In this document: positions 1 to 64,000 of the stretch, piece by piece
Numbering within the stretch: position 1 is the first letter of the stretch
How the letters are laid out: every line of letters begins with the position of its first letter
Assembly (NCBI GenBank): GCA_963755915.1
Contig: CAVWLP010000002.1
Span: forward strand, 384,001-448,000
From: an uncultured Phycisphaerales bacterium
GTDB taxonomy: Bacteria; Planctomycetota; Phycisphaerae; Tepidisphaerales; Tepidisphaeraceae
DNA length: 64,000 bases
Direction of reading: 5' to 3'
Translations under genes and position numbers: made by a program
Notes under the pieces: generated by a model
Database searches by the model: none
The model's input: only the letters and a program-made list of their open reading frames with translations
What the model was told of the DNA's origin: nothing

Positions 1-1473
1 CTCGGTTATCAGATCACCACCCTGGTAGCCACTCTCCTCGCCGCCGGGGGGGTGTCCATCTGGCAAATCAACCAGATGCAGGCCGACTTCAATACCGCGC
101 TTCAGGGATATGAGCGACTGCAAAAATTGGACGAAGTAGGCACCCACGTCGCCGCGGCGCGTCTTTATCTCGCCATCACCCACCCCGAACCCGGTAATGC
201 CCGCCAGGAACTTTCCGTGGCGCTGGCGAAATTCAACGGCGCCTTTCCCGATGAGCAGCCCTCGCTCGACGCCTCGCTCGAAGCCGCCGTCCGCAAGGCC
301 CTCACCGAAGCCGCCGACGCGAACCTCGAGGGCCTCAGCAGCCAGGATTCCACGCTCACCCCCGTCGTTAACCCGATGATCGCCCTCGACGACGAAAGCC
401 AGCAGGCCATCCAATCGGCCTACGCCAGCGGCCTGCTTCACCTGAAATATCTAATGTTCGGCATGACCGGGCTGCTCGCCGGCGCTGCGGTCATCGCCAT
501 GATCGTCGGTGTCGCGCAGTATCGCTCCATCCTCTGGCCGCTGGCGCGCATGAAGCTCGCGGTCGAGCGCATCGCCGCCGGCCGATTCAACGGCCGCGTC
601 GACCCCGAAGGAACGCTCGAATTCGCCGAGCTGGCCATCAACTTCAACCGCATGGCGGCCCGCCTCGAGGACCTCTACCACAATCTCCAGCAGAGGGTGG
701 AAGCCAAGAGCCGCCAGCTCGTCCGCAACGAGCGCCTCGCCAGCGTCGGCCTTCTCGCCGCCGGCGTCGCACACGAAATCAACAACCCCCTCAGCATCAT
801 GACCGCCCACGCGGAGATGTCGCTGGGTGCCATCGAGCGCGGGGACGAATCCGCGCAGGACGAATCCGCCCGCTCTCTGCAGGTCATCTGCGAGGAAGCC
901 TTCCGCTGCAAACGCATCGTCGAAAAACTCCTCACCCTCGGCCGCGGTCCCTCAACCGCCCCCTCGATCTTTTCACTCGGCAGCCTGGTGCGGGAAATCG
1001 TCGCCTCCGTTTCCGCCATGCCGGAATATCGCGATCGCGTTCTCACCGTAACCCCCGCCAACGGCATCGACGACCGCATCAAGGGCCGCAGCGACGAAAT
1101 CAAGCAGGTCGTCGTCAACCTGATCTTCAACGCCCTGGAGGCCACGGCCGCCGGTGGCGCCGTTCGCGTCAACATCGCCGCCGACCGGCGTGAAGTCGAG
1201 CTATCCGTCTCCGACACCGGCAGGGGAATGTCGGACGATGTCCTTGACGCCATCTTCGAGCCGTTCTATACGGATTCCAGAGGTAAAACTGCCACGCGGG
1301 AGGAAACCCACACGCGCCGCGGAACAGGACTGGGCCTCTCGATCGCCCACGCGATCGTGCTCCGTCACGGCGGAGAAATTCGTGCCCACAGCGACGGCCC
1401 CGGCCGCGGAAGCAATTTCACCGTGATTCTTCCCGTGGCCACTTTGGATTTAAGCGAGGAGCTGGATCAATGA
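1..1473 (+). CDS. HAMP-domain sensor histidine kinase (5' end lies outside window)
   Basis: Frame open from base 1; TM helix then HAMP (PLARMK...EFAELAINFNRMA), H-box AHEINNPL, N-box QVVVNLIFNA, G1 DTGRG, F-box IFEPFYT, G2 GTGLGL. Confidence 0.93.
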   Translation, partial: LGYQITTLVATLLAAGGVSIWQINQMQADFNTALQGYERLQKLDEVGTHVAAARLYLAITHPEPGNARQELSVALAKFNGAFPDEQPSLDASLEAAVRKALTEAADANLEGLSSQDSTLTPVVNPMIALDDESQQAIQSAYASGLLHLKYLMFGMTGLLAGAAVIAMIVGVAQYRSILWPLARMKLAVERIAAGRFNGRVDPEGTLEFAELAINFNRMAARLEDLYHNLQQRVEAKSRQLVRNERLASVGLLAAGVAHEINNPLSIMTAHAEMSLGAIERGDESAQDESARSLQVICEEAFRCKRIVEKLLTLGRGPSTAPSIFSLGSLVREIVASVSAMPEYRDRVLTVTPANGIDDRIKGRSDEIKQVVVNLIFNALEATAAGGAVRVNIAADRREVELSVSDTGRGMSDDVLDAIFEPFYTDSRGKTATREETHTRRGTGLGLSIAHAIVLRHGGEIRAHSDGPGRGSNFTVILPVATLDLSEELDQ

Positions 1474-2084
1474 ACCCACCCAAACCCCTCACCCCTGCCG
1501 AGGTTCGCGTTCTCGTCGTCGACGACGAAGGCCGCCTCCGCGATGTCCTTACCCGCGCCATCGCCTCCTGGGGGTTCCTGGTCTCCGGCGCACGCTCGGC
1601 CGAGGAAGCACTCAAGCTCGCCCAGTCCACAAAATTCGACGTCTCCATCGTCGATCTGAATCTCCCCGGAATGAGCGGCATCGAACTCTTCGAAAAACTC
1701 CGCACCGATCAGCCCGACCACCAGGTGATCGTCCTCACCGGCTTCGGCAACCTCGAAGCGGCCCGCGCTTCCATCCGCCTTGACGTCGTCGATTTCCTCG
1801 AAAAGCCCTGCCCACTCGGCGAGCTCGAAAAATCCCTCCATCGCGCCACCCAGCGATTGATTCGCCCCCTTCCCCAGCCCATCGCCCAAACCCTGCCGGA
1901 ACCCGAAGAGTCGGATGAGCCGGTGCAGAAGCTCGAAGACGTCGAACGCGAGCACATTATCTCCGCCCTTCGCCGCAACGACGGCAACCGCACCGCAACC
2001 GCGCAGGAACTGGGAATCAGCCGCCGCACCTTGCAATATAAGCTCAGCGAATATCAGCGCCAGGGTTTCGCGGTGGACGAATGA
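1470..2084 (+). CDS. Response regulator, REC + Fis-type HTH, no AAA+ domain
   Basis: VLVVDD, DLNLPG, T and KP receiver motifs; C-terminal LEDVEREHI...GNRTATAQELGISRRTLQYKL; ATGA overlap with kinase. Confidence 0.92.
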   Translation: MNPPKPLTPAEVRVLVVDDEGRLRDVLTRAIASWGFLVSGARSAEEALKLAQSTKFDVSIVDLNLPGMSGIELFEKLRTDQPDHQVIVLTGFGNLEAARASIRLDVVDFLEKPCPLGELEKSLHRATQRLIRPLPQPIAQTLPEPEESDEPVQKLEDVEREHIISALRRNDGNRTATAQELGISRRTLQYKLSEYQRQGFAVDE

Positions 2085-2933
2085 AGTCCACGCGCGGGCA
2101 GCTCTCACCCAATCTGGCGGCGGCGATCCTGGTGTTGGTTTCCTTCCTCTGGGGTTCCAGCTTCGTCGTCATCAAGGGAATCATCGCCGACATCCCCGCC
2201 GCCCCGATTAATCTTGCGCGATTCGCGATCGCCACCCTACTTTTCACACCTTTCATCCGCTTGGACCGCCGAATGTGGCGCCGCGCCCTTGAACTGTCCG
2301 CCCTGCTCTTTATCGGCTTCGCCACCCAGACCATCGGCCTCAAGTACACGACCGTCAACCGCAGCGCCTTCATCGTCGCGATGAACGTCATTTTCGTCCC
2401 CATCATCGGTGCGATTTTCGGCAAACGCATTCGCCCCATCGTCTGCGCCGCGGCCATCACCGCGCTGGCCGGCTGCGGCCTGTTATGCGGCGACGGCGGA
2501 AAACCGAACATCGGCGACCTCTGGTCGCTCGGTACCGCCATCACCTGGGCCGCGTACATCTACCGCCTCGAAGACATCGCCCCCGAATTCCCGGCCCTTC
2601 CGCTGACCATGGCCCAATTCGTCCCGATCATGCTGCTGTGCGCCTCTGGACGGCGCCTCCCCCGCGCACATTTCCGCGTACCACTGGCCCTCCCTGATCT
2701 ACATCGGCGTCGCCGCCACCGCGATGACCACCTGGCTCCAGGCCATCGCTCAGCGCGTCGTCCCCGCCCCGCAGGCCGCGGTCATTTTTACATTGGAACC
2801 CGTCTTCGCCGCCACCCTCGGCTTTCTCATCCTCGGCGAAACCCTCACCCTGCGCGGACTCTCCGGCGCCGCCCTCATCATCGCCGCCGCCATCACCTGC
2901 CAGCTCCCACAACCAAAACGGGGACGCAGCTAG
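2081..2933 (+). CDS. DMT/EamA family transporter (frameshifted ~2645-2690)
   Basis: LWGSSFVVIK and NIGDLWSL in first frame; AAVIFTLEPVFA in frame ending 2933. Confidence 0.88.
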
Positions 2934-2985
2934 TTTTAAACTAGCTGCGTCCCCGTTTTTGCTGTGAGGCGCGTCCCCGTCTTTA
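2915..2985. repeat. Perfect 22-bp inverted repeat (REP-like / bidirectional terminator) plus partial third copy
   Basis: AAAACGGGGACGCAGCTAGTTT-T-AAACTAGCTGCGTCCCCGTTTT (2915-2959); GCGTCCCCGT again at 2971; between convergent genes. Confidence 0.85.
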
Positions 2986-3408
2986 CTTCCCCCTCATCCA
3001 CGGCGTAAACGTAACCCCCACCAGCAATCCCTCCGGCGACAAAAACCGGCTCACAACCTGCCCCCACGGCTCCTTCCTATTCTTCACCAGCATCCGATAC
3101 CCCCGCCCTTCCAATTCCGCCGTCGCCTTCTCCACATCCTCAACATCAAACTCAAGCCACCCCTGCGGCGCGGGAATCTCCGCCGGCCACGATTCATTTC
3201 CAAAACACGATTGCGCCGCATTCGCCAGCGGCCACAACGCAAAATGCTTCACCCCATCGACGCCCTCGGTATGCAGATAGTTCCCCGCCTCCTCCTTGAA
3301 TTTGATCCCCAAACTCTCGCTGTAAAGCCTGCGCCCCGCCTCCACATCCCGAACGATCGGCCCAAACCCCGCGACAAACAAAACCTTCACGCCGCCAATA
3401 CTTTCCAT
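2983..3408 (-). CDS. VOC/glyoxalase family protein
   Basis: PIVRD...LGI; WLEFDVEDV; EPWGQVVSRFLSPEGLLVG; GGAGG RBS. Confidence 0.88.
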   Translation of the reverse strand: MESIGGVKVLFVAGFGPIVRDVEAGRRLYSESLGIKFKEEAGNYLHTEGVDGVKHFALWPLANAAQSCFGNESWPAEIPAPQGWLEFDVEDVEKATAELEGRGYRMLVKNRKEPWGQVVSRFLSPEGLLVGVTFTPWMRGK

Positions 3409-3433
3409 ATTACCTCCCGTTCGATTACTGCGG

Positions 3434-4072
3434 TTATCCCCGCAAACGCCGCGTGTTGCGCTTGCGACGCTGATAGCTCGCCACCTTCATCTTGTTCCCG
3501 CAAATATTCATGCTGCACCAGCGCCGCGATCCTTTTTTGCTGGTGTCCAGGAAATGCACCACGCAAGCCGGACACTTTCGCACCCGGGAGAGGTCCGTTT
3601 CAGCCAGCAGCGACACGACCGCCTCGCCAATCAGCGACAATATCGCCTCGGGCTCATCCGCGTCCAGCGTATATTTTCGAACCAGCGACCGCCCCTCCCG
3701 CACCAGCACCGATCGCCGCGGATATTTCGCCAGCAGTTGATTCACTTCCTCCAGGAACGATTCATCCGGCAGCGTTCCCGACTCGATCTTGAGCACCGCC
3801 GCCCGCAGGCGTTCACGAAAGGTGCGCAGCTCTATCATAAATCGCCCGGCCTTCTTCGATTCACACCAGGCCCGCATCGTCAATTTCGCACGGTGACCCT
3901 TCGACAATCCTGCCGCCCCCAACCAGCGCCCAAACGCGTTTGCATCCGGCAGAAATTCCTTGGGCCCCTCTTCGAGCACCGGCTTCGTATTCAGGAAATT
4001 CAATGCGAGATGATTCCCGACGAACAAGAAGCCGTCGATCCACTCGGGTTGTTCAGTTTCAGACCCTGCCAT
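3434..4072 (-). CDS. ABATE + CGNR zinc-finger transcriptional regulator
   Basis: LALNFLNT N-terminal motif; RVRKCPAC...FLDTSKKGSRRWCSMNICGNKMKV. Confidence 0.92.
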   Translation of the reverse strand: MAGSETEQPEWIDGFLFVGNHLALNFLNTKPVLEEGPKEFLPDANAFGRWLGAAGLSKGHRAKLTMRAWCESKKAGRFMIELRTFRERLRAAVLKIESGTLPDESFLEEVNQLLAKYPRRSVLVREGRSLVRKYTLDADEPEAILSLIGEAVVSLLAETDLSRVRKCPACVVHFLDTSKKGSRRWCSMNICGNKMKVASYQRRKRNTRRLRG

Positions 4073-4186
4073 GCAAATCGCTCTGTTCGATTCTATCCCA
4101 AAGAATCGGTCGGCAGAACATTCGGGAGATATGGGGTGCTTCGCTATGGTGGGGTGAGATCTGTGTAAAAATTAAAACAAAAATCG

Positions 4187-4214
4187 ACACCTTTATTGAC
4201 CACTTTAACGGTGT
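4187..4214. promoter_or_regulatory. Candidate operator between divergent CGNR regulator and hydrolase operon
   Basis: ACACCTTTA-N10-TAACGGTGT (8/9 inverted) overlapping TTGACC. Confidence 0.4.
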
Positions 4215-4303
4215 TGGCTACGCTCAGCGTCTGCGTAGAGTCCTTCGCCCGCCGGCGACCGACAAAAAGGGAGCAAAAACAAATTCTAGCGAGGAGAATC
4301 AAT

Positions 4304-5152
4304 ATGACGACCTACAACACCACCAAAGTCCGCGGACTAAACCACTTCTATCGCGAGGCTGGCCCCAAGGACGCGCCGACCATCGTCCTTCTCCACGGCT
4401 TCCCGAGCTCCTCCCATATGTATCGCGACCTCATCCCCATGCTCTCCGACAAATTCCATCTGATCGCACCTGATTATGTGGGCTTTGGTTACAGCGCTAT
4501 GCCCTCCGCAAAGGAATTTGAATACACCTTCGACAATCAGGCCGCCTACATCGAGGAGCTGCTTCTCAGCACACTCGACCTGAAAACCTTCAGCATCTAC
4601 GTCCAGGATTACGGCGCTCCAATCGGATTTCGCATCGCGTCAAAAAATCCCGGGGCCATCACGGGGATCATCGCCCAAAACGGCAACGCCTACGCCGAAG
4701 GAATCGGCCCTGGCTTCGACGGAATCAAGCCCCTATGGAAGAATCGCAACCCCGAAACCGAAGCCGCGACTCGCGAGTTACTGACTCTGAAGACGACCAA
4801 ATTCCAATACGTCAACGGCGTCAAGGACGAATCGAAAATCAGCCCCGACGCCTACCACTTCGACCAAATGTTCCTCGACCGCCCCGGCAACGACGCCATC
4901 CAGATCAACCTGCTCTATGACTATCAAAACAATCTGAAGCTCTACGACGGCTGGCACGCCTATTTCAAAAAGTATCAGCCGCGCACGCTCATCACCTGGG
5001 GAACCAACGACGTCTTTTTCCCCGTCGCCGGGGCCAAAGCCTTCCTGCGCGACCTGCCCAAGGCCGAGCTGCACCTGATCGATACGGGCCACTTCGCCCT
5101 TGAAGACAACTGCGAGTTCATCGCCCAGAAAATCAGGAACTTTTTCGCGTAA
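4304..5152 (+). CDS. Alpha/beta hydrolase, epoxide hydrolase/dehalogenase-like (Asp nucleophile)
   Basis: LLHGFPSS, QDYGAPIG, GHFALE; GAGGAG RBS before ATG 4304. Confidence 0.9.
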   Translation: MTTYNTTKVRGLNHFYREAGPKDAPTIVLLHGFPSSSHMYRDLIPMLSDKFHLIAPDYVGFGYSAMPSAKEFEYTFDNQAAYIEELLLSTLDLKTFSIYVQDYGAPIGFRIASKNPGAITGIIAQNGNAYAEGIGPGFDGIKPLWKNRNPETEAATRELLTLKTTKFQYVNGVKDESKISPDAYHFDQMFLDRPGNDAIQINLLYDYQNNLKLYDGWHAYFKKYQPRTLITWGTNDVFFPVAGAKAFLRDLPKAELHLIDTGHFALEDNCEFIAQKIRNFFA

Positions 5153-5171
5153 AGAGAAAAAGAGCGACATC

Positions 5172-5867
5172 ATGAGCTTCCCATCAAATGCAACTGTCGT
5201 CGTGGTCCACGGCGCCTGGGCCGACGGCTCAAGCTGGAACAGCGTCATCCTCCCACTCGAGAAAGCCGGGTTGGATGTCATCGCCGCTCCCATTCCCCTG
5301 ACATCGCTTCGCGATGATGCCGCCGCTCTGACCCGCACCCTGGCAAGAACGAAGGGCCCGATCCTGCTCGCCGCTCACGCCTACGCGGGCGCCGTCATCG
5401 CCGCCGTAAACGAACCGCGCGTTAAAGGCCTGGTCTACGTCGCCGCCCTCGCCCCCGATGAAGGGGAAACCGTCGCCCAGGTCTTTTACAAAAATGAGCC
5501 CCACCCCAAGGCCCCCAAGCTCGCCCCCGACGCCGCCGGCTTCATCTGGATGCCCGATGACGGATTTCCCAACGCCTTCGCCCACCGCGCCACCAAAGAC
5601 CAGCTCGCCCTTTGCCGCGCCGTACAGCGTCCGATTTCCGTCAATTGCATTCAGGAGCCTGCCCCGAGCCCCCTCTGGAAAAACAAACCCGTCTGGTTCC
5701 TCATCGCCGAGGAAGACCGCATGATCAATCCCAAAACCCAGCACTTCATGGCCGCCCGCATGAAGGCAACCACCAAATCCATCGTCGCCGACCACACCCC
5801 CATCCTCACCGACCCGGACAATGTCGTGCAGTTCATCCTGACTGCCGGCGAATCGTGCCTGGTTTGA
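5172..5867 (+). CDS. Alpha/beta hydrolase fold protein with Ala at the nucleophile position
   Basis: VHGAWADGSSW, AHAYAG, EDRMINP, DHTP. Confidence 0.85.
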   Translation: MSFPSNATVVVVHGAWADGSSWNSVILPLEKAGLDVIAAPIPLTSLRDDAAALTRTLARTKGPILLAAHAYAGAVIAAVNEPRVKGLVYVAALAPDEGETVAQVFYKNEPHPKAPKLAPDAAGFIWMPDDGFPNAFAHRATKDQLALCRAVQRPISVNCIQEPAPSPLWKNKPVWFLIAEEDRMINPKTQHFMAARMKATTKSIVADHTPILTDPDNVVQFILTAGESCLV

Positions 5868-5892
5868 ATTTTATTTTTAGATGGAGGCCGCC

Positions 5893-6663
5893 ATGAACAA
5901 CAACGTCGCCATCGTCACCGGCGCCAGCCAGGGCATCGGCCGCGCCACCGCCATCCGCCTCGCCAGAGATTTCTCCAAGCTCGTTCTCGTGGCCCGAAAC
6001 AAAGAGGCCCTGGAAGAAACCGCGGCCGAAATCCGAACCGCCGGCGCTCAGAGCATCGCCCTCGACCTCGATCTGAGCCAGGTCGAAGCCGCCGGCGCCG
6101 TCGTCAAATCCGCAACCGAAGCGTTTGGCCGAATCGACGCCCTGCTCAACATCGCCGGCGCTGTCCCGCAGATCGACCTCTTCCAAATGACGGACGACCA
6201 ATGGCGAACGGGAATGGAATTGAAACTCCACGGCGCCCGCCGGCTAACCATCGCCGCCTGGCCCGCCCTCAAAGCCTCCAAGGGCTCCGTCGTCTTCATG
6301 TCCGGCGGCGCCTCGCTCGACCCCAAGCCCGCCTTCGCCGCGGTCGCCGCAACCAACGCCGCCATCACCGCCCTTGCCAAGGCTTTCGCCGAGCAGGGCA
6401 TCAAGGACGGCGTCCAGGTCAACAGCATCGTCCCCGGCGCCGTCATGACCAACCGCCGCCGAACCTTCATGGACAAATGGGCCCCGGCTCACAACCTGAC
6501 CGTCGAAGAAGCGATGAAACAATTCCCCGAAGAAGTCGGCATCGCCCGCTACGGCCAACCCGAAGAAGTCGCCGAACTCATGGCCTTCATGGTCTCCCCC
6601 ATGGCCAAGTGGATGACCGGCGCCTCCCTCCGAATCGACGGCGGGGAAATAAAGGGGATATAG
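5893..6663 (+). CDS. SDR family oxidoreductase
   Basis: TGASQGIG, LLNIAG, VNSIVPG, TGASLRIDGG; GGAGG RBS. Confidence 0.92.
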   Translation: MNNNVAIVTGASQGIGRATAIRLARDFSKLVLVARNKEALEETAAEIRTAGAQSIALDLDLSQVEAAGAVVKSATEAFGRIDALLNIAGAVPQIDLFQMTDDQWRTGMELKLHGARRLTIAAWPALKASKGSVVFMSGGASLDPKPAFAAVAATNAAITALAKAFAEQGIKDGVQVNSIVPGAVMTNRRRTFMDKWAPAHNLTVEEAMKQFPEEVGIARYGQPEEVAELMAFMVSPMAKWMTGASLRIDGGEIKGI

Positions 6664-6699
6664 CGTCCCCGCATTTGCGCTAATCGCTCGAGAAAAGAT

Positions 6700-7395
6700 A
6701 TGACTGCCAAACCCGAAAGGAGGCGATCGACATACGTGGTGCTGCGAAACAAAAGCGGCGGCGACCCCGACGTTGATCGCGCCAAATGGAACTCTCCCGA
6801 CCCGATTGCCTCACACTTCAACGTCCCGTCTTCCTTTTTAGCTAATCCGGACGACTTCGAATTGATGAAGTGGATCGAATGGCGGGATGCTACCGCGCTT
6901 CGGTCGCTGTATGATCGATACGCGCAGCTTATCTTTTCGCTGGCGCTTCGGATGCTCCACGACTGGGCCGACGCCGACGAGTTGGTCTCGGACGTCTTTC
7001 TGGAACTATGGCGGCGGGCCGATCGTTACGACGCCACCCGCGGCGCCCCCATGATCTACATCGTGAGATTGGCACGCAGCCGTGCAATCGACCGCCGCCG
7101 AACAGCCGCATCCCGCTCACGGGGAAAAACGCCTGCACAACTCGCCGCCAATGCACCTTCCCCAAACGCCAATCCGTCCGAATTCGCCGTCTCTCTCGAA
7201 AACGCCCGACTGGTGCACCAGGCGTTGGGCAATCTCGACCCGCTCCATCGCCAGGTCGTCCAATTGTCCTTTTTTGATGGACTCACCCACACCCAGATCG
7301 CCCAGCATCTGAACAAACCCCTGGGCACAGTGAAATCGCATATACGACAGGGACTCATCCGGCTCCGCGATTTCTTACGAAAGGATTCGTGGTGA
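6700..7395 (+). CDS. ECF RNA polymerase sigma factor (SigK-like); start uncertain
   Basis: Region 2 LYDRY...DVFLELWR...RAIDRRR; region 4 FFDGLTHTQIAQHLNKPLGTVKSHIRQGL. Confidence 0.9.
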   Translation: MTAKPERRRSTYVVLRNKSGGDPDVDRAKWNSPDPIASHFNVPSSFLANPDDFELMKWIEWRDATALRSLYDRYAQLIFSLALRMLHDWADADELVSDVFLELWRRADRYDATRGAPMIYIVRLARSRAIDRRRTAASRSRGKTPAQLAANAPSPNANPSEFAVSLENARLVHQALGNLDPLHRQVVQLSFFDGLTHTQIAQHLNKPLGTVKSHIRQGLIRLRDFLRKDSW

Positions 7396-7492
7396 GCTGC
7401 AAAGCACCACAAAACTCCGCCGAAAAATTACCAATCTTGTCTCCCCCTTTCCGCGCCCTAGAATCGCGCCAAAGTTTATCTGGAGCGGCACC

Positions 7493-7546
7493 ATGTCTTC
7501 CAAACTCTCCGGCAAAGCCGCAATCGTCACCGGTGGCTTCGGCTAA
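7493..7546 (+). pseudogene. 17-codon remnant of an SDR N-terminus (MSSKLSGKAAIVTGGFG*)
   Basis: GGAG RBS, ATG 7493, LSGKAAIVTGG Rossmann start, TAA 7544-7546. Confidence 0.7.
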
Positions 7547-7569
7547 TCTCTTCCAAAAGGAACCCCATT

Positions 7570-8943
7570 ATGCCCATCGAATCCTGTCAAAACCTGATCA
7601 TCGGCAGCGGCGTCGCCGGAAAAGTGCTTTCCTGGTCGCTGGGAAAAATGGGGCAGAAAACCATCGTCGTCGAACGATCCATGATCGGCGGCGCCTGCCC
7701 GAACATCGCCTGCCTTCCCAGCAAAAATGTCGTCTATAGCGCCAAGGCCGTCTCTCTCGTCGATCCCGTCCGCGGGCTCGGCGTCGTGACCGGGTCCCCC
7801 AAGGTCGATATGCCTGCCGTCATCCGCCGCAAGCGGAAAATGGTCGAAACCCTCGTCAAAATCCATCTGGACAACTTCGCCGCCAGCGGGGTCGAAATTG
7901 TCATGGGCGAAGCGCGTTTCACCGAACCCAAAACCGTCGAAGTCAAACTAAACGCCGGCGGAACCCGCCGCCTCACCGGCGAGCGCGTCTTCATCGACGT
8001 GGGCACGCATGCCTCCATCCCCTCCACCCCCGGACTCGCGGCAGCCGCGCCCCTGACCCACGTCGAACTGCTCAACCTCGAACGCCTGCCCGAACATCTC
8101 GTCGTCATCGGCGGCGGTTACGTCGGCCTCGAATTCGCCCAGGCCATGCGCCGCTTCGGCAGCAAGGTCACCGTCATCCAAAACGGCCCCCAATTGCTCC
8201 CGACCGAAGACCCCGACATCGCCACCGCCATCCTCGATCTCTTCAAAGACGAAGGCATCGACGTCCTTCTCAACGCCGAGATTTCCAGCGTCACCGGCCG
8301 CTCCGGCACCGGCGTTCAGCTCGAGGTAAAGGTCGGTTCCTCGTCCAAATCCCTGAGCGCTTCCGACATCCTCGCCGCCACCGGCCGAATCCCCAACACC
8401 GCCCCGCTCGACGCCGGCAAGGGCAACATCCGCCTCGACCCGCAGGGCTACATCCAGGTCAACGAGCATCTCCAGACCACCGCCCCCGATGTGTGGGCGA
8501 TGGGGGAATGCGCCGGCAGCCCCAAGTTCACCCACGTCGGCGAGGACGACTGCTACGTTGTGCTCGACAATCTCGCCGGAGGATCGCGAACGACGAAGAA
8601 CCGCCTCATCCCTTACTGCCTTTTCACCGACCCCGAACTCGCCCACGTCGGCCGGCACGAAACCGAGGCCAAGGCAAAGAACATCCCCTACCGCCTGCTA
8701 AAGATGCCTATGACCCACGTCCTCCGTTTTTACACGCTTTCCGAAACTCGCGGCTTCTGCAAAGCCCTGATCGGCACCGATGGGCGCATCCTTGGCTTCA
8801 CCGCCTTCGGGGCAGAGGCGAGCGAAATGATGGCCGTCGTCCAGACCGCCATGATTGGCAACATGCCCGCGACCTCGCTTCGCGATGCGATCTTCACCCA
8901 TCCGACTGCGGCCGAGGGACTTAAGGGGCTGTTTGCCGAATAG
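7570..8943 (+). CDS. Class I flavoprotein disulfide reductase (RclA/MerA/LpdA family)
   Basis: IGSGVAG, redox CPNIAC, GGGYVGLE, ATGRIPN, HPTAAE; no C-terminal Cys-Cys. Confidence 0.9.
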   Translation: MPIESCQNLIIGSGVAGKVLSWSLGKMGQKTIVVERSMIGGACPNIACLPSKNVVYSAKAVSLVDPVRGLGVVTGSPKVDMPAVIRRKRKMVETLVKIHLDNFAASGVEIVMGEARFTEPKTVEVKLNAGGTRRLTGERVFIDVGTHASIPSTPGLAAAAPLTHVELLNLERLPEHLVVIGGGYVGLEFAQAMRRFGSKVTVIQNGPQLLPTEDPDIATAILDLFKDEGIDVLLNAEISSVTGRSGTGVQLEVKVGSSSKSLSASDILAATGRIPNTAPLDAGKGNIRLDPQGYIQVNEHLQTTAPDVWAMGECAGSPKFTHVGEDDCYVVLDNLAGGSRTTKNRLIPYCLFTDPELAHVGRHETEAKAKNIPYRLLKMPMTHVLRFYTLSETRGFCKALIGTDGRILGFTAFGAEASEMMAVVQTAMIGNMPATSLRDAIFTHPTAAEGLKGLFAE

Positions 8944-9075
8944 AAGAAGGGGGAATTTTACAAAATTTTACGTTTTGTTACGTTTTTGGCGACTTGACGG
9001 GTAGCGCGGGCCCTGGACTTCTCCTGGATGGCTGTCACGCACATTTCGCTGCCCTGGACCCTGTTTTAAAAACAT

Positions 9076-9132
9076 TCAACCAAATGGTTGACTCCTTTGC
9101 GAGCAGGCGATATCATTCAACCATATGATTAA
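9076..9132 (+). promoter_or_regulatory. Sigma70-type promoter with two ArsR operator copies
   Basis: TTGACT(9088)-N17-TATCAT(9111); TCAACCA-AA-TGGTTGA 9076-9091 and TCAACCATATGATTAA 9117-9132. Confidence 0.75.
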
Positions 9133-9610
9133 GTCCGTACAAGTTGTTGAATCGCCGCAACTCGATCGGATCTTTCATGCCCTTTCGGATACCACCCGCC
9201 GTTCGATCCTGCGGGAAATTGCCGGGAGGGAATTGGCGGTGAGCGAAATTGCCCAGCCCTACCGAATGTCCCTGGCGGCGGTTTCCAAGCACCTGAAGGT
9301 TCTCCAGCGCGCCAATCTCATCGCCCGGGAAAAGCGGGGCAGCTTTCAGTTCGTCCGAACCAATCCCGTGCCGATGAAACAGGCCCACCACTGGCTGAGC
9401 TATTACGAGCGATTCTGGAACGAACGCCTCGATCAGTTCGAGCATTATTTTAAGGTCAGGAAAAACAAGGAGAAAAAGCGATGGCAAACCCAACGAAGAC
9501 CCTGGAATTCAAGTTTGAACGCACCATCCCTGCCGCGCCGGAAGAAGTGTTCGACGCGTGGCTGGATCCGCAAACGCCGGGAACCCCCTGGCACGAGAAC
9601 GAAAAACTGA
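9125..9610 (+). CDS. ArsR/SmtB family regulator (tail overlaps next gene)
   Basis: IFHALSDTTRRSIL, SLAAVSKHLKVL, YERFWNERLD. Confidence 0.88.
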   Translation: MIKSVQVVESPQLDRIFHALSDTTRRSILREIAGRELAVSEIAQPYRMSLAAVSKHLKVLQRANLIAREKRGSFQFVRTNPVPMKQAHHWLSYYERFWNERLDQFEHYFKVRKNKEKKRWQTQRRPWNSSLNAPSLPRRKKCSTRGWIRKRREPPGTRTKN

Positions 9611-9894
9611 TCCTCAATCCAGAGGTAGACGGGCTCTGGTACTGGCTGGTCAGGGGGAAGCCACACTATGGACGATTCACAGAAGTCCAGCGCCCGGGTC
9701 GAATCCGCCTTACCTGGATGTCCCGGCACACCCTCGGCGAGGAGTCGATTGTCACTCTGACATTTAAGAAACAAGGTGACGAAACTCTGATGACCCTCGT
9801 ACATTCCGGCCTTCCTGATGATGAGCTGGGCCGGGGGCACGAGGCGGGCTGGAATTACTTCCTGGATAAATTGCTGACCCATTTTAAGGGATGA
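9481..9894 (+). CDS. SRPBCC/AHSA1 domain protein
   Basis: ERTIPAAPEEVFDAWLDP, TLMTLVH, HEAGWNYFLDKL; typical ArsR partner. Confidence 0.9.
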   Translation: MANPTKTLEFKFERTIPAAPEEVFDAWLDPQTPGTPWHENEKLILNPEVDGLWYWLVRGKPHYGRFTEVQRPGRIRLTWMSRHTLGEESIVTLTFKKQGDETLMTLVHSGLPDDELGRGHEAGWNYFLDKLLTHFKG

Positions 9895-9922
9895 GCGCGG
9901 CTGACCATCTGAAACAGCGACT

Positions 9923-10050
9923 GGGACATAAAGGGGTCACTTCCTATTCTGTCCCCTTCCGTCCATTTATGTAGGTTGGTACGGCCCCCTCGATAAGCCC
10001 AGTCGGTCAGAAATGGATGTGACCCCTTCATGTCCCCCCTTTATGTCCCC
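9923..10050. repeat. REP/MITE-like element with 29-bp inverted arms
   Basis: GGGACATAAAGGGGTCACTTCCTATTCTG (9923-9951) vs CAGAAATGGATGTGACCCCTTCATGTCCC (10008-10036), 25/29; partial arm duplicated after. Confidence 0.7.
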
Positions 10051-10130
10051 CGTCGAGCCGGTTAATTACTTCGGCTTCCCGATGAGGAGAATTATAGGGA
10101 TTTTTGGTGCGCGCTGGGTAGAATGGAGGC

Positions 10131-10334
10131 ATGATCCAGCAAAAACCGCAGCCATTCACCGCAATTAACGCCGTGGCCTTTCTGCTAATTGTCATCGGTT
10201 CTGGAATCAGCTGGTGGGGTTGGTGGAAACATTACACTTCGGGATTTGGCTTCGTGGGAGCGGCCATCATGTTTGCCGGGTGTATCTTGAGCACATGGGT
10301 CATCATGCGCCGGCGCTGGGTGCGAGCGTCGTAA
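10131..10334 (+). CDS. Small two-TM membrane protein
   Basis: GGAGG RBS; two hydrophobic segments and basic tail. Confidence 0.6.
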   Translation: MIQQKPQPFTAINAVAFLLIVIGSGISWWGWWKHYTSGFGFVGAAIMFAGCILSTWVIMRRRWVRAS

Positions 10335-10406
10335 AACAGATTCAAGCTAAGGTATCTACTCGGAAACCGGCTGCCATTCTGGCGTTTATCATCAGAATGG
10401 GGGTAT

Positions 10407-11174
10407 TTATTCAGGCGGGGGGTTTATCATCAAAGCCTGGGGACTGTTACCTTTTGTACTCAATGCCACCGCACCAACCTTCAATTCCGAAACAAAAGAA
10501 ACAATCGCCTCCGCCGAGGCCTTAGGCTGCGTCTGAAGAACCAGATGCCCCGCAGGCAGATAAGCCACACGCACCGAGGGAAGCGCCCTCTGTACGTCCC
10601 GCAGGTTCCGCTTCACGACAATGAAATCCCGCTGGCCGCGCAGATAAAGAACGGGTATGGGGCACGACTTCAGTTGGCTGGTGACATCCACGCCGATTGC
10701 AGATCGCACCCGATGCGCAATCACTCCCGGCCGGATATCCGCCATCGCCTGCCGGCGAATCGCGGTAAGCTCCGGTTCGGCGTATCCACAAAGCCACGCC
10801 TTCACATTCGCAAAGGGCCGGTACGGCCAAAAGAGAGCCGACAAACACAAATGCCTCAGCCACCCCAGCCTGATCCAAGCCGGATTGCGGATGTACGTTG
10901 CGCAAAGAATCAGCCCCACGAGCCCAGGCGGGCGCGTCGCCGCCGCCATGATCGACAGAGGCCCGGAAAACGATTCACCTACCAGCACAAACGGGACATC
11001 CTTCGGCAAAGCCGACAAAACGCGAGGCAGAAGCTGGGCATACCCCAGCGCCTGATCCGGCGGATACGTCAAAACAATCGGCCGAATCTCCGCGGGAAGA
11101 TGCGGGAGCAGCGGGCGGAACTGTATCCCCGTGCCATCCAGACCCGGCATGAGCACCAGCGCGGTCTCGGTCAC
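10407..11174 (-). CDS. Alpha/beta hydrolase
   Basis: LMPGLDGTG, GESFSG, GHLVLQ. Confidence 0.88.
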   Translation of the reverse strand: MTETALVLMPGLDGTGIQFRPLLPHLPAEIRPIVLTYPPDQALGYAQLLPRVLSALPKDVPFVLVGESFSGPLSIMAAATRPPGLVGLILCATYIRNPAWIRLGWLRHLCLSALFWPYRPFANVKAWLCGYAEPELTAIRRQAMADIRPGVIAHRVRSAIGVDVTSQLKSCPIPVLYLRGQRDFIVVKRNLRDVQRALPSVRVAYLPAGHLVLQTQPKASAEAIVSFVSELKVGAVALSTKGNSPQALMINPPPE

Positions 11175-11178
11175 AGAT

Positions 11179-13104
11179 TTACCCCTCCCTCGCGTAGTAC
11201 TCTTCCTCTAGTTGTTTAAGCTTCTTCCCCAGCGCGCTGAACTCATCGCTCAACTGCTTGCTCCGCCGCGGATCGCGCGCCGTTGCCGAATCAGCGAATT
11301 CCTTCTGGCATTCTCCCAGCGCCACTTCCGTATCGCTGATCTGCCCCTCCAGCTCCTGCAGCGAAAGCCGCCCGAACGGCCGGTTCCACGGATTGTCCGC
11401 CCGCTTCTTTCCCGCCGCCGGCGCCTGTGACGCTCGCGCGCGTGGCGGCTGGGCCTGCGGCCCCTTGGGCTGTTTCTTCGCCGCCGCCTGTCGTTTCGCC
11501 TCTTCGGCCTCCGCGCGGCCCAGGCGGTGTAATTGCCGGTGAACTGCACGATGTCCGGCGGACGCAGGATCAGCAGGCGCGAAACGACCTTGTTCAAAAA
11601 ATACCGGTCATGGCTCACGCACAAAATCGTCCCGGCAAAATCCATCAGCGCCCGCTCCAGCGCTTCGCACGACCGAATGTCCAAGTGATTCGTCGGCTCA
11701 TCCAGCACCAGCACATTCGGGCGATCGATCAGGAGCTGCGCCAGCGCCACCCGCGCCCGCTCGCCGCCGCTGAGCAGGCGCATTGGTTTGTCTACGTCCT
11801 CGCCGCGAAAGAGCATCAGCGCCAGCACCGCCCGCAAATCCACGGGCGAAACATCGCGCTCATCGCGCACCACTTCGGCGACCGTATTGTCCGGATCAAA
11901 ATCCGTCAGTCGCTGATCGTAATACCCGATATTGAGGTTCGCCCCCCAACGGATCTCCCCGCCGTCGGCGTCCCGCCGCGCCAGCAGCACTTCCAAAAGC
12001 GTCGTCTTGCCCGACCCATTGGGGCCGATGATCCCCAAGCGCTCGCCCCGGCGGATTTCCAGGTCGATGCCGGTCCACAGCGCCTTGTTCTCGTACGATT
12101 TGCTCAACTCTTTCACGCTGAGCACGCGGTCGCCCGCGCTGATCGGTCGAGAGCCCCACGCGAATTTTGCGACTGTCCTGCACGCTGCTGATCATCGCGT
12201 CGCTGCGCAGAAGCCGCTCCAGCCTTTTCTTTCGTCCCTGCGCCTTGCGCGCCCGCTGCCCGGCGCTGAACCGGCGAATAAACTCCGACTGCTTCTCAAT
12301 ATCCGCCTGCTGCTGCTCAAAGGCCCGCTGCTGCGAGAGTTCCTGCAACTGCCGCTGCTGGACGAACGCGGAATAATTGCCGGGATACGATTTAATTTGC
12401 GATCCGGTGAGCCAGGCGATGCGATTGGCGAGCCGGTCGAGCAGAAACCGGTCGTGGCTTACGATCAAAACCGCCCCAGCAAAATCCGCCAGATATTCTT
12501 CCAGCCAGGCGATGGCCGTGAGGTCGAGATGGTTTGTCGGCTCATCGAGCAGCAGCAGATCGTTCTGCGCCGTCAGAAGTTTCGCGAGGGCGAGGCGCGA
12601 GCGCTGCCCGCCGGAGAGCGTGCCGACGTTTTGCTCCCAGGTGATTTGCTCGAGCCCTACGCCCAGAAGCGCGGCTTCGAGCTTGTGCCGCCAGGCGTAG
12701 CCGCCGGCGAGTTCAAATTCGTGCTGAACATTCTGGTATTTCTCCAGAACCCGCTCCAGCTCCTCGCCGGTCAGATGGGCCATCTGATGCTCGAGTTCGC
12801 GCTGTTCGTGCGAGAGGCCGTGCAACTTCTCAAACGCCAGCTCCGCCTCGTCGATGACGGTATTGCCGGCGTCAAAAACAGGATCCTGCTCCAGGTGGCC
12901 GATGCGGACATTCTTGGCGATGGCGACGCTGCCGCTGTCGATGACAAGCTGACCGAGGATGGCTTTGAAGAGCGTGCTCTTCCCGCTGCCATTGTCGCCG
13001 ATGAGGCCGACGCGCTCGCCGCGGTCGATGGCGAAGTCGAGCCGATCGAAAAGGACGCGCTTCCCGAAGGTTTTCTCGACGTTGGTGAGGGTGACGATTG
13101 CCAT
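11179..13104 (-). CDS. ABC-F family ATPase (Uup/YheS-like); frameshifts ~12130 and ~11515
   Basis: Two cassettes (GDNGSGKST/LSGGQ/LLDEPTNHLD; GPNGSGKTT/LSGGE/VLDEPTNHLD); coiled-coil tail ...LEEEYYAREG* ends 11179. Confidence 0.92.
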
Positions 13105-13119
13105 AAATCAAATGCGATA

Positions 13120-13229
13120 TTGCCACGGCTCGACTGAGCTCGCCGAAGTCAGATATAGATCAGATAAACACAGATAAAACAATCCCGGCTTCGATTTATC
13201 TGTGTTAATCTGATTTTTATCGGTGGCAA
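13120..13229. repeat. 35-bp inverted-arm palindromic repeat with a 24-nt insertion in the left arm
   Basis: TTGCCAC[24 nt]AGATATAGATCAGATAAACACAGATAAA vs TTTATCTGTGTTAATCTGATTTTTATCGGTGGCAA; 31/35 once insert removed. Confidence 0.85.
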
Positions 13230-13236
13230 ATATTCT

Positions 13237-13930
13237 TCACATCGCCCGCGCGCGGTTTTCGATGTCCTTCAGCAGCGCATCGGCCTGCGGCAGTCCCGCG
13301 GTGCGTGCCGATCGCGCCGCGGCCGCGGCGCCGGTGAGATCGGGGGGTTTGAGGTTCAGCAGCGCGACCGCCTTGCAATAGGCGGCCTCGCCGAGCATCG
13401 GATTGCGGACGATCGCGACGTCAAACCATTTGATCGCGGCCTCGTGCTGTCCCTGCTCCATCAGAATTCGTCCCAGCGTCGTCATGCACTGCTCGCTGGA
13501 ATTGAGGGCATCGGGAAACTCATTGGCTGCCGAGACGGCCTGCCCCAGCTCGCCGATCTGAAGATACAGCAACAAAAGATTATTGAGCGTGACCGAATTG
13601 CCCGGGCTGGCGCATGCTGTTAAACATCTGAATGGCCCGCTGCATCAGCTGCTGCTGATTGGCCGCCGTCTTCTTCTCCAGCGCCTCGGCCGAGCCCTTG
13701 AACTGCGCCCGGCAATTCTGGCATTCACAGATCGGCTGCTTCGCCCCCATCGGGAAGATCGGCAGAAAAAAGAGCGTAAACCAGGTCCGCCGGGATTTGT
13801 TCTGGAAGCTCCCTTCCCGGCCGCAGCGCGGGCAGACCGCCGTCGCGGCGGCGCCGTCATTGGAGATCAGGTTGCGCGAGCCGAAGAAAACGAAAAACCC
13901 GCGGCCGCGAGCGCGCTTGGAATCAGGCAT
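13237..13930 (-). CDS. Zinc-ribbon + TPR protein (frameshift ~13590)
   Basis: CPRC...WFTLFFLPIFP...CQNC then TPR-like helices in adjacent frame. Confidence 0.75.
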
Positions 13931-13998
13931 CGCTCAAGATTATGCCGACATCCCGCCGGGTGTTGCAAATCGCGCCGTTTGCAGTATTTGATCTGCTG

Positions 13999-14541
13999 GT
14001 GATCCGATGGATAGCCATTCTCCTGATCTCGCTGTGCGCCGGCTGCGAGACGATTGAATTCGACGCCACGCCGCAAGGGGTCGGCCAGCCGATCCGCGTC
14101 ACCAACGATCAGGACACACAAATCACGCTTCAGCCGCTGACCTATCGCATGCGGGCTGATGAGGGCCACCTGGTTCTCTGGATCCAAAATCCGACGAGCA
14201 CCCCCGTGGAACTCGTCGGCGACAAAAGCACGGTGATCGATCCCAACGGCGATCCCCATCCGCTCGATGGGCAGACGATTTTTCCAGACAGCTCCGCCAA
14301 ATTCGTCCTCCCGCCGATCAACGAGGGCCCCTCGCAGCCGCCGGTAACCGGCACGGCCGTGCCGGGAAATCAATACGATCAGCCGGGATTCATCGGCTTG
14401 CCGGACGAAAACCAAACCCAGCAGGCGCGCGACGCCTCCTGGCAGTGGGATGACGAGCTGGAAATTGAGCTGAATTTGGTTTTCCGGAGCGGCGATCAGC
14501 AGTTCGAGCAGCATTTTTCCATTCGGCGCGTCCGCAAATAA
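13999..14541 (+). CDS. Putative lipoprotein, unknown function
   Basis: Hydrophobic signal with CAGC lipobox. Confidence 0.7.
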   Translation: MIRWIAILLISLCAGCETIEFDATPQGVGQPIRVTNDQDTQITLQPLTYRMRADEGHLVLWIQNPTSTPVELVGDKSTVIDPNGDPHPLDGQTIFPDSSAKFVLPPINEGPSQPPVTGTAVPGNQYDQPGFIGLPDENQTQQARDASWQWDDELEIELNLVFRSGDQQFEQHFSIRRVRK

Positions 14542-14559
14542 CCCTGAGGGACCTTCTCA

Positions 14560-15399
14560 ATGGTGTGGTGGTCGATCGTTGTATTGGCCGTGGTGCTGAT
14601 AGGCGTGACCAAAAGCGGGTTCGGCTCGGGCGTTGGGCTGATGATCGTCCCGATGACGGCAATCGCCATGGGGCACATCCCCTCGCGCGGGTCGGAAGCC
14701 GCGCTGGGCCTGCTCCTGCCACTTCTCATCGCCGGCGATTTCATCGCGGTCTGGCAGTATTACCATCTATTTTTCGGCGCAGGCGCCGAACCAGACAGCA
14801 AACGTCACGCGGCGCGGGCCTATGTAGGCCGCCTTCTGCCGGGAACCGCCGTCGGCGTCGTGCTGGGCGCATTTCTGTTGGCGTATATCCACAAACGCGC
14901 CGACCTCGTCGGCTCGCTCATCCGCATCGAAATCGGTTGCGAATCTATCCTGCTGGTTTTGATCCACTGGTGGCGGATCTATCGCGGCGTGCAGCAGCAT
15001 CTGCTGCCCGAACCCTGGCGATCCTCACTCACCGGCGGGTTCGCCGCGGTCAGTTCCACGCTGGCCCACGCCGCCGGGCCGATTATCGCGATGTATCTGC
15101 TTCCGCTCGGCCTCGATCGCCAGCTCTTTGTCGGCACGACTGCCGTCTATTTTTTCCTGCTCAATTCCGCGAAACTCCCCGCCTACTACGCCAGCGGCCA
15201 ATTCGCCCACGCCCGGCTTTCGTTCACGATTCGATTTCTGCCGCTGGTGGTGATCGGTGCGATCTTCGGCCGCTGGCTCAACCGCCGGATCAACGACCGG
15301 GTTTTCACGAACATTGTCTACATCGTCACCTTCGCCCTGGGATGGTACATTCTGGCTGATGGAATCCTCAGGCTCTTCTTCAACAAAAGTATTGCCTGA
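14560..15399 (+). CDS. Sulfite exporter TauE/SafE family membrane protein
   Basis: GVTKSGFGSG, LLLPLLIAGD, STLAHAAGP, NSAKLPAY. Confidence 0.88.
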   Translation: MVWWSIVVLAVVLIGVTKSGFGSGVGLMIVPMTAIAMGHIPSRGSEAALGLLLPLLIAGDFIAVWQYYHLFFGAGAEPDSKRHAARAYVGRLLPGTAVGVVLGAFLLAYIHKRADLVGSLIRIEIGCESILLVLIHWWRIYRGVQQHLLPEPWRSSLTGGFAAVSSTLAHAAGPIIAMYLLPLGLDRQLFVGTTAVYFFLLNSAKLPAYYASGQFAHARLSFTIRFLPLVVIGAIFGRWLNRRINDRVFTNIVYIVTFALGWYILADGILRLFFNKSIA

Positions 15400-15400
15400 C

Positions 15401-15895
15401 GTGAAGGTGATCGGGATTCTCAGCGACACGCACGACCGCGCCGACGCCGCCGCCGCGGGAATCAACACCCTCCGCGCCGCCGGGGCCGAATTCCTGATCC
15501 ACTGCGGAGACGTCGGAGGCGAGCGCATTCTCGACCTCCTGGCCGGCATTCCCTGCACGTTCGTCTGGGGCAACTGCGATTTCGATCGCGCATCGCTGGC
15601 AGACTACGCCCAGAACCTGGGCATCGATTGCGCGGGTGAAGCCGCCCGGCTGAAGATGTCCGGCAAACGAATCGCCGTCACCCACGGCGACAATCCCAAG
15701 CTCCTGCGCCAGATCGCCGAGGCCGATCCCGGATATGACTACCTCTTCGTCGGCCACACGCACGTTGCCGGCGAGCATCGCATCGGAAACCTCCGCATCA
15801 TCAACCCCGGCGCCCTGCATCGCGCCGCCAAAAAGACCGTAGCCGTGCTCGACCTGAAATCCGGCGCGCTGCGTCACATTCAGATTCCCGTGTAG
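15401..15895 (+). CDS. YfcE-type metallophosphoesterase
   Basis: SDTH, HCGD, GNCD, THG, GHTH, NPGA. Confidence 0.92.
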   Translation: MKVIGILSDTHDRADAAAAGINTLRAAGAEFLIHCGDVGGERILDLLAGIPCTFVWGNCDFDRASLADYAQNLGIDCAGEAARLKMSGKRIAVTHGDNPKLLRQIAEADPGYDYLFVGHTHVAGEHRIGNLRIINPGALHRAAKKTVAVLDLKSGALRHIQIPV

Positions 15896-15920
15896 GGCGG
15901 GATTGGTACAATTGGGCAAA

Positions 15921-16454
15921 ATGGACGCACCACCCCGGACATGGAAAATCCGGCAATTCCGCCCCGCCGATCTCCCCCGTTGCCGAAAGCTTTACGTCGA
16001 GGGCCTGCTGGGGGGCAAACTCGCCGAAAACGATACCGGGCTGGATATCGACGACATCGAATCGGCCTACATGCACAGCGATGGAAACAACTTCTGGGTC
16101 GCCGAAGACGCCCAGGGATTGGTCGTGGGAATGATCGGCGTCCAGCATCACGATCAAAGCGTGGGGCAGATACGTAGATTACGGGTGGCGACCGACCATC
16201 GCCGCCGCGGTATCGGTAAGGCGCTGCTTGAGACCGCCGTTAAGTTCTGCCGGGAAAACCAGTATCTTAAGGTTGCTCTGGACACCTTCATCGAACGATC
16301 GGCGGCCATAGAAATGTTCCGAAAGCTGGGATTCAATCAGGGCGACACCCGCATGGCCGGCGGTAAGGAGCTGACGGATTTCTATCTCGACCTTTATTCA
16401 GGTCCACCCTCACCCCGCCGGCAGGACCAGGGGTTCACCGGCACGGCCAGTTAG
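15921..16454 (+). CDS. GNAT family acetyltransferase
   Basis: IRRLRV..DHRRRGIGKALL; AIEMFRKLGF. Confidence 0.88.
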   Translation: MDAPPRTWKIRQFRPADLPRCRKLYVEGLLGGKLAENDTGLDIDDIESAYMHSDGNNFWVAEDAQGLVVGMIGVQHHDQSVGQIRRLRVATDHRRRGIGKALLETAVKFCRENQYLKVALDTFIERSAAIEMFRKLGFNQGDTRMAGGKELTDFYLDLYSGPPSPRRQDQGFTGTAS

Positions 16455-16634
16455 AAATGGTGGAAATAAAACGGCCAGTTAAACTGGGCAACCAGACTCA
16501 ATTGTTGCCTGTCGAATCGGTTGTTTGCGCCGGACCAAAGGCAATGTATCATAGCACTCCAACATCCAAGAGGGGTTGGAGCCGTAGTACATAGATGTGA
16601 TCCCGAGACCAGCGCGATTGCAGGAGAAAACGAT

Positions 16635-18907
16635 ATGAAAAGTGTGTTGCAGGGTCGTCGAAACAGGGGGGCGAAGTGCGCCAAAGCGCTTCGGCCGGCG
16701 CATAAGTCCCGCGGCAGTTACCAAACGGAAACGCTCGAGTCTCGAATCCTCCTCAATGGACAAATCCTCGTCGTCCAGGGAAACACCCTCGGCGAATACA
16801 GCACCTCCGGCGCAACCATCAACGCCTCCCTCCTTACCGGCCTGAACGGCGCCGTCAATGGTATCGTCGCCAGCGGCTCAAGCATCTTTTTACCCAACAT
16901 CAACTCCGGTTTGGCCGGTGACGGCTACGTCGCTCAATACTCCACTTCCGGCGCGACCGTCAACGGTGCACTCATCCCCGGTTTGGACAATCCCGAGGGA
17001 ATTGCCCTCTCTGGATCCGATTTGTTCGTCAGCGACGAACTCACCGGCTCCATCGGCGAATACACCACTGCCGGCGCCACCGTTAATGCCGCCATCATCT
17101 CCGGATTATCCTCCGTCAGCAGTGTTCAGCCTCTGTCCATCGCGGTCGCCGGCAACGATATCTACGTTTTGACGTCGGCCTTCAACAGCCAGAATCAGAT
17201 CATCGGCACCGTCGCCGAATACACCACCGGCGGAGTGATCGTCAATCAGTCTTTGATTACCGGATTCTCCGCCGATCAACCCGAAGGCCTCGCCCTTTCC
17301 GACGGCGCGCTTTATCTCGTCAACCACGACGCCGGCACTGTTGCCGAATACACAGCCTCCGGACAGCTCGTCAATCCCTCTCTCATTTCGGGGTTGGCCG
17401 GGCCCGTCGGAATTTCCATCTTCAATTCAGACATCTATGTCATGAACAGTGTCAGTGGCAACGTCGGTGAATACACCACCGCCGGCGCCACCGTTAACGC
17501 CGCCCTCGTTACCGGCGCCTACAACGGCACTTGGCTCGAGGTCGAAACGGCTCCCGGAACCGCCGCTCAGTTGGCCGTCACCTCGCAACCCACACTCACG
17601 GTTGCCGGCCAAGAGATTACTGCTCCCATCACCGTCGTTTTGGAAGATGCCGACGGTAACGTCGAAACCTCCGGCAACTCCACCATTACGCTCTCCGTCC
17701 TCAGCGGCCCCAGCGGCGGCGCCCTCACCGGAACCACCTCCGTCGCCGCCGTCAATGGTCAGGCTACTTTCACCAATCTCTCCTTCACGCGCGGCGGAGA
17801 CTACACCCTCGAGGCGACCAGCTCCGGCCTCACTTCCGCATCCACCGGTCCCATCGATGCCATCGTCGGGTGGATCGACCAGGCCAACTTGGACAACATC
17901 AGCGGATGGGCATACAACCCCAGCAATCCCGGCGTTTCCGTCGGCATCGAGATAGAAATCATGGGCGGTACGACACAGGAGATCACGGCCAACCAGCAGC
18001 GCGCCGATTTGCTGCCCGTAGTCGGAAATCAGGACGTGGGGTTTGATTATTCAACGCCGATGATGACGACCGGGACGCACCAGGTTTACATCTACGCGGA
18101 AGAGCCGGTGCTGGAAACGTCCTGCTCGGCCAGGCGACTCTGGTGAGCCAGAACGGTTTGTTCGATACGCACTATTACGATCAGAACAATCCGCAAGTCG
18201 TACAAGAGGTGGAGTTTGGGTTTTACGCGACGTCTTACGACCAGTTCCTGGCGGTGGGACAATACCAGATGGCGAACAATCCGAATTATGAGCCCAGTCC
18301 CTACTGGAACGAGCAATACTATCTGGCCGTGAATCCCGACGTCGCCGACGCCGTCGAACTGGGGACGGTCAGCTCCGGATTCATGCACTACTACCTCTAC
18401 GGCCAGTACGAGAACCGCCCGGGCCTGGAATGGTTCAGCCCCGATTTCTACCTCGCGGAAAACCCCGACGTGCAGACGGCGATCAATAATGGAACGATTA
18501 CGTCGGCGTTCGAGCATTTCTGCGATTTCGGCCAGTACGAAGGGCGCGACCCCATCGGCCAGATCATCATGGGCACGCCGGTCTCCTATTTCCAGACGGC
18601 GTTGTACGAAGATTCCAACACCGACATCTTGAACTACATCACCGGCGAGCCGTACTCATCGGCATATGAACAGTTCGTGGAAACCGGGCTATCGGATACG
18701 GGGGTCGCGGGGTCGGGCGCGACGGCGGTGCAGACCGGGCGATTGTGGACACTCAACTGGAGCGCGGTGCTTTACTACAATTACCAGACGGGCGCCCTCG
18801 GCAGCGTCGGCGAAAGCAATGTCGAGGGCTTGTTCGAGAACTTTTTGGAATGGGGAGAGTACCTCGGCTACTACGCCGGACAGCCCGGCGTTCCTGTGCC
18901 GATGTGA
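16635..18907 (+). CDS. Large secreted protein: LEPR-XLL-like motif, six-repeat beta-propeller, Ig-like domain, C-terminal Tyr-rich repeats (frameshift ~18105)
   Basis: AGGAG RBS; ETLESRILL; six EY(S/T)TxGxxVNxxLIxGL repeats; YLAxNPDV...HY/F..GQYExR repeats. Confidence 0.8.
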
Positions 18908-19433
18908 TGGGCGGAGGGTGAAACCAGAGACCAGAAACCAGGGACTCGCAACCTCGCAACTTCCTAAGGCTTTTTTCCACTGCTCAACTGTTCTACTGCT
19001 CAACTGTCTCGCGCAGCGCCTGTTCCACTTTCTCGCGCAGCGCCGGGCATTGGGTACAAAAGGTAACAGACCGCAACAATATGGGCGGTTTGGGCAGGTT
19101 GGGGAAAATGACTTCGGATGAGACCAGTTCCCGAGAATTTTCGGCTACTTGTGAAGTTTAAATTTGCCTCCGAGGTTCGGCGTCCTAACGCAGCGCTAAT
19201 CTGATTCATATCGCAATTTAAACCTCTGGACTGTTTCCGAACTGCCTCGGTTGTAGCCCGCCGTATTATTTTGGAGCCTGCGGGAGCTTTTTCTCGATCA
19301 AGAATTCGATATTTTTCTTGCAATAATCTGCAATTGCCGGAAGATGACTTCTTCCGGATGGGACGGGCGGGGTCGTTTTAGCTCATTCCACTTCGATACA
19401 TTCTGTTGACCCTGATTTGCCAAGGGAGGAGTC

Positions 19434-22400
19434 GTGCGGTCAAAGAAAAATTTCGGGAATCGAGTCCGGGGGCGCGTGTCTACTTCGCGGTCTTCAGCGG
19501 CAAAAGAGCGGGCGATTTCGCGGGCGTGCTACATGATCGAGCCGCTGGAGACACGCATGTTGCTCACGGCTACCGTCGTCGATCCAACCGTGAATCAGCA
19601 GGCCGACAGCATCAGCCTGACGCCGGGTGCTGAAACCTATCTGTATGGATTTTCGACGGGTGGTGAGCGCGCGTCCAGCCCGTTCTCTAATGGCTCCGCT
19701 GAGACGCTGGATGATGAAGCAGGAATTCTTGCGGACGGGCTCGCTGTGACCACTCAATCCAGCAATACCTTTCCAACCAGCACACAATACCAGGCGATCA
19801 GTGGGGTAGGAGTTTCAGGCTATACGAATATGCAGGCCTTGTACGGCACCTACGTCGTCTCAGGCCCGGGGGAAGAAAACTCCGGAAGTTATGAAGCCTC
19901 AGTAAACTTCACTTTAACGCAGTCGGCGCTTGTCGTGGCCATGGGATTGGGCAGCAGCCAGCAAACGATTAGCTTTCAGGGGCCGGCGGGTTTGGTCACG
20001 GATAAAGCCGCGAATGGTGGTGTGGCGGTGGGAATTGCTCATCTCGATCTTGCTCCCGGAACTTACACGATTACGGAAACGACTTCTGTAACCGCCGCCG
20101 GGCAAACTTTGGACTATATGGCGGATCTTCTGGGCGTCTATATCTTTACCGGTGGAACCTTGGCCGCACCTACGGGGGTTGCGGCGACGCAGGGGCAATA
20201 TTCGGATCACGTTGTGGTGGATTGGACGGGCTCGCTGGGAGCGCAGTCGTATGAGTTATTTCGCAATACCAGCGACACCAACATGGGTTTGACGCCTTGG
20301 GTAAGCGGACTGACCAGCACGAATTACGATGACAACTCCGTGTCGCTGGGCGCGACCTACTACTATTGGGTAAAAGCGGTAGAAGGGAACGAAGTCAGCA
20401 GCTTCAGTAATGGGGCCAGCGGATCTGTCAGCCAGGGTAGTGGTCCCGGCACTTCGGCCGGTGGGGTGAATCTTTCGCCCCTGCAAATCAACGACGAGAG
20501 CGGAACCTTCACCTACAGCGGAGATGAATATGAGGCCTCCGGGACGATTCAGATTGGCTTGGCGCCACCATCGGATTCGGCGTTCCAGCCGCTTTTGACG
20601 GTGGATGGGGATGCGAGCTATGACGATTCCACGATAACGGTTAACGGTACCGTTTCAGCATCGATTGTGGATCTAACGCTGCCGGTGTTCAACGGGAGTT
20701 TCGTTATCCCGGTCGGTCAGGATGAGAGTTCATCAGCGACGGACGAGGATCCAAGCGAAAATGAGGGGATTGCGGGGCTGCCGATCGATGTGACGGGACT
20801 TACTCTGACCGTTGGCAGCGGCGGGCCGGAGGTTGAGTTAGAAGCGGAAATACAGATGCCGGAGCCATTGAGTATTTCCGCGGAGGCGGAGGTGGTGATT
20901 ACTCCCGGCGGCATTTCGCTGGGAGCTGGTTCGGTGTCCTTTCCGAGCGAATCGTTTTCAGTCGGGGTCCTGAATCTTTCGGCACAAGAGATGTCAATCA
21001 GCTACGATTCGACATCGCAGCAGCTCGTTCTTCAAGGCGATTTAACGGTGGATGATCTGATAGGCGACACCTCGGCGGAAGCCGACTTCGCGGGCGAAGG
21101 CAATGGTATTTTCATCAGCAGCAGCGGGGTAAACGCAACGGGTGATCTTTCTCTTGATAATCTGGAAGTCGACGGGTGGGGGTTGGACAACGCGTCGCTC
21201 GATGTTAATACCGCCGCCAACACCTACAACGGTTCGGCGACGCTGGCGATACCCGACTTGGCGGCTGTGGGGGCGTCGTTTTCGCTGGTCGGCGGTAAAC
21301 TAAACAGCCTGAGCCTGTCGTTAAGCGATATCGATTATCCGATCCTGGATACGGGATGGTTTCTAACCGGCATCGGGGGCGGGGTAAGCAATCTGGCGAG
21401 CGGCCAGATCACTTTTTCGGGTTCGCTGGATCTGTCATTCGGGCCGGATGAGCAGATCCAGCTACCGAGCTGGCTGGGTGACGAAAACGCCAACACCGCG
21501 GTGGCGACACTGGACATGAATGCGTCGATAAGCTCGACAGATATACAGGGTGGCGCGACACTGACGATCGCCGACGGTTTGGCAACATTTACCGGAAATG
21601 CGAACCTTAACCTTGCTTCGGACAGTTTTTCGGCCAACGGGTCTTTGTCAGCCTTCGACAATGTTCTAACCGGAAATGCGGACATCAATATCAGTTCGAC
21701 CGGCGCAGCGACCGTATATGCCGAGGGAACGCTGAGCATTCCAAGTTCGGATATTCCAATCATTGGGACGTTTCTGGACGAGAATATCACAATCGCGAAC
21801 GGAAACTTTTACCTGAACTATAACCCTGCAATCGGCTCCGAAGATTACGTCGATCTGTGGGGAACTACGGGTCTGACGAGCCTGTCCGTTCCGCTCATTC
21901 AGTTCCCTGAAGGGGTGCAAGTGGTGTTCAGCCCGTCGCCATCGGTTAATCTCTTGTACGCGAATAATCTTCCGAGCGTGCCCGCGGATTCGTTGGGCGC
22001 ACCACAAACAGGAGTTTCGTCGCCCGCGACGCAATCGAGCAACGCCAGCATGACATTTACGGTTGCCTCCGGCACGCCTTGGGTGTTGCTGGAAGCTGGT
22101 TGGTCGAACAGCAGTTCAAATGTTCCCGTGGAGGTAGTGGCGCCGAATGGCACGACGTATTCAGAATCGCAGTTTTCGAGTGCAATTGGGATCGGCCTCA
22201 TTGACCAGATGAGTGGTTCGACAAATGAGACGGTTGGAATTTCGGACCCAGCGGCGGGGCAATGGACACTTATACTTCCTAACACGACGGGACTGGGTCC
22301 AGTAACCTTCGATGCGGTGGGGGCGACGCCGATAAGCGGGGACCACCTGGTCGTGGTTCAGCAAGCGGCGAATGCGGCGGCGGGCGATTTACTGAGTCCG

Positions 22401-24328
22401 ATCGTCATGGCGGTTGAGGACCAAAATGGAAACGTCATCACCACAGACAACTCGACGGTCACGCTATCGCCGACGAGCGATTCTCAAAACGTATCCGGGA
22501 CCCTGACTGCAACTGCCGTCAATGGTCTGGCGACGTTCAATAGCTTGGAGATCGATGCGACCGGGGCCTACGCGTTCAATCTGATGGACGGAAGCGATAC
22601 GGGTGCGACATCGAGTGTGACAATCGGCAATCCGGCGGGCCTCGCGCCCGGCGCGGCGCGCAGTACAGCATAACGGGCGCGACCGGTGCTCAAACCGTCG
22701 AAATCCTCTCAGGCACGGTGACTCTGAGCGGCGATCTCTCGTCTGATTTTTCGAACTATACGCTGAAAATCGATAGTGGGGCGCAGGTTTTTCTGACGAG
22801 CAGCCAGCACGTTGGCCAGCTTTCGCTCGGTGGCAATGCCGTGCTCGACGTTGGCGTCTATTCAATGATCATCAACTCCGGGAGCGGACCCGATCCGAAG
22901 GCGACGATTTTGGCCGTGCTTGCCAGTGGCTGCAATGGCGGAAGCTGGAACGGAAACGGTATCGTGAGCTCCGCGGCAGCGGCGAGCGATGGCAAGTACG
23001 GAGTCGGTTTCGCGGACGGAGCCGATGACGTTGCGCCGGGCTTGGCGAGCGGCCAGATTGAGCTCAAGTATACGCTCAATGGCGATGCGAATCTTGATGG
23101 AACCGTTAACGGGGCGGATTTCAGCATCATCGCGAGCAATTTTGGGAGGTCGGCGCCGAACGGCTGGGAGCAGGGCGACTTCAGTTACAGCGACGTGGTG
23201 AACGGCAGCGATTTCGCCGAGCTGGCCGCCAATTTCGGTGAGGGCGCGAACCAGATCACCGGCGCAACCCAGCTTAAATTTTCCGAACAGCCGGCGAGTA
23301 ACACTGCCGGAAGCGAGTTGGGTACGGTCACGGTGGACGTGGAGGATCAATTCGGCGACGTCGTGACATCTGATAACTCGATGGTCACCCTGCTGGTGAA
23401 CAACGGTGCCGGAACATTGGAGGGCACCGTTACAGTTCAAGCACAAAATGGAGTGGCAACATTCAACAGCTTGAGCATCGTCGGAGGGGGTGCTTACACG
23501 CTGAGCGCCGCGGATGGCAATTTAGCAGACGGTGTCTCAAATCCATTCACGATTTACGATACGGATGTCTGGATGGGCGCGGTTTCTTCGGACTGGAGCA
23601 ACCCGAATAACTGGAACACGGGTATCGTGCCCGGCAGTGGCACGAATGTAGTGATAAATAGCGGAACCGTGGTCGCGGCGGCGCCCATCCACGTCGCCCA
23701 GCTTGGCCTGAATGGGTGCGTCCTGCAATTGGCCGATGGCGCCGGCACCTCGACCGTTTCCGCATTGACAATCAATAATGCTGCGACTCTGGATATCGGC
23801 AACGACGAGCTAATCATCAATTATGGGAGTGGCGGCGATCCGATATCGGCGACGGCGGGCTACATCAAGAGCGGGTTTAACAACGGAGGATGGAACGGAT
23901 GGGGAATCATTTCCTCGGCAGCCCAAACGCCGGTCAACGGCTACAATTATGGCGTCGGCTGGTCCGACGGGCAGGACGGCGTGGTGGCCGGGCTCTCTTC
24001 CGGCCAGATCGAAATCAAATACACGCTACTGGGAGATGCGAATCTGGACGGCGTCGTGAATGGGTCCGACTTCTCCATCCTTGCCGCGCATTTCGGCCAG
24101 GGCGTCACCAATTGGGACCAGGGAAATTTCCTCTTTTCCTCCGCCGTCAACGGGTCCGACTTCAGCGCTCTGGCCGCCAACTTCGGGCAGGGGGACAGCG
24201 GTGCCGTGTCAGCATCCTCGACCGCCTCCTTTGCCCCGGCCGCCGCGACGGCGAATATTCCAACCGCCGATCCGACCGCGCCAACCAAAGATCCCGGCAA
24301 AGACTCTAAATTCCTGGCTAAAAGATAA
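19434..24328 (+). CDS. ~1630-aa secreted protein: LEPR-XLL motif, FnIII-like, beta-rich core, two Ig-like and two dockerin-like modules (frameshift ~22655)
   Basis: GGAGG RBS; IEPLETRMLL; APTGV...YYYWVKAV; GDANLDGxVNGxDF..GDF/GNF..NFG twice. Confidence 0.82.
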
Positions 24329-24362
24329 ACCCCACTTCGCCGATCCTGCACCGCGCCCAACC

Positions 24363-24398
24363 TGATATCATTGATATCAACGATATCATTGATATCAC
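24363..24398. repeat. Four tandem 9-bp units with palindromic GATATC core
   Basis: TGATATCAT TGATATCAA CGATATCAT TGATATCAC. Confidence 0.9.
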
Positions 24399-24490
24399 GA
24401 AAATCGCATACCCATTTTACCCAATCCACCCACCGTGTCGCGGACTGTAAAGTTTTGTATTGATGTCCCCATTCCCAAAAACGTCGAGCC

Positions 24491-25261
24491 TTAATTCACA
24501 TTCACCGCATTCCCCGGGCTGTTCATGTCCTGGTCGACGGCATCGACTTTATAGTCGTGGAAAAGTTTGCTGATGTCGTCGGCCATGCGGTCGGCCATCT
24601 TGGCGCGGAGGTCGGTGTCGGTGCTGGAATTGGATTCGGGGGTCCAGTCGGACGTAAAGCGCACGGCTTCGCTGGATTCGTTTTTGGGCCAGCGGGTGTC
24701 CCCGGTCCTGGAATCGACGATTTTGATGACCGCTTCGATCTGTCCCCGCATCTGACCCGAGCCGGGCGGCTTTTCGATTTCGTCGCGCTGGATGTCGACG
24801 TAGAGGACCTGCTTGGCGCCGACTTTCCGGCCGATGTCGGCGATGGTGAGCTTGCTGTACCCGTCCGGGTCGGCGTCGCGAACTTTTTCCAGCGATTGCT
24901 GATCGACGATGGTGGCGACCTTCTGGTCGGCCAGGGCACGGCCCAGGGTCAGGGCCATATGCTGCGATTCGATGTCGGAATCGACGGCCAGGCCGTAGCT
25001 CTCGACGAGGACGAGCATGGAGGCGTTCTTGTCGGGGGTGTACTTGGCCTTGACGGTGGCGTCGCCGGTGGTTTCCGCGACGACAGCGCCGGCGAGATCG
25101 CAGCCGGCGAGGGCGAGGAGGGAGAGAGTCAGAGTGAGCCGCAGAACTGTGCGAGCGATTACCGTCGGGCAAACCCCCTCCCCAACCCTCCCCCGGATTA
25201 CCGGGGGCGGGGGATAATGCGCGGAAAAAGATCGTGTGCGATGGTCGCCCAAGTTAATCAT
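24491..25261 (-). CDS. Putative lipoprotein (paralog of upstream neighbour); start uncertain
   Basis: LLALAGCDL lipobox; IGRKVGAKQVLYVDI. Confidence 0.75.
   Translation of the reverse strand: MINLGDHRTRSFSAHYPPPPVIRGRVGEGVCPTVIARTVLRLTLTLSLLALAGCDLAGAVVAETTGDATVKAKYTPDKNASMLVLVESYGLAVDSDIESQHMALTLGRALADQKVATIVDQQSLEKVRDADPDGYSKLTIADIGRKVGAKQVLYVDIQRDEIEKPPGSGQMRGQIEAVIKIVDSRTGDTRWPKNESSEAVRFTSDWTPESNSSTDTDLRAKMADRMADDISKLFHDYKVDAVDQDMNSPGNAVNVN
25174..25214. repeat. REP-like palindromic unit
   Basis: CCCCCTCCCCAACCCTCCCCCGG-ATTA-CCGGGGGCGGGGG. Confidence 0.7.
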
Positions 25262-25967
25262 GTTGTTCCGCGGCTTCGTCCTGCTGGACGCTCTGGTCGG
25301 CGGCGTGGGTCATAAAAATGTTTCCGATTTCATCGGCGAGGGCATCGACGGTTTTGTTGTAGATAAGCTCGTCGCTGAGGCCATAGACGCCTTCGGGCGG
25401 CGAGTCTTTCGGGTAGACGGCGCTGAGGCTGTTTTGCTGATAGGCGATCTTGGTTTCGGAGCCTTTGATTTCAATGACTTTCACGTCGGCGGTGGCCTGG
25501 CCGCGGGCCAGATCGTTCGATTGCCCGGGGTGCAGGGCGAGGCTATCGAGCTCGATGTAGATGAGACGCGTGCCGGGGAGCTGTTGGGCGATTTGCTCGG
25601 GGGAATCGACCTGGGATTCGGGGTGGGCTTCCTGGAATCGGAGGATGTCGGCGACGTCGACGAAGGAGGTGCCTTTGAGTTCCTTGAGCTTGGCGTCGGA
25701 GCCGTCCTGGAATTTGCCGAGGAGACTGCGGGCGATGTCGGCGTTGACGGTAGGATGGTCGAGTGAGACGCCTTCATCGGCCCAGACGAGGATGGCGACC
25801 CTTTGGCCGGCGAGGCCGGTGTAGGCGGGGGTGATGTCGGTTTCGCCGGTGATGGCTTCGGCGGTAACGCCGACCAGATCGCAACCGGCGCACAGGAGCA
25901 GGGCCAGGGGGGCCAAAAGGAAAACGATGAGGTAATGGATTCGCACGGGTTTTAAATCAGAGTTCAA
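25254..25967 (-). CDS. Putative lipoprotein
   Basis: LLLCAGCDL lipobox; similar layout to downstream paralog (IAQQL...LIYIEL, ALADEIGNIF). Confidence 0.78.
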   Translation of the reverse strand: MNSDLKPVRIHYLIVFLLAPLALLLCAGCDLVGVTAEAITGETDITPAYTGLAGQRVAILVWADEGVSLDHPTVNADIARSLLGKFQDGSDAKLKELKGTSFVDVADILRFQEAHPESQVDSPEQIAQQLPGTRLIYIELDSLALHPGQSNDLARGQATADVKVIEIKGSETKIAYQQNSLSAVYPKDSPPEGVYGLSDELIYNKTVDALADEIGNIFMTHAADQSVQQDEAAEQHD

Positions 25968-25988
25968 GGCGTTTTTGCTACAGAGCTT

Positions 25989-26546
25989 TCATTGGCCCCA
26001 TCCATCGATGCCATGGAGATGGATGAAGATTTTCCAGGCCCAGGCGGCGATGGCGAGTCCGACGATCGAAGGCACATAATATCGAGTCGGGCCCAGTGCA
26101 ATCAACCTAAAGATGGACCGGCCGGTGCAGGCGATGTAGAGGGCGGCCCAGAAGGTGACGATGGTGGCGATTCCGAGCATTGCACCCATCGGCTGAACAT
26201 AGAAGCTGGCGGGAAAATTTCCACGTGCGAGCCAGGAGTAGCTGGTGGTCATGCCGCAGCTTGGGCAGGGGATGCCGGTGCGGAGGGCGAAATAGCAGGG
26301 TTCCATGCCGAGCTGGGTGTGTGTGCCCATGCCGGTGGGGCTGGGGATGAGCCGGACGGCGGTGATCATGACGGCGAGGCAGGCGGCGCAGATGGCCAGG
26401 GCGAGGAGACGACCGGGGATTTTGACGGTTATTCGATCGATGCGGGGGGAGTAAATGGCGGGAATTGGCTGCATTTGGCTTGCGACAAAATACCGCGTAG
26501 GCATCAGGTATGGCAATAGTGCTGAAGAATTGAGCAATTGGCGCAA
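25989..26546 (-). CDS. DUF2752-like membrane protein; real start probably later
   Basis: GTHTQLG..PC...TGIPCPSCGMTTS; TM helices. Confidence 0.8.
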   Translation of the reverse strand: MRQLLNSSALLPYLMPTRYFVASQMQPIPAIYSPRIDRITVKIPGRLLALAICAACLAVMITAVRLIPSPTGMGTHTQLGMEPCYFALRTGIPCPSCGMTTSYSWLARGNFPASFYVQPMGAMLGIATIVTFWAALYIACTGRSIFRLIALGPTRYYVPSIVGLAIAAWAWKIFIHLHGIDGWGQ

Positions 26547-26762
26547 AAAGGGAGGGTTTGTCCAGGTCTTTGGATTTGCGGGGTCGAACTTTGAATAATC
26601 GACATTTATTTTGTTACGGCTGCTGATGTTGCGGCAGAATGGGGAACCATAAAGCTGGGTTGATTATTCGCATTTCGCGGCCGGTACTGAATTTGCGGAA
26701 ATGGGAGTTTAGGTAGCTGAGCGCGTCAAAATGTTCAGAATAGGTAAGTTCTAACTCGCTCA

Positions 26763-26795
26763 TTGACATCCAGTATCCGATAGATGTACTAATAT
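26763..26795 (+). promoter_or_regulatory. Candidate sigma70 promoter
   Basis: Perfect TTGACA at 26763 with AT-rich TACTAATAT 18 nt downstream. Confidence 0.45.
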
Positions 26796-26799
26796 GTGT

Positions 26800-26935
26800 G
26801 GACCGAGTCTGATCGCCGGCGCGAGTCGTTATTATAGAAACTTGCGTTTTCCTGGCCTGCCGTGGTGATCAGTTTAGCACCGAGTATAGCATTCGGTGTT
26901 GGTCTGATCCCGTGTCAGCGGATTTGGACAGGTCC
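26800..26935 (+). ncRNA. Candidate structured leader RNA (four-way junction), family unrecognised
   Basis: Closing GGACC/GGTCC with three enclosed arms, G-U pairs favour + strand. Confidence 0.45.
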
Positions 26936-26995
26936 TGTGGAAATACATAGATTGCGCTGTATGGGTCGTTTTTGAATTGAAAGTGTCTATTTTTT

Positions 26996-28384
26996 ATGCG
27001 CGTCTTCATGCTCGGCTGGGAATTCCCGCCGTTCATCAGCGGGGGATTGGGTACGGCTTGCTATGGTCTGACCAAGGCAATGTCGGGCCTTGGCACGGAC
27101 ATCATGTTTGTGCTTCCGCGCCCGGTGTCCACGCCGTTTTCGACACACGTGAGGCTGGTAAGCCCGCGAGCGGGGTCGCCGCTGGCTTCGCCGTCAACTG
27201 AGTTCCGACTGGATGAGTTTGAGCATGTCACGTTCCGAACCGTTGATGCACAACTAACGAATCCTTATCAATCGGCAGCGCAGTACACGCCCAAAGCAGA
27301 TGAGGCGGAAAAGCAGGCGATAAAGTCGCGCGGGTTGAAAGCGACGGTGGTGGAATCCGCGCCGCTGACGGCGCCGGCGCTGCCGAAGCCATCGGGGGCG
27401 ATTCCGAGTTTCATCGGGGCGGGCGTGGCGGCGGGGAATTCGCCGTATGCCGGGGATATGTTTTCGGAAATACAGCGATATGCAGCGCTGGCGGGTGAAA
27501 TCGCCCGGCATGAGGCGATTGACGTGGTTCATGCCCATGACTGGATGACTTTCCCCGCGGGGATGGCCGTTGCCGGTTTGAAAGGGGTGCCGCTGATCGT
27601 TCATGTCCATAGCACGGAGTTTGACCGGTCGGGGCTGCACGTCGATCAGCGGATCTATGACATCGAACGGCGCGGAATGCAGAGCGCCATGCGGATTATC
27701 GCGGTGAGCTATCTCACCAAGAACCTGATCACGCATCACTACGGGATCGACCCGTCGAAGGTGGAGGTCGTTTACAACGCGATTGAATCCAACGGGAATG
27801 GGGCGGAGATCGAAAAATATAACATCCACAAGGATGAGAAGATCGTGCTTTTCCTGGGGCGAATCACGATGCAGAAGGGTCCGGAATACTTCCTGGCGGC
27901 GGCGAAGAAGGTGCTGGAAGTGATGGACAACGTGAAGTTCGTGATGGCGGGATCGGGAGACATGATCCGGCGGACGATTGAAATGGCCGCGGGGATGGGG
28001 ATCGGACACAAGGTTTTGTTCACGGGGTTTTTGCGCGGGAACGATGTCGAGAAGGTTTTCCGGATGGCGGATTTGTATGTGATGCCGAGCGTTTCGGAGC
28101 CGTTCGGGATCGCGCCGCTGGAGGCGATGAGCCACGATGTGCCGGTGATCATTTCCAAGCAGTCGGGCGTGTCGGAGGTTTTGACGCACGCGCTGAAGGT
28201 GGATTTCTGGGACATCAACGAGATGGCGAACAAGATCATCGCGGTGCTGCGGCATCCGCCGCTGGCGAGAACGCTGCGCGAGCATGGGAGCTTCGAGGTT
28301 CGGCGATTGAGCTGGGGAGACGCGGCGAAGGCTTGCCTGGGGATTTATGATGAAGCCAAGCACGCGGTGAACGGGCACGTGTAA
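26996..28384 (+). CDS. GT4 glycosyltransferase, glycogen/alpha-glucan synthase-like
   Basis: MLGWEFPPFISGGLG, HAHDW, HSTEFDR, GRITMQKG, EPFGIAPLEAM. Confidence 0.92.
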   Translation: MRVFMLGWEFPPFISGGLGTACYGLTKAMSGLGTDIMFVLPRPVSTPFSTHVRLVSPRAGSPLASPSTEFRLDEFEHVTFRTVDAQLTNPYQSAAQYTPKADEAEKQAIKSRGLKATVVESAPLTAPALPKPSGAIPSFIGAGVAAGNSPYAGDMFSEIQRYAALAGEIARHEAIDVVHAHDWMTFPAGMAVAGLKGVPLIVHVHSTEFDRSGLHVDQRIYDIERRGMQSAMRIIAVSYLTKNLITHHYGIDPSKVEVVYNAIESNGNGAEIEKYNIHKDEKIVLFLGRITMQKGPEYFLAAAKKVLEVMDNVKFVMAGSGDMIRRTIEMAAGMGIGHKVLFTGFLRGNDVEKVFRMADLYVMPSVSEPFGIAPLEAMSHDVPVIISKQSGVSEVLTHALKVDFWDINEMANKIIAVLRHPPLARTLREHGSFEVRRLSWGDAAKACLGIYDEAKHAVNGHV

Positions 28385-28477
28385 AGCGATCACACGGCGC
28401 AGGTGCGCCTGGGGCGACTGATTCGATTTTCTATTTCCCATTTCCTATTGCCTATTTCGGATTGCCGATAGTTAATA

Positions 28478-29011
28478 GTGAGTATGACGGAGGCTTCGAC
28501 ATTGTCTGCGCGGACGCGGGCGAAGGGCGCCGGGCTGCTGTGCGCGATTGGGGTGTTCAAGTTATTCAAGGGACTGCTCCTGATCGCGGTGGCGATTTCG
28601 GTTTTCAAGCTGGTTCACAAAGATCTGGCCGCGGAGATTATCGAATTTTCGCGGAAGCTGCACATCGCGCCGGGTAATCAAATTGTGCAGAGACTGATCG
28701 ATCGCGTGCTGACGGTTACCAATCGCCAGCTTGTGGTGCTGGGGATCGTGCTGCTCGTCTATTCAATGATGTTTATCGTGGAGGGGACAGGGCTGCTGCT
28801 GCTGAAGCACTGGGCGGAATGGATGACGGTAATCACAACGTCCGGGCTGATTCCGCTTGAAGTGTATGAAATGATCCGGAAGGTGAGCTGGCTGAAAGCG
28901 TCGGCGCTGTTTGTGAACGTGGTGATCGCGGTTTATCTGGCGATGCACGTCCGCAACGAGATGATCGAAAAGAAGCGCCGTCGGGGCAGAAGCTCAGCCC
29001 CACTGAAATGA
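28478..29011 (+). CDS. DUF2127-like membrane protein
   Basis: AIGVFKLFKG, EGTGL...WAEW, IPLEVYE. Confidence 0.82.
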   Translation: MSMTEASTLSARTRAKGAGLLCAIGVFKLFKGLLLIAVAISVFKLVHKDLAAEIIEFSRKLHIAPGNQIVQRLIDRVLTVTNRQLVVLGIVLLVYSMMFIVEGTGLLLLKHWAEWMTVITTSGLIPLEVYEMIRKVSWLKASALFVNVVIAVYLAMHVRNEMIEKKRRRGRSSAPLK

Positions 29012-29400
29012 AACCGGCATCTGCACGTCGGGGTGAATGCTTTCGTGAACGGGGCAAATTAACGCGGCACTTTGAAGATTCTGCTGCTGCTGCGGGGTGA
29101 GTTTCGCGGGGACGCGGATGGTTACGGCCAGGGCGCGATGCGGCGCACGGGGGTTTGCACCATTTCCTTGGTGACGGTAACGGTGGAACCGGAGAGATCG
29201 ATCTCCATTCGCTGGGCAGCAATTCCCATGATCGTCATCATGCAAGTACCGAGCGCGGTGGCCACAAGGTCTGTGGGGGAAAAGGATTGGCCGTTGCCCA
29301 TGTTGTCTTTGGGCGCATCGGTGATGAGGGTTGCGCCGGAATCGACGTGTCGCGCAACACAGCGGAGTTTTCCTTCGTAGGCGATTTGAATTTCGGTCAT
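28994..29400 (-). CDS. OsmC family protein (frameshift ~29125)
   Basis: TDAPKDNMGNGQSFSPTDL..ALGTC; CPVHESIHP in second frame. Confidence 0.88.
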
Positions 29401-29652
29401 TTTTTAAACCTTTTTTTTCTTGCGCTGATTTTATTTTGAAAGACGAGCCCAAAATTTACCTTAACGCACCTTTCCCATTTTACCGGAAATTTTTGTGGAG
29501 ACGGTCAAAGGAAAAAATTTTGATTTTTCGCTTGTTTTCGCCTTGCGATCATTTTCGCATTGTTCTATTTGGATGTTCCTGATTCGGGTATCGGTTCGGG
29601 CTGAATCGAAGAAGTTCCCGAATTTAAATTAGTTTTGTTCTCATAAGGAGAC

Positions 29653-32649
29653 GTGATGGCACGAGGTAATCGTCCAGGGAGATTTTGCGCATCTGTTTTT
29701 GGCCATAATTCGCCGGCGCCCGTGCCGAACCGTAAAGCCCGCAAAGCCGTTCGCCGCAGGATGATCGCTCCGGCGGCGTATTTCACCGGGCTGGAAGAGC
29801 TGGAAGCGCGGGTTTTGCTTAGCGCCTCTCCAACCCTGATCAACGGCGTGCTTACCTGCACTGGAACCGCGGAACAAACGAACACCATTGACGTTGCCCT
29901 CTCGACGGATGGGAGCACGATTACGGCCACCGTCGATGGCGTGAGCAAGAGCTGCACGGCTTCCTCGGTCGATTCCCTGGTGATCAACGCCGGGACACGC
30001 AGCGATAGCATCAAGGTCGATTCGAACATTCGGATCGACGAAACGATTACCGAGGGGAAAGGCGCGCCGGCATCGGCGGGCAACAGCGGCAGCACGCCCA
30101 GCAGCCCCAGCGGGCCTTCGAGCTCCGGCAGCGGATCGACTACCATCGGAACTTCCAATCCGGGTAGTGGTGCGTCAAGCAGTGGGACATCGAGCAGTGG
30201 TACGTCGAGCAGCGGATCCTCAAACAGCGGGTCATCCAGCAGCGGATCATCGAATAGCGGATCATCGGGACTGAGTTCTTCAGGCCTCGGTTCTTCGGGC
30301 AGCTCGTCGCCGGGCACGTCAAGCTCGGGCAGTAGCTCATCCGGCTCCGGCACCAGCACCTCGGGCAGCAGCTCATCCGGTTTGGGGAGCAGCACCTCGG
30401 GCAATTCGTCGAGCGGGTCGTCTAATTCCGGCAGCAGCTCATCGGGCACAGGCTCATCCGGCACAGGTTCATCCGGCACAAGCTCATCTGGGACCGGATC
30501 GTCCGGCAGCAGCACTTCGGGATCGGGCGGCAGTTCGTCGGGCGCGTCTTCGAGCGGGTCGTCAAATTCTGGCAGCAGTTCGTCGAGCACCGGATCGTCG
30601 CCGACCGGCCCGATTGCTCCGCCACCGCCGAGGCTGGGGAACGGCAACGCGCCGGGGTCCAGCAGCAGCAGCGGCTCCTCCGGATCGACAAGCGGGTCGT
30701 CGAGCAGCGGAACGTCCAGCAGCGGAACCTCGAACAGCGGCTCGTCGAACTCCGGCAGCTCCAGCAGCGGTTCTTCAACAAGCGGATCATCAAGCACGGG
30801 CTCTTCGGCCAGCGGCTCATCCAGCAGCAGCGCATCCAACTCCGGTTCGTCCAGCTCCGGCAGTTCTACCAGCGGGAATGGATCATCCGGCAGCTCTGCC
30901 TCCAGCAGCGGCTCGTCGAACACCGGCTCATCCACGAGCGGTTCATCGAGCAGCGGCTCAAACGGAAGCGGCTCGACCGGCACTCCGACCGCCACGAGCG
31001 GTCCAGGCACTCCCTCGCCGGTGATCACGGTCACCAGCCCCTCGACGGTTCTTCCGCTGGAATCGGTGAACGTTCAGGCGGTAAATTCGAACTTCGGCGA
31101 CGGGACGATCCTGAACAGCACGATCACCTGGAATTTCGGCGACTCCGGCTCGGAGTACAACACGCTGGTCGGCTTCAATGCCGCCCACGCGTATGCGAAT
31201 CCCGGGACTTATACGATCACCCTGTCGATCACCACGCCGGACGGCAACGTGGGCGTGACGACGACGCAGGTGACGATCGAGCCGGACAATCGCCCGACGA
31301 TTTACGTTTCACCGAATGGCAACGACGCGAATGACGGGTCGTCGCCGAGTGATCCGGTACAGAGCCTGGCGGCTGTGCAGAATCTGCTGACGAGCAACGA
31401 GCGCGTGCTCTTCCAGGCCGGCGGCGTTTATTCCTACAGCGGGGCCAACGCCCTGAACCTCGGCGGCTTGAGCGACGTTTACATCGGATCCTATGGGTCC
31501 GGCGCCGCTCCCGTTATCTACTACAACGGCGCAGCCGTCGGTGGGACGATGATCGGGCTCTCCAACACCAGCAGCGGAATCGTCGTGCAGGGACTTCAGT
31601 TCGATTCCATCTACACTAACAACGACGATATCCAGGCAATTCCGACGGCGTTCATCGCCAACGGAAATGACGTCAGCATTCTCAACGACACGTTTTTGAA
31701 CGTGGCCGACGACATCAACCTCGTGCTGGCGCCCACGAATTACCTGATCCAGGACAACTCTTCGCCCAACACCAGCGACTTGAGCGGATATTTCGGCTGG
31801 GTGGCGGGAAGCGAGATTGTGTTCCTCGGCAACACCGTCTCCGGCTCCGCAGGCGAGGCGGACATGCGCGTCGCGGGCGTGACCGACCTGGAGCTGGCGT
31901 ACAACAACTTCACCAATCCGCCGGAGAATTCCGGTGGAACGGTTTCGAAGAACACGCTTTCGACGCAGGTCGGGCAGTATATTTATGCCTATCGCAACAC
32001 GTTCGCGCAGGGACCGGCCAACGCCGGGCCGCTGGGAACCGATGTCGCCAATCCGGACGTGACCCTCACCGACGTGGTGTTTGATTCCAACACGATCAAC
32101 AACACCACGCTGCTGATCACCGCCGGCGCCGAAGACGTCATGATTGAGAACAACGTGATCAACGCCAACGGCGATTCGGGCATCACCATCAACGCCCAGG
32201 AAATCGGCGGCGGGTTCAACTGGACGGTGACCAACGTCTGGATCCTGAACAACACCGTGACCGAGCCCGGCCAGTACGGCGGCTTCCTGGCGATCAACGA
32301 CGGCGAGGCCTCCAACATCGTCATGGATTACAACGTGTTCGACGATCCGAATTTCCAGATCAGCTCAGGTCAGGCATTCGTGACCATCGACGAGAACGAC
32401 ATGAACAGCTTCAGCCAGGTGCTGGATAACGTCTGGTCGACGCCGGCGTGGATCTCGCCCTGGGTCAACGGCGGAATGTTCTTCGTGTCGTCGGATATCA
32501 GCTCGCAGGTGGGCTGGCTGACGCCCGCGGAATGGGAAGCCTCCGGCGTGGCGAGCGGAGACGTGATCATGAACATCAACCTGGGCTCGACTTATCAAGT
32601 GCAGGTGGATGGGTTCACGGCTGGATCAAGCTTGTCGAATGCGTCGTAA
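29653..32649 (+). CDS. Secreted Ser/Gly-rich protein with PKD domain and right-handed beta-helix (paralog 1)
   Basis: LEELEARVLL; ~300-aa SSSG(S/T) tract; WNFGD...HAYANPGTYTITL; IYVSPNGNDANDG; Asn-rich repeats. Confidence 0.85.
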   Translation: MMARGNRPGRFCASVFGHNSPAPVPNRKARKAVRRRMIAPAAYFTGLEELEARVLLSASPTLINGVLTCTGTAEQTNTIDVALSTDGSTITATVDGVSKSCTASSVDSLVINAGTRSDSIKVDSNIRIDETITEGKGAPASAGNSGSTPSSPSGPSSSGSGSTTIGTSNPGSGASSSGTSSSGTSSSGSSNSGSSSSGSSNSGSSGLSSSGLGSSGSSSPGTSSSGSSSSGSGTSTSGSSSSGLGSSTSGNSSSGSSNSGSSSSGTGSSGTGSSGTSSSGTGSSGSSTSGSGGSSSGASSSGSSNSGSSSSSTGSSPTGPIAPPPPRLGNGNAPGSSSSSGSSGSTSGSSSSGTSSSGTSNSGSSNSGSSSSGSSTSGSSSTGSSASGSSSSSASNSGSSSSGSSTSGNGSSGSSASSSGSSNTGSSTSGSSSSGSNGSGSTGTPTATSGPGTPSPVITVTSPSTVLPLESVNVQAVNSNFGDGTILNSTITWNFGDSGSEYNTLVGFNAAHAYANPGTYTITLSITTPDGNVGVTTTQVTIEPDNRPTIYVSPNGNDANDGSSPSDPVQSLAAVQNLLTSNERVLFQAGGVYSYSGANALNLGGLSDVYIGSYGSGAAPVIYYNGAAVGGTMIGLSNTSSGIVVQGLQFDSIYTNNDDIQAIPTAFIANGNDVSILNDTFLNVADDINLVLAPTNYLIQDNSSPNTSDLSGYFGWVAGSEIVFLGNTVSGSAGEADMRVAGVTDLELAYNNFTNPPENSGGTVSKNTLSTQVGQYIYAYRNTFAQGPANAGPLGTDVANPDVTLTDVVFDSNTINNTTLLITAGAEDVMIENNVINANGDSGITINAQEIGGGFNWTVTNVWILNNTVTEPGQYGGFLAINDGEASNIVMDYNVFDDPNFQISSGQAFVTIDENDMNSFSQVLDNVWSTPAWISPWVNGGMFFVSSDISSQVGWLTPAEWEASGVASGDVIMNINLGSTYQVQVDGFTAGSSLSNAS

Positions 32650-32672
32650 CACGGTTGCCACGCCGATTATCG

Positions 32673-33137
32673 CCTCTCCCGGTCAGCGCGAACGCGCTTC
32701 TCCGGGAGAGGGTTCGGTTGACGGCATTTGAAACCGCTCTAAGACGCGATGGATCTCGATCGCTGCAGACCCTCACCACAACAACTCACTTGGAGGACCT
32801 GACGGCGTGACACTTTTCTAATGCGTTGGCCACGGGGCGCTCGCTTAAAGACAAAATTCAAACGCAATGCAGAAGGGGCGAGGGGGAACCCATATAAGGC
32901 CCCAAAAGTTTCTCCCTCGCCCCTCCCGCACCCTCCCCACTCCCCTTCCTTTTCCCCTCAACGCTCCCCCCAAACAAAAAATGCGTGCGCGGCGGCCCAT
33001 CCGCAATGGTGTGCCCCAACGCCAGCGTAGATCAGGTGTGCGGATCACTTGCGAAGCACGTTCGCATCTCGCCTTTCGGCGTGGACAGCCAGGGGAAGCG
33101 AAAGAGGGTGGAGGGGGTGCGGGGGAGGCGGGAGAAA
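32673..33137. repeat. Cluster of REP-like hairpins and a long imperfect inverted repeat
   Basis: CCTCTCCCGG/CCGGGAGAGG (32673-32711); pyrimidine arm 32909-32958 complementary to purine arm 33091-33137. Confidence 0.65.
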
Positions 33138-33141
33138 ACAT

Positions 33142-33924
33142 TCAACGCACTGCCACGGCATCACGCCGCGGCTTGCCTTCGGCGGCGTCGGACATTTTGA
33201 TCACGGCGTCTTCCATGCCCTCGGGCTTCGTTTCCAGCTTGCGGAGAAATTCGTCGAGGGGCAGCCAGTCGGGGAAAATCCAGCCGGCGTGATGCTGGGA
33301 TGCGGTGTTGGCGCCGACGATCTGACCGATCGTCGAGAGCCGGTGCAGAACCTCCCGCGCCCAGCGCAGGATGCCGGGATGAATTTCAAAGTCGATGACG
33401 GGGATCGGCTGGGTGAGACCCTGGAAGACTTCAACTTCGTATCCCTCAACGTCGACCTTGCAGAGCCGCGGGCGGCCGTATTGATGGATCAGCTCATCGA
33501 GCGTCGTCAATTCCACGGTCTGCGAGCTGGTGTTCTCGAAAGGCCAATCGGCGAGGATGCTGGCGGTGGAATCGGTTCCGTGAAAATTCAACACGGCCGA
33601 TCCGGTCGCTGCTCCGACGGCCTTTCGGACGAGGGTGACGCGCGGATTTCGGCCGAATTGCCAATTCAGGACGGGGAAACAGAGCGGATTGGGTTCGACG
33701 GCGATAATGCGGGCGCCGAGGTCGAGCAGGGCTTCGGTGGTCTGGCCGACGTTTGCGCCGATGTCGAAGCAGAGGTCGTTTGGCTTGACGAATTGGGCGT
33801 AGAAGCGTTTCAGTGCGGCGCGTTCCTGCCGTAGGGCGGGGTTGAAGCGGCGGTAGATGTGCCGGGCCAGCGGGTAGATGCCGCTTTTCTTGACGATCGA
33901 TTTTAGGGCGGTTTCGGTGGACAT
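33142..33924 (-). CDS. FkbM family methyltransferase
   Basis: FDIGANVG, AVEPNP, TTLDELI, KVDVEGYE; start MSTETALK. Confidence 0.92.
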   Translation of the reverse strand: MSTETALKSIVKKSGIYPLARHIYRRFNPALRQERAALKRFYAQFVKPNDLCFDIGANVGQTTEALLDLGARIIAVEPNPLCFPVLNWQFGRNPRVTLVRKAVGAATGSAVLNFHGTDSTASILADWPFENTSSQTVELTTLDELIHQYGRPRLCKVDVEGYEVEVFQGLTQPIPVIDFEIHPGILRWAREVLHRLSTIGQIVGANTASQHHAGWIFPDWLPLDEFLRKLETKPEGMEDAVIKMSDAAEGKPRRDAVAVR

Positions 33925-34152
33925 TTTTCGCAAGGATACGTGGCAGATCGAACCGGACGCCGATTGTGCGCAAATCGAGCGCGATTGCCGTTGCATATCG
34001 GCAATTCGGCTATAACGGCTGAAATTGGCGATCGCGGCATGGCTGAAGTGTCGCGGCATTTTTTGGCATTCCTGGATCGGTCTTAGCCCGATAACGTTCG
34101 ACATGAATTCGGATGCAGGCGATGATTTGGGTGGACGAAGAAGGAATCGCCC

Positions 34153-35612
34153 TTGCTGTTTAATTCCACGAGCTATCTGATTTTTCTGACGGTGGTGGTG
34201 CTGGTCTATCACCAGTTGCCGCCGCGGGGAAAGCGATGGGTGATCCTCGTCGCCAGCTACATATTTTATGCATCGTGGAAATGGCAGTTTCTGGGGCTCC
34301 TGGTCGCATCGACGCTGGCAAATTATTTTTTTGGATTGCTGATTGGCGAGGCGGCGCATTCCCATCACGAGATTTATCCTGCCGGTTCGCGGCCGCCGAC
34401 GCACAAAAATCAGGTTCTGGATTATGAAGAGCGCGCCAGGCCCCGGCGGAAATTCTGGCTGATCGTGGCGCTGGTTTGCAACCTGGCAGTGCTGTCCCTT
34501 TTCAAATATGCCGGATTTCTTTCGGACACGAGCTATGGGCTGCTGGGGCATCGCGTCATCCCCTCGCTGAACTGGATTTTGCCGCTGGGGATCTCGTTTT
34601 ATACGTTTGAAGTGATCAGCTATGCAGTGGATGTTTATCAGGGAATCACCACGCCGATCCGTTCGCCGATGGACATGGCGCTGTATGTCTGCTTTTTCCC
34701 GCACCTGATCGCGGGGCCGATCATTCGCTCGGAAGATCTGGTGCCGCAGCTTTCGGCGGATCAGCCGTTTTCCTGGGGGAATATTCAGACGGGAATCGCG
34801 CGGTTTGTGTGGGGGATGATCAAGAAAGTCTATATCGCGGACGTGATGGCGAGCCTGGTGAACGAAGTGTACGGCGCGCCGGCATCTTATTCCGGCGGTG
34901 GGCTGCTGCTGGCGACGTACGCCTTCGCGGTGGAGATTTACTGCGATTTCTCGGCGTATACGGATATGGCGATCGGCTCGGCGCTGATGCTGGGGATCCG
35001 GTTGCCGGAGAATTTCGATTCGCCTTATCTTTCGTGCAGCATCCGGGAATTCTGGCGGCGATGGCATATCAGCCTTTCGACCTGGCTGCGGGATTACCTG
35101 TATATCCCGCTGGGCGGCAGCCGGCGGGGAAAGGTTCGCACCTATGTGAACCTGCTGCTGACGATGCTCCTGGGCGGGCTTTGGCACGGGGCGGCCTGGA
35201 CGTTCGTGGTGTGGGGAGGACTCCACGGCGCGGTGATGAGCCTGGAGAGATTCTTCAACGTCAGCGAGAAGCCGCCGGAATCGATTCCGTGGCGACTGGT
35301 GCGATGGATCGTGGCATTTCATATCATCTGCGCCTCGTGGGTACTCTTCCGCGCCGAAGTTTCGGAATGGCGCTACTGATTTTCCGCCGGATTATTACAG
35401 CCGCGCCCGGGCAATTGACCGTTGATTATCGGCCCGCGTTTTATCTGCTGGCGCTGATTGCCGCGGAGCTTCTGGCGGTGCGAAAGTGGTGGATTTCGGT
35501 CATGAACGATCGGCCGGCACTGGCGCGGTGGGCGGCTTATGGAGCCGCGACGGTCTTCATCCTGACGTTCAACCGGGCGTCGAATCCAGAATTCATCTAC
35601 TTTCAGTTTTGA
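34153..35612 (+). CDS. MBOAT O-acyltransferase, AlgI/DltB/PatA family (frameshift ~35360)
   Basis: MLFNS, LPLGISFYTF, FPHLIAGPI, DFSAYTDMAIG, FWRRWHISLSTW, GLWHGA, terminal FIYFQF. Confidence 0.93.
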
Positions 35613-35614
35613 CG

Positions 35615-36799
35615 ATGTCGAGCCAGACTGTTTCAATCTCGCCGCACATGGAACCGGAAGAACCGACCGATCCGCCTGTGACCACGCCCTGCCGAGGATG
35701 TGCGCGGGTGATGCGGAAAGTCGGCCGGGATCTGCTCATTATTATTCTGATTCTCGTGGCCGCGGAAATCGTTTTGCGGTTTGTGGGTCCGGAATATGAG
35801 CGGAATCTTTACGATCACGATTACACCGGCTCGCAGCTTGTCGATTTGAACGCCGAGGGATATCGCGGCCCGGCGGTTCCGCTGGCGAAAGAGCCAGGGG
35901 AATTTCGCATCGTTTGCCTGGGGGATTCGACGACGTTTGGCACCGGCGTGGGGTCCGGGGACACCTGGCCGGCTCAGCTTGGCGATCTGCTGCGGCAGAA
36001 GACCTCGCGGCCGGTTTCGGCGATGAACGTGGCGTTTGAGGGGGCGAGCCTTCGCACGCTCGATCTGGCGTATCGCAACCAGTGGGCGGCATATAAGCCA
36101 GACGTGGTGGCGCTGCTGGTGAGCGGGAACATGATTTCGCTTTCGTGGATGCAGCGAAATAGCGAAGCCGAGCAGCCGCGGTATGGACGGTCGCCGGTGC
36201 ATGAGACGACCGTCGAGCATTATGAGACCGAATTGAACCGCGCGTTTCACAAGCTGCGCCTGCCGGCCTTTCTGTCGCTCAATACCCAGCGGGGACTTTA
36301 TTGGCTGGGGGTGTTGAATCACAACATTTCGCCTCAGACGCCAACCGGGGCAATGCTGGCGCACGGCTGGCGGGAGGGTGGGCTCGATCCGGCGGAAGCC
36401 CAGGAGGCGTGGAAGGTTTTTGCCCGCGATCTGACGCTGTTTCGCGACGATGTGGCCGTCCATGGGGCGGTGCTGGTGGTGGAATATGTGCCAACGCGAT
36501 TTGACATTTCCGATACGACTTTTGACAACGAAAAAAATGTCCCGCGCGACCGGCTGACGATCGATCCTGACCGCCGATTTGCGGATTTGTGCGCCAAGCT
36601 CGACATTCCCCGCGCGGATGGGCTGGGTGCGATCCGGCAGCGCCGGGCGGAAATAGAGGCGGTCGAAGGGCGCCATGCATCTATGTATATTCCTTTTGAT
36701 TACGCCCATCTCGATCACGACGGCCACTTCGCGGTGGCCCGGGCCCTGGCCGATTATCTCGGCAAATCCGGGCCGTTTTTATCCGACACGTCCAGATAA
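35615..36799 (+). CDS. SGNH/GDSL protein, AlgJ/PatB-like partner of MBOAT
   Basis: N-terminal TM; LGDSTTFG; DYAH catalytic motif; 2 nt after MBOAT stop. Confidence 0.82.
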   Translation: MSSQTVSISPHMEPEEPTDPPVTTPCRGCARVMRKVGRDLLIIILILVAAEIVLRFVGPEYERNLYDHDYTGSQLVDLNAEGYRGPAVPLAKEPGEFRIVCLGDSTTFGTGVGSGDTWPAQLGDLLRQKTSRPVSAMNVAFEGASLRTLDLAYRNQWAAYKPDVVALLVSGNMISLSWMQRNSEAEQPRYGRSPVHETTVEHYETELNRAFHKLRLPAFLSLNTQRGLYWLGVLNHNISPQTPTGAMLAHGWREGGLDPAEAQEAWKVFARDLTLFRDDVAVHGAVLVVEYVPTRFDISDTTFDNEKNVPRDRLTIDPDRRFADLCAKLDIPRADGLGAIRQRRAEIEAVEGRHASMYIPFDYAHLDHDGHFAVARALADYLGKSGPFLSDTSR

Positions 36800-37013
36800 A
36801 TCCGCGAAATTTGCTTCCGGGGAAATCAAATCGTATCTAGAACGAGCCTGATTCTTCGGGAACAATTCCCGACTTCATTCCTGAAGCCGCTACCTGTGAA
36901 AATGCGCGGGTCGCATCGCATCGACGGATTAGCGCGGCGCTGCCGCTACAGAAACTTTTTTTATCTCGGTAAAGTCGCCTGAGTGCTTCGCAACGGTTCC
37001 CGATGCGAATCAC

Positions 37014-39442
37014 ATGAAGAAGTACAACCGCAAGTCGTCCCGTCAGGGTCTTGAAGGTCTGGAAAATCGGCAGCTCTTGTCGGCGTGCCTGCTCAACGGT
37101 TCCTCGTTCGAGCTGCACGGCGATGCCAACCAATCCAACACCTTCGTCATTCGCAACGCCTCCAGCAACCGCGTTATCGGCTACGCGAATAACTTTGGCG
37201 AAGTCGTTTCCAGTAACCAGGTTCAGCAGGTCGTCGTTTATCTTGGGAAAGAGGACGACACGGTGACGGTTGCCGGCGGTGTGAATACCCCCGTCGAGGT
37301 GATCTCCTGCGATGGGCAGACCACCTGGATGAAAGCGGGCCAGACGCAGACTTTCCACGGAAACACCAGTGGCGGGACGACCGGCGGGACGACAAGCACA
37401 GGCAAAAAGAAGGACGTTCTGCCGTCGGGCTCGAGCACGAGCGGGTCGTCGAGCTCCGGCTCTTCCAGCTCGGGTACCGGATCGACCGGGTCCTCCACCA
37501 GCGGAAGCTCCAGCAGCGGAACATCCCAAAACGGCTCATCCAGCAGCGGATCTTCCAGCAGCAGCTCCACCGGAAGCGGTTCGTCGCAATCGACCTCTTC
37601 CAGCTCCGGCAGCAGCGCTTCGGGTTCTTCGAACAGCGGCTCCAGCAGCAGCGGAACCTCAAACAGCGGCTCATCGAGCAGCGGAAGCAGCACGTCCAAT
37701 TCCGGCAGCAGCACTTCCGGCAGCGGCAGCACCACGTCGGGGAGCAATAACAACAGCAACGGCCCCACGCCGACTCCCACGCCGCCGTCTTCATCGACGC
37801 CGGATGCAGTGATCACGCTTTCAACCACCGGCACGGTTCTGCCGCTGGAAACCGTCAACGTGGAATCCACGAATTCAACCTTCGGCGACGGCACGCTGCT
37901 CAACAGCAAGATCACCTGGAACTTCGGTGACACGAACTCGGCCTACAACAACAACATCGTGGGCTTCAGCGCCGCGCATGCCTATGCGAACGCCGGGACG
38001 TACACGATCACGATGACCATTATCACGCCCGACGGGCAGGTCTCGGTCGCGACGCAGCAGGTGACGATCTCTCCCGATACCCGGCAGACGATCTACGTCT
38101 CCACCAGCGGCAACGATGCGAACAACGGCCTCTCCGCCAGTGACCCGATTCAAAGCCTGGCGCGCCTCCAGCAGCTTTTGACGAGCAACACCCGGGTCCT
38201 CTTCCAGGCCGGAGACACCTGGACTCTCTCGACGACCAGCGAGATCAGCCTCGGCGAACTTTCGCACGTCTATCTCGGGTCGTACGGAACCGGGCGCAGC
38301 CGACCCTCTATTACGATGGCCCGGTGGGCGGCGGGTCGTTCATCGGGTTCGACAACAATTCGTCGAACATTGTCATTCAGGGCCTGACGTTCGACTCCAT
38401 CTATACCAACAACGACAACAAGCAGGCCATCCCGATGGCGCTGATCCCGACCGGCACCAACATCTCGATCCTCGACAACACGTTCCTGAACGTCGGCGAG
38501 GACGTGAACTTGCAGCTCGCGCCCACCAACGTGCTGGTGCAGGACAATACTTCGCCGAATCCGACGGCGCTCAGCGGCTATTTCGGCTGGGTGGCCGGCC
38601 AGAACATCACGTTCCTCGGCAACACCGTGGCCGCTTCAACCGGCGAGGCGATCATGCGCGTCGCCGGTGTCACCGACCTGGAGCTGGCGTACAACAACTT
38701 CACCAACCCCCCGGAAACCGCCGGTGGCGTTAATGTATCGAAGAACACGCTTTCGACGCAGGTGGGCACGGATGTCTACATTTACAAGAACACCTTCGCC
38801 GACGGCCCCGCCAACGCCGGGCCGCTGGGAACTTCCGTGGCCAATCCGGACGTCACCCTCACCAACGTCGTTTTCGACTCCAACGTGGTGAACGGAACGA
38901 CGATCCTGCTGACGGCGGGCGTCAACGACGTCATGGTCGAAAACAACGTGGTCAACGGCGACAACGGCGCCGGCATCACCATCGACGCCCAGGAAGTCGG
39001 CGGCGGGTTCAACTGGACCGTCACCAACGTCTGGATCGAGCACAACACCGTCACCGAACCGGGACAGTACGGCGGGTTCCTGTATATCAACGATGGACAG
39101 GCATCCAACGTCACCGTCGATTACAACGTGTTCGTCGACCCGAATTACCAGGTCGGCAACGGGCAGGCCTACATCAGCGTCGACGAGAACAACCTCGACA
39201 GTTTCGCGCAGATCAAGGACAACGTCTGGGGCACCCCGGCCTCGATTTCGTCCTGGAACAACGGCGGTATTTTCTTCGTCGGCACCGACCTCAGTTCGCA
39301 GGCGTCCTGGGAGACCATCCAGGAATTCGAATCCACGGGCGTGGCATCCGGCGATGTCATGGAGACAGTCAACCTCGGCAACACCTACAGCGTGACCGCC
39401 GACGGATTCACCGCCGGATCCAACCTGCCGAACAATTCGTAA
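37014..39442 (+). CDS. Secreted Ser/Gly-rich PKD + beta-helix protein (paralog 2; frameshift ~38295)
   Basis: LEGLENRQLL; shorter Ser tract; shared LSGYFGWVAG, VAGVTDLELAYNNFTNPPE, GGGFNWTVTNVWI. Confidence 0.85.
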
Positions 39443-39472
39443 CCGCCAATCAGGTCTGTGCCCTCAGTCCCG

Positions 39473-39507
39473 ACAGGGCGCCGAAAAGGCGCCCCTGTTC
39501 ATTTTTC
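39473..39507 (+). terminator. Probable intrinsic terminator
   Basis: ACAGGGCGCC-GAAA-AGGCGCCCCTGT then TCATTTTTT. Confidence 0.65.
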
Positions 39508-39537
39508 ATGGCTTTACCTATAAGGTGAATCGGAGAA

Positions 39538-41098
39538 ATGGTTGCGAGTTACCAGTTGCGAGTTGCGAGTCCGTTACGTTCACACCGATCCCGCTTTCGC
39601 AGTGATTTGATCTTCTGGATCGTTTTTCTCGCCGGCTTTCTCCTTCGTCTGCGCAGATATCTCCAGGACCGCGGGCTGATGCATGATGATGCGCAGCTAG
39701 CCTCAAATATCTTTTCCCGCTCCTTTTCGCAGCTTCTGCGGCCCCTGAATATCGGCGATCAGGCCGCGCCGGTCGGATTTCTCGAATTACAGAAAACGTC
39801 CACAACGATTTTCGGCCACGGCGAGCTGGCGCTGCGGCTGGTGCCGTTTCTCGCATCCGTCATTGTCCTGCCGATATTTTTTATCGCCGTGCGCAGGCTC
39901 TCATCGCAGGCCATCGCACTGATGGCCCTGGGATGGATGGCCCTGGCTGAGCCGCTGGTGCGATATTCGTCGGAGGCGAAGCAGTATTCGACGGATGTTT
40001 TGTGGGCGACGGTAATGCTTGCGCTGGCGGCCAATGCCGATGCCGTCGGGGCCACTGCAATTTTGACGGCGGTCGGCGCGGTCCTTCTGTGGTTCAGCCA
40101 CCCACTTCTGTTCGTGCTTGGGGGAATCAGCATAACGCTGCTGGTTCAATCCCTCCGCGCCGGCAAATTTAAGCGCGGGGAGGGTAACAATCATGGGCAC
40201 AATCTGGCTCGCCAGTTTCGCCGCGAATTATCTGCTGATTTCCCGCTACTACGTTTCCAACAACTTTCTGCTCGCCTACTGGCAAGACCAGAAAGCGTTC
40301 GCTCCCCTGCCGCGATCGTGGGATACGCTGCTCTGGTATCCGCGAACGGTCATCGACCTGTTCCACTATCCTTTGGGCATTTTCCCCAGCGGCGTATCCA
40401 CTGGCCTGGCGTATGTCATCGCCGGGCACGTGATCGAAATCACCGCGGTGGCGATGCTTCTGGCAGGTATCGGAGTTCTGGCCCGACGATCTCCGCGGGC
40501 CCTGGGATTTGTGATTTTCACGCTGGCCCTCACGCTCGCCGCATCAGGCCTTCAGCGTTATCCGTTCGCCGAACGGCTGACGCTCTTCTTCGCCCCGCTG
40601 ATGATCCTGCCCCTGGCTTTCGCAGCGGGATCGCTCGAGCCAAAGTTCACGATTGTCCCCTGCGCGATTCTCTTTCTGTACCCCGTTTACATCGAAACCA
40701 AATACCTGGTTCACCCCGAAATCCGCTACGACGCCAGGCCGGCGATCGATTACGTGAAAGCCAACTGGGAGCCGGGGGATACGATTTACCTGCACTGGGG
40801 CTCAGACGTTCTGGGGAATTATTATCTATCCGCGGTCCCGCAATTGAACCCGCCGGCCGAAGATCTCATCGACGGTGCGTTCGATCCAAACGTGAAAACC
40901 CGCCCGCAAACGCTGGCCGACGATTTGCTTAAAGTCCAGGGCCGCCCGCGCGTCTGGGTCGTCTTCTCCATGGGCGCGGCAGGCGACGAGCAAGCCATCG
41001 AGCAGACCCTCGACCAGCGCGGAAAGCGAATCGATCACGAAGACTTCAGGGGAAGTTCAGTCGACCTGTACAACCTTCAGCCCGCTCAGCGCAACTGA
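39538..41098 (+). CDS. GT-C fold glycosyltransferase (GT39/PMT/ArnT-like); frameshift ~40175
   Basis: HDDAQLA, QAAPVGF, LRLVPFL, YSSEAKQYS, RYPFAERL; multi-TM. Confidence 0.8.
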
Positions 41099-42604
41099 TA
41101 GCAGGCGATGTAATCCTGGAACGGCTTGTCCTCGATCACCTTCGTCCCCATCGAATCGAGCACGGTTTTGGCCCACTGCTCCTGGTCCGGATAGTCCTCG
41201 AAGATGATCCAGACGCGTTTGCCCTTGGCCATCGGGACAATCTGCGCCCGCATCTGGTCAACATTATCGATGGATTGAAGCAGGCACGTCACCGGGATGT
41301 TCTGGATTCCCAGCCGATCTTTGTAATATTCGTACGGATACCAGATGTATTCGAAAATGCAGAGCGAATCGCCCGGCTGCTGATTCCTGGCGACCATCGT
41401 CAGCATTTTACGCGCGTCGGTGTGCATCCACGGCCGTTTCGCATATTCGCGCGTCTTATTCACCGGCGTGATCAGCAGAAAGATCAGCACGATAATGCCC
41501 ACCGGTTTGCGCTGGCCGATGAAGAGATATTCCATCCCCGCTCCCAGGACAATCGCCAGCAGCGGGCAGATGAAAAGAATCAGCCGCTCCATGAACGGAT
41601 ATTTGTGGAAGCCGGAAGCGATCAAGGTAAGAATCACCGGCAGAATCACGCCCACGGCGACCGCTTTGTTCTTGCGCCACAGCTCGCCGATTCCCAGCAG
41701 GAACACCAGCGCGCACACCCCTCCGAAGCCCATCGACAGCGGGCTTTCAAATATCTGGAAAAACGTGTCCTTGTACCACAAGATCGCATCCAGCGATTTT
41801 GGAACCGGCGCAAACGCCCCCGCCTCGCCCCAGAACGTCTGCATGTAGGTGCTGTGGCTGAGCCTCCGCAGGATGAAAAAGTAGTTGGCGCCGAAGCTGA
41901 CGGCCCACGCCGCGAACGAAATCAGCAGCGGCCGCGGATCAGGGCGCGGCTGCGTTGCCGTCCACTGCATCGCAATCATCGCGCCCACGCCCGCGAGTAC
42001 GAACACCGCCGAATGCGAAAACCAGATCGAAATCGTGCCAACGATCCCCACTGCAATCGCCCATCGCCGCGACTTTAGCGCATATGTCCCCAGCAGCACG
42101 AGCACAACCGTCACCAGCACATCCATCGAATACTGCTTGGTGGCAGCGCCATAATCATATTGCTTGGCCCCCATCGCCAGCACCACCAGCGCAAAGGCCG
42201 TCCCGCCAGGATTCAGAAACCTGCGGCAAAGCCAGTAGAAAATGGCAGCGAAAGGATCGAAGCGATCAGAGGCACCAGGCGCAGCGAATATTCGCTGTTG
42301 CCCATGATCGTGACGACCAGCTTTTCCAGCGTGAGAAATCCCGTCGGCGCGCCCTGATCGTTACTCAACGGTTTGAAGAGGCCCGCGAAAGAGCGATTGA
42401 CGATGTTCAGTGCCAATGCCGCCTCATCGCGATACATTGAGCGGTTATAGACGTAAAACCAGATCCGCATCGCGATGCCGATGCCGATGACTACCAGGGC
42501 CAGGATTGTCCACGCCACCGCCGCGCGCGAAATCCCCGCTTTGGGGCTGGCCTCCTGAATTTGGGCAACGGGGGCTTCCTTAGTCAATCCAAACCTCCAT
42601 ATAT
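41086..42604 (-). CDS. GT-C fold glycosyltransferase paralog; frameshift(s) ~42190-42240
   Basis: RDEAALA, QGAPTGF, LRLVPLI, TKQYSMD, KYPFMERL. Confidence 0.8.
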
Positions 42605-42615
42605 CATCGGACAAT

Positions 42616-44832
42616 TCAATGGAATGCTGTTGGCCGAGTGGTGGGGGCGATGGGACGCATCTCGATCACGCCCGGATCATAATCGATGATGCAGCTGTCC
42701 GCATATTCTTTGCCCGCGCGCATTCCGACGGCCTGAACAAGATTTTTGCCTCGCGCCAGGGTGATATCTGGCCAGACGAATACGCAGTCGTCGCCGGTCT
42801 TCGAGCCCAGCGACACGCCGTTCAACCTCAACTCCACCGAATCGCAATTGGAATAAACCTTGAAGGGCCCCTTCGCCACGTTGCGCGGCGAGTATCGACG
42901 GTCGGTGATGTATATCACCGGATCGCTCGACCAATTTGCCTTGTAAAAATAGAAAGCGTCCTTCTTCGTCTTGCGGTCGTAGGTGACAAGCCCCTTGTCA
43001 TTGCGGCCCAGGTGATCCCCCTCGTGCCGGTTGTCGACCGCGAAGTCGAACATGTTCCACAAAAACGTGCCCCACAGATAGGGCCGATCCTTCATCGCCT
43101 TATATGCCGCCTCGTGAACGACACCCTGCCATTCCTCCGGATGCCAGAACGAAACGGTCTGAGGCTGGCGCGGATCGATCTCATGCTCGTAAACGCTCGC
43201 CCCCGCGCCGTATTCGCTGATGGCGATGGCATGGCCCGCCATGCTCTGGTGCAGCGAATCAAGACCCTGCGGCCAGGCGGCAATCGTATCGCTGTACCAC
43301 CCGTAATACCGGTTAAATCCAATGACGTCCGTCACAAGGTTCAGCGGGATCGGCCCCTTGCCGGCCAGGGTCGCCGCCGTCGTCAGCCGGGTCGGATCCA
43401 GCGCGTGCGCTTCGTCGTTCAGTGCCTTCACGACTGCAACTTCGCGGTCAATCATACGCTTTGCCGCGGCCGCGCTCTGCCCATTATTCGGCCCCGCGTG
43501 CAGCTCATTGAACAGCGACCAGAAACAGATCGACGGATGGTTATAACTTTGCTTGATGAGCTCCCGAAGCTGCTGAAGAGCCGTGTCTTCAAAGCCCTGA
43601 GAATTTCCCACTTCATTCACCATCGACGATTCCGCCCAGACCACCAGCCCGCCACGGTCGCACAGATCGTAAAAGTCCTGCGCGTGCTGATAGTGCGCCA
43701 GGCGGATGCCGGTGCATCCCATCTCCATGATCAAATCGAAATCCTCCTGCTGCTCGCGCGAAGTGATGGCCCATCCCATGTCAATGCGGTCCTGGTGGCG
43801 ATTCACCCCATGCAGCGGATACGGCTGGCCGTTGAGGAGAAATCCGCGGTCGGGATCGCAGGCGAAGAAACGAATTCCCACCGGCTGAATCACGCGGTCC
43901 ACCAGCTTCGATCCCTGCCGCAGGGAAACCTGGACGTGATAAAGATAGGGATCAATTCGCCCGTTCCAGAGATGGGGATGATCGACGCTGAGCGTCTGCA
44001 CATCGTCGGTGTTTCCGCCTGGATCAAGACTCCGCTGCCCCGACGCCGACTGAACCACGGCGCCGTTTGCATCCAGCAATTCACAGCTCACGTCAACCAG
44101 CCCGGCTCCCTGACCGCTGTTGCGAAGCTTCGTCGTCACCTGCAAATCGGCATGATCGGCGCTCACGTTCGTTTCTCTGACATAAACCCCCGGCGAGGCA
44201 TCATCCACGGGACTGATGCAAACCGGATTCAGCGCCAGCATCCATACCTCGCGGTAGAGCCCGCCAAACATCGTGAAATCTCCCGACAGCGGCGGAATCG
44301 TCGAATCTCTCCTGTTGGTCACTCGCAGCGCGATCACATTGTCGCCGCTCGGGTCGAGCAACGGCGTGATGTCGTAACAAAACGCCGAGAAAAATCCCTT
44401 GTGGTCCGGCCCCGCCGGCTTCCCATTGACATAAACCCACGCATGGCTCCCCGCCGCTCCGAAATGCAGATAGATCGACTTCCCTTGCAGGGCCGACCCG
44501 ATCGTCAGACGCCGCCGATACCACGCCGGGCCGCGATAATAATTATCGCCGCCATCTTCCCCGTCGAGATTATTCCAGGTGTGCGGCAGGTTCACCGCTT
44601 CCCACGCTGAATCGTCAAAATCCGGCTGCTGTGCCCCATCGACGTCCTGCCGGATGAATTTCCAGCCGGCATCCAGATTCACAGCCATGCGCGGCGAGAC
44701 GAAGGCCTCAATGCCCAACTGCTGAAGCTGGGCCGGTTTCACCCCTCCAACGCCCGAGGCGCATCCGCACAAACCCGCGACGAAAACGACCAACCCCACC
44801 AAAGCCACGATTCGGTGAACCAGATCCTGCAT
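42616..44832 (-). CDS. GH2 glycoside hydrolase (beta-galactosidase/glucuronidase-like), probable lipoprotein
   Basis: LCGC lipobox; GVNRHQD, RLAHY, WSLFNE, ISEYGAG, NDKGLVTYDR. Confidence 0.92.
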   Translation of the reverse strand: MQDLVHRIVALVGLVVFVAGLCGCASGVGGVKPAQLQQLGIEAFVSPRMAVNLDAGWKFIRQDVDGAQQPDFDDSAWEAVNLPHTWNNLDGEDGGDNYYRGPAWYRRRLTIGSALQGKSIYLHFGAAGSHAWVYVNGKPAGPDHKGFFSAFCYDITPLLDPSGDNVIALRVTNRRDSTIPPLSGDFTMFGGLYREVWMLALNPVCISPVDDASPGVYVRETNVSADHADLQVTTKLRNSGQGAGLVDVSCELLDANGAVVQSASGQRSLDPGGNTDDVQTLSVDHPHLWNGRIDPYLYHVQVSLRQGSKLVDRVIQPVGIRFFACDPDRGFLLNGQPYPLHGVNRHQDRIDMGWAITSREQQEDFDLIMEMGCTGIRLAHYQHAQDFYDLCDRGGLVVWAESSMVNEVGNSQGFEDTALQQLRELIKQSYNHPSICFWSLFNELHAGPNNGQSAAAAKRMIDREVAVVKALNDEAHALDPTRLTTAATLAGKGPIPLNLVTDVIGFNRYYGWYSDTIAAWPQGLDSLHQSMAGHAIAISEYGAGASVYEHEIDPRQPQTVSFWHPEEWQGVVHEAAYKAMKDRPYLWGTFLWNMFDFAVDNRHEGDHLGRNDKGLVTYDRKTKKDAFYFYKANWSSDPVIYITDRRYSPRNVAKGPFKVYSNCDSVELRLNGVSLGSKTGDDCVFVWPDITLARGKNLVQAVGMRAGKEYADSCIIDYDPGVIEMRPIAPTTRPTAFH

Positions 44833-45005
44833 AACGCTCCATCCGCAAGCGGCAAGGACCACCAATATCGAGACCGCGGCGGTCGAACGCAACCCCGCAC
44901 GTTTATCGGTCGTACGCAAGCTGATTATCGCACCCCGCTTTTTTACCGATACCACCTTAAGAAAACTGCAAATTTGATGGGGCGGGAATGCAGGAGAAGC
45001 TGCCA

Positions 45006-45896
45006 ATGCCCCAGCGGATTTTGCTCATCGACGACTCAAAGGCGATTCACGCCCTGCTCGCTTCCCGGCTCAGCGACGAACCGGTCACGCTGACATCGGC
45101 ATATACCGGTCAGGAAGGCCTCGCCGCCGCGCGAAAGTTCACTCCCGATCTGATTCTCCTCGACGCGGATTTGCCGGATGCCTCCGCGATCGAGGTTTGC
45201 CGTCAGCTCAAGAGCGATGTAACCACCGCTGAAATCCCGGTGATTTTCCTCGCCAGCGCGGCATCGCCGGACGATCGCATTTACGATCCCCAGGTCGGCG
45301 CGGCCGATTTCATCAATAAGCCCTTCAACTTCGCCGAACTGAAAGCGCGAATCAGTTCCGCGCTGCAAACGCGCGAGTCTGTCGACGGCCCTGAATCGGG
45401 CCCTCGAATCGACGGCGCCAGCGGCCTGTGGAACCGCGCCTATTTCGATCAGCGATTCTGCCAGGAGCTTTCCCTCGCCCGCCGAACCGGCAACCCGCTG
45501 ACATGCATCCTCGCCGATATCGACAATTTCGCCTCGATCAACGAAACCTATGGCCGCGCCTTCGGCGACGAAGTCCTCACCCGCGTCGCGGCCGCCCTCA
45601 GCGACGCCACGCGCCTCGAAGACGACGTCTGCCGCTTCGGCTCCGACGAATTCATCATTCTCTGCCCCTGCACCGATCGCGCCGGCACGGAATCGATGAT
45701 TCAATGCTGCAGCGAAGCCCTCGCCGCGATGGACCTGAAATGCGAGGGCCACCCCGTCCCCATCACCTGCACCTTCGGCGCAGCCGAGGACGACGGGCGA
45801 AAAATGTCGCTGATCGAGCAGGCTCAGAGAGCTTTGCAGGAAGCCAAGCTCGGCGAGCATCACCGCGAACCCGCGATGTCGGGCCGTTCACACTAA
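45006..45896 (+). CDS. REC-GGDEF protein with GSDEF active-site variant
   Basis: [30 protein letters not shown]-x5-GSDEF. Confidence 0.88.
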
Positions 45897-46705
45897 CTCA
45901 ACTTCATCGCCGACATAAAGCGTCTTCCCCGCCTGTTCCGCCGGCATGATCGTGTTCACGGCCAGCCGATAAAAGTGATTGAACCGCGACTGCTCCGCCC
46001 AGCCTGGCAGCATTTCCTTCCGCTTCTCAGCGAAGATTTTCGCAAACTGCGGGTCGTTCTGCCCAGTAAACGGATCGCGCGGCGGAACCACGCACCGCTG
46101 GCAGGGGTTGTTCCCGTCGATCAGGCATTCCCCGATCCGAAACCGCACCAGCGAACCCTTCGCAGCATAAAGCCGGTCTTCCCAGAACGGCGGCACCCCG
46201 CCGATTTCCAAATTCGCCCGAAAACGGATCCGCACCTGCCGAACGTCCAGCGGCCCAAACCAGCTTGCCACTTCGGCAAGCGTGGCTGTCGAAATCACCG
46301 TCGGCCCCGGGCAATCCAGGTCATCCGGAAAGCCCACTTCATCGTTCCGCCGCAGCCAGACCGGGACGCCAAAAAATTCCGTCAGCCAGACATCGATCTT
46401 GTCGCGCTGCTGCTCGACGTGAAAGGCGGCCGTCAGACCGGTTTCCGCTCGGCCAAGGCGCAGGATTTGCGTCACCGGGTCGAACGAAGATCTCATCAGG
46501 TGAACCAGCGCATAGCGCTTGCCGTTCACGAATTTCCCCTCGGAATCAAACATGCCGAAGGTGCGGTCCCCCTCCAGCGCCGCTGCGCAGAAGCCGGGCG
46601 CTGGGAACAGAAACCGGTTCCATCGACTTCACCGGATAGATCGAAATGCTCGCGAGGTGGGGCAATTGATATTTTGATGGGCTGGGCCCGGCCACGGGCG
46701 ATCAT
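45888..46705 (-). CDS. MOSC domain protein (frameshifts ~46570 and ~46655)
   Basis: IYPVKS N-terminus in alternate frame; RFRANL; PCQRCVVP. Confidence 0.8.
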
Positions 46706-46743
46706 GATCGCCGCCGGCCAAAATCCATTCAAGCAAAAAGATG

Positions 46744-47565
46744 TCACAGCACGCTGACGGCATCACCGACGCGAACCGTACCACCCTGGACGACGGACGC
46801 ATAAACGCCGACCCGCACTTCGTTGGTTTTCGCCGCCGCCCTGAGAATGCCCGGATCCTTCGGCAGATCGGCCTGCGCCAGCGTCGTCATCACGCATCGC
46901 GGGCAGGGGCCTGTGACCTGAATTTTCACCTCCGGCCCGATCGCCAGCGTCTTGCCTATCCAGCCGTTTTCCACGAATTCCTTCTTATCTCCCGTGCCAA
47001 TGATGAGATTCGGCCGGAACCGGCGGGGCTCAAACCGCCCGGCGGGATAGGCCTCCCGCAACTTCTCCAATGTCCCCGTCGTCAGCACGTGAAGAATCGC
47101 CAGGTCGAAGAACGTTCCCGGCGGCATCGCCTCGTCCGTCACCACGTCACGGTTCGAAAGCTCAGCCATATCCGGCCAGTATTCCTCAAGCTGCGCCCCC
47201 TGCGGCGGCGCTTCCAGAAGCGAAACTGTCCTGCCCAGCGCCTCTGAAATTGTGCTCGCGAAATCGGAACTGGAGCTGAGGGTATACCGTCCATCGGGAA
47301 GCTGAACCCGAACCGCCGGAAGCGCCGAGGAAGATTCCGGCGGATTCACATACGCCGCGCAATACGTAAACAGATTGGGCCATTTTTTCGGGTTCTTCGC
47401 GCTGACGATCTTCTGCGTTTCGCTGTCGCACAACGCATAAGCGCGATCGCCAAACAATCCGCGCGGGGTAATCTTCGCCGCGTTCAGTTCCTCCCCCATC
47501 ATCGACTTCACCGGATAACGGTGAAGGCTTGCCACACTCCCCTCGCAAGCAAGAGCGCTCGACAT
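46744..47565 (-). CDS. MOSC domain protein (YcbX/mARC-like)
   Basis: RYPVKSM, GDRAYA, RFRPNL, PCPRCVMTT. Confidence 0.9.
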   Translation of the reverse strand: MSSALACEGSVASLHRYPVKSMMGEELNAAKITPRGLFGDRAYALCDSETQKIVSAKNPKKWPNLFTYCAAYVNPPESSSALPAVRVQLPDGRYTLSSSSDFASTISEALGRTVSLLEAPPQGAQLEEYWPDMAELSNRDVVTDEAMPPGTFFDLAILHVLTTGTLEKLREAYPAGRFEPRRFRPNLIIGTGDKKEFVENGWIGKTLAIGPEVKIQVTGPCPRCVMTTLAQADLPKDPGILRAAAKTNEVRVGVYASVVQGGTVRVGDAVSVL

Positions 47566-47691
47566 CTGATCTCCCTTCGATCTGATATTTGATTGGAATG
47601 ACGCCTATTGCAGGGCGGACAAACAATCGCATGCGCCGACGGCGTCGTTTTCACGCGAACGCCGTCGGCGCAAGTGGCAACAGATCAAACC

Positions 47692-49229
47692 TTACGCCAT
47701 CGCCGGCGTGGCATCCGACGGTGTCGCAGGCGTCGAGGCCGTTAACTGCGGCATGGCCATCATGTTCGCGTCCAGCACCTGCCGCACGCCGTCAAATTCA
47801 GCCTTGCTGCGCCGGCGGACAAACGTGATAATCCCGCCCGCCAGCAGATAAGCGCCAAACACCCACGGCATGATATTCATCGGCGGACTGAGCGGCACCG
47901 GCCAGACCAGACCGACGATCGGCACCAGCAGCAGAATCAGCGCCCCGACCGACAGGAAAATGTGGTGCGCCTTGAGCTGGCCGACCTTATAAAGGAAAAA
48001 CGGCGTCGCCAGCGAGATGCCCACATATCCGCCGCAGAATCCCATCGCTCCCAGCGTTCCCGCGTTGTTGAACAAATCCAACGGCACGCCCATCTGAAGC
48101 GCGTTCCAGCCCCCCGCATAAATCGCCAGCATAAAGCCCGTGGGAATCAGGAACTGGAGAAGGGCAAACGACGCGATCGCCACGTGCGGCGTCAGGTTCA
48201 GCTTGTGCGAGCTGCCGACCGAGATCGGGAAGATTCCGTAACGGGCCATCGAGAAGACAATGCGCGACCCGGAATTCAGGCACGACAGCGCCAGCGCGAA
48301 GAAGCTGATCATCGCGCCGCATTCGATCACGATGCCCATCCACGCCAGGTTCATGTTCTGCGCCAGCGTCGTCAGCGGAGCCGGAAGCTGGTCGAGCGTC
48401 GGGTTGTTGGTCGCCAGCGCGTGCGTTTCGACATACGTGATGAACACAAAAAACGACCCGGTAAACAGCAGGCTTGCGATCACCGCGCGGGGATGGTCAC
48501 CAGCGGCTTCTTGGCCTCTTCGCCAAATGCCGTGGCGCATTCGAATCCAACGCCGCTGAAGATCGCCACCACCACGCCCAGGCCCAAGGGCCGCATGATG
48601 TCTTTGAAGCCCATCCCGGCGAAGCAGTGATACTGGTTGGTATCGATCACCCCATATTTCCCGCAGGCAATGAGCGCCAGAATGGTGATGACCAACACCG
48701 AAATGCCTTCCATCGCCAGCATCAGCAGCGCCGAAAGCGTGATGTCTTTGTAAGCCAGGAACCACGCCGTGAACATGCATATCGCAAACAGCGTGATCCA
48801 CGGGTGCGAGAGATATCCCGTCGCCCCCGCCTGCGTGAGCAGCATCGAGGCGAAGTGGGTGAAGCCCGTCACGCCGGCGATGCCGATGAACATATACGCC
48901 CAGGCAAGCGACCACCCGGCCACCCCACCGGCCGTCGGCCCAATCCCTTTGACGGTATATTCATACATACTCCCCGCCGATGTGTAGCGCTTGGCAAACT
49001 GGTTCAGGTTCAGCGCCACGAACAGAAGCATGATGGTTCCGAACGTGTAGCACAGCCACCCCGCGTTTGCGGCAGTCGAAAACATCAGCGGCACGATTAA
49101 CGCCGCCGTCATGCTCGGGGAAATCAACGCCATCGCGTGCGCGGAGACCTCCCAGAAATTCAAAGCATTATGCTTTAGCTTGGTGTGAGTTTTCTTGACC
49201 GTTTCTACGTAGCCAGCGACGTCGCTCAT
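47692..49229 (-). CDS. APC family amino acid/amine permease (frameshift ~48490)
   Basis: SAGSMYEY, FSGVGFECATAFGEEAKKP, SRIVFSMARYG; AGGAG RBS. Confidence 0.88.
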
Positions 49230-49394
49230 GGCGGACTCCTGCAATAAACCTCACCTGACGTCGCGTGAGCGAACCGCGCGCGGCAGCACCGTGCTGCCTC
49301 GCGAAGACACGCGAGCCTTCCTCTTCCGCCGACTGCTCGTTCAGACGTTTCCCTTTTTCCACCGCATCGGGAGCCGCTCTGTAATCCGCCGGGC

Positions 49395-50021
49395 TTACCC
49401 TACAAGCTCGGCTTTCATTTCTGCCGTCTCCCGACGGGAATTGAGCGTGGTTGGTATGGTGCACGCGACCAGAATGACCTCGGCATCCTTCCCCCCGCCG
49501 GCATCGAGCCGATGGGGAAGACGCGAATCAAAATGCGCCGCATCTCCGGGTTCCAGGTCGTACTGCTTCTCGTTGACATGGAGCTTCAAACTGCCTGATA
49601 AAACGTAAATCCATTCCTCCCCATCATGCTGATAGCGCTCGGCGCCAGGCCGCTGGGGCGAAACCGTAATCCGCATCGGCTGCACGTTGAACCGCGATAT
49701 GCCCGAAAGCGGCGTATACGAAATCCCATTTCCGCGCCGAACCCCCATGCTCTCCCGCCGGACGATGATGCACCCCTCATCCTCCGGCCGAAGCTCAAAA
49801 AGGCTCCCCATCGGCACGTTAAACACCCGGGCCAGCGTCAGCACCGCCGCGATCGAAGGCTGCCGGTTCCCGCTTTCCAGCCGCGATAGAAACGGCTTGG
49901 AAAGCCCACTACGCTCAGCCAACTCCTCGAGCGTCCAATCCCGGGCCGCCCTTAACTCTTTTAGCCGCTCACCCAACATCATGAGCTCCGGTGCCTCGCG
50001 TGGTTCAACCTCTTCTCCCAT
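49395..50021 (-). CDS. XRE HTH + cupin transcriptional regulator
   Basis: TLEELAERSGLSKPFLSRLESG; HDGEEWIYVLSG; GDAAHFDSRLPH. Confidence 0.92.
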   Translation of the reverse strand: MGEEVEPREAPELMMLGERLKELRAARDWTLEELAERSGLSKPFLSRLESGNRQPSIAAVLTLARVFNVPMGSLFELRPEDEGCIIVRRESMGVRRGNGISYTPLSGISRFNVQPMRITVSPQRPGAERYQHDGEEWIYVLSGSLKLHVNEKQYDLEPGDAAHFDSRLPHRLDAGGGKDAEVILVACTIPTTLNSRRETAEMKAELVG

Positions 50022-50045
50022 GGGCGGGACTATTTACCCGATTTG

Positions 50046-50167
50046 TTGCCTGCTAAGCAACAAAAAAATTGCCTGAGAGACAAAATAATCCATAAATCAC
50101 TCGAAAATGATATTTAAGTCTGTCGATATGGCAACAAAACCAACCGATGAGATTGCCGCACCGGCAA
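50046..50167. promoter_or_regulatory. Four TTGYC-N5-GRCAA-like palindromic sites
   Basis: Sites at 50046, 50069, 50120, 50153. Confidence 0.7.
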
Positions 50168-50183
50168 CGGACAGCCCCGAAAA

Positions 50184-51359
50184 CTACGCCCGCAGCCGCG
50201 TCTGGATGTTATCCAGGACATTCATGAAGTTGATGTAGCTGTCGTAAGGACTTTCATAAGGACTGAAATACTTGTGCACATCCCCATCCGACCAATATTT
50301 CGTGCACATGTAATAGAAATGATCGCTCGTCGTCAGCATCCGCCAATCCGACAAAAGCTGCGGATCCCCCTTCTCCTTCAGCGGGCCCTCCAGTTTGTAC
50401 AGCTCATGCAAGGCGTTCGACTGCATCGCGTTCCCCAGCCATGCCGACAGATCCCGCTCCGTGTCCGCCCATGAAATCATGTTCGGCACGTCGATCTCCC
50501 CCACCGCCTCATATTTATCCACCACCTGGCTCGGCGTCAGGAAGCTATTGTCGCGATGCTCCATGATCTTACCCGGCACATGGTGCATGAAATCAAAAAT
50601 TCCCGTGTCCGCCCACTGATGCTCCCCGAATGTTTCGTAATCCATGAACAGGTTGCAGATAAACCCATTGCCGTTGATCTGGTTCACCCACGCGGCAAAC
50701 TTCTCCGCCGTCAGCGGCCACTGCTCCCAGCTCCGATTCGAAAACCGAAACGCAATGTCGTCGCTCAGCCGGAAATTCTTCAGCAGCAGCTTCAGCTTGG
50801 GCGCGTGCGGCGGGTGATAAACAAAATTCGGGCTCCGATACCCCAGAATATGATCCGCACCCTCCGCCAGCACCGCTTCATACCCCATGTGGCTCACGAA
50901 ATGCGCCACATCGTTGTTGTAAATCAGTTCCGTATTTCGGAAAACCCGCGGCTGCTGCCCGAAAAGCTCCTTGATCTTCTGCCGATGCAGTTCCACCTGC
51001 GCCCGGAATTCCTCCCGCGAATACATGAACGCCAGCGAGTGGTAGTACGTCTCATCCAGAAACTCCACGCACCCCGTCTTATTGAGCTCGTGAAACGAAT
51101 CCATCACCTCCGGCACATATTGCTGGATCTGGTCCAGGGCCGTGCCGGTAATCGAATAGGCAATCCGGAACCGCCCCTCGTGAACCCGGATCGTATCCAG
51201 CAGCGTCCGGTTCGCCGGCAGGTAACACTTGTGCGCCACCTTCCGGCAAATCTCCGCGTTCTTGTGATCGTCGAAATAATGCCGGTCCGTGTCGAAAACG
51301 CTATAGCGCCGCAGCCGCATCGGCTGGTGAACCTGAAAATAAAAACAAACCGACGCCAT
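50184..51359 (-). CDS. GH57 glycoside hydrolase (alpha-amylase-like)
   Basis: FQVHQP, ETYYHSL, FRNTEL, FMDYETFGEHQ, TTSDHFYYM. Confidence 0.93.
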   Translation of the reverse strand: MASVCFYFQVHQPMRLRRYSVFDTDRHYFDDHKNAEICRKVAHKCYLPANRTLLDTIRVHEGRFRIAYSITGTALDQIQQYVPEVMDSFHELNKTGCVEFLDETYYHSLAFMYSREEFRAQVELHRQKIKELFGQQPRVFRNTELIYNNDVAHFVSHMGYEAVLAEGADHILGYRSPNFVYHPPHAPKLKLLLKNFRLSDDIAFRFSNRSWEQWPLTAEKFAAWVNQINGNGFICNLFMDYETFGEHQWADTGIFDFMHHVPGKIMEHRDNSFLTPSQVVDKYEAVGEIDVPNMISWADTERDLSAWLGNAMQSNALHELYKLEGPLKEKGDPQLLSDWRMLTTSDHFYYMCTKYWSDGDVHKYFSPYESPYDSYINFMNVLDNIQTRLRA

Positions 51360-51426
51360 ATCGCCTCTAGTAGCTCGGCAGTATACGCAGAGCCCAGTAC
51401 GAATCTATACGCGCAAAACCTGCGGG

Positions 51427-52281
51427 TTATTTTCGCAGGCTGGTGAAATACCGAACCCCAAGGTTCAAGATGAAAATCAGGCTTATCAGCACCAGTATTC
51501 CCGCCCACGCCAGCCCCTGCTCCTCCGGCGTCACCCGCTGCGTACTATAGTCGTATATTTGCTTGGTCAGCGACGGAAATCGGTCGTTCAAATTCCAGGT
51601 AATCGAGTCGTTTCCCAGCGAAGTAAACAGCAGCGGCGCTGTCTCCCCCGCGATCCGCGCGATCGAAAGCATGATCCCGGTAATAATGCTCGCCTTCGCC
51701 GCCGGCAGCACAACCCGCCAGATGGTGTGCGCCTTGGTCCCCCCCAGCCCGATCGATGCCTCGCGATAGCTGTTTGGCACCAGCCGAAGCATCTCTTCGG
51801 TCGTTCTGGCAATGATCGGAATCATAATAAACGCCAGCGCCGCGGCCCCCGCCCAGGCGTTATTCCGATGCACCGGCGCTACCAGCAGCTCGTAGCACAA
51901 AATCCCCACCACAATACTCGGCACCCCCGCCAGCACATCCGCCAGAAACCGCACCACCCCCACGAACATCGACCTGGTGTCATATTCCGCCAGATAAATC
52001 CCCGCCAGCATCCCCACCGGAATCCCCAGCGCACCCGCCAGCGCGATCAAAACCGTCGTCCCCTCCAACCCATTGGCCATCCCCCCCGGAAATCCGGGAT
52101 TCCCCTGCGCAATCGGCTCCTTAATGAAAAACGACAGGCTCAAATGGCTAAACCCAATGCAAAGCAAATACCCCGTAATCAGCACCAGCACGATCAGAAT
52201 GATCGCGGCAAAGGCGATGCACAGCGCGTACATCCCCGCGCTGATCCTTCGCGATAATTGCCTTCTAGCCGCTTCCGTCAT
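51427..52281 (-). CDS. pstA: Phosphate ABC transporter permease PstA
   Basis: LAGVPSIVVG, REASIGLG, ARIAGETAPLLFT. Confidence 0.93.
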   Translation of the reverse strand: MTEAARRQLSRRISAGMYALCIAFAAIILIVLVLITGYLLCIGFSHLSLSFFIKEPIAQGNPGFPGGMANGLEGTTVLIALAGALGIPVGMLAGIYLAEYDTRSMFVGVVRFLADVLAGVPSIVVGILCYELLVAPVHRNNAWAGAAALAFIMIPIIARTTEEMLRLVPNSYREASIGLGGTKAHTIWRVVLPAAKASIITGIMLSIARIAGETAPLLFTSLGNDSITWNLNDRFPSLTKQIYDYSTQRVTPEEQGLAWAGILVLISLIFILNLGVRYFTSLRK

Positions 52282-52296
52282 TCGTGAATTCCCCGG

Positions 52297-53424
52297 CTAA
52301 TGCGCCGCCGCTCCCTGCGCTCCCTTGCCAACGACCAACCACCGCGCCGTCACATTGAACAGCAGCGACATGACGAGAAGAATCAGTGCAATCTCCAGAA
52401 GCGCCGACCGGTCCAAATCCTCCGCCTCCTGAAATTTGCTCGCCAGAAGGCTCGCCATCGTCTGCGCCCGCGAAAAAAACGATAGCGCCATGTGCGGGTT
52501 GTTACCGATCACCATCGTCACCGCCATCGTCTCTCCCGCTGCCCGCGCCAAGCCCAGCATGATTGCCCCGAACAATCCGCTTCGGCAGAAGCCCAGCATC
52601 TCCACCGCGCTCTGCCACCACGTTGCCCCCAGCGCCACCGTCCCCTCAAGCTGCGCCCGCGGCACATTATTCAAAATATCCCGGCTGATGGCCGTGATGA
52701 TCGGAATGATCATGATCCCCAGAATCAGCCCCCCGCACAGCATATCCAGCCCCGTGAGCAGATGCCGATGCCCCTGCTGATCCCAAAACAGCCACCCAAA
52801 TCCCCACACGCCCCCCAGCAAATGAAACGCCCCCGGCTCAACATAATTCCGCAGAAACGGCGCCAGCACGAACAGCCCCCATATCCCATACGCCAGGCTC
52901 GGAATCGCCGCCAGAAATTCGACCAGAAACGAAATTAGCGTCACCAGCCTCCGTGGCGCGATCCGCACCAGAAAAATCGCCGCCCCCAAACTCAGCGGAG
53001 CCGCGATCACCAGCGCCAGCCCCGAACTCACCACCGTCCCGTAAATCATCGGCAGCGCCCCAAACGACGGCGGAATCGTCTCCATCACCACGTTCCCGTC
53101 TTCATCCCGCATGGCTTTCCCGTTGGCATCCAGCCGCGGAACCTCCCGTTCGTTCGGATGCCAGCTCGTTCCGATGAGAAATTGAAATCCGTACCGCTTC
53201 ATGCTCGGCAGCGCCGCCACGATCAGCACCACCAGCAGCGCCCCCAGCATCAGCGCCACCGCCAGCCCCCCCGCCAGCGCCAAGCCGTGCATGATCAGAT
53301 CGACATGCAGCCACTGCCGCCGCTCACGCGTCAGCGGAGGATGGGGTGGGGCCTGATGGGCCGGCGGCCCCGAATCCGCCCCCGAACCCGTCCCGCCGAG
53401 ATTGGACACAGGAATATCCGACAT
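52297..53424 (-). CDS. pstC: Phosphate ABC transporter permease PstC
   Basis: LAAIPSLAYGIWG, ALGATWW, RAAGETMAVTMVIGN; ATG at 53424 (in frame with PstS as assembled). Confidence 0.88.
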   Translation of the reverse strand: MSDIPVSNLGGTGSGADSGPPAHQAPPHPPLTRERRQWLHVDLIMHGLALAGGLAVALMLGALLVVLIVAALPSMKRYGFQFLIGTSWHPNEREVPRLDANGKAMRDEDGNVVMETIPPSFGALPMIYGTVVSSGLALVIAAPLSLGAAIFLVRIAPRRLVTLISFLVEFLAAIPSLAYGIWGLFVLAPFLRNYVEPGAFHLLGGVWGFGWLFWDQQGHRHLLTGLDMLCGGLILGIMIIPIITAISRDILNNVPRAQLEGTVALGATWWQSAVEMLGFCRSGLFGAIMLGLARAAGETMAVTMVIGNNPHMALSFFSRAQTMASLLASKFQEAEDLDRSALLEIALILLVMSLLFNVTARWLVVGKGAQGAAAH

Positions 53425-53428
53425 CTTT

Positions 53429-54453
53429 CTATTGCTGCGCCGCGCGCCGTTGAACGTCAGGCTCGCAATATTCGCCTGCGCTTTCTTCACCACCGCGTCC
53501 GGCAGGGGCGCATATTCGTGCTGGCTCGCCAGCTTCTGCCCGACCGTTTCCGCCCAGTTCAAAAACTTGATCAGCGCGGAAACTCGGGCCTTGTCCCCAA
53601 GATAACTCAAATCCCGATGCACCAGAATATAGGTGAACGAAGAAATCGGATACGCATCGGCCCCGTCCGCATTGAGAATATTCGCCGGAATCCGATCCGC
53701 CGCCGCGGCCGCCGACGTCACCGATGCCAGCGTCGGCTTGATAAAGTTCCCCGTTTTATTCCGCAGCAGCGCCATCGACACATCGTTCGCCAGCGCATAA
53801 TTCAGCTCCACATACCCAATCGCCCCCGGTATCCCTTTCACGATCGCCGTCACGCCATTGTTCGCCTCAGCCCCCTGCCCCACCGGCCACTCGACCGACT
53901 TCCCCTCCCCCACCTTCGCCGCGAATTCATCGCTCAGCCCCGTCAGATACGCGCTGAATACCGCATTCGTCCCGCTCCCGTCACTCCGATAAACCGGCGT
54001 AATCGCCTCGCTCGGCAACGCCACCCCCGGATTCAGCGCCACAATCTCCGGATCATTCCAGTCGGTAACCTTCCCCAAATAAATATCAACCAGCAGCGGC
54101 CCCGTCAGCTTCAGATCCGAACTCAGCCCCGGCAGGTTATAAGCCGCCACCACCGCCCCCGCACAAACCGGCACATACACCACGTCCCCCGCATCGGAGA
54201 ATTCCTTCTTCGAAAGCTTCACATCCGAGCCCGCAAAGTCCACGGTCTTATTGGTAATCGCCTTAATCCCCCCACCCGACCCGCTCCCCTGATAATCGAT
54301 CATGATGTCCGGATTGTCATCATGAAACCTTGAGATCCAAACATCATAAAGCGGCTTGGGAAACGTCGCCCCCTCCCCCTTCAGGCTCACGCTCCCCCAC
54401 AGCGAACCGCCGCAAACCCCCAGGAGAATCATTGTGATTAAAACGCGCCACAT
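53429..54453 (-). CDS. pstS: Phosphate-binding protein PstS
   Basis: GATFPKPLY, GSGGGI, DFAGSD, RSDGSGT, YPISSFTY; likely true stop TAG at 53431-53429 after a one-base indel. Confidence 0.88.
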
Positions 54454-54480
54454 AACTCTCCCACTGTCCCTCCCGGAACG

Positions 54481-54523
54481 CCCACGGACTTCGGTGAGCG
54501 CAGTCGAACCGCGCCGCCGTGGG
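54481..54523. repeat. Short palindrome interrupted by the 24-nt module (inverted copy)
   Basis: CCCACG[GACTTCGGTGAGCGCAGTCGAACC]GCGCCGCCGTGGG. Confidence 0.8.
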
Positions 54524-54860
54524 GTATTTCAAATACTCTTACTATCAAATTCTTTGCGTTTTCGCTCCCACAACAAAAAAAATCCCCCGAATTCCCAAAA
54601 ATAGGTCCAAAACGTACACCCTTTGGACCTGTATATAGACGCGTACTATTTTTTCCTGCGCCTCCTCCAATTCGGCAATCGGCAATCGGCATTAAAGGAG
54701 AGCCCCCATGTCCACCCCTCTCAAATCTGAAATCTCAAATCCCCAGGCCCGGGAAAAAATCTCACCGATGAATCCCGGGCAAAATCGGGCATTTTCGGAC
54801 ATCCCGCCCTGGCGCGCCACCAAAAACGGCCCAGCGATTGACCAATCCCGAATCCTCCTT

Positions 54861-55583
54861 TCAAAAAAGCCCCAAATTCCCAATCGCCATGAAGTTATAA
54901 ACGGCGTGGGCAATCGAGATCGGCGCTAATCGGCGGAAAATGCAAAAAACAACCGCTTCAATTACACCAAATAATGAAACCATGATTACGCCGGCCTGTC
55001 CCTCATACCCGTGATAGAAAATAAACAGCAGGGTGCTCAGCAGAAAAGCGACCCGCGTTGAATCAAACAACTCTTCGAATCGCACGATGAGATATGCTCG
55101 CATCAAAAGTTCCTGAAAAAATCCGCTGGCAGCGCACATAACCGCCAGCATTGCGAACTGCATCGCGCCAGAAGGAGGCAAGTAATTTAGCGGGCCAGCA
55201 GAGTGCGCCAACTCGAAGTACCTGTTGGGATCCAAAATGAGGCGAAGACTCAACCACAATGCTCTAGTCGCAATACGCACAATCAGCCAAATCAGGATAC
55301 CCCCGAAAATGTCGCGCCCCGCTTTGAACGGCTTAAGTCCGAACCGGCTGAATGGATCCCCGGACCGCCAGATGACGAACAAGACCAAAGCGCTCTGCGA
55401 AATGTGGCGAAGCGTATATGTCAAAAACTCATTGGTAAACGGGATCAGACGTCTTCTGTCGATGAGCCCCAGAACGTCCAGCTCACTCGTAAGAATGAGC
55501 GGCACGACGCAGACAAATACAACCACCGCAGTTTCAATCCAGAGATATGCCGTGCGACGATCAGCCGACGCAGATTCCGTCAT
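54861..55583 (-). CDS. CPBP/Abi intramembrane metalloprotease family protein
   Basis: QELLMR, FIFYH, HAVYN; multi-TM. Confidence 0.85.
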   Translation of the reverse strand: MTESASADRRTAYLWIETAVVVFVCVVPLILTSELDVLGLIDRRRLIPFTNEFLTYTLRHISQSALVLFVIWRSGDPFSRFGLKPFKAGRDIFGGILIWLIVRIATRALWLSLRLILDPNRYFELAHSAGPLNYLPPSGAMQFAMLAVMCAASGFFQELLMRAYLIVRFEELFDSTRVAFLLSTLLFIFYHGYEGQAGVIMVSLFGVIEAVVFCIFRRLAPISIAHAVYNFMAIGNLGLF

Positions 55584-55632
55584 AAGGATTTCCCCAGACG
55601 ATCAAAAACGGATGCCGTTCCGTTCCACTCCC

Positions 55633-56868
55633 CTATTCCTTCTCCACCAGCTTAATCGAATCCTGCACGATTTTGAGCTGCGCTTCATCCTCCTCATCCC
55701 AAATCCGCCCCCGGCGCGAGTAAACCTGCTTCATCACCTCTCGCGCCTTCTCCAGGTTGTACGGCTTCGCCCCCGCGTCCGTCCAGAACGTAAAGCTTGG
55801 GATAAACCGCGGCGGCAAATCGCTCCCCGCCAGCAGCGAGCAGAACCCGATATAGCTACCCGTCATCAGCCGCGATCCGATCGCCACCTTCGTATGATCC
55901 CCAATCATCGACCCCAAAAACCTCCGATCGGTCTCGATCTGCTTGGCTCCGATGTGCATCTTGATCGGCCCATAGGTGTTCTTCAGATTGCTCGTCGTCG
56001 TCCCCGCCCCCAGGTTCACCCACTGCCCGATATAACTGTGCCCCACAAACCCTTCGTGCGGCTTGTTGCTGAATCCCAGGAAAATGCTCGTCGCGACTTC
56101 TCCGCCTACCTTGCACATCGGCCCAATGCTCGTCCCCAAATGAATGTGCGACAGCGGCGAAATGCTCGAATATTTCCCCACGTAAACCGGCCCCTGCAAA
56201 ACGCTGTTCGCCCCGATCGACGCACCCGCGTCAATCACAATCGGCCCCCGGCTCGCGTCCAGCACCACCCCAGGCTGAATCCGCGCCGTCGGATTCATGA
56301 TGATGTCCTGCTCCCCGATCACCTGGCACCGGCAATCCGCCGGCACCCGCGGGCGCTCCTTCATCTGGCTCGCATCCGCAACAATCGACTCCTCGTTCCA
56401 GTGCACGATATCCCACAAATATTCCGGCAACCGCGCCTGATCCGGCGACTGCGGCAAGTTCAGCAGCTCCAGCCAGCGATCCGTCCGGTTCATCGCGTCC
56501 GACCAGTTGAGCCCCGGCATCTTCGCGTACGCCTGCCGGATCAGATTCGCATCGTCCGACGAAACCATCGGATCCGTCGGCCTGGGAAATGCCCCGAAAT
56601 GCAGCGTCCGCCCGCTAACGATAAACGCCGGCTCGTCGTCTAGCGGAACATTGATCGCCACCGGCACCGAAACCGAAGGCGCCACATGCTTGCGACAATA
56701 ATCGACCATCTCCGGCCGAACCCAAAGCGTCACCCGCAGCGGCCGAATGTGCTGAATCTGCTTCTCAAGAAGTGTGCTCGTCCCGCTCAGCAGCGTGAAC
56801 ACCGGGCGATTCAGCGAAAGCGGCGCCATGGTAAACCATTTCGACGCCTCAAAAATCACCAGATGCAT
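55633..56868 (-). CDS. GlmU-like sugar nucleotidyltransferase domain + left-handed beta-helix protein
   Basis: PLSLNRPVFTL, GPVYVG, HEGFVGHSYIGQWVNLGAGT, hexapeptide repeats. Confidence 0.85.
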   Translation of the reverse strand: MHLVIFEASKWFTMAPLSLNRPVFTLLSGTSTLLEKQIQHIRPLRVTLWVRPEMVDYCRKHVAPSVSVPVAINVPLDDEPAFIVSGRTLHFGAFPRPTDPMVSSDDANLIRQAYAKMPGLNWSDAMNRTDRWLELLNLPQSPDQARLPEYLWDIVHWNEESIVADASQMKERPRVPADCRCQVIGEQDIIMNPTARIQPGVVLDASRGPIVIDAGASIGANSVLQGPVYVGKYSSISPLSHIHLGTSIGPMCKVGGEVATSIFLGFSNKPHEGFVGHSYIGQWVNLGAGTTTSNLKNTYGPIKMHIGAKQIETDRRFLGSMIGDHTKVAIGSRLMTGSYIGFCSLLAGSDLPPRFIPSFTFWTDAGAKPYNLEKAREVMKQVYSRRGRIWDEEDEAQLKIVQDSIKLVEKE

Positions 56869-56934
56869 AAATGCATAATACCAAGATTGAGATTCAGTTG
56901 AACGCGGAGACTGGGATTGCCGCAACCGAGCGGA

Positions 56935-57132
56935 TTAGGGCTTTTCCGACGAAGCCGAAAGCGCTATCGGAAGCGAAGAATTCTGATGTGAATTTGAAGC
57001 GACTGAGGCGGCCGACGCCGCACTCCGGGCCGAGCTATTATCCCCATGCGACATCAGCACCCCCATGCTGATCACAAACACCGCCGCCACCGAGAGAAGC
57101 CCAATTTGAGCCATGCGCCTTTGTGAAATCAT
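56935..57132 (-). CDS. Small protein with N-terminal signal/TM segment
   Basis: GAGGAG RBS; basic then hydrophobic N-terminus, Ser/Ala-rich tail. Confidence 0.55.
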   Translation of the reverse strand: MISQRRMAQIGLLSVAAVFVISMGVLMSHGDNSSARSAASAASVASNSHQNSSLPIALSASSEKP

Positions 57133-57288
57133 TGCTCCTCACTCCAAACCATTGATATTTCACAAGTTAGGCGGGAAATGTGCCCGGAGCGTGTCGCCCG
57201 GTAGATATCTCGCCCTACCTCTATTCTCTATATCCCAAAATCTCCGAAACGCAACAGAAACCTTAAGATTGTCTTGATTAAACTTTCG

Positions 57289-58233
57289 CTAAAAGCTTGC
57301 AGTTTTTGACCGTATGTCCACGAGTCTGACGAGATCATAAAGCATTTCCATAAAAGGTGTTACAACGCCATTTATTCGGGCAACCTCCAGCGGCTTCCCG
57401 ACAATTGCTTCGATCTCCAGCGCCCGGCCCATCTGCCGGTCAACCTGCATGCTCGTCTTATACGCCCCCATTGTTTGCGTATGGCGAATCTTCTCTTCAG
57501 GTACGTCTAAATCGAACCGCACGTTCAATGGCCGGCAGGCCGCGATCACTTCCCCCATGATCCCGCGAACCAGCCTCAGCCCTACCTCCGACTCGATGAT
57601 CCGGTCCGTCGTCAAATCCAGCGCCGCACCCAGCCCATTAAAGGGAATGTTCCAGATCAGCTTGTCCCACCGGCCAAACGTGAGATTGTCCAAAACCTCG
57701 CAGGGAACCTTGCTGCTGGAAAACAACTCTGCAATCTTCCCCGCGCGCACCGACGGTCCGCCGCGCATTTCACCGATTCGAATCAATCCATGATCCGTAT
57801 GCGAAATCTCCCCCGGCCCCGTTCGATTGATGCAGACAAACGCCATCCCCCCGAGAACGCGCTCGGCCCCAAAAAGCTCGCCAAGAATCTCCTCATTCCC
57901 CAACCCATTTTGCAGCGTGAGAATCACCGAATCCCCCTTCACCACCGGCCCCACCAGCTCCTTCAGCCGATGGTTCGCCGTCGTCTTCAGCGTCACGATC
58001 ACCAGGTCCGCCTTGGGCATCTCCCGCGCATCGTCATGAACATTCACCCGCCCCGGCTCCAGAAAAAAATCCCCATCGCTGCTCCGAACCCGCATCCCCG
58101 CCTTCCTGATATGCCCGCAATCGCTAGGCGTAAACAGGTGCACCCGGTGTCCATGCTCAATCAGCCGCGCGCCGTAATATCCCCCCACCGCTCCCGCGCC
58201 GATGACGGCGATGATCGGATCATCCGGAATCAT
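57289..58233 (-). CDS. panE: Ketopantoate reductase family protein
   Basis: GAGAVGGYYG, LQNGLG, WDKLIWN, TSMQVD, LEIEAI. Confidence 0.85.
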   Translation of the reverse strand: MIPDDPIIAVIGAGAVGGYYGARLIEHGHRVHLFTPSDCGHIRKAGMRVRSSDGDFFLEPGRVNVHDDAREMPKADLVIVTLKTTANHRLKELVGPVVKGDSVILTLQNGLGNEEILGELFGAERVLGGMAFVCINRTGPGEISHTDHGLIRIGEMRGGPSVRAGKIAELFSSSKVPCEVLDNLTFGRWDKLIWNIPFNGLGAALDLTTDRIIESEVGLRLVRGIMGEVIAACRPLNVRFDLDVPEEKIRHTQTMGAYKTSMQVDRQMGRALEIEAIVGKPLEVARINGVVTPFMEMLYDLVRLVDIRSKTASF

Positions 58234-59757
58234 TTCGCCTCGACGATCGCCCGAACCAACCCGTCAATATTAAACGTCTTCGCCTCAACTGCCGGCGTCA
58301 AACCCGCCTCGCGCAGCGACGAAGTCGTGATCGGCCCGATGCTCGCCAGCTTGATGCGCCCAGCGCCCCGCGGTTCGCTTCCCCCATGAGATTCACAAAA
58401 TTCCGCACTGTGCTGCTGCTGCTGAATGTGATCCAATTGACCTTGCCTGTCACGAGCGATTCGATCAATCCGGCCGGAAATTCCGTCGCCGTTCGCGTTT
58501 CGTAGATAGCAACATCCCTCACTTCCGCGGCGCCCGCTTCGATCAGCCGCTGCCGTAGCAGCGGCCGCGCGATATCCGCCCGCAAGAGCAAAAACCTTCG
58601 CCCCGCCACTTCATCCCGCCCTGCAAGTTCGTCCGCCAGCGCCTCCGCCACGAATGCTTTCGGACACAAATCGACTCTCAGGCACAGCTCCCGCTCGATC
58701 GCCTCCGCGGTCGCCTGCCCAATCGCCGCCAGCTTCGCTTTCCCAAAAACCCGCGCATCCTGCCCCATTGCCGCCAGACGCCGCCACGCCGCCGCCACGC
58801 CGTTAACGCTGGTAAAACAGACCCAGTCGAATTCCCCCGCATCCTTCAGCGCCGAATCGATCTCGCGCCAATCCGCCGGCTCATGGAGTTCAATCGTCGG
58901 CGCCTCGATCACGTTCGCCCCCAGCTCTTCGAGCCTCGCCGAGATCTCGCTCGCCTGGTGCCGCGAGCGCGTCACCACGATCGTCTGCCCAAACAGCGGC
59001 CGCTTCTCTACCCACGCCAGCGTTTCCCGGAGCTGTACGACTTTCCCGATAATCGTCATCGCCGGCGCCCGCAATCCCGCGGCCGCAATATCCTCAGCAA
59101 GCTTTCCGAGCGTCGAGACCACGGTCCGCTGCTCCGGCATCGTCCCCCACTGAATCGTCGCCGCCGGCATTTGCGGCGACATCCCATTCTCAATCAGCCG
59201 GCTGCAAATCCGCGGCAGCGATTTCACCCCCATGTAAAACGCCACGCAAGGAAGCTTCGCGATCGCCTCCCACGCAATATCCGCCGCCGGCTCCCCATCC
59301 TCCCGCTCGTGCCCCGTAAGCAGCGTAAAGCTCGAATTGAAATCCCGATGCGTCACCGGAATCCCCGCGTATGCCGGCGCGGCAATCGCCGCCGTCACTC
59401 CCGGCACCACCTCAAACGCCACCCCGGCGTCCACCATCGCCTGGCATTCCTCCCCCCGCGCCCGAAGACAAACGGATCTCCCCCCTTCAGCCGCACCACG
59501 CGTTTCCCCGCCCGCGCCTTCTCAACCAGCAGCGCGTTAATCTGTTCCTGCGGCATCGAATGATCCGCCGCCTTCTTCCCCACATAAATCACTTCCGCCC
59601 GGGGGCAATAACTAAGCAGTTTTGGATTAGACAGGTAGTCATAGACCACTACGTCCGCCTGTTCCAATAATTTCGCCCCGCGCACAGTGATAAGGCCGGG
59701 ATCGCCGGGACCGGCGCCCACGAGAAAAACAATTCCCTGGTAAAGCGGCGTGCTCAT
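58230..59757 (-). CDS. cobA: Fused uroporphyrinogen-III C-methyltransferase/synthase CobA-HemD (frameshifts ~59450, ~58360)
   Basis: [62 protein letters not shown]. Confidence 0.92.
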
Positions 59758-59892
59758 GTGTTTGGAAAATCGATTAGCAAGATGGATAACCTTTTCCGAC
59801 TTTCTGGTCGATGTCTCTAAAGGATATTTGATGCCGACGCGTCAGGCCAGTTGCCGCGGCGAGGAATCAAAGTCTTTACAGGAGCTTCGCAC

Positions 59893-60240
59893 ATGGTCGC
59901 ACTGATGAAGATGCCCGCCAGTCTGCCGACGGAGTCGTGGGAAGACCGGCGCATGTTCCCCCGTAAGGAAATTCAAGCCACCATCGAGGGCCGGCGAATC
60001 GACCACACCCTTGACGCCAGGCAGATGCCCAAGCTCAACCTCATGCTCCGGGACCTCTCCCTCGGCGGCCTCTCGGCAATTTCCGATCATCCCCTCAACA
60101 CCGGAGAGCACATCACCGTCTTCTTCCCCAAGCTGGGCCTCCAGCGCGGCTGGGACGCCCTCGGCCGCGTCCTCCGCTGCGACCCCAGCGGCATGGGATA
60201 CCGCGTCGCGGTGGCCTTTGACACCCTGCCGGCAGCCTAG
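59893..60240 (+). CDS. Stand-alone PilZ domain protein
   Basis: RRMFPR (RxxxR) and DLSLGG (DxSxxG); AGGAG RBS. Confidence 0.85.
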   Translation: MVALMKMPASLPTESWEDRRMFPRKEIQATIEGRRIDHTLDARQMPKLNLMLRDLSLGGLSAISDHPLNTGEHITVFFPKLGLQRGWDALGRVLRCDPSGMGYRVAVAFDTLPAA

Positions 60241-60261
60241 AGAATTCCTGCGACACTATTC

Positions 60262-60963
60262 CTAAGGCTCGCTATTGGCCAGGTGCTGTACCGTTGCCTC
60301 AACTGATCCGTTGTTGTCGTAGATCCACCAATCGGCCATCTCCAGTTCAAGCGGACCGTCTTCCTGGGCAACAAAGTCGCACTTGGAACCGACCATGAAC
60401 GGATACTTGTGGTTGACGCGGGCTTCCAGATACCACTCCAGATTACCCTGGTGATCGCCGTCCGGAAGGACCATTCCATCGGGCCCGCAAACCAGTGTTT
60501 TCTTATTGGCGTCGGTCCCGCCGCTCCACTGTCCCTGGGCCGTCACCCGATACCGTTCTCCCTTCTTCAGCATCACCGTCATCGTCCAGCGCAGATTGGC
60601 GAAGACGACAAATGTCTGCGCAGCTTCCGGCTGCGCGACCGCAGATGAATTCATCAGTCCGAGCAGCGCCTCCTTATGATGCTTCAGCGTGTCATTGGCA
60701 TCCTGCTGGAGGAGTTTGATACGGTTCGCCTCGTCGAGGTTGGCGACGTTCATGGCGATTTTCATGGCGCGGTCCAATTCCGCGATCTCCCTCTGATCGG
60801 CATCGAGTATTGTCCGGTAAAAGCTCTGCCGCGCCGCGAGGCACGCTTGGTTGTAATGCAACAGGGCATCTTGACCAGCCGGCATCTGCGGCGAGTCGGA
60901 AACCGTGGAATCATCCGCCAGACAAACTGCATATGCCATTAGTATGATTGCGACTCTCCACAT
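60262..60963 (-). CDS. Secreted protein, helical N-domain + LecA/PA-IL-like C-terminal domain
   Basis: Signal peptide MWRVAIIL; ANLRW...VTAQGQW...CGPDG...DNNGSV. Confidence 0.6.
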   Translation of the reverse strand: MWRVAIILMAYAVCLADDSTVSDSPQMPAGQDALLHYNQACLAARQSFYRTILDADQREIAELDRAMKIAMNVANLDEANRIKLLQQDANDTLKHHKEALLGLMNSSAVAQPEAAQTFVVFANLRWTMTVMLKKGERYRVTAQGQWSGGTDANKKTLVCGPDGMVLPDGDHQGNLEWYLEARVNHKYPFMVGSKCDFVAQEDGPLELEMADWWIYDNNGSVEATVQHLANSEP

Positions 60964-61083
60964 AGGCTGTCTCCGTTCGTTCCCGACGTTGCGGGGCCGC
61001 GGCGGCTGTAATCGAAAGCGGACAGGATAACCCAAACACGGCCGTTTCCCATTGGGCGCGTTTAGCCTTATTCTGCCCGGTCC

Positions 61084-62036
61084 ATGAAGACCGCCGGGCA
61101 GGATTTCAATCCTGATGATTTCCAGATGTCCATCGGCGATCACCTGGAGGAATTGCGCTATCGCATCCTCCTCGGCCTTGCCGGACTGATTCCCGCGGCC
61201 CTCATCTGCCTCCTCTTCGGCCGCTGGTTGCTGGGGTTCCTCTGCCGGCCTCTCCTGCAAGCCCTTCAGCACTATGACATCAATCCGCAACTCTCCTCGC
61301 TGGAGATTTCCGATGCCTTCATGGTTTACATGAAAGTAAGCCTGATCGCCGCCACGGCGATTGCCGGGCCGTGGATCGTCTACCAGCTCTGGCTCTTCGT
61401 CAGCGCGGGGCTCTATCCGCGCGAGCGGAAATACATCACGAAATACATTCCGCTCAGCCTCGTGCTGCTGACGTGCGGGATGCTCTTTGTTTATTACGTG
61501 GTCCTCCCCTTCTCGCTGCAATTCTTCATCGCCTTCACGGCCGACTTTCCGCTGCAGTTGCCCGATGTCACCAGCGCCGCCCGCGCCCATCTACCACGCA
61601 GCCCAGCTACATACAGGCCGTCGCCGGGAATCCTGCCCATCCCGCCGAATTTCAAGAGTGGTTCGATACGCGTCAGCACCGCTTGAAATTTTTCACGGGG
61701 GGAAACGTACGCGTGATCCCCTTCGGCCCGGACAACCTGCTGGCGACTTCCTTCACCCTGCCGGACTATCTCGATCTGGTTTTGCAGTTGCTGCTGACGT
61801 TCGGTCTGGCGTTTCAGTTGCCAATCGTTGTGATGGCGCTGGCCCGCGTGGGACTTGTGGAAATTGACACCTTGCGCCGCTGGCGCAGGTATGTCTATTT
61901 AGGTCTTTCCATGCTTGCCGCGGCCTTGGCACCGGGGGACGTGGTCACGGCAACGATTGCGCTGCTGATCCCACTTATTCTCCTGTATGAATTAGGGATT
62001 TTCCTCGCGAAAATGGGCCGGAAAGCCGACGCGTAG
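61084..62036 (+). CDS. tatC: Twin-arginine translocase subunit TatC (frameshift ~61590)
   Basis: MSIGDHLEELRYRI, YQLWLFVSAGLYPRER, FGLAFQLP, PGD, LLYELGI. Confidence 0.92.
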
Positions 62037-62148
62037 TCGCTTTACCCCCGTCAAATAATTCCCTCCATTTGTAACGCTCCCTCATTGCACTTCCCCGCGC
62101 AATCGGGTAAAATACCCTCGATTCGATTTCCTATCTTCGGAGGTTTTT

Positions 62149-64000
62149 ATGGATCTCGGCTGCCTCCTTACGTCCCCGCGGAATCTGATGGATATGCCAT
62201 TTTCGGACTCAGTCCCCCCCGCAATCTGGTGGTCCATCGCCATCGTCGCGGGGCTGATTTTCTTCGCCGTGGTCATCGGCATTCGCTGGATTCCCAACAA
62301 CTGCGTGGGGATTATCGAAAAACGCTTTTCGCGCAGGGGATCCGTGCGCGAGGGGCAGATCATGGCGCTCAACGGCGAGGCCGGATACCAGATCGACCTC
62401 CTCCGCGGCGGCGTCCATCTCTTCTATTGGCCGATCCAATATCGCATTCATCGCGTGCCGCTCGTCACGATTTCGCAGGGAAAGATCGGGTACGTCTATG
62501 CGCGCGACGGCAAGCCGCTGCTTCCCAGCCAGACGCTGGGGCACGTGGTCGAGTGCAACAATTTTCAGGACGCGCGCAAGTTCCTGGGACATGGTGGAGA
62601 CGATGCCAGCATCGGGCAGCGCGGCCGGCAGCGGGCGATCATCCGCGAGGGCGTCTATGCCATCAACCTGGGCCTGTTTGTCGTGGTCACGCAGGATTCG
62701 GTCTACCGGCTCGACATGCAGGGCCGGCAGGAATTGGCCACGCTTGTCGGTTGGCAAAAGGAACTGAACGATATTCGCGGCTTTGATCCGGTGGTCATCG
62801 GCGAAGAGGTTTCCGCTGAGGATCCGCTGATATCGGGGAAGCAGATCGTCGTGGACAGCATCGGCATCGTGACCATCCAGGATGGCCCGAGCCTGGCGCC
62901 GGGCGAGATCATCGCGCCGGCCGTCGGCAACGATATTTCCGATGCCAACTATCACAACAACTATCAGGATCCCGAAGCGTTTTTGCGGGCCGGAGGCCGG
63001 CGCGGGCGGCAATATGTGCCGCTGACCGATGGAACTTATTTCATCAACCGCTGGTTCGCGACGATTGAGATCGTCCCCAAGACGGTGGTGCCGATCGGAT
63101 ATGTCGGCGTGGTCGTCAGCTATTACGGGCCGATGGGCGCCGACGTTTCCGGCGAATCCTTCCGCCACGGCGAGCGCGTCGCCCGCGGCGAGCGCGGGGT
63201 CTGGGAAAGGTCGCTGGGACCTGGGCAAATATCCCTTCAACACCTACGCGGGCAAGCTGATTCTCGTGCCGACGACCAACTTCGTGCTGCACTGGATCAC
63301 CGGCAAGAGCGAGGCGCATCATTACGATGAGAGCCTTAAGAGCATCGACCTGGTGACCAAGGACGCGTATGAGCCGCTGCTGCCGCTGAGCATTGTGGTG
63401 CACATCGACTACCAGCGGGCACCCAACGTCATCCAGCGGTTTGGCGACGTGAAGAAGCTGATCACGCAGACGCTGGACCCGATGCTCAGCGCCTATTTCC
63501 GCGACGTGGCCCACAAGAAGACGATGCTGGAGCTATTGCAGCATCGCGATGAAATTCAAGTCGAATCGCGCGCGGAGCTTGCAGAAGCGGTTCCACGAGT
63601 TCGACATCGAATGCGTGGACGTTCTGATCGGCAAGCCGGACACGGCCGAAGGTGCGGGCGTCGGCAAGATCGAAACGCTGCTGGAGCAGCTGCGGCATGC
63701 GCCAGCTCAGCATCGAGCAACTGGAAACGTACGACCGCCAACGTGCGGCCGCGGAGAAGCTGCGCAGCGCTGACCGAAGCCCAGGCGGTGGCGGCCAAGC
63801 AGGCGGAACTGACCAACTCGCAGGTGCAGATCCGCATCGCCGAAAACCAGGGCGACGCCGACCTGGCGCGGTCACGCAAACAGGCCGAGCAGACGGTGGT
63901 GACGGCCGAGGCGGACCTGGCCCGCTCGCGCCGGCAGGCGGAGCAGACGGTGGTCACCGCGCAGGCCGAGAGCCAGTCGCGCATCCTTGCCGGCAAGGGC
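62149..64000 (+). CDS. SPFH/band 7 flotillin-like protein (several frameshifts from ~63220; runs off window)
   Basis: GGAGG RBS; N-terminal TM; TQTLDPMLSAYFRD, DVLIGKP, AEAD coiled-coil repeats. Confidence 0.85.

Follow-up and report, generated by a model that had tools for sequence, protein, structure and literature searches.

A 24-nt sequence interrupts two palindromic repeats within the 64,000-nt stretch of DNA analysed here (the window). The question raised by this locus is whether such a short sequence is a mobile element in its own right and, if so, what moves it. The initial annotation described the 24-mer GGCTCGACTGAGCTCGCCGAAGTC at 13127-13150 on the forward strand and its inverted recurrence at 54487-54510, with 21 of 24 bases identical; both positions and the identity were confirmed. 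The second site is the only other match in the window at up to three mismatches. Searches at up to eight mismatches and with a profile found no further copy in the 64-kb window, the rest of which holds no position closer than seven mismatches to the 24-mer. Copy 2 is a member of a subfamily marked by T and A at positions 3 and 16, respectively, and has one private change at position 11.

Each copy interrupts a different palindrome, as had been described. Copy 1, which lies 22 nt upstream of an ATG start codon (13104), splits one arm of a palindrome rich in A+T. Copy 2, 33 nt upstream of another ATG (54453), occupies a hairpin tip rich in G+C (Table 1). When the 24-mer is removed from site 1, the two parts of the left arm join into a 35-nt arm that matches the reverse complement of the right arm at 31 of 35 positions; with the 24-mer retained, just 27 nt align. 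The right arm reads C|C where the insertion point corresponds. At site 2, removal joins the two hairpin parts into an 8-bp stem with a 3-nt loop. Both restored structures reproduce those proposed in the initial annotation. A C precedes each copy and is also the last base of each. Translation of frame +1 gives the eight stop-free codons that had been predicted at site 1 (GSTELAEV) and GSTALTEV at site 2, and a stop codon is present in one of the six frames of each copy.

Table 1. Features of the two interrupted palindromes and their neighbouring genes, in window coordinates
Feature	Position	Strand	Remarks
Copy 1	13127..13150	+	identical to the family's commonest form; profile E 1.5e-9
Copy 2	54487..54510	-	21/24 to copy 1; profile E 5e-6
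Site-1 palindrome, interrupted left arm, outer 7 nt	13120..13126	.	joins 13151-13178 once the insert is removed
Site-1 palindrome, left arm, inner 28 nt, A+T-rich	13151..13178	.	
Site-1 palindrome, 16-nt centre	13179..13194	.	
Site-1 palindrome, uninterrupted right arm	13195..13229	.	within-locus 'empty site'
Site-2 G+C-rich hairpin, left part	54481..54486	.	
Site-2 hairpin remainder: left-stem end, 3-nt loop, right stem	54511..54523	.	
ABC-F type ATPase gene, downstream of site 1	11899..13104	-	Pfam ABC_tran, ABC_tran_Xtn; context only
Phosphate-binding protein/permease fusion gene (pstS-type), downstream of site 2	52300..54453	-	PBP_like_2; context only

Several other features of the window were recorded. 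The ABC-F gene seems frameshifted (11250-13104, minus strand): its translation is senseless beyond about residue 330, only one ABC domain was found, and another ORF (11250-12125) runs into the end of the gene. Two ORFs at 58301-59757 on the minus strand each hold part of a tetrapyrrole methylase domain (profile positions 2-99 and 107-212), likely because of a frameshift. Two paralogous PKD-domain genes (29653-32646 and 37014-39439) are about 71-78% identical over several hundred nucleotides and contain 15-nt periodic repeats at 30150-31000 and 37430-37730. Other intergenic palindromes or inverted repeats lie at 2908-2966, at 9923-10036, and at 10438-10467 with 19046-19075; their arms are 29-32 nt long and 84-93% complementary, and they are unrelated to the two host palindromes. 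No tRNA was found in the window.

Within the window, the pair of copies carries little statistical weight. Shuffling the window with the pattern fixed gave 0.00 expected matches, a value that overstates the significance since the shuffle takes no account of the reader's free choice of pattern. In an all-against-all comparison of the window, six inverted pairs of 24-mers matched at 21 or more positions. Palindrome arms account for three and the present pair for one; the other two, each matching at 21/24 (13077/38847 and 39979/42115), have no evident meaning. A binomial estimate predicts about 0.8 such inverted pairs per orientation in the window. Given this expectation and the two meaningless pairs, the window pair alone is not beyond chance. 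The significance comes from outside the window, where the sequence occurs at no fewer than 123 loci, and from a profile built from 128 copies of other genomes that recovers exactly the two window sites (next best E 0.52). Chance similarity between two 24-mers, to which the two further inverted pairs lend some colour, is refuted by these outside data and not by the window pair: both copies fit a family defined in other genomes by the scan, the conserved positions and the profile. We give it a negligible probability.

The genome scan covered one genome per species and used a 19-base core pattern with two variable positions left open. It returned at least 123 loci in about 96 assemblies (a hand count of accession prefixes) carrying at least 15 phylum labels, compared with a chance expectation of about 4 loci at equal base frequencies and about 12 at 60% G+C. 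The initial annotation had made its reading depend on there being more than two copies with unlike flanks; flanks were unrelated among the loci recovered. By title, the matches listed comprise about 47 loci of Planctomycetota, 19 of Chloroflexota, 12 of Desulfobacterota or 'delta proteobacteria', 10 of Verrucomicrobiota plus 2 of Victivallales, 6 each of Bdellovibrionota and Latescibacterota, 5 of Nitrospirota, 4 of Acidobacteriota and 2 of Nitrospinota. Also among the matches listed are single loci of Gemmatimonadota, Abyssobacteria, Tectomicrobia, Aegiribacteria, Sumerlaeota and Chlorobiales. The scan sets lower bounds on host range and copy number, and the phylum labels are those of record titles, for which misbinning of metagenome-assembled genomes (MAGs) is possible, most clearly for the only archaeal label. 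This label belongs to L076, a contig binned as Promethearchaeota with one copy inside a membrane-protein ORF; either the host is archaeal or the contig is misbinned.

From 632 kb of loci we collected 128 distinct copies with at most three mismatches. Several positions outside the search pattern are nearly constant: a C precedes the element in 125 of 128 copies, G occupies position 1 in 122 and C position 3 in 116. Position 2 is variable (G in 84 copies, A in 42) without a partner change elsewhere. T at position 3 is accompanied by A at position 16 in 7 of 11 T copies compared to 5 of 117 others, a pairing that could be a compensatory change in a shared hairpin but may simply mark a subfamily. 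The element is G+C-rich, begins with GGCT or GACT, ends with AGTC, and is sparse, with a few copies per 100 kb at most.

A BLAST search of plasmids with 30 nt gave matches of 26-27 nt at 92-100% identity in five plasmids of Picosynechococcus strains PCC 7002, 7117 and 8807. Eleven other plasmid records, including one of Xanthomonas, matched at E 0.4-5; only the Picosynechococcus matches are convincing. Orthologous Picosynechococcus plasmid copies differ by one base, at position 2. The surroundings of these copies are unusual in composition. Copies lie in T-poor tracts of about 650 nt (L124 and L125, 2150-2800; L127, 3450-4100; L126, 3950-4100), with 8-11 T per 630 nt on one strand in L124 and L125; the near absence of T means that this strand holds no stop codons. 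In L124, L125 and L127 the tract adjoins a 'DNA/RNA non-specific endonuclease' gene. The pAQ6 copy (L128, 4001-4026) is within another hairpin-like element, 126 nt upstream of csx18-cas1-cas2. In phages, no match extended over more than 70% of the query, and only partial matches of 16-21 nt were seen. No match was found among 5,426 complete E. coli genomes.

All of the scan loci are titled MAG or Candidatus, as would be expected if the element were an artefact of sequencing, assembly or binning. However, its presence in the finished plasmids of cultured Picosynechococcus, with orthologous copies one base apart, shows that it is not a MAG artefact. Furthermore, the contig names read as those of several assemblers and of long-read chromosomes, and the copies are diverged and nested. 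An artefact thus has practically no probability in our judgement. The two window copies belong to a real family that is near-constant across many bacterial phyla.

Copies that have inserted into other copies define the unit. Nine of the 128 copies are exact insertions, in the same orientation, inside another copy: after position 17 in five cases, after position 13 in two and after position 8 in two, all of them C|Y. The outer pieces sum to 24 nt in each, with mismatches solely at variable positions, so that two 24-nt units are reconstituted. It follows that the unit is 24 nt and leaves no target duplication. Decayed or inverted nestings were seen in L002, L073, L086, L097, L102 and L120, and head-to-tail tandem copies were absent from the 632 kb of loci. 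The nested copies and the gaps in orthologous proteins described below agree that nothing beyond the C is duplicated, which upholds the description given for the two window sites. Since C both precedes and ends the element, the cut points can be shifted by one base.

The target also has a consistent local sequence. Position -2 is a purine in 104 of 128 copies, position +1 a pyrimidine in 104 and position +2 a G in 74, so that the preference approximates R-C|Y-G. Hairpin tips were examined by deleting the insert and looking for a perfect stem within 8 nt of the junction, with 5000 C|Y positions from the same loci as controls. Stems of at least 7 bp were found at the insertion point of 16 of 124 copies and in 0.96% of controls, and stems of at least 8 bp in 13 of 124 copies and 0.3% of controls. 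This enrichment of more than tenfold is an upper estimate, because the controls mix coding and non-coding DNA. Terminator-like hairpins host the element in L106, L054 and L014, and in L038 it lies in the loop of a REP directly after the stop codon of a RAYT-like gene. The element inserts precisely 3' of a C, usually before a pyrimidine and without target duplication, and its preferred targets are the tips of hairpins and palindromes (REPs and terminators), its own copies, and sister 24-nt elements. Unrelated flanks, nesting, hairpin-tip enrichment and the L038 REP loop bear out the proposal of a minimal non-autonomous element that lands in palindromic repeats.

The initial annotation also suggested that the element could insert in frame into proteins. 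We examined 30 ORFs that span a copy, each with an excess of G+C at third positions. The insert falls within a continuous Pfam match in five of them (L021, penicillin amidase; L043, pyruvate kinase; L084, PurH; L114, GAF domain; L119, PfkB kinase) and between two matched domains in five (L042; the second site of L043; L053, RuvA; L066; L096, photolyase). Ten ORFs have no Pfam match, and at least two of these are antisense frames; in the remaining Pfam-matched ORFs the insert lies before or after the matched domains. The Pfam-supported ORFs include copies in either orientation to the host gene, and each of the five stop-free frames is used. With five of six frames free of stop codons, the element is tolerated in genes as an insert of eight residues.

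Orthologous enzymes provide both filled and empty sites, the comparison that the initial annotation had called for, and in pyruvate kinase and penicillin amidase they differ by exactly eight residues. For penicillin amidase, the peptide DFGELSRA is confined to the query's own cluster, and all ten of the next homologues (64-89% identity over the region) have an exact eight-residue gap between conserved flanks. For pyruvate kinase, 14 sequences with 84-93% identity to the query were compared; the query is 513 residues long and most orthologues measure 473. At the first site, orthologues have no insert, a short insert, or extensions in eight-residue steps (479, 487 and 495 residues), and the query and its nearest relative have the 24-mer nested within this insert. 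At the second site the states are no insert, one eight-residue insert (GPSTSSGH) and, in the query, two inserts, with a diverged 24-mer nested in one of them. These states indicate at least two sister families with a 24-nt step. The sister elements, with peptides GPSTSSGH and ARSLTRSS, lie at 4480-4560 and 4990-5030 of L043 on the minus strand; the 24-mer is nested in both and enters them at the point that matches its own position-13 hot spot. The sister-element motifs had no match in the literature searched.

While the family as a whole is mobile, the history of the two window copies admits more than one reading. Each is contained in a composite of about 45-70 nt, hairpin plus 24-mer, that recurs in other Phycisphaerales genomes, so the window copies may have arrived with their host repeats. 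L083 and L089, from two other Phycisphaerales assemblies, have only the hairpin and 24-mer in common with site 2 (48-70 nt). They were rejected as orthologues of site 2, as the similarity ends at the composite and there is no adjoining pstS. L104 and L029 have 29-44 nt in common with site 1, a stretch that takes in the border between the 24-mer and the A+T-rich arm. If the 24-mer were a fixed part of larger lineage-specific repeats and the window copies had spread with their palindromes, these recurrences would be expected, as would the finding that no empty site-2 hairpin occurs in the window and collected loci. However, site 1 has an empty counterpart within its own palindrome, whose other arm is uninterrupted and is the only empty site seen for the window copies, and variants of the 24-mer differ between composites, which also fits repeated hits on a hot spot. 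For the family as a whole this explanation fails, given the unrelated flanks at more than 100 loci, the nested copies and the eight-residue gaps in orthologues. We consider it doubtful for the window copies, and two readings of the composites stand side by side: host repeats are hot spots that were struck repeatedly, or composites spread as units. A different view is that the 24-mer is a conserved functional site, such as a protein- or RNA-binding hairpin, held by selection and not a mobile insert. The extreme constancy of the sequence and the position of both window copies 22-33 nt upstream of start codons would suit such a site. Nevertheless, copies occupy coding DNA in either orientation and in five frames, they also occur in the loops of terminators and within one another, and no Rfam family matches: the window has zero matches at the gathering score and, at E of 10 or below, generic hairpin matches alone, far below the cut-off. 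A functional site is accordingly very improbable, and we conclude that the 24-mer is a non-autonomous micro-transposon.

Whatever moves it is probably encoded elsewhere. As had been stated, there is no mobilising enzyme in the window: a domain scan of the 57 window ORFs found no transposase, integrase, HUH, reverse transcriptase (RT) or DDE family match. The presence of both orientations in host genes, the C shared by element and target ends and the lack of duplication point to a mechanism at the DNA level, and the two orientations relative to host genes also disfavour reverse splicing into host mRNA. IS200/IS605 TnpA and RAYT enzymes cut 3' of a short motif, make no duplication and act on hairpin substrates. 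By analogy with this behaviour, the enzyme acting in trans would most plausibly be an HUH/Y1 nuclease-ligase with specificity for sequence and structure, similar to IS200/IS605 TnpA or RAYT, working on single-stranded DNA. Cleavage would fall 3' of the C at both ends of the element, which would then be ligated into a C|Y exposed in a single-stranded loop. Its ends could be juxtaposed by their 4-nt inverted repeat (initial GACT/GGCT, final AGTC) together with a weak internal hairpin; the last four bases can pair with the first four or with positions 6-9, and this may bring the cut sites together. A stable hairpin of the element itself finds no support in the energy of its weak fold, -3.3 kcal/mol (z -0.39); the proposed stem with two G-A mismatches, read from the sequence, is resembled only by the site-2 fold. 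Local GC skew at 38 loci is negative in 26 and positive in 12, a weak replication-strand bias.

Besides the weak fold and the weak strand bias, some further observations count against the HUH/Y1 route. RAYT-like ORFs are present in only two (L038 and L003) of about 80 loci of at least 1.5 kb, 24 nt is too short for two subterminal hairpins of the IS200/IS605 type, and near-identity across phyla is unlike lineage-specific REP-RAYT pairs. The initial annotation had proposed looking for a RAYT or HUH gene flanked by the 24-mer; the L038 gene is flanked by its own GTAG-type repeat, and the 24-mer only interrupts one of these. The gene itself (L038, 1150-1900) is RAYT-like, encodes 148 aa with an HUH motif and has GTAG-type REPs on its flanks. 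An all-against-all BLAST of 2491 locus ORFs found no recurrent neighbour gene other than ABC ATPases, at six loci, and the two RAYT-like ORFs. Neither suffices to establish an association, and ABC ATPases are a common family. A RAYT/HUH link is something that we infer for this element.

The main rival to the HUH/Y1 route is an RNA-based one, in which an RT copies the 24 nt from a conserved RNA template at nicked C|Y sites, or an RNA copy of the element serves as its intermediate. A conserved template would account more easily than copies begetting copies for a constant sequence under so many phylum labels, the single C shared by both junctions could be a primer-alignment base, and an annotated RT gene lies about 2 kb from the copy in the Picosynechococcus plasmid pAQ5 (L125). 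However, the orthologous plasmid regions of PCC 8807 and PCC 7117 have no RT in the stretch viewed, nor does any window ORF. Repeated templated addition should also yield some head-to-tail tandems, which the collected loci lack, and a single genome can hold subfamilies distinguished by positions 2, 3 and 16 (as in the window and in L028/L089/L113). We regard this route as unlikely. The reading that we prefer, with somewhat better than even confidence, is that both window sites are copies of an exact 24-nt (8-codon) non-autonomous mobile element that probably moves in trans by an HUH/Y1-type single-strand mechanism. A bolder proposal, which we put forward tentatively as possible, is that the element is one family in a cross-phylum class of mobile elements of exactly 24 nt (8 codons), to which the sister families of the pyruvate kinase genes also belong. 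Each fixed sequence would be placed at exposed C|Y positions in hairpin loops by a horizontally spread and hitherto unrecognised machinery, which could be a new kind of HUH enzyme or an RNA-templated RT.

A mobile unit of 24 nt, with precise insertion and a sequence retained from phylum to phylum, lies at the lower size limit of mobile DNA, and its conservation implies a widespread enzyme or template not yet tied to the element. The element alters terminators, REPs and promoter-proximal hairpins and adds eight residues to conserved enzymes, which makes it relevant to genome annotation, alignment-based phylogeny and the origin of protein indels. Machinery that places a defined 24-nt tag at hairpin tips is a possible tool, and the occurrence of the element in cultured, transformable strains of Picosynechococcus makes the question accessible to experiment. 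Should the cross-phylum class of 24-nt elements prove real, no smaller or more widely distributed mobile DNA would be known in prokaryotes, and it would be a source of eight-residue protein indels in general.

Compared with known systems, the 24-nt element departs from REPs, MITEs and IS200/IS605 derivatives in features that define them. REPs have an extragenic location, a high copy number and a restriction to particular lineages. The element resembles REP/REPIN-RAYT systems in its size range (20-40 nt), its association with hairpins, the lack of target duplication and its non-autonomy. It differs in being also intragenic, inside Pfam domains in five ORFs and between them in five, and in being sparse and cross-phylum; it interrupts REPs and is not itself a REP. 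REPs carry GTAG or CGTC tags (PMC3733652) and flank their RAYT gene (PMC3116915). In contrast, the 24-nt element has ends of the form GGCT/GACT...AGTC without either tag, and no cognate RAYT gene flanked by it was found: the window has no RAYT, and the repeat that flanks the L038 gene is a different one.

IS200/IS605 elements have two subterminal hairpins, a length of at least about 100 nt, a tetra- or pentanucleotide target and a known cognate TnpA. With these and with PATEs the 24-nt element shares insertion 3' of a short motif without duplication, a biology of single strands and hairpins, and a 3' end that finishes in the same base as the target. However, its target motif is a C preceded by a purine, it cannot hold two subterminal hairpins, and no cognate TnpA is known for it. 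Rickettsia palindromic elements (RPEs) are palindromic repeats that, like the present inserts, occur in frame within protein-coding genes, but RPEs are longer (about 100-150 bp) and confined to one genus, whereas the 24-nt element is cross-phylum. MITEs are likewise short and non-autonomous, but have terminal inverted repeats of at least 10 nt and target-site duplications, while the 24-nt element has only 4 nt of terminal complementarity and no duplication.

Of the kinds described so far, the nearest are the small dispersed repeats (SDRs) of Nostocaceae (SDR1-8; Elhai et al. 2008, Genome Res 18:1484), which are reportedly 21-27 nt long. They are said to nest within their own copies and to have been recently mobile, and an RNA intermediate has reportedly been suggested for the cyanobacterial SDRs. 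We know of no enzyme for them. SDR5 is 21 nt long, has an unknown function and occurs in a few heterocystous cyanobacteria (PMC13756078), and it is inserted precisely between bases 3 and 4 of HIP1 (PMC4390886). SDR-like repeats were not found outside Nostocaceae (PMC5861425), SDRs receive passing mention only in two articles (PMC3116915 and PMC2884548), and the articles found to cite Elhai 2008 contain no extension of SDRs beyond cyanobacteria. The 21-mer, its complement and its peptides had no match in the literature searched, where we also found no published description of the element.

In behaviour the element most resembles SDRs, a likening that we draw from descriptions of SDRs and not from their sequences. 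The likeness extends to its length of 24 nt, its dispersed copies (128 in 632 kb of loci and two in the window), its self-nesting (9/128 exact), its presence or absence at orthologous sites (penicillin amidase and pyruvate kinase) and its insertion at an exact position within a short palindrome, with no known enzyme. It differs from SDRs in being G+C-rich, in being near-identical in at least 15 phylum labels and in Picosynechococcus plasmids, all outside Nostocaceae, and in having been shown inside conserved enzymes. What is new relative to SDRs is therefore an SDR-like element that is G+C-rich, cross-phylum and demonstrably present in proteins.
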